Source of the DNA: Pyrobaculum arsenaticum DSM 13514
Lineage (GTDB): Archaea > Thermoproteota > Thermoprotei > Thermoproteales > Thermoproteaceae
Assembly: GCF_000016385.1 (NCBI RefSeq)
Contig: NC_009376.1
Span: 1,972,179 to 2,004,178 of the forward strand
Direction: 5' to 3'
DNA: 32,000 bases
This document shows, piece by piece, positions 1 through 32,000 of the stretch. The position numbers and the translations under genes are program-made. The notes under the pieces were generated by a model. The model searched no databases. It was not told the origin of the DNA and worked only from the letters and a program-made list of their open reading frames with translations. How positions within the stretch are numbered: position 1 is the stretch's first letter; the number at the start of each line of letters is the position of its first letter.

Positions 1-977
1 TCCTACAGCTGGTCCCCATGTTCCACGTCCACGGCTGGGGCACGCCTTGGACCTTCGCCCTTATGGGGTGGAGGCAAGTGTACCCCGGCCGGTTTGACCC
101 CAACCACGTGGTTAAGCTAATAGCGGAAGAGAGGGTGAAGAGCTTGGCAGGCGTGCCGACAATGCTCTATATGTTGCTCACGGCGCCCGAGTTTCCCAAG
201 TACGTAAACAGGATTAGAGAGGTGAAGCCAATATTTGTCGTAGGCGGCGCAGCCCTCCCGAAGGAGCTGGCAAAAAGAGCGGCCGAGGCCGGGTTCATCC
301 CAAGAGTTGGCTACGGACTCACGGAGACAGCGCCGGTCCTGACGCTTGGGTATTTCAGACCCACGGAGAAGTTGCCTCAAGACGTCGAGGAGTACTACAG
401 CGTCCTAACAGCGACGGGTCTGCCCATACCCCTTGTGGATCTCGCCGTGGTTGACGAGAATCTCAACCCCGTCCCCCGCGACGGAAGGACTATGGGTGAA
501 ATAGTTGTAAAGGCGCCTTGGGTAACGCCTGAATACTTGGGAGACCCCGAGAAGACCAAGGAGTCTTTCCGAGGGGGCTGGTTCAGAACTGGCGACGTCG
601 CTGTGTGGTATCCAGACGGCCGCATCAGGATAGTGGACAGGGCCAAAGACGTTATCAAATCCGGGGGCGAGTGGATCTCCTCCCTGCAACTAGAGGACTT
701 AATCGCCACGCACCCCGCCGTCGCGCAAGTCGCAGTTATCGGAGTCCCGCACGAGAAATGGGGCGAGCGCCCAGTCGCCGTGGTGGTGCTCAAGCCGGGC
801 GCCGCGGCCACGGAGCAAGACATAATCAACCACTTGCAGAAATTCGTCGACGCGGGGAAGATCCCCAAGTGGTGGCTACCCGACAAGGTGATATTCGTCA
901 ACCAGCTACCGCTCACCGGCACAGGGAAGATAGACAAGAAAGTACTCAAGGAGCAGTTCAGGAACACGCTGAAATAG
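1..977 (+). CDS. AMP-dependent acyl-CoA synthetase/ligase, C-terminal part (5' end lies off the window)
   Basis: The reading frame is open from base 3 (LQLVPMFHVHGWG), so the listed ATG at 18 is internal. Adenylate-forming enzyme motifs are present: YGLTETAP, WFRTGDV, DRAKDVIKSGGEWISS and a C-terminal GKIDKK. Confidence 0.85.
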   Translation, partial: LQLVPMFHVHGWGTPWTFALMGWRQVYPGRFDPNHVVKLIAEERVKSLAGVPTMLYMLLTAPEFPKYVNRIREVKPIFVVGGAALPKELAKRAAEAGFIPRVGYGLTETAPVLTLGYFRPTEKLPQDVEEYYSVLTATGLPIPLVDLAVVDENLNPVPRDGRTMGEIVVKAPWVTPEYLGDPEKTKESFRGGWFRTGDVAVWYPDGRIRIVDRAKDVIKSGGEWISSLQLEDLIATHPAVAQVAVIGVPHEKWGERPVAVVVLKPGAAATEQDIINHLQKFVDAGKIPKWWLPDKVIFVNQLPLTGTGKIDKKVLKEQFRNTLK

Positions 978-1051
978 GCCTTAAACCGTACAAAGCCTCT
1001 ATTTTTCGGCAAACGCCGTCCTTCCCATTTCAGACATACGGCGCCTTTGTG

Positions 1052-1744
1052 TCAGGGCAAAATCAGTATCCATATGGCGAATACTACTAGGGCGGCTGTG
1101 ACGGCGTATTCGGCTAGTTTAGAGCGGGCGCAGGACACTAGGCGCTGACCTGTGAAGATCCCCAGACCTGCAAGTATGCCGCCGATAATTACCTTGCCCT
1201 TCAACGCAACGGCCTCAGTGGCCTCTAACGTGCGAAGAAGGGGGATAAGGGCCTCCACTTCGCCGAATATGACTCTGACGAAGGCAAATGACAGAGTTGT
1301 GCCCAAGATAGAGTCTAGGAAGCCCGCGAGGAAGTTAACAACGCTCCTCAGCCGCGCCGGGGCCTTTACGGCTAAGATTTCAGGAAAAGCTATCTTAACA
1401 GCAGTCGCTAAGGCGCTGGTAGCTATCAAAAACTTTAGAAGTTCCCAGGAAAGCACTATGTATACGACTACGCCGATCACCACGCCGAGTAGTACTGGGA
1501 CACTCTGTAGACGGTCAAAATGAATCACCGCCCCTTGGCCGCCGAATTTTTGGTATACCAAATTCAGCAAACCTGAAAGACCTGTTGAGATCGTAAAGCT
1601 CAACACGACTACTTGCGGTTGTTCCCCCACGGCTAACATTAGTGGCATGACGAATATCGACGCATAGGCGGGCTCCTCCACCGCCGTAGACAGAACGCCG
1701 GCAAAGATACCCGCATAAAACCATACCAGCAACTCGGCGTTCAC
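1052..1744 (-). CDS. Multi-pass membrane protein, TauE/SafE (DUF81)-like permease
   Basis: 230-aa ORF that is almost entirely hydrophobic with about 7-8 predicted helices. Size and Gly/Ala-rich helices resemble the TauE/SafE family. The family call comes from overall resemblance only. Confidence 0.5.
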   Translation of the reverse strand: MNAELLVWFYAGIFAGVLSTAVEEPAYASIFVMPLMLAVGEQPQVVVLSFTISTGLSGLLNLVYQKFGGQGAVIHFDRLQSVPVLLGVVIGVVVYIVLSWELLKFLIATSALATAVKIAFPEILAVKAPARLRSVVNFLAGFLDSILGTTLSFAFVRVIFGEVEALIPLLRTLEATEAVALKGKVIIGGILAGLGIFTGQRLVSCARSKLAEYAVTAALVVFAIWILILP

Positions 1745-1853
1745 AAAGGGCGGAACTAGAGTAATTTAAAAGGCTTACCCAACAAACGACTTTCTATTTC
1801 CGAAGTGAGTTGCGCCGGCGTCCATGAAGCGTCTAGCTCTGTCCGCCGCGTCG

Positions 1854-2285
1854 TCAGCCTTGGTCGCCCTTCTTTAAGCTCTGGAGCAAGTACTTGTGCG
1901 CCTTTGCCAAGACTTGCCTCGAGTTTGGGTATGTGACCTTAGCGAGGGCCTGGGAATAAGGCAACCAGACATACCCGACGTGCTCCCAGCTGAGCTTCAC
2001 CTCCTTCGAGAAGGCCCTGGCGAGGAACAAGATGACCTTCTTCCTGACCCTCCTCCCGGCCTTGACGTAGAAGTACTCAATCTCCTCCCTAAACCCCGGA
2101 ACGAGCTCCGCGTCTAGCCCTGTCTCCTCCTTTATCTCCCTCAAGGCGGCCTCCTCCGGCGCCTCGCCAAATTCTACGTTTCCCTTTGGAAAGTCCCAGT
2201 GGCCAGAGGGGTAGTGCAACAAGAGATACTCCACGTCGCCGCCGAGGTAAAACACCACAGCCCCAGCTGACACCTCGTCGTACAC
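1854..2285 (-). CDS. Nudix hydrolase
   Basis: A canonical Nudix box is present: GHWDFPKGNVEFGEAPEEAALREIKEETGL (GX5EX7REUXEEXGU). GTG start at 2285, with TTATAAAG about 25 nt upstream on the minus strand. Confidence 0.85.
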   Translation of the reverse strand: MYDEVSAGAVVFYLGGDVEYLLLHYPSGHWDFPKGNVEFGEAPEEAALREIKEETGLDAELVPGFREEIEYFYVKAGRRVRKKVILFLARAFSKEVKLSWEHVGYVWLPYSQALAKVTYPNSRQVLAKAHKYLLQSLKKGDQG

Positions 2286-2678
2286 GAGCCAACCTCCTCG
2301 GGGCTTTATAACAATAGCCGCGATTAGATTTTAGGCGCGCTCAGCGCCGATCGTGAACTGCGCCGCGCATCAACGCGGGGAAGCCCGGCAGTTGTCGAGT
2401 AGCTGTGTACAGGTAGGCGAGTCCTACGCGTCCAGCGTCAAGCGCTAAATCCGAGGCGGCCTGTGGGGCGGCCATAGAAGAGCGTTTTCTGGAAAACATC
2501 GTAAAAGCGATTGAAGAGCGCTTAGGTCGTTATGAGTGAAGTTCTATGTGTCTAAGGCTGGTCTCAGCTGTTCTACAAGGCACCTCTCTGCGAGGCGGCG
2601 CCTTTTTCGCCTAGGGCGTCGGCCAAGGGGACCCATACAATTACGAAGTTGAGTTTGTTTATTACATCTTTAAGGATC

Positions 2679-2993
2679 TTACCGCCTTCTCCCTGGCCCT
2701 AAGGGGGTCCATTTGTCTCTCTGGGCACATACCTGGTCTAAGCTGTGCATTAAGGATCTGATCACACCCTCTGATCCGCCGATGTGCGCGTTGTAGTGCC
2801 CTCTGATTAGCCTTCGGGCGACGTCGTTCGCCTCGCCCGCGTAGTGGACTGCGTTGTCGTTGAAAAACACGTAGACTCCTGGACCAGGAACGCTCTTAAA
2901 ACTCCTGCAAGTATTTACGCCGCCGGCAAAGCCTTGCGAAGGGCTAAGGGCTTCCGCACAGCGCCTCGTCGCCTCAAAGACGCTTTTAGCCAC
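2679..2993 (-). CDS. Small GIY-YIG nuclease-superfamily-like protein (hypothetical)
   Basis: GVYVFFNDNAVHYAGEANDVARRLIRGH fits the GIY-(9-11 aa)-YxG-...-R-x3-H pattern of GIY-YIG domains. GTG start. A 26-codon ATG-initiated ORF (3089 down to 3009) lies in the same frame, separated by a TGA at 3006-3008. Confidence 0.45.
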   Translation of the reverse strand: MAKSVFEATRRCAEALSPSQGFAGGVNTCRSFKSVPGPGVYVFFNDNAVHYAGEANDVARRLIRGHYNAHIGGSEGVIRSLMHSLDQVCAQRDKWTPLGPGRRR

Positions 2994-3364
2994 GGCCCGG
3001 GGATCTCAGAGGTATATGGGCTTGCTGCCTTGTTGGTGAACTTCGCGGATTGCCTTGGCGAGTCTACCGCCGCCTGGTTCTAAAGGCATCTGTGTTTAGG
3101 CGATTTCGGCTAAGGCTCCCGTCGAGGTGCATAAGAAACCAGCGCGGATTACCTCCCGCCGAGGTTTATGCAGATCAGCTTAGGCGCCTGAAAAGCAGAT
3201 ACGCTTAACTGGCTGAGCTGCCATGGGGACAAGATTCGCAGACCGCCGCGGAGGATCCAGGATCATGTGAGGCGCTTGGCGTAGACAGGTATACATGAGG
3301 CTGGAGAGTTCTCGGCGATTGTGAGTAGGTATATACTTGGCCTTGGGGGCAACTCGCTTGGCGA

Positions 3365-4375
3365 TTATGCGCTTTCCAGGGCGCTCCTCACGGCCTCTCT
3401 GTGCAGCGGCGTCTGCCAGGCGACCCGTCTGCCGATCCCTAACTCGGGATCCCTCTCGGGCGGTGGCTCCCCGGCCCAGAAGTGGGGGTCTCGCGGAGGT
3501 ATCGCGTCGACAATTAGGTTTAGATCCACCAGCTTGTCCATTAGGGGTATGCCTTCTCTAGTGAGCAGCGAATCGGGGTCCTCGACGGCGCTCCTCAAGA
3601 GCTCCCTTTCGCCGTAGCCTAGGCCGTTGACTAGAGTTTCTATCTTTCGTCTATCCACGACCCTCTGTAACACCGCCTTCACGTCCCACCCAGCCTTGTA
3701 GAGCACCTGTAACAACCGAGGGTTTCCGCCAGTCGTCCTCCACACCTCATCAAAGGGGGGCTTTTCGCCGGGTATCTGGTCGTAGAGCTGTTTAAAGCCG
3801 TCGCGCGGCATGTTCCACATGGGTAGTAGGTCGGCCCAGTCATGCCGCCCGATCTCTCTCCTCGTAACGCCTTCACTCGTCGCCACTACGGCTACTATGA
3901 CGTCTACGCTTCTCGGCGGGTACTCTATGAGGCCGAGGAGGCCTTTGACATATACCGCGGCTTTGTTGAAGCCGATTGCTTGGAACACGTCGTCGGTCAG
4001 GACGGCTACCTTGCGCCTCCCCGCCCGGATGAGCTCCTTGGCCAGGTCCACGGCGGCCCAGACGGCTCTGGCCCAAGCCTCGTCGGTGGCTTCTCTTAGA
4101 ATCTCCGCTATGCGCCTCTTCACGTCGGGCAAATCGAGCTCGGCATATAACTCCTTCTCCAATGGGTTGAGGTACACCACGTCGAAGCCCAGCCTCCTCA
4201 ACAACACCGCAGACTGTTTCAACCAAGCCGTCTTCCCACAGCCCTCAGGCCCGAAGACTACTTGAACCGGGAAAGTGCCGCTTGCTGCCCACTCCTCTAC
4301 CTTGTTTAGGGCCAGCTCCCTATCGGTGAATAGGACCTCGAGCCCGGGCGCCAGCCGCAACTTGATCCTCTCCAC
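3365..4375 (-). CDS. Archaeal ATPase family protein (AAA+/Arch_ATPase-like P-loop NTPase)
   Basis: Walker A is FGPEGCGKTAWL and a Walker B-like VAVLTDDVF follows. Length (336 aa) and layout match the expanded archaeal ATPase family that is common in Thermoproteales. Confidence 0.75.
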   Translation of the reverse strand: MERIKLRLAPGLEVLFTDRELALNKVEEWAASGTFPVQVVFGPEGCGKTAWLKQSAVLLRRLGFDVVYLNPLEKELYAELDLPDVKRRIAEILREATDEAWARAVWAAVDLAKELIRAGRRKVAVLTDDVFQAIGFNKAAVYVKGLLGLIEYPPRSVDVIVAVVATSEGVTRREIGRHDWADLLPMWNMPRDGFKQLYDQIPGEKPPFDEVWRTTGGNPRLLQVLYKAGWDVKAVLQRVVDRRKIETLVNGLGYGERELLRSAVEDPDSLLTREGIPLMDKLVDLNLIVDAIPPRDPHFWAGEPPPERDPELGIGRRVAWQTPLHREAVRSALESA

Positions 4376-4781
4376 GATGCGTCAATGCTCGCCGCTTAAA
4401 AAGTTGTAGGGAACCCCCCAACGCCCCGCCTACAAGTTCGGCAAGCGCCGCAGACACTCTATGCCTCTATCACTCTGTACTCCGCGTGTGTTATGCGTAT
4501 GTTAAACATCTTGTTACGACGTGCCTTTAGAGGGCTTTTTGTATGGGGATTTGTTTTTCAGCCGGCGAAGGCTCGACCTTTGGGGCGGGGGTTTGGGCAT
4601 AGTGGTAGTCATGAGCGGCTGTGCTGCTGTTGGGCATTAGATCGGAAGCCCCGTGGCGTCTTGAGAGTTGAAAGGCGGCTCAGTCCGCGGAATATATCTC
4701 ATAAGTCAATAGGGGGCAAGTCATCCTCATCGCCGATTATTGATACTATAAATCCATTTAAAAACACAGCCTCTTTTTGAC

Positions 4782-5255
4782 GTGTGTCTTGAAAAGACGT
4801 GGCCCCGTGGCGGTCCCGACTGGGCCGCCGTCGGCGTCCTCGTGAGCGGCGGCCGAGTATTGATGATCCGCCGAGTTGAGCGGGAGGGAGACCCCTGGTC
4901 CGGCCAAGTGGCCTTCCCAGGCGGCAGGTGGAAGCCGGGGGAGGACCTCCTGGGCACGGCGGTTAGGGAGGTGGAGGAGGAGGTCGGGGTGAGGCCGGAG
5001 GAGCTGATGGGCGTCCTTCCGCCGCCGAGTCCGCGGAACGCCCCTTGGCTGAAGGTCGTCCCCTTTCTCTTTAGAAGGTGGTCGGGAGAAGTAAGGCCAA
5101 ATCCCACAGAGGTGAGAGAGGTACGGTGGGTCTCAAGAGAGGAGCTGACGGAGGGCGAGTGGGTAGGGCGCGAGGCCTTCTTCGCGGGGAGCTGGGTGAT
5201 TTGGGGGCTCACCTTCCGCATCCTCAAGACTCTTATCCAATGCGGGTTTTTGTAG
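4782..5255 (+). CDS. Nudix hydrolase (CoA-pyrophosphatase-like)
   Basis: Nudix box FPGGRWKPGEDLLGTAVREVEEEVGV. GTG start, with ATTTAAAAAC about 25 nt upstream. Confidence 0.8.
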   Translation: MCLEKTWPRGGPDWAAVGVLVSGGRVLMIRRVEREGDPWSGQVAFPGGRWKPGEDLLGTAVREVEEEVGVRPEELMGVLPPPSPRNAPWLKVVPFLFRRWSGEVRPNPTEVREVRWVSREELTEGEWVGREAFFAGSWVIWGLTFRILKTLIQCGFL

Positions 5256-5309
5256 CCCTACGCGCGGGCCCGCCGCCTCAAGCTTATATATTAATGTCGG
5301 GGGTTCTAC

Positions 5310-6386
5310 GTGTCTTGCGAGTACGAGGCTCTTGGCAGATACCATTTGTTTGAGGGGCCCCGGATTAAGGTTAGGGCCTCCGCTGGCCGCGCCCTAATAG
5401 AGCGGCACTACGGCGTTGCGGGACACGCCACAGTAGAGCTGTGCAAGTGGACTAAAGACGCGTTGGAGGGGGGGAAGTCGTGCTACAAGGTGAAGTTCTA
5501 CAACGCCCCCGCCGGCGGGTCGCACCGGTGCGTCGAGATGAGCCCGGTGGGCCTCGTCTGTAGCAACCGCTGCGTCTACTGCTGGCGCCCCACCGAGGAG
5601 TTCGACGTCTTCCTACTCGACGAGAGGTTCTACATGGAGCCCGAGGACATCGTCAAGGGGGTCCTCGAAGAGAGGAGGAGGCTCCTATCCGGCTACTGGG
5701 GCCACCCGCAGGGTAAGCGGCGGGTGAGGGAAGCCCTGGAGCCGACCCACTGGGCTATCTCCCTGTCGGGGGAGCCCACCATGTACCCCAAGCTTCCCCA
5801 GCTTATAAAGCTGATAAAGTCACTCCCCAGCACGAAGTCCGTCTTCCTCGTCACCAACGGCCAGCACCCCGACATGTTGAGGAGGCTGTGGGAGGAGGAC
5901 GCCCTCCCCACCCAGCTCTACCTCTCCACCAACGCGCCCAACAAGGAGCTCTACTACAAGATAAACGTCCCCGTATACAACGTCGAGAACGCTTGGGAGA
6001 AGTGGCTGGAGTCCCTCGACCTGTTAGCAAAAATCCCGACAAGGACAGTCCTCCGCATCACCCTGATCAGAAGCCTAAACTACGACGACAGGTACATACC
6101 GGAGTTCGCCCAAATTGTCAAGAGGGGGAGCCCCCACTTCGTCGAGGTGAAGAGCTACATGCACCTCGGCCACTCCACCTTCCGCCTAAAGAAGGAAGAC
6201 ATGCTAAGCCACGAAGAGGTAAAGGAGTGGTCTCACAAGCTGTTAAAAGAGCTGGAGAAGATAGGCGCCCGCTTCGTCTACATGGACGACGACGAGCCCA
6301 GCCGCATAGTGGTTCTCCAGAATATGGACAGGTATGTGGAGAGGTGGATAGTGCCTCCACAGGTGAAAATCGAAACACAGAGTTAA
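5310..6386 (+). CDS. taw1: tRNA 4-demethylwyosine synthase (radical SAM, TYW1/Taw1)
   Basis: Radical-SAM cluster motif CSNRCVYCWR. The upstream Cys-containing segment (VELCKWTKDAL..CYK) and the overall length are typical of archaeal Taw1. TTATATATTA lies 26 nt upstream of the GTG start. Confidence 0.85.
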   Translation: MSCEYEALGRYHLFEGPRIKVRASAGRALIERHYGVAGHATVELCKWTKDALEGGKSCYKVKFYNAPAGGSHRCVEMSPVGLVCSNRCVYCWRPTEEFDVFLLDERFYMEPEDIVKGVLEERRRLLSGYWGHPQGKRRVREALEPTHWAISLSGEPTMYPKLPQLIKLIKSLPSTKSVFLVTNGQHPDMLRRLWEEDALPTQLYLSTNAPNKELYYKINVPVYNVENAWEKWLESLDLLAKIPTRTVLRITLIRSLNYDDRYIPEFAQIVKRGSPHFVEVKSYMHLGHSTFRLKKEDMLSHEEVKEWSHKLLKELEKIGARFVYMDDDEPSRIVVLQNMDRYVERWIVPPQVKIETQS

Positions 6387-6945
6387 CCAGCAGAGGAAGG
6401 GGGCGCCACAGACGTAGCAGAGGAGTATGCATAAGGCCCCGCACACTCCCACGACCCGGCCAAGTAGCTAGTAGACGGCGACACTAATAGGCACTGCACT
6501 TGCTCATTGAAGCGGAAGTGTAGGCACAGGCTCTGAAGATGGAGATGTGGGCCCATATCTAGAGAAGAGACGGCCTCTCTCTAGGGGAAGGTAAGATTCG
6601 CCGTGTATCCACGCGGACACCGACCAAATCGTATATACTTCGCCCGATGCCTACCAAGTGTTGACGGGGGCACAGAGAAGTTCCCCGTGGCGCGTGGGGT
6701 CGGCGTATCAGCGCCTGAGAAACAAGAGACATCTATCGGAGTGGTGCGTTCCGAGACATCAAAAAACCTCTAGCGGAGAGGTCCATTAGGTCGATTTCCT
6801 AGGCGGCACTTGCACGTCGTTTATCTTCTCTGATGAAACGGGGGACTCGAATCCCGAGGCGAAATGGTTACGTTTTTATTATGGCAAAAGACTAAAGCTA
6901 CTGATCGTGTAAGAAATTTTAGAAATTTCTGTTAATTCATAACTT

Positions 6946-7689
6946 ATGCCAACTGTTATCGTCACCGGGTCAGGTCGGGGAATAGGCAGGGCTATTGCTA
7001 TTAGATTTGCAAGAGAGGGCTGGAATGTGGTGGTAAACGCAAAGAAAGGAAGAGAAGAAGCCGAGGAAACGTTGAAATTAGTCAAAGACGCAGGTGGAAG
7101 CGGCGTTGTTGTATTAGCTGACGTCGCGACAAGAGAAGGCTGCCGTGATGTAGTTCAAGTAGCTGTGAATAACTTTGGCGGGTTAGACGTACTTGTGAAC
7201 AACGCTGGCCTAGGCCTTTTTTCGCTGTTTCTTAATGCCGACGATAGACTTATAGATAAGCAACTAGAAGTTTCTCTTAAATCAGTGATATATTGTACAC
7301 AAGAGGCGGCTAAGGTAATGAAGGAGGGCTCTATAATAAACATAGCGTCTATTGCTGGAATTAGGCCTTTTGTAGGATTATCTATATACAGCGCGGCGAA
7401 GGCAGCCGTAATCAACTTAACGCAGGCATTAGCAATTGAGCTAGCGCCGCGGATTCGCGTAAACGCCGTGGCGCCGGGAGTCGTAAAGACGAGAATGGGC
7501 GAGAGCCTAGTCAAGTTGCTAGGAATAAGCGAAGGCGAGTTTGCCAGAAGACACACCCTGCTGGAGAAAATGGTGACTCCAGAAGATGTCGCAGAAGTTG
7601 TGTGGATGCTAGTAAAGATACCTGCCATAACTGGACAAGTAATAGTGGTAGACTCCGGAGAACTACTCAAAAGTGGAATAATTTCGTAG
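6946..7689 (+). CDS. Short-chain dehydrogenase/reductase (FabG-like 3-oxoacyl reductase)
   Basis: TGSGRGIGRAIA (TGxxxGxG), NNAG, and a catalytic YSAAKAA (YxxxK). GC is visibly lower than in neighbouring genes, about 40-48% in two 120-nt hand counts. Confidence 0.9.
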   Translation: MPTVIVTGSGRGIGRAIAIRFAREGWNVVVNAKKGREEAEETLKLVKDAGGSGVVVLADVATREGCRDVVQVAVNNFGGLDVLVNNAGLGLFSLFLNADDRLIDKQLEVSLKSVIYCTQEAAKVMKEGSIINIASIAGIRPFVGLSIYSAAKAAVINLTQALAIELAPRIRVNAVAPGVVKTRMGESLVKLLGISEGEFARRHTLLEKMVTPEDVAEVVWMLVKIPAITGQVIVVDSGELLKSGIIS

Positions 7690-7808
7690 CCGTAGGTTGT
7701 TACAGGTGCATTGGCTGAGCAAAGGCTGGAGAGGGTGAAGAAAACGATATACGAGACGGTAGCTGACGCAATAGTTTAAGTAGTGGGAACCTACCACGGA
7801 CCGTCCGC

Positions 7809-8846
7809 TTATCTGCGGGCTGTGGCCCTTAGCTTCTCCAAGGCTTGTGGTACGTAGTATTTGTTTAGTATGTAGTCAACTACGTCTTTTGTGCCTTGGC
7901 AGTTTGCTGTGGACATCTCTGCAATTGGTGAAAATAGCTCCCGCGCTTTTTTCACCTCCTCTTCGGTGGCTATGTCGACTTTGTTCAGCACAGCTACGGC
8001 GGGGGCGGGGAAACTCTCCCTAATCTCCCTCCAGAGGTTTAGTTGCGTGTCCAGGGAGTAGCCGCTATGCGGGGTGGGGTCGACTATGAAGAGTATGGCG
8101 CCGGCTAGGTGTTTCAACGCGAGTACGGCTTGCCGCTCTATTTGGTTCCGCTCTGAGAGCGGCCGGTCGAGGAGGCCCGGCGTGTCGATGACCTGTACCT
8201 TGTCCCCCCTCAGCACGATGTGGCCGAGGTGTATCTGCTTAGTGGTGAAGGGGTACTCGGCCACTTCTGGCTTAGCGGTGGAGACGCAACGGACGAAGCT
8301 GCTCTTACCCACATTGGGCGCGCCGGCCACTACAATTGTGAAGAGATTTGGGTCAATGGCTGGGAGCTTTCGTAAAAATAGGACTATTTCTCTCATCTTG
8401 TCTAATTCGGGTTTTAAGTCGTTAAGCAGGTCTATGATGCGCGCCTTGTACATCCTCTTAGCTTCGAGGATGCCCTTCTTGTCGGGCGCCGTGCGGACTA
8501 CTGTAATTGCCTCCTTGGCGATGGCCCGGATAGCCACATGCGCATTCCCCACCTTGGCCACCACGTGCTTGTAGTTCTGGGCCCCGAAAACCACGTCTAT
8601 AAGCTCCCGGTAGAAGGGGTGGAGCTTGTCTAAAAACGGCATTCTTAAAGCCATTTCTCTGAGCGTGGTGGCGATGGTTTTTCCTGATGTTACAATTCGC
8701 CTTATTTCCAGCCTTTTCTGCCTCACAAACGCGGGCTCCGCCTCGGAGCCTCTTGCCTCTTCTCTCCCGTACGCGGCTAGAAACATTGAGATAAGCTCAT
8801 CTGCCGAGTAGATGTACGGCAACTTCGCCTTGTCTACAACCTCCAC
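7809..8846 (-). CDS. NOG1-type GTP-binding protein
   Basis: G1 is GAPNVGKSSFV, G3 is DTPGLLDR and G4 is NKVD. A long helical N-terminal domain precedes them, as in archaeal NOG1/HSR1-related GTPases. Confidence 0.85.
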   Translation of the reverse strand: MEVVDKAKLPYIYSADELISMFLAAYGREEARGSEAEPAFVRQKRLEIRRIVTSGKTIATTLREMALRMPFLDKLHPFYRELIDVVFGAQNYKHVVAKVGNAHVAIRAIAKEAITVVRTAPDKKGILEAKRMYKARIIDLLNDLKPELDKMREIVLFLRKLPAIDPNLFTIVVAGAPNVGKSSFVRCVSTAKPEVAEYPFTTKQIHLGHIVLRGDKVQVIDTPGLLDRPLSERNQIERQAVLALKHLAGAILFIVDPTPHSGYSLDTQLNLWREIRESFPAPAVAVLNKVDIATEEEVKKARELFSPIAEMSTANCQGTKDVVDYILNKYYVPQALEKLRATARR

Positions 8847-8889
8847 ATGGGGGCTCTATCCCAATTATAAAAACATGTAAAATTGAGAC

Positions 8890-9675
8890 GTGGTCATCGC
8901 CTTGTTGACCGATTTCGGGACTAAGGACTACTTCGTGGCCGCTATGAAGGGCGTAATACTGTCGATTAACCCGAAAGCGGCCGTAGTCGATATCACTCAC
9001 GAAATCCCGCCACAAGACGTATGGACTGGAGCCTTCGTGCTGAAATCCGCGTATAAGTGGTTCCCCCGTGGCACAATTTTTTTGGCTGTGGTGGACCCCG
9101 GCGTGGGCACGGAGAGGGCTCCCCTCATTATTAAAACGAGGCGCTACTTCTTCGTAGGCCCCGACAACGGTTTGCTCTCCCTCGCCGCTGAGGAAGACGG
9201 CGTAGAGGAGTTATACAGAATAACCGCGTCGCTTCCCCAAACCTCGTCGACATTCCACGGCCGGGACGTCTTTGCCCCAGCGGCTGCGTACCTCTCGCTG
9301 GGCGTAGAGCCGCCGATGCTAGGCATCCCCACCAGCCAGTGGACGAAGTTAACAATGCCCAAGCCGCGCCTAGAAAACGGCGTTCTCTACGTAAACGTGA
9401 TTTACATAGACAGGTTCGGCAACGCCTATACGTCAGCCGGAGCTGAGATATACCAAATCGCCTCTGTAGGCGACAAGCTCTGTGTAGAGACGCCGGCGGG
9501 GGAGGTGTCGGCGACTTTCGTCAAGTCTTACGGATATGCACAGCCAGGAGAGGCGGTCATGTTGGTAAACAGCGAGGGCTATCTAGAACTGGCAATCTCC
9601 ATGGGCAACGCCGCGGCGAAATACGGCCTCAAACCGGGCCAAGAGCTAAAAATCCGCATATGTCAACAGAAGTGA
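8890..9675 (+). CDS. S-adenosyl-L-methionine hydroxide adenosyltransferase family protein (DUF62)
   Basis: N-terminal LLTDFGTKDYFVAAMKGVI and FHGRDVFAPAAA are characteristic of this family. GTG start 26 nt after ATTATAAAAA. Confidence 0.85.
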   Translation: MVIALLTDFGTKDYFVAAMKGVILSINPKAAVVDITHEIPPQDVWTGAFVLKSAYKWFPRGTIFLAVVDPGVGTERAPLIIKTRRYFFVGPDNGLLSLAAEEDGVEELYRITASLPQTSSTFHGRDVFAPAAAYLSLGVEPPMLGIPTSQWTKLTMPKPRLENGVLYVNVIYIDRFGNAYTSAGAEIYQIASVGDKLCVETPAGEVSATFVKSYGYAQPGEAVMLVNSEGYLELAISMGNAAAKYGLKPGQELKIRICQQK

Positions 9676-9724
9676 TGACCTAACCGCCGCCCTGAGGAGT
9701 GAAGAAAGGCAAAGTGCTGACCAC
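9668..9724 (+). ncRNA. C/D box sRNA candidate (2'-O-methylation guide)
   Basis: C box GTGATGA at 9672-9678, a 13-nt spacer, and D' CTGA at 9692-9695. Then a 3-nt loop, C' GTGAAGA at 9699-9705, an 11-nt spacer, and D box CTGA at 9717-9720. The stop codon of the upstream CDS (9673-9675) lies inside the C box. Confidence 0.5.
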
Positions 9725-9827
9725 TGGCGTACGCGGAGCTTTCATCGACGCCCCGTAGGGGCTACTCAGCCCCAGAGAACAGTTTTTGGTGGTTTAAATA
9801 TACGTTCCCGGCGCCGCACGAGAAAAA

Positions 9828-9835
9828 TTTATAAA
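9828..9835 (+). promoter_or_regulatory. TATA box of the 5S rRNA gene
   Basis: TTTATAAA is centred about 24 nt upstream of the predicted 5S 5' end. Confidence 0.6.
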
Positions 9836-9854
9836 CACGAGGAAACTTGGTACT

Positions 9855-9984
9855 GCCCCTAACCCGGCCATAGGCGCCGGTGCTACGCCCGGACTCATCA
9901 GAACCCGGAAGCTAAGGCCGGCGCCGCGCACGGGAGTACTGGGCTCCGAGAGGGCCCGGGAAACCGGCGTGCTGGGAGGGGGCT
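9855..9984 (+). rRNA. rrf: 5S ribosomal RNA (stand-alone)
   Basis: Contains the conserved 5S core CCCGGACUCAUCAGAACCCGGAAGCUAAG. Helix I pairs GCCCCU at 9855-9860 with GGGGGC at 9978-9983. Helix II pairs GGCGCCGG with CCGGCGCC, and GCACG pairs with CGUGC in helix IV/V. Ends are accurate to about 2 nt. Confidence 0.93.
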
Positions 9985-10314
9985 TCTCTTCCCGAATATG
10001 CACAGCTAAACAACCCATAGGCGGCTTGAGCCATGGATCCTATTCCTCATCATGAGGTTGAGCAGTGGAGGTTTAGGCGGCTTGACAGCGACATGCGCCT
10101 TCACTTTATCACAACCCATGTACTTACCACGTAGCGACAGTAGGCGTCACTTACAATACAGTAGGTAAACGCGGCGTCGGGGACTGGCAACAACTCTTAG
10201 GACCAGATGTGGACGCCGAACAAACGGCGAGTTTGACGATACCGGAAGGCGAGAGGCGGACAGTCAAAACTCGGAGGCGGGCATGCCGGCGCGGCGCAAG
10301 CGCCGTGGGTGGGC

Positions 10315-11361
10315 CTATCTGCTGTAGCCTACTCCGTCTACTTCTAGTACATATCTTGCCGCCTGTTTTTCCACCTTGAACTTCACTGGCAAGAACTGCT
10401 CCACGATGTAGATGTTTGTCTTGAGGTGCATAGTCTCTTCTGATGTGCTCAGCCTGCTCCTCCCGTCGGCCAGTGCCATGTACACAACTGCCATGTCGGC
10501 CATGTGGGGGTCCAACGTGGCGCCGGTTTTAAGCACGGCGGCAAGCTTCTCGGCGGCTTCGCGGCCAACTACCTCGGCGGGCTTTCCCTTCTCTCCTAAT
10601 GAGTCCCCGCCTACGGTGCTTCCGCTTTCCGAGTAGGCCCAGAGGACAACACCGCTGCCGGGGCCAAGGCCGTCGGCCCGCACCTCCGTTGATATCTCGG
10701 CTCTGTACCCCAGCTTTGCCAAGACTTCGGCGGCCGCCCTAGCCTGCCTCTCCGCCACGTGGCTCGGGAGATTTACGGCATGGGATATCCCGCGTATTTC
10801 CAGTACCTTCCCGAACTCTTCTAAACTCACGGGTGAGAGCTTTTTCACCGGCTCTACTCTCAGCACCGCCCTCCCCCCTCCTTTGGGGTAGTGGCCACGC
10901 CTTATAAGCTCTATCTCCACCCTTGCGCCGAATAGGGATAAGACCTTTGCGAATACAAACCGCATATAGTCGATGGGAGGCGACCACGACACGTCCGTGC
11001 CGCCGGAGATGGCTATTCGGGTGGGGCACGGGGCGAACAGCAAAACCGGGGCGAGGGTCTGGACAACTAGGGAGATGCTACCAGCAGTGCCTATGTCTAT
11101 GTCGAAGGACCCACACTTAATGTCCCTGGGCTTGAAGAACAGCCTCGTGGAGCCCTTAACGGCTCCCTCCACTTCGGCGTCTGTAAGCAAGGCGGCGGCC
11201 CTCACGCCGGTGAGGTGCTGCGGCTGGAGCCCCGGGTTCGCCCTCTTAGCCCGTATGTTTATTATCTCCACAGGCTTGCCCAAGAGAGCGGATAAGGCAA
11301 TTGACGTCCGCAAAATTTGGCCTCCGCCCTCCCCGTAGGAGCCGTCGATCCGGACAACCAC
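10315..11361 (-). CDS. rtcA: RNA 3'-terminal phosphate cyclase
   Basis: N-terminal [22 protein letters not shown] is the RtcA signature. I moved the start to the in-frame GTG at 11361 because the listed ATG at 11457 lies beyond the shared TATA box and inside psmB. Confidence 0.9.
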
Positions 11362-11385
11362 GTCTCGTTCTAGGAACGTGATATA

Positions 11386-11393
11386 TTTATAAA
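11386..11393. promoter_or_regulatory. Palindromic TATA box shared by divergent rtcA and psmB
   Basis: TTTATAAA is its own reverse complement. Its near edges lie about 20 nt (psmB ATG 11414) and about 24 nt (rtcA GTG 11361) from the two start codons. Confidence 0.55.
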
Positions 11394-11413
11394 TGAGAAG
11401 TGTGGCGAAGCCC

Positions 11414-12025
11414 ATGGGAGAGGAGGTGCAGATTGGGGCAACTGCAGTTGGCATCAAGGCGAAAGATGGGGTTGTCCTAGCCGCTGAGAAGCGGGTCTCG
11501 TACGGGTTCTACACTCTCAGCTCCGCGGGGAGAAAAGTATTCGTAATCGACGACAAGTTGGCTATAGCGTCGGCAGGCATAATTGCCGATATGCAGTCCC
11601 TGGCCCGGATCGTTAAGATCAACGCCAAGGCGTATGAACTGGAGACGAGGAAGAAGCCAACTGTCAGGTCGATGGCTAAACTGCTCTCGGTGATTATGTT
11701 TAGCAGGAGGTATATGCCGTTTTTCGCAGAGGTGCTAGTAGGTGGCGTAGACGAAGAGGGTAGCCATCTAATCGTGATGGATCCCCTCGGCAGTTTGATC
11801 GAGGACAACTACGCCGCCTTGGGCACCGGCGCTAAACTCGCCATCTCCGTGCTGGACACGGGCTACAGGGAGGACATAACTCTTCAGGATGCTAAGAAAC
11901 TCGCGGTGAAGGCTCTGAAAGCGGCAATTGAAAGAGACCCTGTCTCGGGGGGCGGCATAGATCTGGTATTGATTGACCAGACAGGTGCAAAGGAGGAGGA
12001 GGTCAAAGTACAGCTACTGATATAG
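11414..12025 (+). CDS. psmB: Proteasome subunit beta
   Basis: [20 protein letters not shown] and the overall Ntn-hydrolase beta-subunit pattern. The upstream ATG at 11393 overlaps the TATA box itself, so ATG 11414 is preferred. Confidence 0.9.
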
Positions 12026-12086
12026 CAGGACAGATTGGATAGCTACCTCTGTTATACAGCTTCTAAAAAGAGAAGAAAAACAGGAG

Positions 12087-12986
12087 TTATTGACCCTTTA
12101 GTTTGGATATCTTGTTTATAAGTATCGGCACTATTTTGTATAGATCCTCCACGACGCCATAATCGGCGTTTTGGAATATCGGTGCGGAGGGGTCGTTGTT
12201 TATTGCGGCTATGATTCTGCTCTCCAATATGCCGGCTATGTGCTGGGGCTGTCCGGATATCCCTATGGCGAGGTACAATTTGGGCTTTACTTTTTTACCC
12301 GATAGGCCGACCCAGTGCTCCTCCGGTAGCCACTTGAGGTCGGCGGCGATGGGGCGGGAGCACCCTACTTGGCCGCCCATGATCTTGGCCAGTTCGAAGG
12401 CCATCTGCAAGTCCTCCTTCTTCTTAAAGCCTCTGCCCACTGAGACGATTATCTCCGCCTCCTCCAGCTTCACGGCCCCTCTGGCCTTCTCCTCAACTGA
12501 CACTATCCTCGTCTTGGGCGTAGTGTCCAGCTGGAGCTTCTCTACAGATGTCTGTACCGCCGGCGGCTCTCCTTGGAATCTGCCAGGCGGAACAGTGACG
12601 ACGACAGGGAGCGGGACCTCTATCGTAGCCACCGCCTTGTTTCCGAAGACGTACCTCTCCGCCTTGAGAGATCCGCCCTCTACTCGGAGGGAGGTCGCGT
12701 CTACTATTAGCTCTGCGCCGAGCCTCTGGGCGAGGAGGCCGCCCACAGTCTTGCCGTTTTTAGTAGATGGCAACAACACGACGTCTACGCCTTGCGCAAC
12801 CCTCGATGCTGCCTCGGCAACGGCCTCCGGTAACCTTACATCTACATTTGCCACGACCACCCTATGCGCCTTGCCCTTGATCCCCTCTGCCTCGCCCTCG
12901 TTGAAGACCAGGGCTACCACTTCCCCGCCAAGTGTTGATGCTACGTAGAGTAGCTCCTTGGTGGGGTATACTACCAGCGTCTTCAT
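12087..12986 (-). CDS. etfA: Electron transfer flavoprotein subunit alpha
   Basis: C-terminal FAD-binding signature PKLYLAIGISGQPQHIAG. Overlaps the etfB stop by 4 nt. Confidence 0.9.
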   Translation of the reverse strand: MKTLVVYPTKELLYVASTLGGEVVALVFNEGEAEGIKGKAHRVVVANVDVRLPEAVAEAASRVAQGVDVVLLPSTKNGKTVGGLLAQRLGAELIVDATSLRVEGGSLKAERYVFGNKAVATIEVPLPVVVTVPPGRFQGEPPAVQTSVEKLQLDTTPKTRIVSVEEKARGAVKLEEAEIIVSVGRGFKKKEDLQMAFELAKIMGGQVGCSRPIAADLKWLPEEHWVGLSGKKVKPKLYLAIGISGQPQHIAGILESRIIAAINNDPSAPIFQNADYGVVEDLYKIVPILINKISKLKGQ

Positions 12987-13753
12987 ATCACTCCCTCCTG
13001 CTTTAGGTATTGTATGAGCTTCTCCGCTTTTTCTTCAGGCGTCCCGTCCTTAATCACAACCTTCTTTCTCTGCATCAACAACGGCCTATAGGCCGCCGAC
13101 ACCCTAGGCTCCACGGTTATACCAAGGTCGGCAAGGGTTAGCTTGTTGATCGGCTTTTTCATGGCCGCCCTTATTGCCAGGAGGGTGGGTATCCTGGGCT
13201 GGTTTATCTCCCTCGTCACTGATACAACTGCGGGGAGGGGCACCTCCACCACCTCTACGTGGTCTTCCAGATCGCGCTTCGCCACCAGCTTTCCGCCCTC
13301 CACCTTAAGCTCCCTGACGTAGGTGACCACCGGCCAGCCCAACTCGGCGGCTACCCTCGGCGGTATCTGCCCCGTGTAGTTGTCCACAGTGGCCTCGCCG
13401 GCGAGTACCAAGTCTGCGCCCACCTTTTTCACCACCGCGGCAATCGCCTTAGCCGTGGCAGCGTGGCTGGCGTTTATCAACTTCTCGTCGGCTACTAGGT
13501 AGGCCTCGTCTAGCCCCATCGCCAACGCCTCCCTCAACACGTTCTCAGCCTCCTGTATCCTCCTCTGCAACGGGCCCCATTTTAAGACAGTTACGCCATA
13601 TGCCTTGTCTTGGCCCTTCAGCTTAACAGCCTCCTCCACCGCGTTTCTGTCTATGTCGCTTATCTTTAGCGGGGTCTCCTCCACCACCACCGTGTCCCTC
13701 ACCCGGAGCTGGCTAGTGTCAAGAGCTGTCTTCATGAGTACAGCTATTTTCAT
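12983..13753 (-). CDS. etfB: Electron transfer flavoprotein subunit beta
   Basis: N-terminal MKIAVLMK..D and overall similarity to ETF beta. Translationally coupled to etfA. Confidence 0.85.
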   Translation of the reverse strand: MKIAVLMKTALDTSQLRVRDTVVVEETPLKISDIDRNAVEEAVKLKGQDKAYGVTVLKWGPLQRRIQEAENVLREALAMGLDEAYLVADEKLINASHAATAKAIAAVVKKVGADLVLAGEATVDNYTGQIPPRVAAELGWPVVTYVRELKVEGGKLVAKRDLEDHVEVVEVPLPAVVSVTREINQPRIPTLLAIRAAMKKPINKLTLADLGITVEPRVSAAYRPLLMQRKKVVIKDGTPEEKAEKLIQYLKQEGVI

Positions 13754-13944
13754 AGCCGCCTCTTTTTGAGCACTTTTTTAAGGTGAATATTGCCAATAGT
13801 AGAAATCTTTCAATACAACTCGCGGCGTGGCAACACCGGAGGCCCATGCCTGCTGAGTTAAGATAAGGCCCAGCCTCCTCTGTCTGTGACGGCCTACGAG
13901 ATAACCCAATCCGGTAGCGTCTTGCTCGCAAAGCGACGCTACAG

Positions 13945-14307
13945 TTATTCGCAGAATAGGCCGTAGTCGTCGGCTAGAACCACGCGGTGTTTTAAGGCCT
14001 CGCGCCACCAAGGTTTTTCCAGAGCCTTCGCCGCCTCTTCCGGCGTCCAGCAGATGGCCTCCACCCTCGGCGGGGCGTCGAGCAACGCAACGCAACGGGT
14101 CACGAAGTCAGTGCCTCAAAACCGCTCGGATACAATTATCACGTCGATGTCGCTCCACAAATTGAAGTCGCCCCTGGCGTACGAGCCGTAGAGCACGGCT
14201 GTTAGTTTGCCCCACCTCGCCCTCAGCGCCTCCACGTACCTCTTTACTCCCTCAATTACCTCCTCCCGCTCCCGCGTCCTTTTTCTTATTATCTCCTCTA
14301 TCGACAT
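13945..14307 (-). pseudogene. Minimal nucleotidyltransferase (MNT, antitoxin-type) interrupted by an in-frame TGA
   Basis: The NTase core GSYARGD..SDIDVIIV is followed by SERF and a TGA at 14116-14118. The same frame then stays open for 56 more codons (GTDFVTRCVALLDAPPRVEAICWTPEEAAKALEKPWWREALKHRVVLADDYGLFCE) to a TAA at 13945-13947, which looks like the normal MNT C-terminal half. Confidence 0.7.
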
Positions 14308-14351
14308 GGGGAACAGCCCTTAACCCAGCCGATTACCTGCTCGGCGCACTC

Positions 14352-14714
14352 CTACGCCTTAGCCGCCTCCTCTTCCGTATACCGCTCGTAGGGGACGCCC
14401 TCGGTCAAGGCATCTGGGTACCTAGGCGTTAGGCACATCTTATCCAGATAGCCGACGCAGAACCTCAGCTCCCCGCCAGTTGTGGGGCACAGCCCAGCCA
14501 GCTCGTTAAACAGCGCAACTAAGTTGTGGCCAAACGCAGGCCGCCCTAGCGCCCGTAGCAACGCCCTAGTTGCAAACTCAGCGGCTTGTTGCGCCTTGAA
14601 GCAGGCCCATGAGTAGGACCCGATGTCCAAGTCAGCCCGTATAGACTGTAAAGTATGCTCAGCCTGCCTCATCCACCTCCAGTACTCATAGCAGACCAGC
14701 ACAATCCTTCCCAT
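14352..14714 (-). CDS. HEPN domain protein (toxin partner of MNT)
   Basis: WRWMRQAEHTLQSIRADL followed by an Rx4H motif (GRPAFGH). The start is ambiguous between 14750, 14714 and 14672. TATATAAAA at about 14722-14730 argues against 14750. Confidence 0.75.
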   Translation of the reverse strand: MGRIVLVCYEYWRWMRQAEHTLQSIRADLDIGSYSWACFKAQQAAEFATRALLRALGRPAFGHNLVALFNELAGLCPTTGGELRFCVGYLDKMCLTPRYPDALTEGVPYERYTEEEAAKA

Positions 14715-14799
14715 TTGCAGTTTTATATACAACACACGGCTGGGCTTCAACTCTTCTTGAACACGCTATGAAGAAGGCCTCGCTTCTGTGGATGTGGGG
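14665..14799. repeat. Direct repeat DR1, copy A: diverged nop2 3' end plus the real HEPN 5' end
   Basis: 14767-14799 is identical to 16753-16785 (33/33, checked base by base). Colinear blocks of weaker similarity continue leftward to about 14665: CCGTGT, TGTGCTGG and AGTACT.GAGGTGGA. Confidence 0.8.
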
Positions 14800-14810
14800 A
14801 TACACATGCA

Positions 14811-14963
14811 TTAACGTATGATATAAACTAAGAAGACAATTGCCGACGCCGTAACAGCCGCTGCAACGGCTAATTGGAGCGAGCTTTTTACAAATTTATA
14901 GACCTCGTTATATACATACGCCGCCAAACCGGCTAACACGCCGACGGCAACCACGTCAAACAC
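14811..14963 (-). CDS. Unannotated 50-aa hydrophobic peptide with two predicted TM helices
   Basis: Hand translation gives (V/M)FDVVAVGVLAGLAAYVYNEVYKFVKSSLQLAVAAAVTASAIVFLVYIIR then TAA. The GTG start lies 2 nt after the stop of the upstream ORF. It falls below the 60-aa cutoff of the ORF track. Confidence 0.3.
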   Translation of the reverse strand: MFDVVAVGVLAGLAAYVYNEVYKFVKSSLQLAVAAAVTASAIVFLVYIIR

Positions 14964-14964
14964 A

Positions 14965-15321
14965 CTATGCTATACGGGCTAATTTTATAAGCTTTAACTT
15001 ATCAAGCCTATATCCTCTTGTAGCTATGTAGTAGCAGACTTCGCACGGCATTTTGAAATCTTTGTTCACCTCAATGCCGTGTTCTTTTAATATAGCAAGA
15101 GGGCCGGCATATCTCAATGCAAGAACCAACGCGTTTCTCCTAATTCTCTTTACTATATCTACAAGCGAGTCTTGCGAGATATTGCCCACCTTAAAAAACC
15201 ACTGTGCCTCACTCTGAGTTATTGGATGGCCGCAACAATACATAGCATCACCATTAGGAAGGATGGTCAGCCTAGCCCCAGCTTTCGCCATAAAGTTTTT
15301 TGCGAATTTTTGAGCTTTCAT
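14965..15321 (-). CDS. Degenerate SPASM/twitch-like Cys-containing ORF (possible radical-SAM accessory-domain remnant)
   Basis: KAGARLTILPNGDAMYCC resembles the C-x-AG...PdGdv.pC segment of SPASM domains, but K replaces the first Cys. It has a CEVC pair but lacks the remaining Cys residues. Only about 17 codons are open upstream, so no radical-SAM core is attached. About 42% GC. Confidence 0.35.
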   Translation of the reverse strand: MKAQKFAKNFMAKAGARLTILPNGDAMYCCGHPITQSEAQWFFKVGNISQDSLVDIVKRIRRNALVLALRYAGPLAILKEHGIEVNKDFKMPCEVCYYIATRGYRLDKLKLIKLARIA

Positions 15322-15832
15322 GACGATGGCCCAGCACAGGTGGAGGAAACACAGATTTTCGCTCGTTATCCTTTACCTAATTTCCGTCGGCGTAATAGCT
15401 TTAGGGATCTTCCACTTCTATTTGCACAGCGTAAATCCTCCAAAAGAGCCTATGGCGCGCCTAGGGCCTTATCTGGTCATAGGAACGGGGCTGGCGGCGA
15501 TGGCTACTATCCCTTTGTTGGAGCCTGTCCGCGCTGTTGTGAGGCGCGGCGAGATTATCCTCAAGACTCGTTGGCTTACTAAGAGAATCACAGGCTTCAG
15601 GGTGGTGAAGAAGTTCTCCACGTCGGAGCTCTTGAACTACGTCTACATGTGCCCCGTGGGGTGGCGCCTCGACCTCTGGTCTCTTTACGGCATCTGCTCC
15701 ACTGCGTTTGGGAGGGCGGTCGCGTTTTCTACGCCTTCCTGTTCCGACGAGTGGATAGTGGTAGAGGCAGACAGCAAGCGGTATGTAATATGTTGCGAAG
15801 AGGAGGATAGGGAGATATGCGCAGGTTTATAG
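15320..15832 (+). CDS. Membrane protein with two N-terminal TM helices and a Cys-rich C-terminal domain (hypothetical)
   Basis: Hydrophobic segments FSLVILYLISVGVIALGIF and YLVIGTGLAAMATIPLL are followed by a soluble part containing 6 Cys. Overlaps the next ORF by 16 nt. Its ATG overlaps the divergent ATG of 14965..15321 (CATG). Confidence 0.5.
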   Translation: MTMAQHRWRKHRFSLVILYLISVGVIALGIFHFYLHSVNPPKEPMARLGPYLVIGTGLAAMATIPLLEPVRAVVRRGEIILKTRWLTKRITGFRVVKKFSTSELLNYVYMCPVGWRLDLWSLYGICSTAFGRAVAFSTPSCSDEWIVVEADSKRYVICCEEEDREICAGL

Positions 15833-16557
15833 CGGTGACCTTCGGCTTAGGGTGGGCTTTTCAGTTTGCCCATCCCACCTCCTACTTCTGGCTGGCCGCC
15901 GCTATGTGGGCGCCTGCACTGGGCGCGCTTGCTGAGGGGTTTAGGCCCCCGCCCCCGGCGCTGACCGCCGGGAGGAGGATAAGTTACTGGAAGTCTGTGT
16001 GGCCGATTGCGCTGTGGGTCGCCCTATTGGTGGCCTCCACGTTGCCATTTCAGCCCGTCCAGCCCCAGGCGGCGCCGAGCCACTTAATGTACTTGCTCAC
16101 AGCACCCTTTATGCCCGCAGTGGTGGCATTTATAGGCGCCTTTGGCGAGGAGTACGGCTGGCGGGGCTATTTACTGCCAGCCCTCGCCCAGAGGCTTGGC
16201 TACTTCAAGGCGTCTCTCATGGTGGGGGTTGTGTGGGGTTTTTGGCACACGCCGGCTATCGGCTATGAGTACGGCTGGTTTTGGCGCGTTGAGGGCGTGC
16301 TCCTCTTTGTCCTTCCCACTATTCTCCTCTCCCTACTCCACACAGCGGCTTATTTACAATACGGCGTATGGGGGGCCGCATTGCTACATGGGGCCGTCAA
16401 CTCGTGGGCGCCTACGTACTTTCTTCTGTATCCACAGCTCTTAGATGAGAGGTGGCTCTGGGGACCTGTAGGTCTTCAAGGCGTTGCAACCCTCATACCC
16501 GTGGCTTGGATAGTCTGGAAGATGTACGCACGCAGTGTTGACAAAACGCCGCCCTGA
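15817..16557 (+). CDS. CPBP family intramembrane glutamic endopeptidase (CAAX protease / Abi family)
   Basis: All three family motifs are present: GEEYGWRGYLLP (EExxxR), FWHTP (FxxxH) and HGAVN (HxxxN), in a polytopic membrane protein. Confidence 0.85.
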   Translation: MRRFIAVTFGLGWAFQFAHPTSYFWLAAAMWAPALGALAEGFRPPPPALTAGRRISYWKSVWPIALWVALLVASTLPFQPVQPQAAPSHLMYLLTAPFMPAVVAFIGAFGEEYGWRGYLLPALAQRLGYFKASLMVGVVWGFWHTPAIGYEYGWFWRVEGVLLFVLPTILLSLLHTAAYLQYGVWGAALLHGAVNSWAPTYFLLYPQLLDERWLWGPVGLQGVATLIPVAWIVWKMYARSVDKTPP

Positions 16558-16660
16558 CGCCCAGAATAGCGCTCACGGCGCGAGCCCCGCCGCATGTCGC
16601 GCCTCGAGGCAGGCCTAAGCGCAGGTCCTTATAATTGGCGCATGTAGGCCACGGAGTAGA

Positions 16661-16785
16661 CCCCCCGTCCACCTCTAGTACTTGTCGCGGCCCAGCACAG
16701 TTCCTCTATTTAAGACACGGGTGGCGTACGCCTATCTTTTCCTCAAGCGCGATATGAAGAAGGCCTCGCTTCTGTGGATGTGGGG
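16661..16785. repeat. Direct repeat DR1, copy B: real nop2 3' end plus a decayed HEPN 5' fragment
   Basis: The 33-nt core at 16753-16785 encodes PHIHRSEAFFI of nop2. The adjacent 16661-16752 aligns in blocks with the HEPN promoter and first codons, reading TVLGRDKY*RW against IVLVCYEYWRW. Confidence 0.8.
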
Positions 16786-17976
16786 GAAGGTTCTCCCGCC
16801 GACGCCGGGCGTGTACGACGGGGCGAGGTCAGGATGGGGCTTTTCCGCCTCTGCGCCGGCAGACGCCGCCACCTCTTCGCCTTCTTGTGGAAGGATGCTA
16901 CAGACGGCGTACACCACCTCCTCTGCCAGCGCCAATGCGTTTTTGATGAGGGCCTTCTGCACGGCGGAGTACTTAGGCGCCTCCTCGACCCGGGGGTATA
17001 TCTTTACGGCGGGCTCCTTGGTGAACGCCCCGCTGGAGGTGCAAGGCGCGTCTAGAAGCGCCTTGTCGAACTTCCTTGTCTTTAAGACCCGAGAGTCTGC
17101 CCTGACGACCTCTACAAAGTCCCCTGCTCCTAGGTTTTTCAGGAGGTGCCTCATCCTCGCAACGCGCTTCGCCGAGAGGTCCACGGCAACGATTTTGGCT
17201 CTTCCCTCCGCTAGCTGGGCTATTAGGCTGGTCTTCATCCCCGGCGCCGCGGCGAGGTCGATTATCCTGTCGCCAGGCTCTGGCCTAAGCGAAAGCACGG
17301 CGTATATTGAGGCCAGGTCTTGGGGAACGGCCACAAACCGCCTCACGGCCTCTAGGTACTGGACAGGCCTCTTAGCTGATTTAAGCAACACGGCGAAGGG
17401 AATTTTAGGATGGGGCTCCACCTCGGCCTCGGCCTCCAACAGCCTCAACGCCTTGTCCACGTCCGCCTTCAGCGTGTTTATCCTCAGCCAAATCCAGGTG
17501 TGATTCCCCGCTTCTAGCAACCTCTCCACTTCCTCCGGCGGGAAATGCGACAGCAGTGTCGACACTATGTTGGGGTGATAGCTGTACTTCACCGAGAAGT
17601 ATCTGGCGCGATCCTCCCTTAACTCCTCCAACGCCGCCATTACGTGGTCCGGCTTTGTCAGAGCCCTTTTTAACAGCCGTTTCCGCACGCTGTAAACCAT
17701 GTCTTTGTTGTAGAGGAGAGAGTCTGCCCTAAAAATAAACCACGCCTTAGCTATGGCTTTTGCGCCAGAAGAGCCGAACATCTTCGAAGCGGCGAATTGG
17801 AGAAAATAGTAATGGCGCACAGCGTCGTAGACCACGTCGTAAAATACCTTGAAGCTATCTAACTCACGCCACCCCCTCTTTACCTTTTGAAAAGCGTAGT
17901 CAAGAGTAAGACCTTTGCTTATTTCGTAGAGAACCTTGGCAGTGAAGGATATCAGCTCTCCAGGAGTCCACTTCAC
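16732..17976 (-). CDS. NOL1/NOP2/Sun family RNA cytosine-C5 methyltransferase
   Basis: SAM-binding DLAAAPGMKTS and catalytic DAPCTSSG motifs. The start is set to the in-frame GTG at 17976, which overlaps the upstream stop (GTGA). The listed ATG at 18054 would overlap the upstream gene by 82 nt. Confidence 0.9.
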   Translation of the reverse strand: MKWTPGELISFTAKVLYEISKGLTLDYAFQKVKRGWRELDSFKVFYDVVYDAVRHYYFLQFAASKMFGSSGAKAIAKAWFIFRADSLLYNKDMVYSVRKRLLKRALTKPDHVMAALEELREDRARYFSVKYSYHPNIVSTLLSHFPPEEVERLLEAGNHTWIWLRINTLKADVDKALRLLEAEAEVEPHPKIPFAVLLKSAKRPVQYLEAVRRFVAVPQDLASIYAVLSLRPEPGDRIIDLAAAPGMKTSLIAQLAEGRAKIVAVDLSAKRVARMRHLLKNLGAGDFVEVVRADSRVLKTRKFDKALLDAPCTSSGAFTKEPAVKIYPRVEEAPKYSAVQKALIKNALALAEEVVYAVCSILPQEGEEVAASAGAEAEKPHPDLAPSYTPGVGGRTFPHIHRSEAFFISRLRKR

Positions 17977-18479
17977 GTGAGAAATACCAAATCGGCCTCC
18001 AGCTTCGCCAAGTCTATAAGGGCGTAGCTCGACCTGCCGGTTAGGCAACCGCACAGCTCCCCGGGGTTCACCACCAGCGTCCTCCCCCTCCTCTCCAGCG
18101 AGGCTTGGTGGGTGTGGCCGTAGATCACCACGTCGTAGAGGTCGGACTCAGCCAACGCCCTCAGCAACACGGGCGATGTGCCGTGGTACACCGCTATTTT
18201 CCTGCCGCTGACCTCCAGCTCCGCGGCGTCGCCAGCGATTTCAACGCCGTATTTCCGCGCCGTTTCTAGAAAATAGGGTCTCTCCCCCTCGTTGTTGCCC
18301 CATACGCCAACTATCCTTACCCCCTCGCCCACCGCCTCCCTTAAAAACCTAGCGGCAAATGGCGACACCCAGTCTCCGGCATGCAGGATCAGCTTAACCC
18401 CCCTGCGCCTCGCCTCCTCACCAACCCGCCTAATAGCTATGACGTTGTCATGGCTGTCTGAAATGGCAACCACTAGCAT
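17973..18479 (-). CDS. Metallophosphoesterase, YfcE/MJ0936 family
   Basis: Motifs VVAISDSHDN, HAGDW, GNNE and GHTH. Confidence 0.85.
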   Translation of the reverse strand: MLVVAISDSHDNVIAIRRVGEEARRRGVKLILHAGDWVSPFAARFLREAVGEGVRIVGVWGNNEGERPYFLETARKYGVEIAGDAAELEVSGRKIAVYHGTSPVLLRALAESDLYDVVIYGHTHQASLERRGRTLVVNPGELCGCLTGRSSYALIDLAKLEADLVFLT

Positions 18480-18737
18480 AATGCGGCAAGTAGACTAGTT
18501 AAAAAACTCTTCTCCTGGACAGGCAGGCGCCGACGCTACGAGTAACGGGATGGGCAAGTAGCCCGCGGCGGGGACGCAATGTTGTTTAAACCTCCGCCGA
18601 GATCTCTGGCTCTATCGGCTCTTCATGTGCGCTGCGACTAGCGCGCCGCTCTTAGGGGAGTACTAGAACTCGGCGCCGTTGGCCCTAATGGTGTAGGGTT
18701 TTACCCCGAGGTCAACCGCGGGGCGCCGCCGACTGTC

Positions 18738-19277
18738 CTAGTCAACCTGTACGCCTAGAACCTTCTGGAAGAATTCTACTGCCTCCTCCCTGGTGACGAG
18801 CTGTTTTTTGCCTACTTTACTCCTCCTCCTTCTCCTCAGTTGCACCCTGAGCCCCGGCTTTGCTAGCTTCACGCAGACGTCCATGCCCCATATTCCAACA
18901 GCTGGGTCGTACTTGACGCCGGGTAGGAGGATGTGCTCCTTGATGCCGAAGCAGACGTTCCCCCTGTCGTCGAAGCTGGTCCTCTTTACGCGGTTGTTCA
19001 CCGCCTGCAACGCCCTCATTAAGAAGTTGACTGCCTGGTCTCTCCTCAGCGTGACCATCACGCCTATCGGCTCCCCCTTCCTAATGCCGAAGTCCTTAAT
19101 CGACCGCTTCGCCCTCCTCCTAGAGGGCTCTGCCCCCGTTAGTTCTTTTAACAGTTCAGCCGCCTTTTCTAGCCTCTCGCCGCCGGTCCCAACTCCGATG
19201 TTCACGACGACCTTCTCGATGAAGATCCTCTGCATTGGGTGCTGTTTTACGAGCACCAGCTCCTTCCAGCTGGGCAT
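18738..19277 (-). CDS. rpl5: 50S ribosomal protein L5 (uL5)
   Basis: RIFIEKVVVNIGVG and overall uL5 similarity. An A/T-rich box (AAAATTTTAAAAA) lies about 25 nt upstream. Confidence 0.93.
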   Translation of the reverse strand: MPSWKELVLVKQHPMQRIFIEKVVVNIGVGTGGERLEKAAELLKELTGAEPSRRRAKRSIKDFGIRKGEPIGVMVTLRRDQAVNFLMRALQAVNNRVKRTSFDDRGNVCFGIKEHILLPGVKYDPAVGIWGMDVCVKLAKPGLRVQLRRRRRSKVGKKQLVTREEAVEFFQKVLGVQVD

Positions 19278-19371
19278 AGGCGTCTAGCTTTGGCTGTTTT
19301 TAAAATTTTTAGAACACCAGCGGCACCTCTGGCCCCTTCGCCGCCACGGCCTCTGCGGGCTTGAAGAGGCG
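19203..19371. repeat. Direct repeat DR2, copy 1: diverged PAC2 3' fragment plus the real rpl5 promoter and 5' end
   Basis: 19309-19329 is identical to 20418-20438 (21/21). 19330-19371 encodes LFKPAEAVAAKGPEVPLVF*, against ILKPAEAMAPARREVPLVF* in the real gene, at about 70% nt identity. Confidence 0.8.
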
Positions 19372-20301
19372 GAACAATTAGCGGAACTGGCGAGGTAGCT
19401 TTGCGGCCTAGGTCAGTTTGTGAGACTGGGCCATAATCTAAAGCCTCACGCATAGGCCCAGGAGCACCCCTGAGATGTGCCCCCTTAGCGATATATTCAT
19501 TATACCGGGCCATGACTAGAAGTCTGTCAAGAGTCAACATCTAAGTATTGCCTCTCTTTGCCTTTCAACTAGGCGCAACCCAATTGCTTTGCCCCATAAT
19601 AAAACATTATGCCGTCTAGGTGGCTCAGCGCACCGCTGCGGCCACGAGGTTGATCCCGCGCCTCACATATGTCAAACTCTCTTTCACCTCTTCAAGACTT
19701 AGTCTCCCCTCGTGAAACCCTTCTACGTGTAGAAACCAAGCCTCCCGTGCGGCTAGGCGAAATTCTATGCCGAATTTCTTCTCCAACTTCCTAATGGCGG
19801 AGAAAAAAGTAGCGGCCCTCCACCGACCCTCTCGTTCTGCTAGCCTCGCCTCTTCGAGACCCAGATAAATCGCGGCGGCCTTAACCGCCTCCTCAAAGGC
19901 CTTATATGCCTTTTCAGAGGCCTGTACGGGATCCTCTAATTTCTCCGCCTCTTCTAAATACCGCATTGCCAACTCTAAATGGGCCTTTGCCTCTTCAGCC
20001 GGGTCTGCCCCCATGGCCTTTGATAGGGCTGAAATGATGACATATTCCACGTCTATTCCCCTCTTCCTGGCCTCTGCCATTATGTTCTCCACGTAAAGAT
20101 CTTGGTCTTTTTTAAATACTAGCGGCGCCCTTCCCAAAACCCCGGTCAAAGGCGTCGGCTAGGAACTGCTCAGGTGATGCGCGAAGGCGCTAGGCGAGTG
20201 GTCACTGCAGCCTAGCAGATGCGTTAAAAAATGTCCTCGCCCCGCCGCTCGCTGTGCGGAGATGCCGTCCTGAGGGGCGTTTGGATCGGCGGCAAATTCT
20301 G
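19372..20301. mobile_element. Accessory cassette 2 (PaREP1 cargo) inserted at the PAC2/rpl5 junction (no recombinase gene)
   Basis: Unique DNA bounded by the two DR2 copies. Contains only the PaREP1-like ORF and flanking non-coding sequence. Confidence 0.55.
19625..20149 (-). CDS. PaREP1-family protein (HEPN-related helical protein)
   Basis: AHLELAMRYLEEAEKLEDPVQASEKAYKAFEEAVKAAAIYLGLEE ... REGRWRAATFFSAIRKLEK ... AWFLHVEGFHEGRLSLEEVKESLTYV matches my recollection of the Pyrobaculum PaREP1 repeat-protein family. TTG start. Confidence 0.7.
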   Translation of the reverse strand: MTGVLGRAPLVFKKDQDLYVENIMAEARKRGIDVEYVIISALSKAMGADPAEEAKAHLELAMRYLEEAEKLEDPVQASEKAYKAFEEAVKAAAIYLGLEEARLAEREGRWRAATFFSAIRKLEKKFGIEFRLAAREAWFLHVEGFHEGRLSLEEVKESLTYVRRGINLVAAAVR

Positions 20302-20480
20302 GCACGCCGACCTTTCTAAGGACTTCCATTGGGTGCATGAGTCCTCTTCTAAACGAGGAAAACGGCCCAACCACCCGGGGACAGCTGGCGAGGCCTCTCC
20401 AATGGGTCTAAGAAAAATTAGAACACCAGCGGCACCTCGCGCCTCGCCGGCGCCATGGCCTCCGCCGGCTTTAAGATGGC
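20302..20480. repeat. Direct repeat DR2, copy 2: real PAC2 3' end plus a decayed rpl5 promoter/5' fragment
   Basis: The 21-nt core is at 20418-20438. 20302-20417 aligns colinearly with the rpl5 upstream region and first ~25 codons through the blocks TAGAC, CCAGCTG, CTCGT, GCACCCAATG and AGAAAGGTCGGCGTG. Confidence 0.75.
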
Positions 20481-21239
20481 CTCTATGTTCTTCTCGATGA
20501 GGAAGGCATACCTAGTTGCGTGCTCTTGCAACTTTGCCGTGTCTATTTGGATATCTGCGAGCTTAGCCACAGCGTTTATTAGCTTCAACGCGGCGCCTAC
20601 GTCAGGGCCGACCCGCCCGACAAGGTCGTTGAGTATAAGCATCACGTCGCGGTGGGTGGCGATTTTGCCGCTGTCTACCAGCCTCTTTATGGCGGTGAGT
20701 AGCTTAGACTCGGCGATTATGAGTGCGCCGTCTATGCTCCTGCCGAGCACTGCGTCTAGGTATGCCCCCTCGAGTCCGGTCACGGTGGCCTCTTTTATAG
20801 GCTCGAAGCCGTACTGCTTAAACTTCTCCACTAGGCCCTCCTCCGTGACGAAGTAGACGTTTTCACTTTCCTTCTCGCCGGCAGCTGGCATGGCCGATAG
20901 GCAGACCACGAGTTTTACCTTGTTTTCCTCGGCCCAATCTAGGACCTTGTGGATGAACTCAGCGTAGATCTGCGGCGGTATGGGAACGTGTTGCCTAATG
21001 GCAAGGATGCCCGCCTCTTTCGAGTAGAACAGTCTGTGAGGCAGTTTCGCCGCGCCGTTGACGACGGCGATTACTGGAGGCATCTCCGTGATTTTAATTG
21101 CCCCTATCTCCTCCATCTTAAGCGCATCTATTAGATACTCAACTGCTATGACACCTGCCAGCGAGGGCTCGGGGCAAGCCATCACGAGGATGTTCTTTTT
21201 GTCCCGCGGCAGTCCGCTGATCTTTACTTCGAGACGCAT
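20418..21239 (-). CDS. PAC2 family (proteasome assembly chaperone-like) protein
   Basis: N-terminal pattern NILVMACPEPSLAGVIAVEYLIDAL ... LPHRLFY and a length of about 270 aa resemble archaeal PAC2/PbaA-PbaB-like proteins. The call is from resemblance only. Confidence 0.65.
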   Translation of the reverse strand: MRLEVKISGLPRDKKNILVMACPEPSLAGVIAVEYLIDALKMEEIGAIKITEMPPVIAVVNGAAKLPHRLFYSKEAGILAIRQHVPIPPQIYAEFIHKVLDWAEENKVKLVVCLSAMPAAGEKESENVYFVTEEGLVEKFKQYGFEPIKEATVTGLEGAYLDAVLGRSIDGALIIAESKLLTAIKRLVDSGKIATHRDVMLILNDLVGRVGPDVGAALKLINAVAKLADIQIDTAKLQEHATRYAFLIEKNIEAILKPAEAMAPARREVPLVF

Positions 21240-21313
21240 GTGCCTGGCTACACATCATGTATTAAATATTTCTGCCGTTGTCTAAATTTTTAAAGCTCTT
21301 CACAGTACGCGCC

Positions 21314-21910
21314 ATGGGTAAGGCGGTTGCTTTCCACGGATACAGAAGCTCCCCGGAAAACATCGGCTGGCTTATAGCCCCGCTCCGCGAGGCGGGGTTC
21401 AACGTCGTGATGCCGTTTATTAGAGATGTGGATGACGGCTACGAGGAGGGGCTGAAGGAGCTACCTGCGGACGTGGTGGCGGGCCACAGCATGGGGGGCA
21501 CAGTGGCGCTCCTACTGGCGGCCCGGAACCCCGGCAGTGTTAAATGTGTAATTGCGGTGGCTTCCCCCGTCGATAGGAGGTTACAACTGCAGTACCTGCT
21601 TCAGTCGGAGGATCCTTACCTGAAAAAGTTGGCTAACCAACTCGCCTCCCTTGGAAATAAGCTGGAGCAGACGTCACCCTCCCGCTTTATTGGCAACGGG
21701 ATGCCGCCTGTGCTCTACATAAGAGGCTCCGAGGATCGGGTCGTGCCCAGGACCCACGTCGACATCCTCGCCGGGCTGTCAGACCGCTTTAACTTCCCCC
21801 TCGAGGTCGTTGAGATAGAGGGCATGGCGCATAGCCCACAGAGAGAGGACCACGTGGCCGCCGTTGCTGATGCGGTGAAAAAGTTTGTGGCAAAGTACTG
21901 CGCCCCCTAG
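21314..21910 (+). CDS. Alpha/beta hydrolase
   Basis: Nucleophile elbow GHSMGG and a late His (GMAHSP). ATG 21314 is preferred over TTG 21278 because AAATTTTTAAAG sits about 20-25 nt upstream of it. Confidence 0.75.
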   Translation: MGKAVAFHGYRSSPENIGWLIAPLREAGFNVVMPFIRDVDDGYEEGLKELPADVVAGHSMGGTVALLLAARNPGSVKCVIAVASPVDRRLQLQYLLQSEDPYLKKLANQLASLGNKLEQTSPSRFIGNGMPPVLYIRGSEDRVVPRTHVDILAGLSDRFNFPLEVVEIEGMAHSPQREDHVAAVADAVKKFVAKYCAP

Positions 21911-22647
21911 CCTAGTTTAGGCAGGGCGCCCTTTGCGAATAGCTTCGAGAGTGTTGATTTGTCGACTTTGTATATGTGGTGGGCGACCTCCGCTATTAGG
22001 CGGTCGCTGGGTTTGCACTGCTGGAAGCCCATCTTGAGGCAGTAGGTGTATTTCAGGATTTTTAAACTGTCGGCGCTCCTTATTTTCCCCAGCGCTATCT
22101 CCTCTGCTATTTTATACGCGCTGTAGAACGCGGCGTAGTTCACGAGCCGCTCGGCGAGGCTTGGGTAGACTACTTCGTATGTCTTGATCGCCTTTACTAG
22201 GAGCATCTCTGGGTAGTAGCCGAGTATTGTCCCTGTAAAGACCAGCCTTAGCACTCTGAAAACCTTGTCTTCTTCTGACTTGCCTTTTATCTCGTCCGTC
22301 TTCCGCCTTAGGGACTCCGCTGTTTCCTGGGTGACAACTTCGCCTACGTTGCGGATAATCTCGACGGCCTCTAGGCTTCTGTTTTCTATGTAGAAAACAT
22401 TGTCGAAGTCTCCTGGGGCTAATATCCCAGTTCCGTAAACGCCGACAAGGTAGACCGTTGCGACCTCCTTGTCGTAGACTCCTTCTTTGGAAAGGCCGCG
22501 GAAAGGCTCTATCCTTTTTGATTTGTATATCTCCTGCAACTCAGCCACTAGGGCGGAGCGGGAGGTTATGAACCCGTTGAGAACCCTCTCTAGGAGGATG
22601 AGGGCGGCTTCGATCCTATCCTTGTGTAGCTGTTTTGCCGTCTCCAT
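21907..22647 (-). CDS. Conserved hypothetical protein
   Basis: 246-aa ORF in an operon-like array downstream of rpl10e, with a 32-nt overlap. Normal composition. No motif recognised. Confidence 0.6.
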   Translation of the reverse strand: METAKQLHKDRIEAALILLERVLNGFITSRSALVAELQEIYKSKRIEPFRGLSKEGVYDKEVATVYLVGVYGTGILAPGDFDNVFYIENRSLEAVEIIRNVGEVVTQETAESLRRKTDEIKGKSEEDKVFRVLRLVFTGTILGYYPEMLLVKAIKTYEVVYPSLAERLVNYAAFYSAYKIAEEIALGKIRSADSLKILKYTYCLKMGFQQCKPSDRLIAEVAHHIYKVDKSTLSKLFAKGALPKLG

Positions 22648-23164
22648 CGCCCTTTGGCTCTATCACGATTCTCGTGGGCAACGGTAGTTTTGACGCGGCT
22701 CGCCTAAACGCCTCTTTTATGTGGGCAAGGTGCTCTGGCTTGAACTCGGCGTAGAAGAGTATCTGGCCCGGCTCCACTCTGGCGGCTCTGCCAGCCGGGG
22801 AGCCGAAGGCCAGCCTCATCCCCTCTTGGAGACGGTCTGCGCCCGCCATGGCAAGCATTCTGTTTTCGCGCAACACGTGGTGGGGGATTACGTTGAGTCT
22901 GAGGTAGTAGTTTGCGTCTCCGACGTATTTGGTGAGGTACTTAGACGCCATCTGTCTAGCCGCCTCTAAGGCCTGCATTCTTATTTGGCCTCGCTCCTCT
23001 ACGATGAGCTTGGCTACCATGGGGAAGGTGGCCCTCGCCGCGGCGCTTGTGGTGCCCATGTCGAACTTAGGTATCTGGATCATCGGCGCTCCGTGTATGT
23101 ACTCCTCCCTAGTGTAAGGGGGCCCCTTAATCCTCCTGTAGCACCTCGCCGGCCTTACTGGCAT
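22616..23164 (-). CDS. rpl10e: 50S ribosomal protein L10e (uL16)
   Basis: N-terminal MPVRPARCYRRIKGPPYTREEYI is diagnostic of L10e. Confidence 0.93.
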   Translation of the reverse strand: MPVRPARCYRRIKGPPYTREEYIHGAPMIQIPKFDMGTTSAAARATFPMVAKLIVEERGQIRMQALEAARQMASKYLTKYVGDANYYLRLNVIPHHVLRENRMLAMAGADRLQEGMRLAFGSPAGRAARVEPGQILFYAEFKPEHLAHIKEAFRRAASKLPLPTRIVIEPKGDGDGKTATQG

Positions 23165-23184
23165 GTCCCTTCAATGGGTGAGTA

Positions 23185-23571
23185 TTATAAATTTGACTGT
23201 TTTTTTGACATCAGCTTCATGGCGGCTTGCACCAGGTCGCCTTTGGCCTCTATGAGAGCTTTCACCACCTCCTCCCTCGGCGCGCCAGTCTGTTCGGCGA
23301 CAAGCGCGATGTCCTCCTCGCTTGGCACGTACTCCGACGCTGGCTGAGGCTGGGGGGCCGGCGCGATTTTCTGCACTGAGCTCTCTGAAGTCTGTATCTG
23401 GAACGCCAACACCTTATTAGGCATCCTCATAAGAGCCACGGTGGGGTTGTTAATACGTAAAACCTCGCCGTTTCTCAGCCTTATCTCTACGTAGGCGGCG
23501 TCTACCTCCTCCACCTTAATGCCCATTCGCTTCAGTAGCCTCTCTAGATCCTTAGGACTTGTGGGAATCAT
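23185..23571 (-). CDS. nac: Nascent polypeptide-associated complex protein
   Basis: A NAC domain is followed by a C-terminal UBA-like segment, [36 protein letters not shown]. There is a 4-nt ATGA overlap with the alaS stop. Confidence 0.85.
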
Positions 23572-26246
23572 GACAAGGCCCTCCTCAAGGCGTCTATTAA
23601 TGTCTTCACGTCGCCGCTGTACACGCCCTGGGCAAATGTCCGCGACCCGCCTCCTCTAAAGCCAACTTCGCGGAGAGACTTGACTATCGGTGCCACGTCC
23701 GCGCCACCTGTAAATATAGATAATTTGTTGCCTCCCATCACCACCAAGACGAGGTCCTTATCCCTACCAGTGGCCTCCTCCGCCACCTTCTTGGCTAAGT
23801 CCTCGTCGTCGAGCTCCACCACGGCCAGTTTGTACCGCCCAACCTGCTCGGCCTTGAGACTCTGCGCCATTTGCTTGGCGTAGAGCTCTGCGTAGTGCCG
23901 CCACTTTCTCTCCGCCTCCTCAGCCCTTGACGCCAACCTCTTCACCGCCTCTACCACGTTGTCTCTACTTCCCCCGGCCACCTGGGCCGCTTGCCCCAGT
24001 TGTCTTTCAAGCTCCTGGATGTAGGACAGGGCATGTAGGCCCGTGGTGAAGATAAACCGCACCACCCCGTCGGCTATGCGCTCCACCTTCTGTATTTTTA
24101 TAATGCCGATCTCCCCCGTCGACTTTAGGTGCGTCCCCCCGCACGCCTGCACATCGTACGGGTCGGAGTCGGGCCCAATTTGCACCACCCTTATCTCCCT
24201 AGCAGGCACGACACCGCCTTGGTACAGAATGAAGCCGTACTTCGCCTCCGCCTCGTTCCGGGGCATAATCTTAACGTACACCGGCAAGTTGGCCTGGACG
24301 GCCGAGTTGGCAAGCCTCTCAATCTCGGCGACCTCCTCGGGGGTGGGTAACTTATAGTGGGTTACGTCTAGGCGGCTGGAGGGGATGTCCTTCTGCGCCC
24401 CTGCCTGCCATATGTGAGGCCCGAGGACGCGCCTAATACTCTGGATCAAGACATGCGTCCCCGTGTGCATTTTCATAAGGGCGTACCTCCTCTCCCAGTC
24501 GATTTCGCCCACCACCTCGACCCCCTCGGGAGGCGGCTGACCCTCCACCACGTGGACAATTATGTGGCCAACCCGCTGTACGTCCACCACCTTCGCCGCG
24601 CCGCCGCTGTACTTCAACACGCCCACATCCCCCGGCTGGCCGCCCCCCTCTGCGTAGAAGGCGGTTTGGTCGAGAACAACATATTTCCCGTCCACCACCC
24701 TAAGCACCTTTGCCTTGAAGCTACGCATATACGGATCTTCGTAGAAAAGCTCCCTCGTCCTAGGCAGATCTATCACCTTGGCCATCTCCACTAGGGTGGA
24801 CTCCGGCTGTTTCTCCTTCTTGGCATGTCTCGCGGCAAGCCTAGAGTAGAAGTCGTCGGGCACCTTCACCTCGACACCCTGCGTCTTGGCGACGTCCGCA
24901 ACGATCTCAGGCGGGAGGCCGAAGCTGTCGTATAGGGCGACTAGGTCATCGGGCGACAGGGAGGCGGCGCCTCTCCTCCTAGCCTCGTCTAAGGCCTTCT
25001 TCACAACTGTGGGGGCTGACTTAAGTATCTCCTTGTACTTCCTCTCCTCTAGATCAACAAGCTCCAGTATCAAGTCGCGCGCGGCCCAAACCTCAGGGTA
25101 GTCTACTTTAAGCTCTTTTAGGTGCATATCAATAAGCTCTACCAGCGGCGCCTCTATGCCGGCGAGCTTCAAGTTCTTCAATATGCGCCGGATGAGAAGC
25201 CTGGCGAGGTAGCCCGCCCCGCTGTTGGAGGGAATCACTCCATCGGCGATCATCCACGACACAGTGCGGCTGTGATCGGCGAGGACGTATAAAGCCTCCT
25301 GGGGCCTAAACACCTCCCTCAGCCACTTCCCATCGACTCCGATTTTCTCCGCTATGAGGTCGTACGCCTTCTCCAAGCCGATCACCTCGGGATCCATCTG
25401 GCCGAAGTATATCGAAGCCTTGCCCATCACCTCGGCAGGCGGCTCAGGCACCCCCAGCTTCTGCCGGGCCCTGTCCAGAAACGGCCCAAAAACAGCGTCG
25501 TAGATCGTCGGGGTGCCTTTCAAAAGCCAGTAGATACGCTCAAGGCCGTAGCCCGTATCCACGATCTTCAGCGGAAGCTCCACGTACTTCCCCTCTTTTG
25601 TTTCGTAGTGCATAAACACCAGCGTCGCCACCTCCAGCCCCCTGACAAGCACCTCATAGCACTCGCCGGCGTTGCCCCCGCCCTCCCACATAGACTCCTT
25701 AAAGGTTATCTCCTCCGGCGTTATCCCCAGCTCCTTGGTGAAGAACTCGTAGGCGTACTCCGTAGTTTCGTCGATCCAGTAAACGTACTTGTCCGGGTAG
25801 TTAAAGGCGTGATGCGCCATCATCTCGAAGCCGGTGAGGTGGCGGCCGCTCCTCCCCACCTTATCCACGTCGGTTAGCCTAATCGACGGCTGAGATATGA
25901 CGAGGGGGTTCGCCGGCGGGGGCACGGCGCCGCTTGTAACCCAGGGCTGGAAGTCGTATATAGACGCGCCAACGAGGTAGACATCGTCGCGCCACCTCGC
26001 CACTACTGGGTATCGCTTTATCCTCGCGTGGCCCCGCCGCTCGAAAAATCTCAAAAACCTCTCCCTCAACTCAGTTAGGGAATCCACGGCCACCTTGACA
26101 GGAGGACTGCCTATGAAGCCGTAAGGCACACAGGGCTGGTCGCCACAATAGACCTGGTCGTGTCTTAAAGTCCAGAAGTAAGACTTACACAGCGGACATT
26201 GCTTCCTCAGATAGCCGGAGCGCTCCAAAATTTTGGCCGAAAGCAC
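23568..26246 (-). CDS. alaS: Alanine--tRNA ligase
   Basis: 892-aa ORF with the archaeal AlaRS N-terminal Cys motif (CPLCKS..), the class II core, an editing domain with HTGTHVL and CGGTHL, and a C-terminal DHHA1-like region. Confidence 0.97.
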
Positions 26247-26265
26247 CCCGTGACATGGTTAGTTA

Positions 26266-26273
26266 TTTATAAA
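26266..26273. promoter_or_regulatory. Palindromic TATA box shared by divergent alaS and ORF 26291
   Basis: TTTATAAA lies between two GTG starts 45 nt apart (26246 on the minus strand, 26291 on the plus strand). Its near edges are about 17-19 nt from each. Confidence 0.5.
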
Positions 26274-26290
26274 GCTTATCTCAGAACCCC

Positions 26291-26680
26291 GTGGACCTCC
26301 ACGAGGCAGTATTACTTCTACGCGAGAAGTTAAAAAGTAGGTCTTTTAGAAAGGCGGTAGGAGGACAAACTGCCACCGCAATAGAGATGCTACTCGCGGC
26401 ATATGAGTGTGGGGGGTTCATAGAGCCAAGGGAAGCCGCCGAGCTAGTAAACAACTACTACGTGTTCGAGTCGAGAGTTCGGCGCGTGTTGGAGCTGTAC
26501 AATAAATTGACACGCGGCTCGCTTAGGGCAATTGCGAGGGAGATCCTTGGCGAGGAGTTCTATGGGGAGCCTATTGAGTACGACGTTTTGTTAAAAGAAC
26601 TAGAAAACTACCGGAAGTACGTATTTTCAATAGCCGAGAGGGTGCTGAGGTGCTACTCCTCAACAAGCTCGAGGGCGTAA
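26291..26680 (+). CDS. Hypothetical protein
   Basis: 129-aa ORF with GTG start and normal composition. Its 3' end overlaps the convergent spt4 by 28 nt. No motif recognised. Confidence 0.45.
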   Translation: MDLHEAVLLLREKLKSRSFRKAVGGQTATAIEMLLAAYECGGFIEPREAAELVNNYYVFESRVRRVLELYNKLTRGSLRAIAREILGEEFYGEPIEYDVLLKELENYRKYVFSIAERVLRCYSSTSSRA

Positions 26681-26874
26681 ATGCCAGGCTTATCGAGCCC
26701 CAGTCTCTTGGCAATACAGGACTTTGCCGGATCGATTACGGCTATCATCCCGCGCCACTTCAAGGCGAACTCCTCTGACCCACAATTGGGACACTGCTTC
26801 GCGTCCTCTGGCACCACTAGCTTACAGCGGCGGCAAGCCTTGTATCCTGATAGGGTGCGTCTCTTCGTACTCAT
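26653..26874 (-). CDS. spt4: Transcription elongation factor Spt4 (RpoE'')
   Basis: Zinc ribbon CRRCKLVV...CPNCGS followed by WRGMIAVIDP..S.IAKRLG. The start is moved to ATG 26874, which forms an ATGA overlap with the rpo7 stop and gives 73 aa. Confidence 0.85.
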   Translation of the reverse strand: MSTKRRTLSGYKACRRCKLVVPEDAKQCPNCGSEEFALKWRGMIAVIDPAKSCIAKRLGLDKPGIYALELVEE

Positions 26875-27446
26875 GCCTTCTTGGCGGCGGGCTTCCTCTC
26901 CTTTATCCACTCAAGCTTGCCTAGACCTGGCATCCTCATGGTGAGGGTTACTCTTAGCAGTAGCTCCGTCCCCTCACGGGGCGTCGTGAAGCTGACTCCG
27001 GTAATTCTAGCCCTCACTATATCGCCTACGGTAACCTTCCTCTTTGTCCTCTCTCCTATGTAGCTCTTGGTGCTTGCGTCGAAGAAGATGTTGGGCTCGT
27101 CCATAACGTGTATCTTGTTGATAAAGCCCAGCACAGGCCCTATCCTAACAAGCATCCCCATCTCCCTGACGTTCTCCACGACGCCTTCTACAATCTCGCC
27201 ATCTAGCGGCATGAAGGCCAACATTGTGAATACAGCCTTGTGGTACGTCCCACCGTCGCCGAATACTATCTTGCCTTCTCTGCTTACCTTTGTGTTTAAT
27301 ACAGCCACAACATAGCCCACCTCCCTCAGCACTCTTCCCTCGTACCTGTTTTTAAGTTGCAACAAGGCAGTCTCCTCGAGGGGTTTTCCAAACTCGCTTG
27401 GTGGGATACGGACGTAGTCCTCTGCCTCTACTAGTCTGAAAGGCAC
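26871..27446 (-). CDS. rpoE: DNA-directed RNA polymerase subunit E' (Rpo7)
   Basis: N-terminal FRLVEAEDYVRIPPSEFGKPLEE plus a C-terminal S1-like domain. Classic Rpo7-Spt4 gene pair. Confidence 0.9.
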   Translation of the reverse strand: MPFRLVEAEDYVRIPPSEFGKPLEETALLQLKNRYEGRVLREVGYVVAVLNTKVSREGKIVFGDGGTYHKAVFTMLAFMPLDGEIVEGVVENVREMGMLVRIGPVLGFINKIHVMDEPNIFFDASTKSYIGERTKRKVTVGDIVRARITGVSFTTPREGTELLLRVTLTMRMPGLGKLEWIKERKPAAKKA

Positions 27447-27742
27447 AGAGGCTATACACCCCGCTTTTATATACTTTAAGTGTAGGATGAAAAACGACCT
27501 CGCCTATAGGCCAAACCACTGCATAAATTCTAGCCACGCCTCTCACAGGTCAATTCCTGATAGTGCTATACGCCGTATATTCATTACGCGCTCTCGGACC
27601 AGAACTACCGTCCACTTTATGGACGTTGCCGCCACTAAGGCGCCCAGGCAACAGACGTGAAAAATTAAATTTCCGATGTGGTAGCAACATGGTGATGCAG
27701 AGGTTTCCGGAGCGAGCGGATGAGCGGGGCCGTGTATCTGAC

Positions 27743-28150
27743 TTAGTAGAAATCGATCACTTGCACGTCTATTAGGCTTAGGATAGGCGATTGAAGGGGG
27801 ATATAATACGCCTCTCGGGAGGGTAGGGCCGGCGAAGCCACTACCCCTTGCCTACCGTAGAACACAACCCCCACAGCCTTTTTGTGAGTTGGAAAATACA
27901 GCCACCCAGATCCCTTTATTGCTGTGTTTATTTTTACATAGTTGCCTTCAAGGCTTAATAACTTTATTTTTATAAAGTTTTTTTGTCGTAATAGATTAGC
28001 TAAATAGATTTTAATTTTACTGCATGGAATTACCTTAAACACATTTTTATCATTTTTTAAATTCTTTATGACAATGAGACATCTATTTTGTACTAATTTC
28101 GATCTGTACATCACGATATGCAATTGCTTGTTGCTCTCTCTCCTAACCAC
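27743..28150 (-). CDS. Orphan Lys/Asn/Ile-rich ORF in an AT-rich island (hypothetical)
   Basis: The 135-codon ORF stays open through a stretch of about 26% GC, where stop codons should be frequent. The GTG start lies about 20 nt from an ATATAATTAAATATT box. No recognisable motif. Confidence 0.3.
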
Positions 28151-28191
28151 CTCTCGACGTAATATTTAATTATATATCCTTTGCTCTTATT

Positions 28192-29496
28192 GTGACAGAA
28201 AAATGGTACCAACTCTCGGTTGAGACGCACCGGAGATACGGCGGCAAAATCTCTGTAATACCAAAGGTGCCGGTTAGGTCTATAGAAGATTTCGCAATAT
28301 ACTACACACCTGGTATAGCTGAGGTGTCGCGCCAGATTCACAAAAACCCAGAAATGGCGTTTGAGCTTACCTCTAGGTGGAATATTATTGGCGTATTGAC
28401 AGACGGCACAAGAGTCCTAGGTCTAGGCAACATAGGCCCAGAGGCGGCGTATCCTGTAATGGAAGGCAAAGCACTTATTTTCAAGTACTTAGGAGGAGTA
28501 GACGCTATTCCCATTCCTATTAGGGTGCGGACGCCTGAGGAGTTCATATTTGTAGCAAAGGCCCTCGAACCGGCGCTGGGAGGTATAAACCTCGAAGATA
28601 TAGAGTCCCCCAAGTGCTTCTACCTGCTAGACAAGTTGCGAGAAGAGTTGAAAATCCCGGTGTGGCACGACGATCAGCAAGGCACAGCCACCGCAACGCT
28701 CGCGGGACTTATAAACGCGCTTAAGCTCGTGGGTAAGAAGTTCAGCGATGTCGTGATCGCCCTTATAGGCGCAGGCGCCTCGAATATATACACTGCCCGC
28801 ATCCTTATCAAATACGGCGCTAAGCCGGGAAACCTCATCTTGGTAGACAGCAAGGGGATTCTCCACCCCGAGCGCGACGACATAGACAAAATGATGCTCG
28901 AAAACCCGTGGAAGTATAAATACGCCATTGAGACCAACGCAGAGCGGCGTAAAGGCGGCATTCCCGAAGCTATGAAAGGCGCAGATGTAGTTATTGGAGC
29001 GTCAAGGCCGGGTCCCGGCGTCATAAAGAAGGAGTGGGTAGCATCAATGAACAAAGACGCCATCGTATTTGCCTTGGCCAACCCCGTCCCCGAGATCTGG
29101 CCCTGGGAGGCAAAGGAGGCTGGGGCCAAGATTGTGGCTACTGGGAGGAGTGACTTCCCCAACCAGATAAACAACTCGTTGATATTCCCCGCCGTGTTCA
29201 GAGGCGCCCTAGACGTCAGAGCTACTACCATAACTGATGAAATGCTCATAGCCGCGGCAGAAGAGGTGGCGAAATTCGCCGAGGAAAAAGGAATCCACGA
29301 AGAGTATATAGTGCCAAAGATTACAGAGTGGGAAGTTTATGTAAGAGAGGCGGCAGCCGTCGCGGCGATGGCCTCTTCACAAAGAGTGGCGAGGATCCCG
29401 AGATCTTACAACGAGGAGCTTGAGATTGCGAGGAGTATAATATCAAAAAGCATAAAGACTCTTGAAATCTTGATGAGGGAGAAAATAATTGAATAA
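28192..29496 (+). CDS. NAD(P)-dependent malic enzyme
   Basis: [27 protein letters not shown], a GAGASNI dinucleotide fold and ANPVPEI are typical of the small prokaryotic malic enzymes. Confidence 0.92.
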
Positions 29497-29511
29497 AATT
29501 TTTGTTTTTAA

Positions 29512-30759
29512 TTATCTTTGGTCAATTGGTATGTACTGTAGGTCGTGTGGACCTGCGTAGCACGCACGCGGTCTGAATATCCTATTGTTCTCCCAATATT
29601 CGAGGATGTGCGCCACCCAGCCCACTACTCTCGATACTGCGAATATGGGGGTGAAGTACTCGTAGGGCACGCCCATGTAGTAGAACGCGATGCCGGACCA
29701 GAAGTCGACGTTCGGGTACAGCTTCCTCTGCTGGAAGTACGGGTTATTCAGCACCTCGTGCTCTATGGCGCTGGCTACGGCGAATAGGTTCTTCGGATCT
29801 CCGAACTTGGCCACGTAGTCTCTGGAAAACTCCTTAAAGATCCTGGCCCTGGGATCGTACGCCTTGTAGACTCTATGTCCCACACCCATTAGCTTAGGGC
29901 CGCCTGGCTTAGTAGCCGCTTCCACCAGTTCTTTTGCCTTGGAGGGATCTCCGATTTCTAGGTAGTTCCTCACAGCCATCTCGTTGGCCCCGCCGTGGAG
30001 CGGGCCCTTAAGCGCCGCGATTGCGGCAACCACAGAGGAGTACAGATCGCTTAGCGTAGAGGCCACCACGTGGGCGGTGAAGGTGCTGGCAGGTACCTCG
30101 TGGTCTGCGTGTAGGATTAAGTATAGATCGATGCCCCTGGCCGCCAGGGGGTCTGGCTCTTTGCCGAACATCATGTAGAGGAAGTTAGCGGCGTGTGATA
30201 AGTCGTCCCGAGGCCTCACCAGCTCCAGACCCTTGGAAAACCGGTAGTGATATGCCACAATAGTCGGCAACTTGGCTATGAGTTTCTCCGCAATTCTGTA
30301 GGCCAACTCCTTCTCCTCTGCCTTGTACCTCCCCACTCTCAACGCCTCGATCAGCTTCTGGTTATCTTCGTCGTAGGCCCCCTCAGCCGCGACAGCGGCT
30401 TCGAGAGCGAACATTGGGTGCGCCTTCGCCAACGCCCTTATTACCTCCACTGTGGCTGGGTGCAAGTCCCTCGAAGATTTTAGTCTTCTCTCATACTCTT
30501 TCAACTCGGACCTAGTGGGCAACCTGCCGTATAGGACTAAGAACGAGACCTCTTCGTAGTTTGAGAACTTAGCCAAGTCCTCTATTCTATACCCCCTGTA
30601 CCACAAGATGCCCTTCTCCCCGTCTATGTCGCTGATTGTGGTGTTTTTTATTAGTACATCCTCAAGGCCGTGTACAATGGGGCCGCATGGCGATTGCAAA
30701 ACTTTTCCCGATGTCCTAATTTGTACAGTTTGTTCACTCATAGAAGTATGTCGTAACAC
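29512..30759 (-). CDS. gltA: Citrate synthase
   Basis: GVGHRVYKAYDPRA and HADHEVPAST signatures. The start could also be the ATG at 30741 (MSEQTV). Confidence 0.95.
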   Translation of the reverse strand: MLRHTSMSEQTVQIRTSGKVLQSPCGPIVHGLEDVLIKNTTISDIDGEKGILWYRGYRIEDLAKFSNYEEVSFLVLYGRLPTRSELKEYERRLKSSRDLHPATVEVIRALAKAHPMFALEAAVAAEGAYDEDNQKLIEALRVGRYKAEEKELAYRIAEKLIAKLPTIVAYHYRFSKGLELVRPRDDLSHAANFLYMMFGKEPDPLAARGIDLYLILHADHEVPASTFTAHVVASTLSDLYSSVVAAIAALKGPLHGGANEMAVRNYLEIGDPSKAKELVEAATKPGGPKLMGVGHRVYKAYDPRARIFKEFSRDYVAKFGDPKNLFAVASAIEHEVLNNPYFQQRKLYPNVDFWSGIAFYYMGVPYEYFTPIFAVSRVVGWVAHILEYWENNRIFRPRACYAGPHDLQYIPIDQR

Positions 30760-30811
30760 CCTAAAATGTCTCTTGTCTTTGATAATTCATGTAAATTTTT
30801 TAGCCAACGAG

Positions 30812-30859
30812 TCAGATAGGATGCCGCCAGTCACACATCCTTCGGGTTCTCTTCATCAC
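30812..30859 (-). ncRNA. Weak C/D box sRNA candidate
   Basis: The minus strand reads GTGATGA, 12 nt, GGAT, 3 nt, TGACTGG, 11 nt, CTGA. The terminal C and D boxes and the overall 48-nt spacing fit. The internal D'/C' boxes are poor, and the C box overlaps an 8-bp hairpin. Confidence 0.2.
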
Positions 30860-30881
30860 GCCGTGATACCACGGCGTAGTT

Positions 30882-31445
30882 TTATAAGCTTAGCTTCTGG
30901 GGGCACTTCAGAGCTATGTAAGCGAAGGCGTCGGCGTAATTTTCGCCGCACGAGATAATTACAGAAAAGTCCCCCGCCACCTTTGCCTTAAGTAAACTTG
31001 CAAGGGCTGTGTCGTACGATTCTAGGCTCTCCCCCAGCGGAGGGAGGAAAAACCGGTCTCCTCTCTTTTCTAGTATCAATGCGCCGCATGCTCCGAGCCG
31101 CACCAGCGAGTCTCTTGTCTTCAACGGGTCTTTTACTTCCTCTTGCAAAACGTAGGCCATGCAACGCCTTCCGCATAACAGCCTCTTCGCCTCCTCAACA
31201 GCGAATATCTCGGCGACGCCGCAGAGATTTAGCGCCTCTTTTAGAAAGGAGAATCCCTGCTCAGTAGCCACCACCCCGCCCCTCATTACGGCTACGTGGC
31301 CCAGATCACGTGCGCCTTCCAGCAACGTCCTCACAATGCCTTCGCCTATCCTCAACTCTTCGGCTAAGTTTTTCCTGCCTCTTGGCGTTTTTGATAGGCT
31401 GAGCAAGGCGAGCATCTGTAAATAAGCCACCTCCCTGCTTTTCAC
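30882..31445 (-). CDS. Hypothetical protein with an N-terminal winged-helix-like segment
   Basis: 187-aa ORF. The N-terminal GRKNLAEELRIGEGIVRTLLEGARDLG looks HTH-like. No catalytic motif recognised. Confidence 0.55.
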   Translation of the reverse strand: MKSREVAYLQMLALLSLSKTPRGRKNLAEELRIGEGIVRTLLEGARDLGHVAVMRGGVVATEQGFSFLKEALNLCGVAEIFAVEEAKRLLCGRRCMAYVLQEEVKDPLKTRDSLVRLGACGALILEKRGDRFFLPPLGESLESYDTALASLLKAKVAGDFSVIISCGENYADAFAYIALKCPQKLSL

Positions 31446-31502
31446 GAAGTAAGTGTAGTAAGGCCGTTATAAAGTTTTTAAACGGGATAATAGGAGCGCC
31501 TT

Positions 31503-32000
31503 ATGTCTTCTATTAAAATTGAAGAGGTAAACACCTCCCTGGAGAGGTTTGCGGCCCACAGCCACATTAAGGGGCTGGGAGTTAGAGATGGGAAAGTCCA
31601 ATTTGTGGCTGACGGCTTTGTGGGGCAGACCGAGGCGCGGGAGGCCGCTTACATAATTGTCCAGATGATTAAGGAGGGAAAGTTCGCAGGGAGGGGTGTA
31701 CTTATCGTCGGCCCCCCGGGCACGGGGAAGACGGCGCTGGCTTTGGGAATAGCCCGGGAGCTGGGCCCGGAGACGCCCTTTGTGGCGATCTCCGGCGGCG
31801 AGATATACTCGCTTGAGGTGAAGAAGTCGGAGTTTTTGATGAGGGCTCTGAGGAGGGCCATAGGGATTAGGATTAGGGAGTGGAGGAAGGTATATGAGGG
31901 AGAGCTGAGGTCTATTGATATTAGATATGGGCGCCACCCCTACAACCCATACCTGCAGAGGGTGTTGGGGGCCACCATCAAGCTGAGGACTCGGGACGAG
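31503..32000 (+). CDS. TIP49 / RuvB-like AAA+ ATPase, N-terminal part (3' end off window)
   Basis: Not in the ORF track because no stop falls within the window. From ATG 31503 it reads MSSIKIEEV..RFAAHSHIKGLGV...GRGVLIVGPPGTGKTALALGIARELG..PFVAISGGEIYS, which is the conserved RuvBL/TIP49 N-terminus and Walker A. Confidence 0.85.
   Translation, partial: MSSIKIEEVNTSLERFAAHSHIKGLGVRDGKVQFVADGFVGQTEAREAAYIIVQMIKEGKFAGRGVLIVGPPGTGKTALALGIARELGPETPFVAISGGEIYSLEVKKSEFLMRALRRAIGIRIREWRKVYEGELRSIDIRYGRHPYNPYLQRVLGATIKLRTRDE

Follow-up and report, generated by a model that had tools for sequence, protein, structure and literature searches.

Does a segment of DNA lying between two perfect copies of the 3′ end of a host gene represent an element integrated at that end, or do the two copies have another origin? 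This question is raised by a locus of Pyrobaculum arsenaticum where the junction between the 3′ end of nop2, which encodes an RsmB-type RNA m5C methyltransferase, and the 5′ end of a HEPN gene occurs twice. The repeat is examined here in a window of 32,000 nt (the whole stretch of DNA that was analysed) and is probably the scar of the turnover of a HEPN-MNT toxin–antitoxin (TA) module downstream of nop2 rather than a pair of attachment sites. The features of the locus, in window coordinates, are the following.

13813–13949, no strand: spacer of 137 nt separating the etfB upstream region from the MNT_A end
13950–14799, minus strand: "A block", comprising MNT_A, HEPN_A with its promoter, and the terminal 57 nt of a nop2 gene
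13948–14307, minus strand: MNT_A, nucleotidyltransferase of antitoxin type (PF01909), with the motif GSYARGDFNLWSDID
14352–14714, minus strand: HEPN_A (PF05168, E=4e-23), toxin-type, with RPAFGH as Rx4H motif
14715–14766, minus strand: copy A intergenic region and diverged nop2 tail, with the putative TATA box of HEPN_A
14767–14799, minus strand: 33-nt core, copy A, the non-coding relic of a nop2 3′ end
14800–14825, no strand: junction J2, AT-rich filler of 26 nt between the nop2-tail fragment and p50
14811–14963, minus strand: p50, small membrane-protein ORF, a trimmed homologue of a 75-aa gene of L034
14964–15291, minus strand: low-GC island remnant, with a C-terminal SPASM fragment of a radical SAM gene
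15320–15832, plus strand: p170, membrane protein without assigned family, found with the CPBP gene in every case
15817–16557, plus strand: CPBP/Rce1-like intramembrane protease gene (PF02517, E=4e-14)
16540–16541, no strand: deletion junction J1, where the CPBP 3′ end meets HEPN_B codon ~63
16536–16731, minus strand: resident TA remnant, i.e. the nop2-HEPN intergenic region and pseudo-HEPN_B codons 1 to ~63
16753–16785, minus strand: copy B of the 33-nt core, functional part of nop2 encoding PHIHRSEAFFI
16732–17976, minus strand: nop2, RNA m5C methyltransferase gene, 414 aa (PF01189, PF22458)

The preliminary description of this DNA correctly reported that the cores 14767–14799 and 16753–16785 are identical (33/33) and encode PHIHRSEAFFI on the minus strand, i.e. 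the C-terminal part of the 414-aa RsmB/NOP2-type methyltransferase (PF01189, E=4e-33). This exact 414-aa product is also called in other assemblies; an upstream GTG at 18054 would make it 440 aa. With one mismatch, the match extends to 36 nt (14764–14799 versus 16750–16785). The 33-mer is found twice in the 32-kb window, both times on one strand, and about 1e-11 chance pairs of such a repeat are expected by estimate in 32 kb. An assembly artefact can be ruled out, since the complete genome of P. oguniense TE7 and over 10 independent assemblies contain both copies, and since k=141 contigs span each copy with unique flanks. The copy B core is unchanged in L034 and P. oguniense, and the copy A core carries 2 mismatches in P. 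oguniense TE7 and likewise 2 substitutions in L052.

Homology extends well past the 33-mer. With the core left out, the left (HEPN-side) flanks align with a score of 34, versus 16.5 ± 2.3 in shuffled sequences (0/2000 reach 34), and positions 14525–14620 align with 16536–16628 with a score of 30, versus 9.3 ± 1.4 (0/3000 reach 30). In an oguniense-like contig, BLASTN gives 66% identity across 265 nt of the duplicated junction. This junction therefore covers about 250–275 nt (14525–14799 versus 16536–16785), spanning HEPN codons 1 to ~63, with an uneven identity (33/33 in the core, then 55–67%). The similarity had previously been placed on the side away from nop2, which holds, and given a length of about 100 nt, which is too short. 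Also upheld are the double occurrence of the nop2 3′ end/HEPN 5′ end junction, the decayed HEPN start in the copy beside nop2, the vestigial nop2 tail in the other copy and the lack of similarity on the other side of the cores, where the right flanks show no significant match (72/2000 shuffles).

Among the characters of an element bounded by att sites, the locus displays direct repeats at the exact ends (33/33) but neither a recombinase nor foreign DNA filling the space between the repeats. No integrase or transposase was found among the Pfam families of the genes within 10 kb on either side, in agreement with the preliminary description, and the Pfam scan of the ORFs between the repeats yielded only SPASM and Rce1-like domains, hence no recombinase. 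At the locus itself, no tRNA was found as a target, Rfam gave no match, and viral contigs, phages and plasmids did not match; terminal inverted repeats are likewise lacking at the ends of the segment. An insertion sequence or transposon can be rejected, given the absence of inverted repeats and transposase and a duplication of 33–275 nt that is mostly diverged.

In L034 and L041, which represent a sister Pyrobaculum lineage, the order nop2-HEPN (133/136 aa)-MNT (129 aa)-CPBP-p170-p75-AsnRS-like is contiguous, with intact HEPN and MNT genes, one nop2 tail and no radical SAM gene; CPBP, p170 and the p50 homologue keep both their order and their orientation. Window positions 15292–16540 are 86.8% identical to p170-CPBP of these genomes, the CPBP gene, at the same position, being 87% identical, and 14828–14963 is 92.6% identical to p75, a match restricted in p50 to these positions since both ends of p50 have been replaced. 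The synonymous divergence (dS) from L034 amounts to 0.37 (0.29–0.46) for CPBP and p170 pooled, and to 0.34 (0.28–0.41) for nop2, Metallophos and RPL5. Because the same order is found in L034 and L041, the genes of the supposed cassette (CPBP, p170 and p50) are, by this synteny, native neighbours of nop2 in the nop2-HEPN-MNT locus. L034 and L041 being 95–99% identical here, the ancestral order rests on one sister lineage and on the argument drawn from J1 (see below). In more distant species, neither the TA module nor CPBP was found behind nop2.

Thus, the 1.86 kb between the copies, earlier taken for unrelated DNA, is native except for the low-GC radical SAM remnant. The translated CPBP gene displays the protease motifs EEYGWRGY (EExxxR), FWH and HGAVN. 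Homologues of p170 adjoin CPBP in L034, L041 and L035, and p50-p170-CPBP form a conserved three-gene module that also occurs in another Pyrobaculum, in a different neighbourhood and without the radical SAM gene. The low-GC segment 14964–15291 (GC 41–46%), absent from L034, L041 and L035, is the only lineage-specific part between the copies and does not touch the repeats. It carries the radical SAM fragment (ORF 14965–15321, Pfam SPASM), which corresponds to an intact 332-aa ORF in L052; at the island, P. oguniense TE7 has 977 nt missing from the window, and the fuller island of L052 adds just a Tat-signal protein, a membrane peptide and the radical SAM gene.

These data bear directly on the proposal that an ancestral nop2-HEPN_A junction received the segment from p50 to pseudo-HEPN (14800–16752) as a cassette, through a crossover in the core, either by site-specific or by Campbell-type homologous entry, the incoming diverged junction restoring the nop2 end and displacing the original tail. 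The direct repeats lie exactly at both ends of this segment, further diverged homology exists on one side only, the low-GC part is clearly foreign, and the number of events would be similar to that of TA turnover if the donor were a conspecific haplotype with an L034-like arrangement. However, CPBP, p170 and p50 are syntenic in the sister lineage with the same dS as the flanks, whereas HEPN_A-MNT_A is the outlier; what would be an element arm is a gene truncated by a deletion, the other side of which is the native CPBP/MNT boundary. Furthermore, no recombinase, tRNA target, virus or plasmid match accompanies the segment. Entry of a cassette is therefore an unlikely history, and the integration by attP-like crossover first put forward for this locus is not supported, given the L034/L041 synteny, J1 and the dS values.

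J1 shows what happened beside nop2. In the alignment of the window, P. oguniense and L034, CPBP homology ends at window position 16540 (L034 position 10730), and the final ~6 codons of CPBP now enter the antisense pseudo-HEPN. About 570 nt present in L034/L041, i.e. the remainder of HEPN_B and all of MNT_B, are absent there, with a possible microhomology (GGTGTTG/GGTTGTG). As J1 joins the CPBP end to HEPN codon ~63, the pseudo-HEPN beside nop2 is, as read from this junction, a resident gene truncated by a deletion and not the arm of an element. What is left has decayed: P. oguniense HEPN residues 5–58 match 16698–16549 with 39% identity (tblastn), the remnant contains in-frame stops as well as 7-, 5- and 4-nt indels, and a five-way alignment indicates that the promoter is damaged by a 15-nt deletion following the TATA-like TTAAATA. 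The copy B nop2 tail and intergenic region match L034 at 36/40 positions. Over the 149 comparable HEPN sites, pseudo-HEPN_B is equally near the L034 HEPN and HEPN_A (unique changes: A 13, L034 13, B 25); the orthology of module B with the L034 module thus rests on position, J1 and the tail/intergenic region, not on HEPN sequence.

The out-of-place piece is, from its sequence, the 850-nt A block, which looks imported or like a long-diverged allele. Its colinear counterpart in L034/L041, MNT-HEPN-nop2 tail, shows just 78.6% nucleotide identity to it, and homology of the etfB upstream region to L041 stops at 13812. HEPN and MNT are adjacent in one operon, overlap in P. oguniense, L034 and L052, and carry in translation the catalytic motifs RPAFGH (Rx4-6H, HEPN) and GSYARGDFNLWSDID (GSx10DxD, MNT; GSYARCDF in the P. 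oguniense MNT). The PF05168 match lies at 14352–14750 and that of PF01909 at 14116–14307. Adjacency and motifs are those of a HEPN-MNT module, but the two genes are not both intact here: an in-frame TAG at 14352–14354 shortens HEPN_A, whose homologous frame runs on to 14301, and an in-frame TGA at 14116–14118 breaks MNT_A. Both positions are sense codons in P. oguniense (138-aa HEPN, 120-aa MNT); P. oguniense TE7 and L052 have the two genes intact. Copy A was initially seen as fronting a functional HEPN, but in this window HEPN_A is not clearly functional. A putative TATA box of HEPN_A (TATATAAAA, minus strand) lies at 14722–14730. The copy A nop2 tail, frameshifted in the window, is in frame in P. 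oguniense, where it ends in FFVARLR.

The age of module A distinguishes further between explanations. Its dS from L034 reaches 1.04 (bootstrap 0.81–1.62). A simple segmental duplication with complementary decay can be rejected on this value, to be compared with 0.34–0.37 for the neighbours, and on the heterogeneous identity. Slow decay of a simple duplication had already been dismissed; this dismissal stands, as the two TA copies are far older than the sister split (dS ~1 versus 0.35), but the crossover proposed in its place is not supported. A more elaborate version invokes a within-lineage tandem duplication that started just beyond p50 and ended 33 nt inside nop2, giving X-Y-X-Y, followed by deletion of the first p50-CPBP copy and of most of the second TA copy, complementary decay, and gene conversion that held the core identical. 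It would explain why the blocks are swapped with respect to L034 (X-Y having become Y-X-pseudoY) and why the nop2 tail is joined directly to the p50 end; the HEPN 5′ comparison is star-like, its pseudogene branch being about double the length of the others, and in P. oguniense the copies show gene conversion. However, a duplicate formed after the split should have a dS at or below the species-level value, and that of module A is about three times higher. The copy A tail and intergenic region (~56% identity to L034) is also too diverged for a neutral pseudogene of that age, the neutral window-oguniense divergence being ~9–10%, and on its left the A block ends at most ~5 codons from the MNT stop, with no trace of CPBP beside it. 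Such a duplication is accordingly improbable, to about the same degree as cassette entry.

The abrupt fall in identity at the core edge, first interpreted as the mark of an attP-like crossover, also occurs between true nop2 orthologues of different species, so that no crossover is needed. With L012, the nop2 ends differ at 2/33 core positions and at 9/21 of those that follow; with other species, at 3–6/33 and 11–15/21. That this step is a property of nop2 orthologues further weakens the case for cassette entry. Nevertheless, 0/33 is a low count for a donor at dS ~1 (orthologues 2–6/33), and it may still take some gene conversion, or recombination in the core, to account for it.

The turnover of a TA module would have proceeded as follows. 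In the ancestor common to both lineages, nop2, HEPN, MNT, CPBP, p170 and a p50-like gene followed one another. Module B then lost ~570 nt in the P. arsenaticum/P. oguniense lineage, after which the remaining ~63 codons and the promoter decayed. A second module, A, sits 2 kb away between p50 and etfB; it split from the module of the sister lineage about three times earlier than the surrounding genes did, and at its upstream edge it retains its promoter and the terminal ~57 nt of a nop2 gene. Module A would thus once have been directly behind nop2 in another genome or haplotype. The 26-nt filler at 14800–14825, without counterpart in L034 or nop2 in the alignment, and the trimmed gene ends at all three junctions suggest that illegitimate recombination placed it here; its arrival may have permitted, or come after, the loss of module B. 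The 33 nt are probably identical because they encode the most conserved stretch of the nop2 end, the bases beyond being presumably a variable C-terminal tail, an intergenic region and TA genes that evolve fast; occasional short conversion tracts exchanged by the copies would add to this identity. HEPN relatives 66–72% identical occur in other genomic contexts in Thermoproteus, Vulcanisaeta and Caldivirga, which fits a mobile TA module; these homologues in other genera show no nop2 linkage and no nop2 remnant. No candidate donor, in which module A would follow nop2 directly at real divergence, was identified, and this lineage alone has yielded the A-type allele.

Recombination at nop2 is also in keeping with TA turnover. 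The P. oguniense nop2 tail holds 4 copy-A bases within 15 nt, which shows exchange between the repeat copies, and the L041 nop2 is 75% identical in its 5′ half and 90% in its 3′ half, which shows recombination with diverged relatives inside nop2. The nop2 3′ core could alternatively be a recurrent recombination anchor for the exchange of HEPN-MNT alleles, with A, B and the L034 type as three deep alleles of one locus and the present structure as an exchange gone wrong. The three alleles are roughly equidistant and two share the same position; the breakpoint inside nop2 in other strains, the conversion tracts at the nop2 tail and the unusual nucleotide conservation of the core are all consistent with this. 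However, only 149 sites can be compared, in a decayed pseudogene, allele A is never seen in place behind nop2 except in L050, and the unlinked homologues of other genera lack any nop2 remnant, which makes such an anchor slightly less plausible still than a cassette or a tandem duplication.

L050 (Logan SRR9434188_225) is a single public 3.1-kb contig from a k=31 assembly that joins nop2 to HEPN_A through the 33-nt core and lacks 1,986 bp; its two sides match the window at 100% and 99.8% identity. It could be a repeat-mediated deletion allele, resulting from a recent deletion, or an assembly chimera. It resembles the precise loss of a segment through the core, a point in favour of cassette entry; however, its 100% identity to the window means that the deletion would be recent, such as any direct repeat can produce. 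The 33-nt nop2 end is least likely of all to be a genuine recombination site at which segments are precisely gained and lost by a recombinase encoded elsewhere, with L050 as a true excision product. The segments concerned would be alternative HEPN-MNT alleles or the p50-CPBP segment. Under TA turnover, the preferred explanation, the repeat has today no function of its own, its only possible role being that of a substrate for loss of the 1,986 bp.

The history of the nop2 locus is one of ordinary genome decay, and the case matters little outside the genus Pyrobaculum. Within the genus, the region downstream of nop2 is variable and prone to rearrangement, the HEPN-MNT pair of P. arsenaticum-type strains is a pseudogene pair, and a 1,986-bp deletion polymorphism may exist. 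More broadly, the locus is a worked example of a repeat-flanked "cassette" that resembles an integrated element in a single genome and that comparison with a sister lineage, together with a synonymous-rate test, identifies as native DNA between two generations of TA modules. It also illustrates that a step in identity beside a perfect core can reflect the conservation profile of the host gene and not a crossover.

Archaeal integrated elements with direct-repeat att sites include the SSV-type and pNOB8-type tyrosine recombinase elements. As in these elements, the direct repeats measure tens of nucleotides and one of them is the 3′ end of a host gene, kept intact. Unlike them, the locus lacks an integrase (whether complete or split) as well as a tRNA target and genes of viruses or plasmids, its inter-repeat DNA is mostly native and syntenic in the sister lineage, and one "arm" is a host gene truncated by deletion. 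In prokaryotes, foreign DNA can also be inserted by illegitimate or homology-facilitated recombination, and deletions can be mediated by microhomology. The gene ends trimmed by a few codons, the 26-nt filler and the passenger fragment of the donor's neighbouring gene are similar to those of illegitimate insertions, and the possible microhomology at the deletion junction recalls microhomology-mediated deletion; unlike in established cases of illegitimate insertion, the process is here deduced from three junctions and divergence values. L050, joining its flanks exactly through the core minus 1,986 bp, resembles deletions between short direct repeats by recombination or replication slippage.

The HEPN-MNT (HepT/MntA, type VII) TA modules turn over as mobile two-gene cassettes (PMC7641770, PMC11586414, PMC2701414). 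Here the scar, more than the module, is of interest: one copy is a 63-codon pseudogene and the other carries nonsense codons in this strain and a fragment of a neighbouring housekeeping gene. Like them, the locus displays adjacent, overlapping HEPN and MNT genes with Rx4H (RPAFGH) and GSx10DxD motifs, whose close homologues are scattered across genera and genomic contexts in copies that are variously decayed.

A 33-nt core occurs in two copies at nop2/HEPN junctions, copy A (14767-14799) beside HEPN_A and copy B (16753-16785) within nop2. As the preliminary description had claimed, all 33 nt are identical; a longer match of 36 nt has one mismatch, and the 33-mer has no further occurrence in the window. 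The chance expectation for a pair of such length in 32 kb is estimated at about 1e-11. Read on the minus strand, the core codes for PHIHRSEAFFI, a peptide close to the C-terminus of an RsmB/NOP2-type methyltransferase (PF01189, E=4e-33). The repeat is genuine: it is found in the finished genome of P. oguniense TE7 and in more than 10 other assemblies, which excludes an assembly artefact. The gene content around it is as follows.

ends at 13753, minus strand, etfB
13948-14307, minus strand, MNT_A (nucleotidyltransferase antitoxin), in-frame TGA at 14116-14118
14352-14714, minus strand, HEPN_A (toxin), in-frame TAG at 14352-14354
14715-14799, diverged nop2 tail and copy A core
14800-14825, AT-rich filler of 26 nt
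14811-14963, minus strand, p50 (membrane protein)
14965-15321, minus strand, SPASM fragment of low GC content
15320-15832, plus strand, p170 (membrane protein)
15817-16557, plus strand, CPBP/Rce1-like protease
16536 to about 16700, minus strand, pseudo-HEPN_B
16732-17976, minus strand, nop2

By domain content and motifs, both gene pairs belong to the HEPN-MNT (HepT/MntA, type VII) toxin-antitoxin (TA) family (PMC7641770, PMC11586414). HEPN_A and MNT_A are a pseudogene pair in P. arsenaticum DSM 13514: each has one nonsense codon (TAG and TGA) in the window and in every P. arsenaticum-type assembly, at positions where P. oguniense has the sense codons CGG and AGA. Module B, the pair next to nop2, is reduced to a fragment, pseudo-HEPN_B, whose promoter has lost 15 nt and whose frame is broken by three indels and by stops.

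Beyond the core, similarity between the copies is confined to the low-coordinate (HEPN) side, as previously described. Local alignment of the left flanks without the core scores 34 vs 16.5 +/- 2.3 for shuffles (0/2000), whereas the right flanks show no excess over shuffles (72/2000). A further homologous block, 14525-14620 vs 16536-16628, scores 30 vs 9.3 +/- 1.4 when shuffled (0/3000), residues 5-58 of the P. oguniense HEPN match 16698-16549 at 39% identity, and in an oguniense-like contig the junction copies share 66% identity over 265 nt (BLASTN). Since similarity extends through these blocks, the duplicated junction reaches further than first reported and spans about 250-275 nt, starting 33 nt ahead of the variable nop2 tail and ending at HEPN codon ~63.

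Two contigs stand for a sister Pyrobaculum lineage: L034 (ERZ1669405 NODE_20) and L041 (ERZ1669411 NODE_526), which are 95-99% identical to each other in the region and each 87-92% identical to the window. Both carry a single nop2 tail and lack the radical SAM gene; their gene row reads nop2, HEPN (133/136 aa), MNT (129 aa), CPBP (convergent), p170, a 75-aa p50 homologue (p75) and an AsnRS-like gene.

Alignment of the window to L034/L041 (window segment, counterpart, identity)
16729 onward, nop2 and upstream genes, 88%
15292-16540, p170-CPBP, 86.8%
14828-14963, p75, 92.6%
13950-14799 (module A), MNT-HEPN-nop2 tail, colinear, 78.6%

This gene order and these alignments argue that the genes between the cores, previously taken for an inserted cassette, are native neighbours of the nop2-HEPN-MNT unit. 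In a third Pyrobaculum, L035, a p50-like/p170-like/CPBP trio lies in a heme-biosynthesis neighbourhood (L035 9257-10861), also without the radical SAM gene; these three genes (window 14811-16557) form a conserved membrane module present in at least three Pyrobaculum lineages and two genomic contexts. More largely, gene content downstream of nop2 differs among all lineages examined, and relative to window 10215-13812, L041 (7008-10593) has the RTC-proteasome-etfA-etfB block in reverse; in more distant species, etfB, etfA and the proteasome gene are oriented as in the window.

Synonymous divergence from L034 (NG86, codon bootstrap, 95% intervals) indicates which piece is out of place. The dS is 0.34 (0.28-0.41) for nop2, Metallophos and RPL5 together and 0.37 (0.29-0.46) for CPBP and p170. 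As these values match, the segment between the repeats has shared its inheritance with nop2 ever since the sister lineage split off. For HEPN_A and MNT_A, using the intact P. oguniense genes, dS reaches 1.04 (0.81-1.62), so that module A split from the sister-lineage module about three times earlier. From this contrast, the supposed cassette is probably the resident and the A block (13950-14799) a newcomer, or else a long-separated allele. The earlier view that the repeat is not a simple duplication is upheld: a recent duplication within the lineage is ruled out as the source of module A by its dS, and in-lineage tandem duplication is an improbable origin of the repeat.

The nop2 tail and intergenic stretch of copy B match L034 at 36/40 positions, vs about 56% for copy A, which agrees with B being the in-place copy. 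HEPN sequence itself gives a star of three alleles (unique changes at 149 comparable 5' sites: A 13, L034 13, B 25), and orthology of pseudo-HEPN_B and the L034 HEPN is not demonstrable from it; the status of B as resident rests on position, on the junction J1 described below and on the tail/intergenic match. Alternatively, the star could reflect several deep HEPN-MNT alleles that are in circulation at the nop2 locus and swap by recombination. Consistent with such exchange, L041 and several P. arsenaticum-type genomes have a recombination (or rearrangement) breakpoint within nop2. Their nop2 5' half is a different one (window 17350-18054; L022, L041), with about 75% nucleotide identity vs about 90% in the 3' half, and has a ferredoxin/molybdopterin-oxidoreductase cluster upstream instead of Metallophos/RPL5.

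An empty site, proposed as a check on integration, was encountered in none of the relatives searched. One scan of species-representative genomes returned only P. oguniense, with the same architecture, and species about 72% identical, with different genes behind nop2. A degenerate core scan of metagenomes yielded 16 single-copy nop2 ends from other species, none followed by HEPN or CPBP, and exact-protein look-ups retrieved numerous P. arsenaticum-type assemblies, each of them carrying the complete structure.

The abrupt identity step at the core boundary had been read as the mark of a crossover between a chromosomal site and a diverged element-borne copy. True nop2 orthologues show the same step.

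Differences from the window nop2 (sequence, core, next 21 nt)
L012 nop2 end, 2/33, 9/21
L015 nop2 end, 3/33, 11/21
nop2 ends of other species, 4-6/33, 12-15/21
copy A, 0/33, 9/21

The step therefore need not involve a crossover: it lies where a strongly conserved motif-coding stretch gives way to the variable C-terminal tail of nop2, and a piece of nop2 taken from a diverged genome would produce it without any crossover in the core. Although the duplicated junction is real, integration of the intervening DNA is quite unlikely. The core is now under no special constraint, because substitutions in copy A since the split of the window from P. oguniense (none in the window, two in P. oguniense) fit the neutral divergence of about 9-10% in pseudo-HEPN_B (15/168). 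Furthermore, the P. oguniense nop2 tail, IARLRKR vs ISRLRKR in the window and L034, differs at 4/15 bases, all four being copy A bases (L001, the TE7 genome, 11300-11315 vs window 16738-16752), which indicates short gene conversion from the vestigial copy to the live nop2 in P. oguniense.

Three junctions bound the rearranged pieces. At J1 (16540/16541), CPBP 3'-end homology to L034 stops exactly at the would-be MNT start and is followed by HEPN codon ~63. The resident module has lost about 570 nt here, comprising all of MNT and the 3' portion of HEPN, by a deletion possibly at a GGTGTTG/GGTTGTG microhomology. At J2 (14799/14800), copy A runs out of nop2-derived sequence, the next 26 nt have no counterpart in nop2 or L034, and p50 homology then starts inside the C-terminal part of the L034 75-aa gene. 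At J3 (~13950), A-block homology to L034 ends within the last ~5 MNT codons, with no CPBP remnant beside it; 137 nt then separate it from the start of homology to the L041 etfB-upstream region at 13812. Gene ends are trimmed by a few codons at all three, which has the look of illegitimate joins surviving selection.

P. oguniense TE7 (about 96% nucleotide identity) is organised like the window but has an extra 977 nt of low-GC DNA, which complete a radical SAM gene that is split in that genome; its genome paper reports inversions and paREP-linked indels and nothing at the nop2/HEPN locus (PMC3558965). This island is larger still in L052, an oguniense-like metagenomic contig, where the radical SAM/SPASM ORF is intact (332 aa; weak best match, a YydG-type peptide epimerase) and is accompanied by genes for an 89-aa membrane peptide and for a 161-aa protein bearing a Tat-like signal. 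In the window, the radical SAM gene is cut down to a 118-aa SPASM fragment. The island (34-48% GC) lies between p50 and p170 (window 14964-15321; L001 12781-14075; L052 9700-11600) and resembles a decaying peptide-modification cluster adjoining the CPBP protease. In both P. oguniense and L052, HEPN_A (138-140 aa) and MNT_A (120 aa) are unbroken and the copy A core has two substitutions, its tail being in frame and ending in FFVARLR and a stop. In all P. arsenaticum-type assemblies, both copies are near-identical to the window.

One contig, L050 (Logan SRR9434188_225, 3,110 nt), joins window 17922-16750 (99.8%) to 14799-12826 (100%) within the core. Its order is nop2-HEPN_A-MNT_A-etfB, nop2 ends in FFIACSRRVEAQPCVVYKTANGKDCAGLL and a stop, and the intervening 1,986 bp are absent. 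It is either a deletion allele or a k=31 assembly chimera. Three Logan contigs of other runs start at window 14796, 30 nt inside the core, where a k=31 graph would be expected to break at a repeat. That L050 crosses the repeat suggests that the alternative branch is absent from that sample. As a candidate deletion allele, it would represent a loss by recombination or slippage between the repeats, recent because the sequence is identical to the window, and not an ancestral empty site. It does not discriminate between models, since any direct repeat can yield such a loss. The searchable literature does not mention its run accession.

Globally, the repeat is probably the scar of TA-module turnover, in which an incoming module would have carried along a piece of the neighbouring gene as a passenger; the picture would also include a deletion of the microhomology type and a low-GC island in decay. 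The preliminary interpretation was right about a duplicated junction that is no simple duplication, but not about direction or mechanism. Such turnover is an ordinary kind of genome evolution, undescribed for this locus in the searchable literature.

On a wider scale the HEPN-MNT family is mobile: homologues with 66-72% identity occur in Thermoproteus, Vulcanisaeta, Caldivirga and another Pyrobaculum context, away from nop2 and with no nop2 remnant. The nop2 tail is not a general companion of the family, no remnant lying upstream in Thermoproteus or the other Pyrobaculum context. One protein, P0137 (133 aa), fuses the HEPN body to the MNT C-terminal end and was apparently born by deletion between copies of the EEAxKAL motif common to HEPN and MNT.

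As previously stated, there are no terminal inverted repeats and no integrase or transposase families, the latter among genes within 10 kb either side. The window contains no tRNA, no Rfam family matches within 13500-17500, viral contigs match neither the core pattern nor the radical SAM protein, and the segment has no match in phage and plasmid collections. The locus resembles archaeal integrated elements in its direct repeats and in the host-gene end left intact. It differs from them in lacking a recombinase, foreign cargo adjoining the repeats, and relatives among viruses or plasmids.

Follow-up and report, generated by a model that had tools for sequence, protein, structure and literature searches.

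The two duplicated gene junctions in the window—the whole 32 kb stretch of Pyrobaculum DNA analysed here—look like recombination scars at a variable hot spot, and not like a new mobile element. Our preferred explanation, held with moderate confidence, is that host recombination joined homeologous DNA to the locus, homologously at one end and imprecisely at the other, and that the redundant copies then decayed. Self-BLAST of the window returns only two significant, non-trivial matches, both direct and each at a gene 3' end, and the duplications noted in the original prediction are therefore real. Each repeat partly copies a gene-to-gene junction, from the upstream gene's 3' end across the promoter into the first part of the next gene; as had been proposed, the outer copies are functional (intact NOL1, PAC2 and L5), whereas the inner ones are decaying pseudo-copies. 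The lack of mobility genes was also correctly anticipated. A Pfam search of the ORFs in both intervals detects neither integrase nor transposase domains. Integrase fragments are likewise missing from the two intervals and from the fuller version in P. oguniense; no terminal inverted repeats and no tRNA gene were found, and a search for viral relatives of the cargo genes, IMG/VR included, returned none. The terms "cargo" and "insertion" are themselves interpretations rather than observations. The genomic order is PAC2–L5–phosphoesterase–NOL1–(variable)–ETF, and between PAC2 and ETF there are two gaps between conserved genes in which accessory genes turn over. These are mostly toxin–antitoxin-like genes of the HEPN superfamily: one gap holds PaREP1, classified in the HEPN-T clade (PMC3710099), and HEPN-MNT occupies the second.

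The core of repeat 1 (14764-14799 vs 16750-16785, 36 nt, 35/36 identical, E 5e-10 by self-BLAST) has as its right, functional copy the final 36 nt of an intact NOL1/NOP2/RsmB-family RNA methyltransferase gene (16732..17976, minus strand; Pfam PF01189, E 4e-33; with a 414-aa gene model in locus L054, which is 99.94% identical). Its left copy, directly upstream of the HEPN promoter, belongs to a pseudo-NOL1 3' end (14751..14799, minus strand), an inner arm made up of the core and a diverged tail and lying immediately upstream of the HEPN TATA box (14729-14720). Gapped homology continues from the NOL1 tail through intergenic sequence into ~190 nt of the 5' part of HEPN. In the right-hand copy it extends to 16541, and the inner arm there (16541..16731, minus strand; alignments to the window HEPN and the L006/L010 HEPN) is intergenic sequence followed by a truncated HEPN pseudogene with an in-frame stop codon and indels, which reaches up to the CPBP stop. 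Identity is 97% in the core vs ~64% in the arm, with mismatches at 1/36 and 59/166 positions, respectively (Fisher p = 3e-5); either the arms diverged before the duplication arose, therefore, or the core has been homogenised since. Because homology upstream of the core is absent, the edge at 14799/14800 is sharp. The ~32 nt of non-homologous filler beyond it (14800..14831, minus strand) match neither partner and appear to be an imprecise (illegitimate) junction of a small-ORF 3' end to the pseudo-NOL1 core. The associated HEPN and MNT genes (HEPN 14352-14714, MNT 14116-14307, block 14116..14714, minus strand; Pfam PF05168, PF01909) form a toxin–antitoxin-like pair, both with premature stop codons in the window and both intact in P. 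oguniense.

Four further features lie between the arms of repeat 1: a CPBP/Rce1-like intramembrane protease gene (15817..16557, plus strand; Pfam PF02517); a gene for a 170-aa membrane protein, TM170 (15320..15832, plus strand), always paired with the CPBP gene; a radical-SAM C-terminal SPASM fragment (14965..15321, minus strand; Pfam PF13186), which is what remains after a deletion of ~1 kb compared with P. oguniense, the Radical_SAM part being present in L001; and a 50-aa small membrane ORF (14811..14963, minus strand) with a homologue, the x75 ORF, in L006/L010 (92.6% identity across 14828-14963). Their order and orientation are as in L006 and L010, where the CPBP gene is 87% identical and the arrangement is NOL1-HEPN-MNT-CPBP-TM-x75, with a single junction and no duplication. 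The resident genes are the same, and what is extra in the window is a second, diverged block of 36 nt of NOL1 plus HEPN-MNT after x75, joined to it via the filler, the first, NOL1-adjacent HEPN being the truncated pseudogene. The CPBP gene is a resident neighbour rather than imported cargo, and the suggestion that site 1 holds a small accessory insert is not supported, since its genes keep their order in relatives that lack the second junction. What remains as the inner HEPN arm is the stump of a full HEPN-MNT pair lost by deletion. The second HEPN-MNT matches its L006/L010 counterpart at 79% identity, vs 87-92% for flanking DNA, and the pseudo-HEPN is equidistant from both HEPN types (16 vs 19 diagnostic sites). 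In P. oguniense, differences in the pseudo-NOL1 tail are mostly synonymous (ARLR vs SRLR, four nucleotide changes), as expected if the tail diverged within a working gene of another lineage; the functional NOL1 tail there shares variants with its own pseudo-copy, which suggests gene conversion between the two. No genome was found carrying the postulated partner allele, with NOL1-HEPN2-MNT2 directly adjacent, and a metagenome scan for it returned only homologues of <=74% identity in unrelated contexts.

Repeat 2 (19309-19367 vs 20418-20476, 59 nt, 83% identical, E 1.5e-10 by self-BLAST) duplicates the PAC2-L5 junction, and its final 21 nt (19309-19329 in the left copy) are identical between copies. 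The right copy, a functional outer arm, is the last 59 nt and C-terminus (..EVPLVF*) of an intact PAC2-family (proteasome assembly chaperone-like) gene (20418..21239, minus strand; Pfam PF09754, E 3e-31). The left copy, an inner arm, is a pseudo-PAC2 3' end (19309..19367, minus strand) whose stop codon abuts the L5 BRE/TATA at 19305-19296. On the L5 side, the functional outer arm is the ribosomal protein L5 gene (18738-19277) with its promoter (18738..19308 in all, minus strand; Pfam PF00281/PF00673). The inner arm is a decayed L5 promoter with ~95 nt of L5 coding start (20300..20417, minus strand), which fills the ~120-140 nt directly following the stop of functional PAC2 (from 20417 to about 20300), at the start of spacer X. 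Globally aligned to 19308-19184, this decayed copy gives z = 3.9, a score reached by 1/1000 dinucleotide shuffles, and against L5 of another species (L013) z = 4.3; negative controls were not significant, and GCACCCAATG and AAGGTCG are common to the decayed and functional starts at collinear offsets. The extension of the arms into the L5 copy is moderately supported, and would give them the length of about 170-180 nt that had been claimed. The rest of spacer X (20150..20299, minus strand) has no Pfam match and no source was identified for it; overall, the spacer is ~70% identical to L006, about the neutral rate, vs 88-90% for the backbone. Beyond it lie a PaREP1-family gene (19625..20092, minus strand; Pfam PF05942, E 6e-26) and a second, short pseudo-L5 start (19555..19624, minus strand), which in a five-way alignment is collinear with the succession of PaREP1 stop, L5 promoter and L5 start in the compact alleles L003/L005 and includes GCCTAGTTG at 19574-19566, its local-alignment score alone being weak. 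Spacer Y (19368..19554, minus strand) evolves neutrally, again with no source identified, and is crossed by a 97-aa ORF with no family match in Pfam. Between the window and L006, the neutral spacers X and Y have diverged by ~30%, and the 26% divergence of the repeat 2 arms is therefore compatible with plain decay of a duplicate that was identical at first.

Direct evidence of homeologous DNA integrated at this locus comes from sister genomes (L052, L053, L055, L007-L009) that are 98.7-99.9% identical to the window on both flanks and carry ~13 kb of foreign DNA between phosphoesterase and NOL1. This insert is bounded by a xenologous, 5'-truncated NOL1 copy, 91.5% identical to L011 and 73% to the window. 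It ends in a chimeric NOL1, whose identity to the window changes near position 17620, from ~68% to 97-100%. The NOL1 5' types and the downstream arrangements are found in all four pairings, which indicates recombination between lineages. That a diverged, homeologous version of the host junction, derived from a related genome, takes part had been predicted, and is supported.

What the sequences show directly is the anatomy of the repeats, the empty and alternative alleles, the mosaic relatives and the lack of recombinase genes; what we infer is a one-ended recombination step, its direction (that is, which block was incoming) and a selective filter on its products. DNA from a related Pyrobaculum lineage with a different version of the spot would have been joined by the host recombination machinery, one end pairing homologously with the conserved gene and the other being joined imprecisely, a short distance away. 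The name for such a step is homology-facilitated illegitimate recombination; a circularised fragment and one crossover would give the same product. Since the imprecise end would have fallen some tens of bases into the adjacent gene, the product would hold two copies of the junction, each with a gene end, a promoter and the start of the next gene. In these compact genomes, where the downstream promoter touches the upstream stop codon, only junction-duplicating insertions may keep both genes working, and such insertions would therefore survive. The redundant copies would then decay, into the truncated pseudo-HEPN and the pseudo-NOL1, pseudo-PAC2 and pseudo-L5 stubs. To our knowledge, no recombination genetics exist for Pyrobaculum.

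The cores are the most conserved codons, and would be held alike by selection and occasional gene conversion; on the pseudo-PAC2 end, such selection could reflect its place in the sequence immediately before the L5 promoter. The NOL1 core consists of the most conserved NOL1 codons (FPHIHRSEAFFI), with 0-1 mismatches within the clade, and the PAC2 core of the most conserved PAC2 codons (EVPLVF*). The last 21 nt of PAC2 show 2-3 differences across L002, L003, L006 and L013, and 5-6 in L004 and P. islandicum L012; the preceding 38 nt show 13-28/38 mismatches in lineages outside the window clade, and only 2/38 in L006. Between orthologous pseudo-PAC2 copies, 1/21 core vs 14/38 preceding positions differ, and the pseudo-PAC2 core is thus upheld by selection or gene conversion. 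The identical cores originally described hold for the last 21 nt of repeat 2 but not for repeat 1, with its one mismatch. Given its conservation between pseudo-copies, its coincidence with conserved codons and the 18/21 identity of the core pair in L006, the PAC2 core need not be a crossover site, and self-BLAST finds no similarity between the NOL1 and PAC2 cores that could constitute the shared motif once envisaged.

In-situ segmental (tandem) duplication, followed by reciprocal decay, seems to us unlikely. At site 1, a stretch that begins 36 nt ahead of the NOL1 stop and runs to the end of the 50-aa small ORF (x50) would have been doubled in tandem, creating a new junction x50|NOL1-36, after which copy 1 lost most of HEPN-MNT and copy 2 everything after MNT; at site 2, the doubling of a ~190 nt PAC2-L5 junction would have opened a harmless gap into which PaREP1 inserted later, with the cores kept identical by selection and gene conversion. 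This scenario needs a single illegitimate junction, exactly that seen at 14800-14831, and is consistent with repeat 2 arm divergence that fits neutral decay since before the window/L006 split, with a pseudo-HEPN that resembles the L006-type HEPN no more than it does the resident HEPN2, and with the gene conversion suggested by the P. oguniense copies. However, it accords poorly with the contrast between core and arm mismatches in repeat 1 (p = 3e-5), and under an equal-age neutral model <=1 mismatch in 36 nt has p about 0.005. The event postdates the split from L006, but the HEPN arms are ~35% different and are set apart by several indels, and the divergence of HEPN2-MNT2 from L006/L010 is twice that of flanking DNA. 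The mostly synonymous differences in the P. oguniense pseudo-NOL1 tail also count against duplication in place, which leaves the pseudo-L5 start right after PaREP1 unexplained.

Less likely again is the general mechanism first put forward, in which small circles carrying a diverged host junction, gained by imprecise excision, integrate by recombinase-free single crossover at the identical core and recurrently spread PaREP-type and other cassettes between housekeeping genes. A single crossover of a circular homeologous fragment would indeed give the observed product, whose geometry is exactly what a Campbell-type crossover predicts, and recombinase genes are absent. Relatives do have empty sites, as anticipated, with an empty PAC2-L5 junction in four lineages (L002, L004, P. 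islandicum L012 and L013); the 6 kb hold two events that took place at different times, with a third related structure in the sister genomes; and PaREP1 genes move between loci and genera, with homologues 74-81% identical at the same site in L003/L016 and at a different site in L015. The architecture is not, however, a general mark of PaREP1 spread, as the gene also occurs without repeats: the window-type architecture of site 2 is found in the window, P. oguniense and L006, but a compact PAC2-PaREP1-L5 arrangement without the repeat in L003, L005 and L016-L018, and an 81%-identical homologue lies between aconitase and TIM in Thermoproteus, also without it. The contents of cassette 1 are resident genes, the cores have no common motif and differ at 3/21 positions in the L006 PAC2 pair, and codon conservation with post-event constraint would explain core identity. 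In the third case the left NOL1 copy is foreign along its whole length, a misfit with a simple single crossover, and ~285 kb of related loci gave no further example except these junctions and one stray NOL1 fragment.

Direct repeats over the gene 3' end, with an identical core, are typical of att sites in protein-coding or tRNA targets. Both repeats span a gene 3' end in this way, with small accessory genes between them, but it is very improbable that they are relics of tyrosine-recombinase-type site-specific integrative elements—bringing a replacement 3' end to the target gene, then losing the integrase and most genes and leaving attL/attR-like repeats—given the missing integrase fragments, even in the fuller P. 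oguniense version, the reach of the repeats to the downstream gene 5' end, which att duplication does not produce, the synteny of the cassette 1 interior with single-junction relatives, and cargo genes for which no viral or IMG/VR relatives were found.

Host recombination with homeologous DNA, joined imprecisely at one end, is a process already of a known kind. No separate element class is indicated, the novelty originally suggested notwithstanding: decay after homology-facilitated illegitimate recombination, or after Campbell-type homologous integration, suffices. Precedent exists both in homology-facilitated illegitimate recombination itself and in the sequential displacement of toxin–immunity modules, which leaves orphan fragments behind (PMC5361080, PMC3240628).

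Self-BLAST of the whole 32 kb window returned only two matches, both direct and both with E ~1e-10, and these correspond to the two duplicated gene junctions on which the original prediction was built; the duplicated-junction geometry is therefore real. At the first junction (site 1), positions 14764-14799 match 16750-16785 with 35/36 identity. The right copy is the 3′ end of an intact gene for a NOL1/RsmB-type RNA methyltransferase (16732-17976, minus strand), and the left copy lies directly 5′ of the TATA box of a HEPN gene (14352-14714, minus strand). When gaps are allowed, the homology extends across the NOL1 tail and the intergenic DNA and takes in ~190 nt of HEPN 5′ sequence; on the NOL1 side the HEPN copy is a pseudogene, interrupted by a stop codon and indels, that reaches, at 16541-16557, the stop of a CPBP/Rce1-like protease gene. 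No homology is detected 5′ of the near-identical core of this repeat, which ends abruptly at 14799/14800; ~32 nt at this boundary are unrelated to either partner, and one boundary is therefore a non-homologous join. At the second junction (site 2), 19309-19367 match 20418-20476 with 49/59 identity, the last 21 nt being identical, and the homology boundary falls at ~19367-19370. Here the right copy is the C-terminus of a PAC2-family gene (20418-21239, minus strand), and the stop codon of the left copy abuts the BRE/TATA of the ribosomal protein L5 gene (18738-19277, minus strand). A stretch of ~120 nt past the functional PAC2 stop matches the L5 promoter and ~95 nt of L5 coding sequence (z = 3.9, 1/1000 shuffles); against the L5 of another species it gives z = 4.3, and controls are not significant. 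A pseudo-L5 extension of this arm is moderately supported, and the arm lengths first proposed are about right. Both repeats run past the target gene's 3′ end into the downstream gene's promoter and the 5′ part of its coding sequence; they are 36-270 nt long and imperfect, with arm identities of 64-83%.

At site 1, comparison with relatives overturns the idea that the interval holds an imported cargo. In two related loci with a single junction (L006 and L010), the gene order is NOL1-HEPN-MNT-CPBP(-)-TM(-)-x75-AsnRS-like, where TM is a membrane protein of 170 aa and x75 a small ORF. Because these relatives share the interior genes and their order, the CPBP gene (15817-16557, plus strand in the window), the 170-aa membrane protein gene (15320-15832, plus strand) and x75 are resident DNA. 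Identity between the window and L006 is 92.6% for the x75 piece, 91% for the NOL1 block, 87% for the CPBP-TM block and 79% for the HEPN-MNT block. The window's HEPN-MNT is relocated to a position 3′ of x75, preceded by 36 nt of NOL1 3′ end with the ~32 nt filler at the joint, and the remnant next to NOL1 is a truncated pseudo-HEPN only. The extra piece in the window would then be a second, diverged block of NOL1 end plus HEPN-MNT (HEPN2-MNT2); in an equivalent history, an L006-like block would have been placed before a pre-existing NOL1-HEPN2-MNT2 junction, with the same product. The comparison places the event after the split from L006 and before that from P. oguniense. HEPN2 and its L006/L010 counterpart, HEPN1, are mutual closest relatives in the database (83% aa, against at most 76% for all others), which places the origin of the partner allele inside the clade. 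Neither the hypothetical NOL1-HEPN2-MNT2 donor or recipient allele nor a closer HEPN2 allele was found by protein search and metagenome scan; apart from the L006/L010 type (83% aa), these returned nothing but homologues from other Thermoproteales at no more than 76% in unrelated contexts. Diagnostic sites for the lineage of the pseudo-HEPN split 16 versus 19 and are uninformative, and sliding identity of the window's own NOL1 to L006 showed no ancestry switch.

The window HEPN-MNT pair is recognized as a type II toxin-antitoxin module (PF05168, E 4e-23; PF01909, E 4e-11), with the Rx4-6H motif as RPAFGH. Premature stops on the minus strand shorten HEPN to 120 aa from 138 (CGG to TAG, 14352-14354) and MNT to 63 aa from 120 (AGA to TGA, about 14116), the latter leaving a remnant at 14116-14307 on the minus strand; since both genes are intact in P. 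oguniense (L001 14327-15096), the toxin-antitoxin pair appears to be inactivated in the window genome. Also conserved at this site is a cluster of radical-SAM/SPASM gene, small membrane ORF, 170-aa membrane protein and CPBP gene (window 14811-16557; L001 11486-14075; L006 13270-13561), possibly for peptide maturation. Its radical-SAM gene is frameshifted in P. oguniense and reduced in the window, after a ~1 kb deletion, to a 118-aa SPASM stub (14965-15321, minus strand) beside a 50-aa membrane ORF (14811-14963, minus strand); in L006 and L010 all that survives of it is the last ~30 nt, which have become fused with the beginning of the x75 ORF. An asparaginyl-tRNA-synthetase-like gene follows x75 in L006 and L010 and is absent from that position in the window. 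Further downstream, around the ETF-beta gene (12983-13753, minus strand), the ETF-beta/ETF-alpha/proteasome/RTC block is inverted in L010 (7008-10593) relative to the window (10215-13812), P. islandicum and L011.

Site 2 presents a wider range of arrangements. As anticipated, empty sites occur in relatives: PAC2 is followed directly by L5, with a spacer of 35-52 nt, in four lineages (L002, L004, P. islandicum L012 and L013), and this is probably the ancestral state. A compact form, PAC2-PaREP1-L5 without a duplicated PAC2 end, is found in L003, L005 and L016-L018. The long form, present in the window, P. oguniense and L006, reads PAC2, pseudo-L5, spacer X, PaREP1 (19625-20092, minus strand), spacer Y, pseudo-PAC2, L5. 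On the 3′ side of PaREP1 the long form is collinear with the compact stretch from PaREP1 stop through L5 promoter to L5 start, including the invariant GCCTAGTTG, although the local alignment score of this stretch alone is weak; this collinearity suggests that PaREP1 came in with part of a different genome's L5 junction attached. For spacer Y and the second half of spacer X, neither blastn nor tblastx gave a match in any fetched locus, and there is no Pfam match. The PaREP1 product belongs to the PaREP1/PaREP8 family (PF05942, 91 bits against a curated cut-off of 24.4), which has been assigned to the HEPN-T clade of the HEPN superfamily (PMC3710099); that assignment is the basis for the superfamily link, as profile-profile comparison of PaREP1 with HEPN gives weak similarity (E 0.0017, probability 15%). 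Relatives of the window PaREP1 are 74-81% identical to it. The nearest off-locus homologue (81% aa) lies without a flanking repeat in the gap between the aconitase and triose-phosphate isomerase genes of a Thermoproteus MAG (L015 6001-6474); it is nearer to the window's gene than are the same-site copies of other Pyrobaculum, which indicates transfer between genera. Junction duplication had been proposed as a general route of PaREP spread, but the repeat-free Thermoproteus and compact alleles argue that PaREP1 is mobile and that junction duplication is not its general signature. The compact-allele lineages also have another gene of the PaREP1 family (183 aa; L003 11335-11886; L016/L017 8821-9372), which lies on the strand opposite to NOL1 and abuts its 3′ end, and the slot downstream of NOL1 therefore holds different kinds of HEPN-superfamily gene in different lineages. 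The large indels that distinguish P. oguniense from P. arsenaticum are also reported to be associated in many cases with paREP genes (PMC3558965).

In the circular-cassette model, each identical core would be the site of the crossover. The NOL1 core encodes FPHIHRSEAFFI; all clade members match it with 0-1 mismatches and other Pyrobaculum with 6-9. For PAC2, the final 21 nt (EVPLVF and the stop codon) show 2-3 differences in L002, L003, L006 and L013, and 5-6 in L004 and P. islandicum (L012); over the 38 nt before them there are 13-28 differences outside the window clade, with only 2 in L006. The two PAC2 core copies of L006 itself differ at 3/21 positions. Between the orthologous pseudo-PAC2 copies (window 19309-19329, L006 8642-8662) there are 1/21 differences in the core and 14/38 in the adjoining sequence, the latter approximately the neutral level, and the pseudo-PAC2 core has therefore been kept after the event. 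Given its position directly 5′ of the L5 BRE/TATA, this core may be under selection, or it may have been repaired from the functional copy; the PAC2 end may be a functional part of the L5 promoter upstream region. With conserved codons and upkeep after the event, the core boundary cannot be taken to mark a crossover. In P. oguniense, the functional NOL1 ends in FFIARLRKR, and in the rest of the clade in FFISRLRKR (SRLR to ARLR). Four clustered nucleotide variants in that tail occur otherwise only in the genome's own pseudo-NOL1 (L001 11270-11319, 14241-14290), and the repeat there is 45 nt long at 96% identity; this looks like gene conversion from the pseudo-copy to the working gene. For comparison, P. 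oguniense TE7 (L001) is ~97% identical to the window, and L054 (assembly GCA_013414235.1) is 99.94% identical across 14.8 kb.

A third insert in the same neighborhood is bounded by diverged host-gene copies, lacks a recombinase gene and has an identifiable donor lineage. The MAGs L052, L053, L055 and L007-L009 match the window at 98.7-99.9% identity on either side of ~13 kb of foreign DNA located between the phosphoesterase gene (metallophosphoesterase; 17973-18479, minus strand in the window) and NOL1, and one 152 kb contig spans the whole. The insert (L053 10264-12007 plus L007 1-11206, contig JAVYKV010000005.1; breakpoints at window ~17620 and ~17979) comprises, in order, ~500 nt, a truncated NOL1, a citrate synthase gene, ~10 kb with molybdopterin oxidoreductase and ferredoxin genes, and a chimeric NOL1; it also has an ORF of 738 aa. 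The 5′-truncated copy (NOL1_A), a xenologue, is 91.5% identical in nucleotides to L011 and 73% to the window, and the citrate synthase is 84% identical to that of L011. In the chimeric NOL1, the 5′ 340 nt are foreign and the 3′ 850 nt native, identity to the window rising from ~68% to 97-100% near 17620. The same switch is present in L006 and L010, and the Fer4-NOL1 arrangement also in L010; NOL1 5′ types and downstream arrangements are found among lineages in all four combinations, and these lineages therefore recombine. Separately, L013 carries a 136-nt NOL1 5′ fragment (12868-12997 against 8137-8272; 74% identical) 3.6 kb downstream of its intact NOL1, in the same orientation. Self-BLAST of ~285 kb of related loci, all of them homologous regions, gave these junctions, the L007-type NOL1 duplication and the L013 fragment, and nothing else.

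We lean toward reading these structures as scars of host-mediated recombination between divergent alleles at two accessory-gene hot spots. One end would have joined by homology and the other imprecisely, as in homology-facilitated illegitimate recombination (HFIR); a circular fragment entering by a single crossover would be an alternative substrate with an equivalent outcome, and the redundant junction copies would decay afterwards. Because the promoters abut the preceding stop codon, an insertion within PAC2/L5 or NOL1/HEPN would presumably be tolerated only with the junction duplicated. Both variable slots are occupied by HEPN-superfamily genes. A bolder and doubtful extension is that Pyrobaculum accessory genes enter tight gaps between essential genes mainly via recombinase-free, junction-duplicating homeologous integration, with toxin-antitoxin-like genes of the HEPN superfamily as the main passengers; equally speculative is its corollary, in which the substrate is either a linear one-ended DNA or a circle that enters by a single crossover, and the duplicated junctions serve as landing pads and conversion partners for further rounds. 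If true, compact archaeal genomes would have a systematic "junction-copying" route for gaining genes, of which this clade already shows three instances within ~10 kb.

Other histories are open to comparison with the same data. In-situ tandem duplication, followed by reciprocal loss and core conversion, strikes us as unlikely, if conceivable. For repeat 2, an arm divergence of 26% would fit a copy that was identical at first and has since decayed, given that spacers X and Y, which are neutral, show ~30% difference between the window and L006. In repeat 1 the mismatches number 1/36 in the core and 59/166 in the arm (p = 3e-5), an equal-age neutral model gives p ~0.005 for at most one mismatch in the core, and HEPN2-MNT2 has diverged from L006/L010 twice as far as the flanking DNA; from these comparisons the arms would have diverged before duplication, or else the core has been homogenised since. 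A dedicated circular-cassette mechanism, as originally predicted, seems less probable again. The original interpretation is partly supported: it shares with the favored scar reading the duplicated-junction geometry and a diverged junction copy from a related genome, both of which agree with the data, but the loci give no evidence for a new element class or for a general PaREP mechanism. A decayed integrase element is very improbable, since the repeats around the accessory genes exceed an att core, the Pfam scans gave no recombinase domain and the site 1 interior is kept in the single-junction L006 and L010; at site 2, empty sites exist, yet other lineages hold PaREP1 without a repeat.

The suggestion that the structures are recombinase-free was upheld within the regions searched. 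No tRNA gene was found in the window, no recombinase or transposase domain (Pfam) in any ORF of 14800-16750 or 19368-20417 or in the fuller P. oguniense version, and no terminal inverted repeat at the interval ends; a transposon, IS or MITE was rejected on the latter two counts and on the length and imperfection of the repeats. A viral or proviral origin was rejected after empty IMG/VR scans with PaREP1 and the 170-aa membrane protein. In Pyrobaculum, overlap of C/D box sRNAs with gene ends is common (PMC6009581), but a small RNA gene as the mobile or duplicated unit was likewise set aside, as Rfam (E <= 1) gave no match in 13500-21500 and a C/D box motif scan was empty.

If the explanation of recombination between divergent alleles is true, these loci would be natural, datable records of DNA uptake from neighboring lineages, and would show how compact gene spacing, with a promoter touching the previous stop codon, filters the insertions that survive. 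To our knowledge, Pyrobaculum is a hyperthermophilic archaeon without a genetic system. The junction sequences can be searched for in population metagenomes, which would make rates of homeologous recombination in Thermoproteales measurable.

Several known systems share parts of this architecture. In integrase islands and proviruses, as here, the repeats (att) include a gene 3′ end, the intact gene is kept and accessory genes lie between; unlike them, the loci described here have no integrase, repeats that carry on into the next gene's promoter and 5′ end, arms of 64-83% identity rather than short exact att cores, and a resident interior at site 1. Campbell-type single-crossover integration, the standard behavior of non-replicating plasmids, predicts that the homologous region is duplicated on either side of the insert and that the copies are hybrids; the L007-type NOL1, the sole visible crossover, has one hybrid among two copies.

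According to PMC3240628, and to references in PMC5361080, HFIR is known from Acinetobacter, Streptococcus pneumoniae, Pseudomonas stutzeri and E. coli conjugation. It likewise involves homeologous or foreign DNA with a homology anchor on one side and an imprecise join on the other, needs no dedicated recombinase, and leaves an insertion beside a conserved anchor gene, the non-homologous junction being sharp; the abrupt identity switch inside an anchor gene is seen in the L007-type NOL1. However, HFIR has been experimentally shown in bacteria only, whereas here it would be read from scars in a hyperthermophilic archaeon, and the window junctions contain ~32 nt and ~180 nt of filler, with the recipient junction duplicated rather than deleted. 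The closest described parallel, by analogy, is the sequential displacement of toxin-immunity modules in Vibrio cholerae T6SS effector-immunity arrays and Rhs/CDI orphan arrays, for which an HFIR-like, integrase-free mechanism that leaves orphan fragments has been proposed (PMC5361080). There too, toxin-type modules turn over 3′ of a conserved gene, newcomers bring a conserved upstream piece, and old modules or fragments persist as orphans. In the window, by contrast, the arrays are only one orphan deep, and HEPN-MNT and PaREP1 sit beside unrelated housekeeping genes (RNA methyltransferase, proteasome chaperone, L5) rather than at delivery-gene tips. These loci reveal no new class of mobile element; on the favored reading they illustrate clearly, in an archaeon, a type of recombination scar that is already known, and they bring useful material for comparison.

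Follow-up and report, generated by a model that had tools for sequence, protein, structure and literature searches.

A PaREP1 gene between duplicated PAC2/rpl5 junctions in Pyrobaculum arsenaticum: a possible scar of gene gain by host recombination

Campbell-type insertion-duplication is familiar chiefly from laboratory work and from plasmids. It needs no recombinase from the element and leaves the whole homologous fragment on both sides of the incoming DNA, such that a fragment spanning a gene junction results in intact outer genes and truncated inner copies. Archaeal elements with tyrosine integrases, of the SSV and pNOB8 types, also leave the 3' end of their target duplicated as direct repeats, with a perfect core and diverged arms, and transposons and MITEs likewise lie between direct repeats of target sequence. 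In Rhs, CDI and T6SS arrays, homeologous DNA that is anchored on one side displaces a gene end, the remnant of which persists, and further rounds generate nested relics; what is displaced in these bacterial loci are variable toxin 3' ends and immunity genes (PMC5361080). The PaREP1/PaREP8 family of HEPN-T proteins (PF05942; PMC3710099) is expanded and patchy in Thermoproteales and is found in regions that vary between P. oguniense and P. arsenaticum (PMC3558965). Its typical context is a tandem array, or an operon that also holds MNT or REase genes (PMC3710099).

The locus described here shares something with each of these. It lies in a window of 32,000 nt from P. arsenaticum DSM 13514, which is the whole stretch of DNA that was analysed, and consists of the following features, given in the direction of transcription.

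20418-21239, minus strand: functional PAC2-family gene, proteasome assembly chaperone-like (Pfam PF09754, E=3e-31)
20418-20438, minus strand: core copy A, 21 nt, EVPLVF and the stop of the real PAC2 gene, invariant in the clade
20302-20417, minus strand: s1a, probable copy of the rpl5 TATA region and first ~25 codons, heavily decayed (anchored colinear alignment)
20112-20235, minus strand: tail_C (s1b), candidate relic of a third PAC2 3' end, ~120 nt or more and decayed (anchored alignments)
19625-20092, minus strand: PaREP1 gene of the HEPN-T clade, preceded by a TATA box of its own (PF05942, E=5.8e-26)
19557-19606, minus strand: candidate rpl5 relic (TATA box and start), immediately following the ancestral stop of PaREP1
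19372-19556, no strand assigned: s2b, non-coding filler DNA of ~185 nt with no similarity found
19309-19371, minus strand: tail_B and core_B, pseudo-copy of the last 20 PAC2 codons (LFKPAEAVAAKGPEVPLVF) and stop, recognized by nhmmer
19278-19308, minus strand: functional rpl5 promoter region, laid out as in the empty junctions of loci L006, L007, L008, L026 and L032
18738-19277, minus strand: rpl5, functional gene for ribosomal protein L5 (PF00281 and PF00673)

PAC2 and rpl5 are 33-52 nt apart in eight related Pyrobaculum lineages, the nearest outgroups included (empty-junction loci L002, L006, L007, L008, L026-L031 and, from P. ferrireducens, L032). A neighbour-joining tree built on 834 aa places L026 and L032 with the window, to the exclusion of L004. 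All 23 public contigs retrieved with this exact PAC2 protein carry the 1.1-kb block and none has an empty allele; the block is also found in P. oguniense TE7, the PAC2 of which is 99% identical to that of the window. Because the relatives, including the nearest outgroups, have empty junctions, the block is an insertion confined to the P. arsenaticum/oguniense clade. This agrees with the sequence-only reading, made without database searches, which had placed an insertion at a PAC2/rpl5 junction and looked to related genomes for direct adjacency of the two genes. The size given there, 0.9 kb, is corrected to 1,088 nt between the cores and 1,109 nt from start to start. The comparison shows an ancestral state with the PAC2 stop, the rpl5 TATA box and rpl5 within ~35 nt, and a Pyrobaculum lineage in which PaREP1 came to lie precisely where the PAC2 stop and the rpl5 TATA box meet, an arrangement kept in L004/L005.

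The repeat is clearest on the PAC2 side. An identical direct repeat of 21 nt, TTAGAACACCAGCGGCACCTC, is found at 19309-19329 and 20418-20438 and encodes EVPLVF and the stop of the PAC2-family gene on the minus strand. The window has no further copy even at up to three mismatches, and shuffles predict none. The core extends to a 59-nt repeat (family D1) of 83% identity. Past the core, 42 nt are 69% identical (LFKPAEAVAAKGP vs ILKPAEAMAPARR), and a local alignment of this side (z=7.9) was not equalled in 2000 shuffles, confirming the identical pair and the approximately 42 nt of about 70% identity first seen by eye. A DNA profile of PAC2 3' ends that was built with sequences of other species only matches 19309-19368 (nhmmer, E=4.3e-7). 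The last 63 nt of the real gene (20418-20480) make up tail_A and core_A. The pseudo-copy, tail_B, directly adjoins the rpl5 TATA box (AAATTTTAAAAA, ~20 nt upstream of the ATG), as does the real PAC2 end at empty junctions. The linker in the PAC2 tail is hypervariable across species, and EVPLVF is conserved. The identity of the core would be owed to the conserved PAC2 C-terminus that one copy encodes and to the invariant stretch upstream of rpl5 in which the other lies; a perfect match of 21 nt does not have to mark a crossover or att site.

The rpl5 side is weaker. The segment s1a starts right after the PAC2 stop, which is the arrangement of an empty junction, and the colinear rpl5 blocks proposed for 20302-20417 are present as listed, but the similarity is slight. 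In a local alignment with 19203-19308 the score was equalled in 12 of 2000 shuffles, and the best of seven rpl5 references gave p=0.065. Alignment anchored at the core gave p=0.003-0.01 with unbiased segments of 100-150 nt against random genomic segments, and 0-3 in 3000 with the boundaries originally proposed. A profile of rpl5 5' ends (nhmmer) does not detect s1a, 5.2% of the sites of which are variable within the clade and which shows about 13 gap events per 100 nt. The broader proposal, that the real genes each retain one half of the junction intact and that the inner halves are pseudo-copies, is upheld.

The cargo gene is a clear member of the PaREP1/PaREP8 family. The PF05942 match covers residues 56-164 with 91.1 bits against a gathering cut-off of 24.4, and homologs carry the annotation "PaREP1 family protein". 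The start is a GTG at 20092 or an ATG at 20080, and the present stop (19625-19627) is 18 nt before the ancestral stop (19607-19609) in a three-way alignment of orthologs. Orthologs are P0001 (99%), P0003 (81%) and P0002 (79%), followed by matches of at most 52%. PaREP1 is a standalone HEPN-T-type gene for a predicted RNase-like defence or toxin protein. In contrast to the typical setting of the family, its only neighbours are the housekeeping genes PAC2 and rpl5, with no PaREP array, MNT or REase gene adjoining. It is the sole conserved ORF in the insert. Small ORFs at 19247-19540 and 20159-20374 were rejected as genes, given that one is frameshifted in P. oguniense and the differences in the other are all protein-changing. 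The only inverted pair near an end of the insert falls inside the PaREP1 ORF and is at chance level.

The DNA between the repeats had been described as carrying a single accessory gene. That description is too simple, as ~120 nt upstream and ~50 nt downstream of PaREP1 appear to be decayed relics of a PAC2 tail and an rpl5 start. Upstream, a relic stop in tail_C (20112-20114) adjoins the PaREP1 TATA box (20108-20118), an arrangement that L004 shows with its functional PAC2 stop. The 5' flanks of PaREP1 in the window and L004 align with scores reached in 1 of 2000 controls at 60 nt and 2 of 2000 at 100 nt. Anchored to several PAC2 3' ends, tail_C gives z=3.4-4.8 and 0-1 in 2000 at 120 nt, with an anchor that was chosen post hoc; the PAC2-3' profile (nhmmer) misses it, and its upstream limit lies somewhere in 20235-20301. 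Downstream, the relic rpl5 start has GCGCCTAGTTGAAAG at 19576-19561 where L004 has ATGCCTAGTTGGAAAG, and it is closer to the L004 codons (CCTAGTTG) than to those of the window's own rpl5 (CCCAGCTG). The 3' flanks of window and L004 gave 0 in 2000 at 60 nt and 3 in 2000 at 100 nt, and the similarity extends only ~20 nt into rpl5. At p~0.001 or less, in anchored alignments that profile scans do not reproduce, the PaREP1 flanks would be decayed homologs of the functional PAC2 tail and stop and of the rpl5 TATA box and start of L004. With its flanks so read, the locus would comprise three junction units, of which the middle one is "occupied".

The remaining DNA has few distinguishing features. The filler s2b has no similarity to rpl5, any fetched locus, phage or plasmid, and its reading as decayed rpl5 coding sequence (19372-19556) was rejected. 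The spacers have no similarity in 15 related loci, the window itself, or phage and plasmid collections. A structured RNA or sRNA in the spacers was also rejected, given no Rfam match at E<=1, no C/D-box pattern, and fold z-scores of -0.12 (s2b) and -1.68.

The preferred reading, to which a probability of roughly 0.45 is given, is that an occupied-junction fragment from a relative was integrated by host recombination, with duplication of ~170 nt of target. The locus would then be a fairly ordinary recombinational scar of gene gain and no new kind of mobile element. Target sequence flanks the insert on either side, with whole outer genes and truncated inner copies, less clearly so for rpl5, and the insert appears to come from homologous or homeologous DNA of a relative. 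In short, in an ancestor of P. arsenaticum and P. oguniense, the nearest relatives of which have empty junctions, host recombination would have integrated at the junction a fragment copied from an occupied junction. This fragment would have held ~120-190 nt of PAC2 3' end, PaREP1, the rpl5 TATA box and start, and ~185 nt of filler. Integration would most simply have been a single crossover of the Campbell type, made by a circular intermediate, or some equivalent process in which the template is re-entered, and would have duplicated ~170 nt of target from PAC2 -60 to rpl5 about +100. PaREP1 itself would have had no part in the insertion. The resulting order would be PAC2, pseudo-rpl5 5' end, pseudo-PAC2 3' end, PaREP1, pseudo-rpl5 start, filler, pseudo-PAC2 tail and rpl5. 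The inner copies would then have decayed, except for the 63-nt PAC2 tail just upstream of the rpl5 TATA box. Each real gene would have an intact half because only insertions that spare the PAC2 3' end and the rpl5 promoter survive.

The preferred reading has its difficulties. Excision would give an empty junction, tail_A-core-AAATTTTAAAAACAG, and a circle junction, tail_B-core-TTTTTCTTAGACC, but no circular form, empty allele or donor was found in JGI metagenome contigs (0 exact matches to the core) or the 23 PAC2 contigs. The locus departs from Campbell-type insertions as usually described in that neither a circle nor a donor replicon is seen, the insert appears to be built from a relative's version of this same junction, now in relic form, and the event would be old, its copies decayed to 55-83% identity. 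The origin of the 185-nt filler and the circle's gain of target homology are left unexplained. In addition, tail_B is nearly intact beside decayed relics, such that a single event requires selection on tail_B, for which support is modest. The 63 nt of tail_B and core_B have no variable site within the clade (P=0.03 for this stretch taken alone) and at most one indel, compared with about 12 gap events per 100 nt in other relics. Over the 94 nt upstream of rpl5 there are 0 variable sites, vs 5.4% in other relic DNA (P~0.006). Against a constraint on tail_B, L004 shows that rpl5 can be expressed without an upstream PAC2 tail. Tail_B matches tail_A at 49 of 60 nt, and the L026 tail at 49 of 60 as well; relative to outgroup L026, tail_A has 17 differences in 60 nt and tail_B 11. 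Tail_A has thus changed more than tail_B, which a two-step or foreign-allele history would fit at least as well.

Such a history is the leading rival, although an unlikely one: two successive "displacement" events by homology-facilitated illegitimate recombination (HFIR), each anchored in rpl5 or further downstream. In the first, an occupied-junction fragment would displace the resident rpl5 5' end upstream, creating the joint between s1a and tail_C. In the second, a later empty-junction fragment from an aerophilum-like relative (filler, tail_B, TATA box and rpl5) would displace the functional rpl5 start, leaving the relic at 19557-19606 and making tail_B the youngest relic. The order of decay fits, as s1a and tail_C are equally and heavily decayed and tail_B is almost intact. 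Tail_B (LFKPAEAVAA..) is nearer than tail_A to the PAC2 tails of aerophilum-like lineages and P. ferrireducens (P0073: LFKPVEAVAAQRREVPLVF), and the divergence of tail_A from tail_B is of the same order as that between species. The orphaned, nested gene-end remnants beside new DNA resemble those that HFIR is documented to leave at bacterial Rhs and T6SS loci (PMC5361080), whereas here a crenarchaeal housekeeping 3' end and the 5' end of the next gene are duplicated around a HEPN-family gene. Two rare events at one junction would be required, and further ones for a second cassette of the same architecture. A sliding-window comparison of identity gave no convincing mosaic signal on PAC2 and rpl5, the sole hint being the first 90 nt of rpl5, at 88% identity to L002 vs about 80%. 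A set of 44 PAC2 clusters points to no donor lineage, and none of them has tail_A or tail_B exactly. We also know of no demonstration of HFIR in Thermoproteales, which counts against this history.

A bolder form of the preferred reading is a speculative proposition and improbable as it stands: Pyrobaculum may possess recombinase-free "junction-hitchhiking" cassettes, in which small accessory genes (here PaREP1/HEPN) travel between lineages with pieces of the essential-gene junction that they last occupied and, by virtue of this homology, are re-inserted at that junction in a new genome as a circle by host homologous recombination, duplicating the junction, with the 63-nt PAC2 remnant co-opted as an upstream rpl5 promoter element. 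If true, this would explain why PAC2/rpl5 is occupied in lineages that are not sisters, why the relics are nested, and why a second insertion of the same architecture lies ~2.5 kb away.

Quite improbable, too, is a history in situ, in which an L004-like PaREP1 was inherited vertically and lost in sister lineages, and the segments s1 and s2 arose as local tandem duplications of the PAC2-3'/rpl5-5' segment by unequal or slipped recombination and later decayed. The divergence of PaREP1 between window and L004 (75.6% nt identity) does resemble that of host genes (77-79%), and both inner joints are of the "rpl5 5' / PAC2 3'" type, as from tandem duplication. However, PaREP1 would have to be lost precisely in at least three lineages, both nearest outgroups among them, the 185-nt filler is left unexplained, and the outer units resemble empty junctions (stop, then TATA box), which duplication of an occupied junction would not yield.

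The distribution of PaREP1 also bears on mobility. L004/L005 have an orthologous PaREP1 (79% aa) between PAC2 and rpl5 without a flanking repeat, which is the finding that the sequence-only reading had named as grounds to abandon its case for repeat-bracketed PaREP1 cassettes. A third ortholog (81%; L016) lies between aconitase and TIM genes with no junction duplication, and more distant paralogs (L033/L034) reside in PaREP1/PIN-CcdA arrays. Bracketing of other copies by duplicated host junctions, which that reading had put forward as a check, is not seen at L004/L005, L016, L033 and L034. Because orthologs and paralogs elsewhere lack host-junction repeats, duplicated junctions are therefore no hallmark of PaREP1 "cassettes". 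Across the three contexts of the orthologs, the common DNA is limited to the ORF and short flanks.

A non-autonomous site-specific integrative element, with the core as attL/attR crossover, an integrase from another locus and an attP resembling the host junction, is very unlikely: it would suit the perfect 21-nt direct repeat at both ends with identity that falls sharply on either side, the restored 3' end of the target gene and a second insertion in the window with a 33-nt perfect block, but neither the insert nor the 32 kb encodes an integrase, intact or split, the target is not a tRNA gene, the cargo is one small gene, orthologs at L004/L005 (same junction) and L016 (another site) lack the repeats, the two repeats in the window are unrelated, the 23 contigs hold no empty or excised form, no archaeal virus or plasmid matches, and protein conservation with the invariant stretch upstream of rpl5 accounts for the core. 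Searches for mobile-element features gave no integrase or transposase domain in any of the window's 30 ORFs, no tRNA by ARAGORN over the whole window, no Rfam match in 14000-22000, and no match of the insert in archaeal virus, phage and plasmid collections. An IS, MITE or transposon was rejected, given no terminal inverted repeats flanking the insert, no transposase domain and a duplication of at least 59 nt. About 60-170 nt are duplicated here, not the 2-15 nt of transposons and MITEs, and the boundaries vary by context. For annotation, perfect direct repeats at gene ends are not always att sites.

The locus can be read as a step-by-step record of gene gain in a compact archaeal genome, between two essential genes with overlapping signals, as the PAC2 stop adjoins the rpl5 TATA box. 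The insertion would have survived because the junction was duplicated. The relics indicate that the incoming DNA was the same junction of a relative, so that PaREP/HEPN genes may spread in Pyrobaculum by way of exchanged chromosomal fragments and host recombination, and not through transposases or integrases.

A second junction duplication, to which the sequence-only reading had alluded, is solid on both sides. It lies ~2.5 kb away (14764/16750), spans ~120 nt, and has the same architecture in the same clade.

14672-14799, minus strand: downstream copy, pseudo rsmB tail (14764-14799), then real HEPN promoter and 5' end
16668-16785, minus strand: upstream copy, real rsmB 3' end (16750-16785), then pseudo HEPN 5' end

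The repeat (family D7) is 36 nt at 97% identity, with 33 nt exact, and has no sequence in common with the PAC2 core repeat. Downstream of it, local alignment gives a score of 34, which none of 2000 shuffles reached. The real rsmB stop is at 16732, the HEPN gene starts with an ATG at 14714, and the pseudo HEPN 5' end (16668-16699) has an in-frame TAG. The duplication is also present in P. oguniense, where it has decayed independently. The 1.87 kb between the copies holds SPASM-like, unknown and CAAX-protease ORFs.

The PAC2-to-rpl5 stretch of the window (2.5 kb) is 97.6% identical to that of Pyrobaculum oguniense TE7 (locus L001), and several MAG and Logan contigs are 99.7-100% identical to the window, which places it in the P. 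arsenaticum/oguniense clade. The genes at and beside this junction are the following:

16732-18054, minus, rsmB
17973-18479, minus, metallophosphoesterase gene
18738-19277, minus, rpl5
19625-20092, minus, PaREP1
20418-21239, minus, PAC2

The remaining genes of the 32 kb have housekeeping functions, and no integrase, transposase or tRNA gene is present in the window. The rsmB and metallophosphoesterase genes overlap (17973-18054); in some 99.7%-identical MAGs (L017/L036, about 5100-5660 in L017 coordinates), the rsmB call lies about 550 nt downstream of the metallophosphoesterase gene, and a 52-aa antisense ORF separates the two. This difference could reflect gene calling, a frameshift or a real indel.

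In the related loci L002, L006, L007 and L008, PAC2 and rpl5 are adjacent, and the PAC2 stop is directly followed by a TATA box. The junction is likewise empty in the aerophilum-like lineage (L026-L031) and in P. ferrireducens (L032), the two nearest outgroups, which cluster with the window in a neighbour-joining tree built from 834 concatenated residues. At empty junctions the rpl5 ATG lies 33-52 nt downstream of the PAC2 stop, and the window copy beside rpl5 retains this exact ancestral layout (...EVPLVF* TAA AAATTTTAAAAA ... ATG). The PAC2/rpl5 block is thus an insertion, as the sequence-only reading had proposed. The insert is carried by every clade contig examined, including P. oguniense TE7 and 23/23 public contigs encoding the exact PAC2 protein, with no empty allele among the 23; the core of the repeat described below was not found in JGI metagenome contigs. 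Gene gain recurs at this junction.

In Thermoproteus (L009-L014), rpl5 is convergent with PAC2 rather than co-directional, and 2-5 kb separate the two genes in L012 and L013. Another Thermoproteaceae MAG (L015, 8700-10258) holds an unrelated 488-aa ORF at the junction, on the opposite strand and with flanking repeats absent.

The insert is bracketed by a repeated PAC2 end. The 21-mer TTAGAACACCAGCGGCACCTC, which codes for EVPLVF and the PAC2 stop, is confined within the window to 19309-19329 and 20418-20438, even when up to 3 mismatches are allowed (0 in shuffles). The 42 nt past the core are 69% identical between the copies, and the repeat reaches 59 nt at 83% identity (local alignment z=7.9; score matched by 0/2000 shuffles). 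A PAC2-3' profile from nine other lineages picks out 19309-19368 (E=4.3e-7). The feature is real and was accurately described from sequence, including the perfect core and the roughly 70% identity beside it; the size had been put at 0.9 kb, but 1,088 nt separate the two cores.

The other half of the duplication, 20302-20417 with its claimed block similarity to the rpl5 5' end, is far more decayed. The score of a plain local alignment was reached by 12/2000, the best among seven references gives p=0.065, and an nhmmer profile missed the copy. Core-anchored alignment of unbiased 100-150-nt segments, with random genomic segments as the null, gives p=0.003-0.01, and the boundaries originally proposed give 0-3 of 3000. 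On the anchored result, this stretch is accepted as a probable copy of the rpl5 5' end.

The insert is itself composed of junction relics. The 60 nt 5' of the PaREP1 start align with those of L004, a related locus where they form the functional tail of PAC2 and its stop (1/2000). The relic PAC2 stop (20112-20114) lies within the PaREP1 TATA box, and likeness to PAC2 3' ends extends at least 120 nt from it, with an anchor picked post hoc; this relic (tail_C) was not detected by nhmmer. Past the ancestral PaREP1 stop (19607-19609), the next 60 nt resemble the TATA box and first codons of L004 rpl5 in alignment (0/2000). The relic start GCGCCTAGTTGAAAG (19576-19561) is closer to ATGCCTAGTTGGAAAG of L004 than to the window's own ATGCCCAGCTGGAAGG, and similarity stops after about 20 nt. 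The locus thus consists of three junction units, the outer two resembling empty junctions and the middle one an occupied junction. From the PAC2 side, the order is:

PAC2, ending in tail_A and the core
20302-20417, minus, probable pseudo-TATA box and pseudo-rpl5 5' end
20112-20235 (upstream limit between 20235 and 20301), minus, pseudo-PAC2 3' end (tail_C)
TATA box and PaREP1
pseudo-TATA box and pseudo-rpl5 start
19372-19556, filler with no detectable relative in sequence comparisons
19309-19371, minus, pseudo-PAC2 tail_B and core
TATA box and rpl5

The PAC2 C-terminus, E[VI]P[LV][VI]F, is conserved across 44 PAC2 clusters, with a hypervariable linker before it. The 94 nt upstream of rpl5 (19278-19371; promoter, core_B and tail_B) have 0 variable sites among 10 clade sequences, where 5.1 are expected (P~0.006); other non-coding relic DNA in the clade has 29 in 534 nt (5.4%). 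For the 63-nt PAC2 remnant taken alone, invariance has P~0.03. Protein function maintains one core copy and the other sits in an invariant stretch, and therefore no crossover site is needed to account for their identity. The pseudo-tail may now serve the rpl5 promoter as a co-opted upstream element. Decay is even across the three other relics, with about 12 gap events in every 100 nt, and tail_B has at most one gap. With L026 used to polarise the changes, more of them fall in tail_A than in tail_B, which reads LFKPAEAVAA.. where the PAC2 protein P0073 reads LFKPVEAVAA... Two histories fit tail_B: constraint with a single event, or a younger age via two-step displacement from an aerophilum-like allele.

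PaREP1, a member of the HEPN-T family (PMC3710099), has its own TATA box, and its higher protein than nucleotide identity to the L004 gene (79% and 75.6%) is consistent with a functional gene. It stops at a TGA 18 nt short of the stop of the L004/L016 orthologs (19607-19627), and the old stop and the sequence beyond are still recognisable. The ortholog group is tight (P0001 99%, P0003 81%, P0002 79%; next PaREP1 proteins at most 52%). P0002, the L004/L005 gene, also lies between PAC2 and rpl5, compactly placed 28 nt past the PAC2 stop and 31 nt ahead of the rpl5 ATG, with no flanking repeat; L004 branches outside the clade of the window, L026 and L032 in the 834-residue tree. P0003 is flanked in eight contigs (L016) by the genes for aconitase and triose-phosphate isomerase, with neither direct repeats nor junction duplication. 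The L004/L005 arrangement, with PaREP1 at this junction and no repeat, is the first of the outcomes that the sequence-only reading had named as refuting it; the repeats are no property of PaREP1 insertions. The 52% paralogs are located in PaREP1/PIN-CcdA arrays, and PaREP genes had earlier been tied to regions that vary between P. oguniense and P. arsenaticum (PMC3558965). These nearest paralogs, on two contigs (L033 3001-6195; L034 3001-6221), belong to a three-gene PaREP1 array adjoining SNZ/SNO, which encode pyridoxal synthase; a pair of the array genes, about 80% identical and 1,776 nt apart, has a PIN-CcdA toxin-antitoxin pair between its members.

The locus is best read as a scar of recombination, ancient and now fixed, around a PaREP1 gene that is itself ordinary; there is no sign of a novel type of mobile element. 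The insertion and the duplicated PAC2 tail are shown, as is the lack of any recombinase, TIR or tRNA. An occupied-junction fragment from a relative probably entered the empty junction of the clade ancestor via host recombination, in an integration that would have duplicated about 170 nt. Among single events, Campbell-type integration of a circular intermediate is the simplest, and it is tentatively favoured at a probability of roughly 0.45. Two displacements by homology-facilitated illegitimate recombination, anchored in rpl5, would explain the decay order at least equally well but require a greater number of events, and are somewhat unlikely; the orphaned gene ends of bacterial Rhs and T6SS arrays are an analogue (PMC5361080). 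Vertical inheritance with local duplications is less likely than either and rather improbable, and trans-acting site-specific integration, also below both, is very doubtful.

A second junction duplication, of the rsmB 3' end and a HEPN-gene 5' end, lies nearby:

14672-14799 and 16668-16785, whole copies
14672-14703, real HEPN-gene 5' end
16668-16699, pseudo HEPN-gene 5' end with an in-frame stop
14965-15321, SPASM-like ORF
15320-15832, ORF of unknown kind
15817-16557, CAAX-protease ORF

A copy of the rsmB tail (16750-16785) lies at 14764-14799, exact over 33 nt, and the sequence after both copies is homologous too (score 34, 0/2000). This duplication is two-sided and stronger than the PAC2/rpl5 case, and brackets 1.87 kb with the three ORFs. 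It is common to P. oguniense, where the copies decayed independently with a hint of inter-copy conversion. Across related loci totalling about 370 kb, exact direct repeats of at least 19 nt spaced 150-10,000 nt are confined to these two junctions and one unrelated Thermoproteus 127-nt repeat. Recurrence of one architecture with unrelated sequences makes a general recombinational process more likely than a sequence-specific one, and the nested relics with a neighbouring second example make the locus a good case study.

Within the rsmB tail (16732-16760), the window has TCGCGCTTGAGG and P. oguniense GCGCGTCTCAGG, with clustered, mostly synonymous changes, and the P. oguniense pseudo-copy equals its own real rsmB copy over the changed cluster (L001 14480-14507 and about 17440-17480). 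The cluster suggests gene conversion between copies or an imported allele. The Thermoproteus repeat, on contig L014 of Thermoproteus sp. CP80, is a perfect 127-nt direct repeat (2730-2856 and 3241-3367, 511 nt spacing) whose source may be tandem duplication or faulty assembly.
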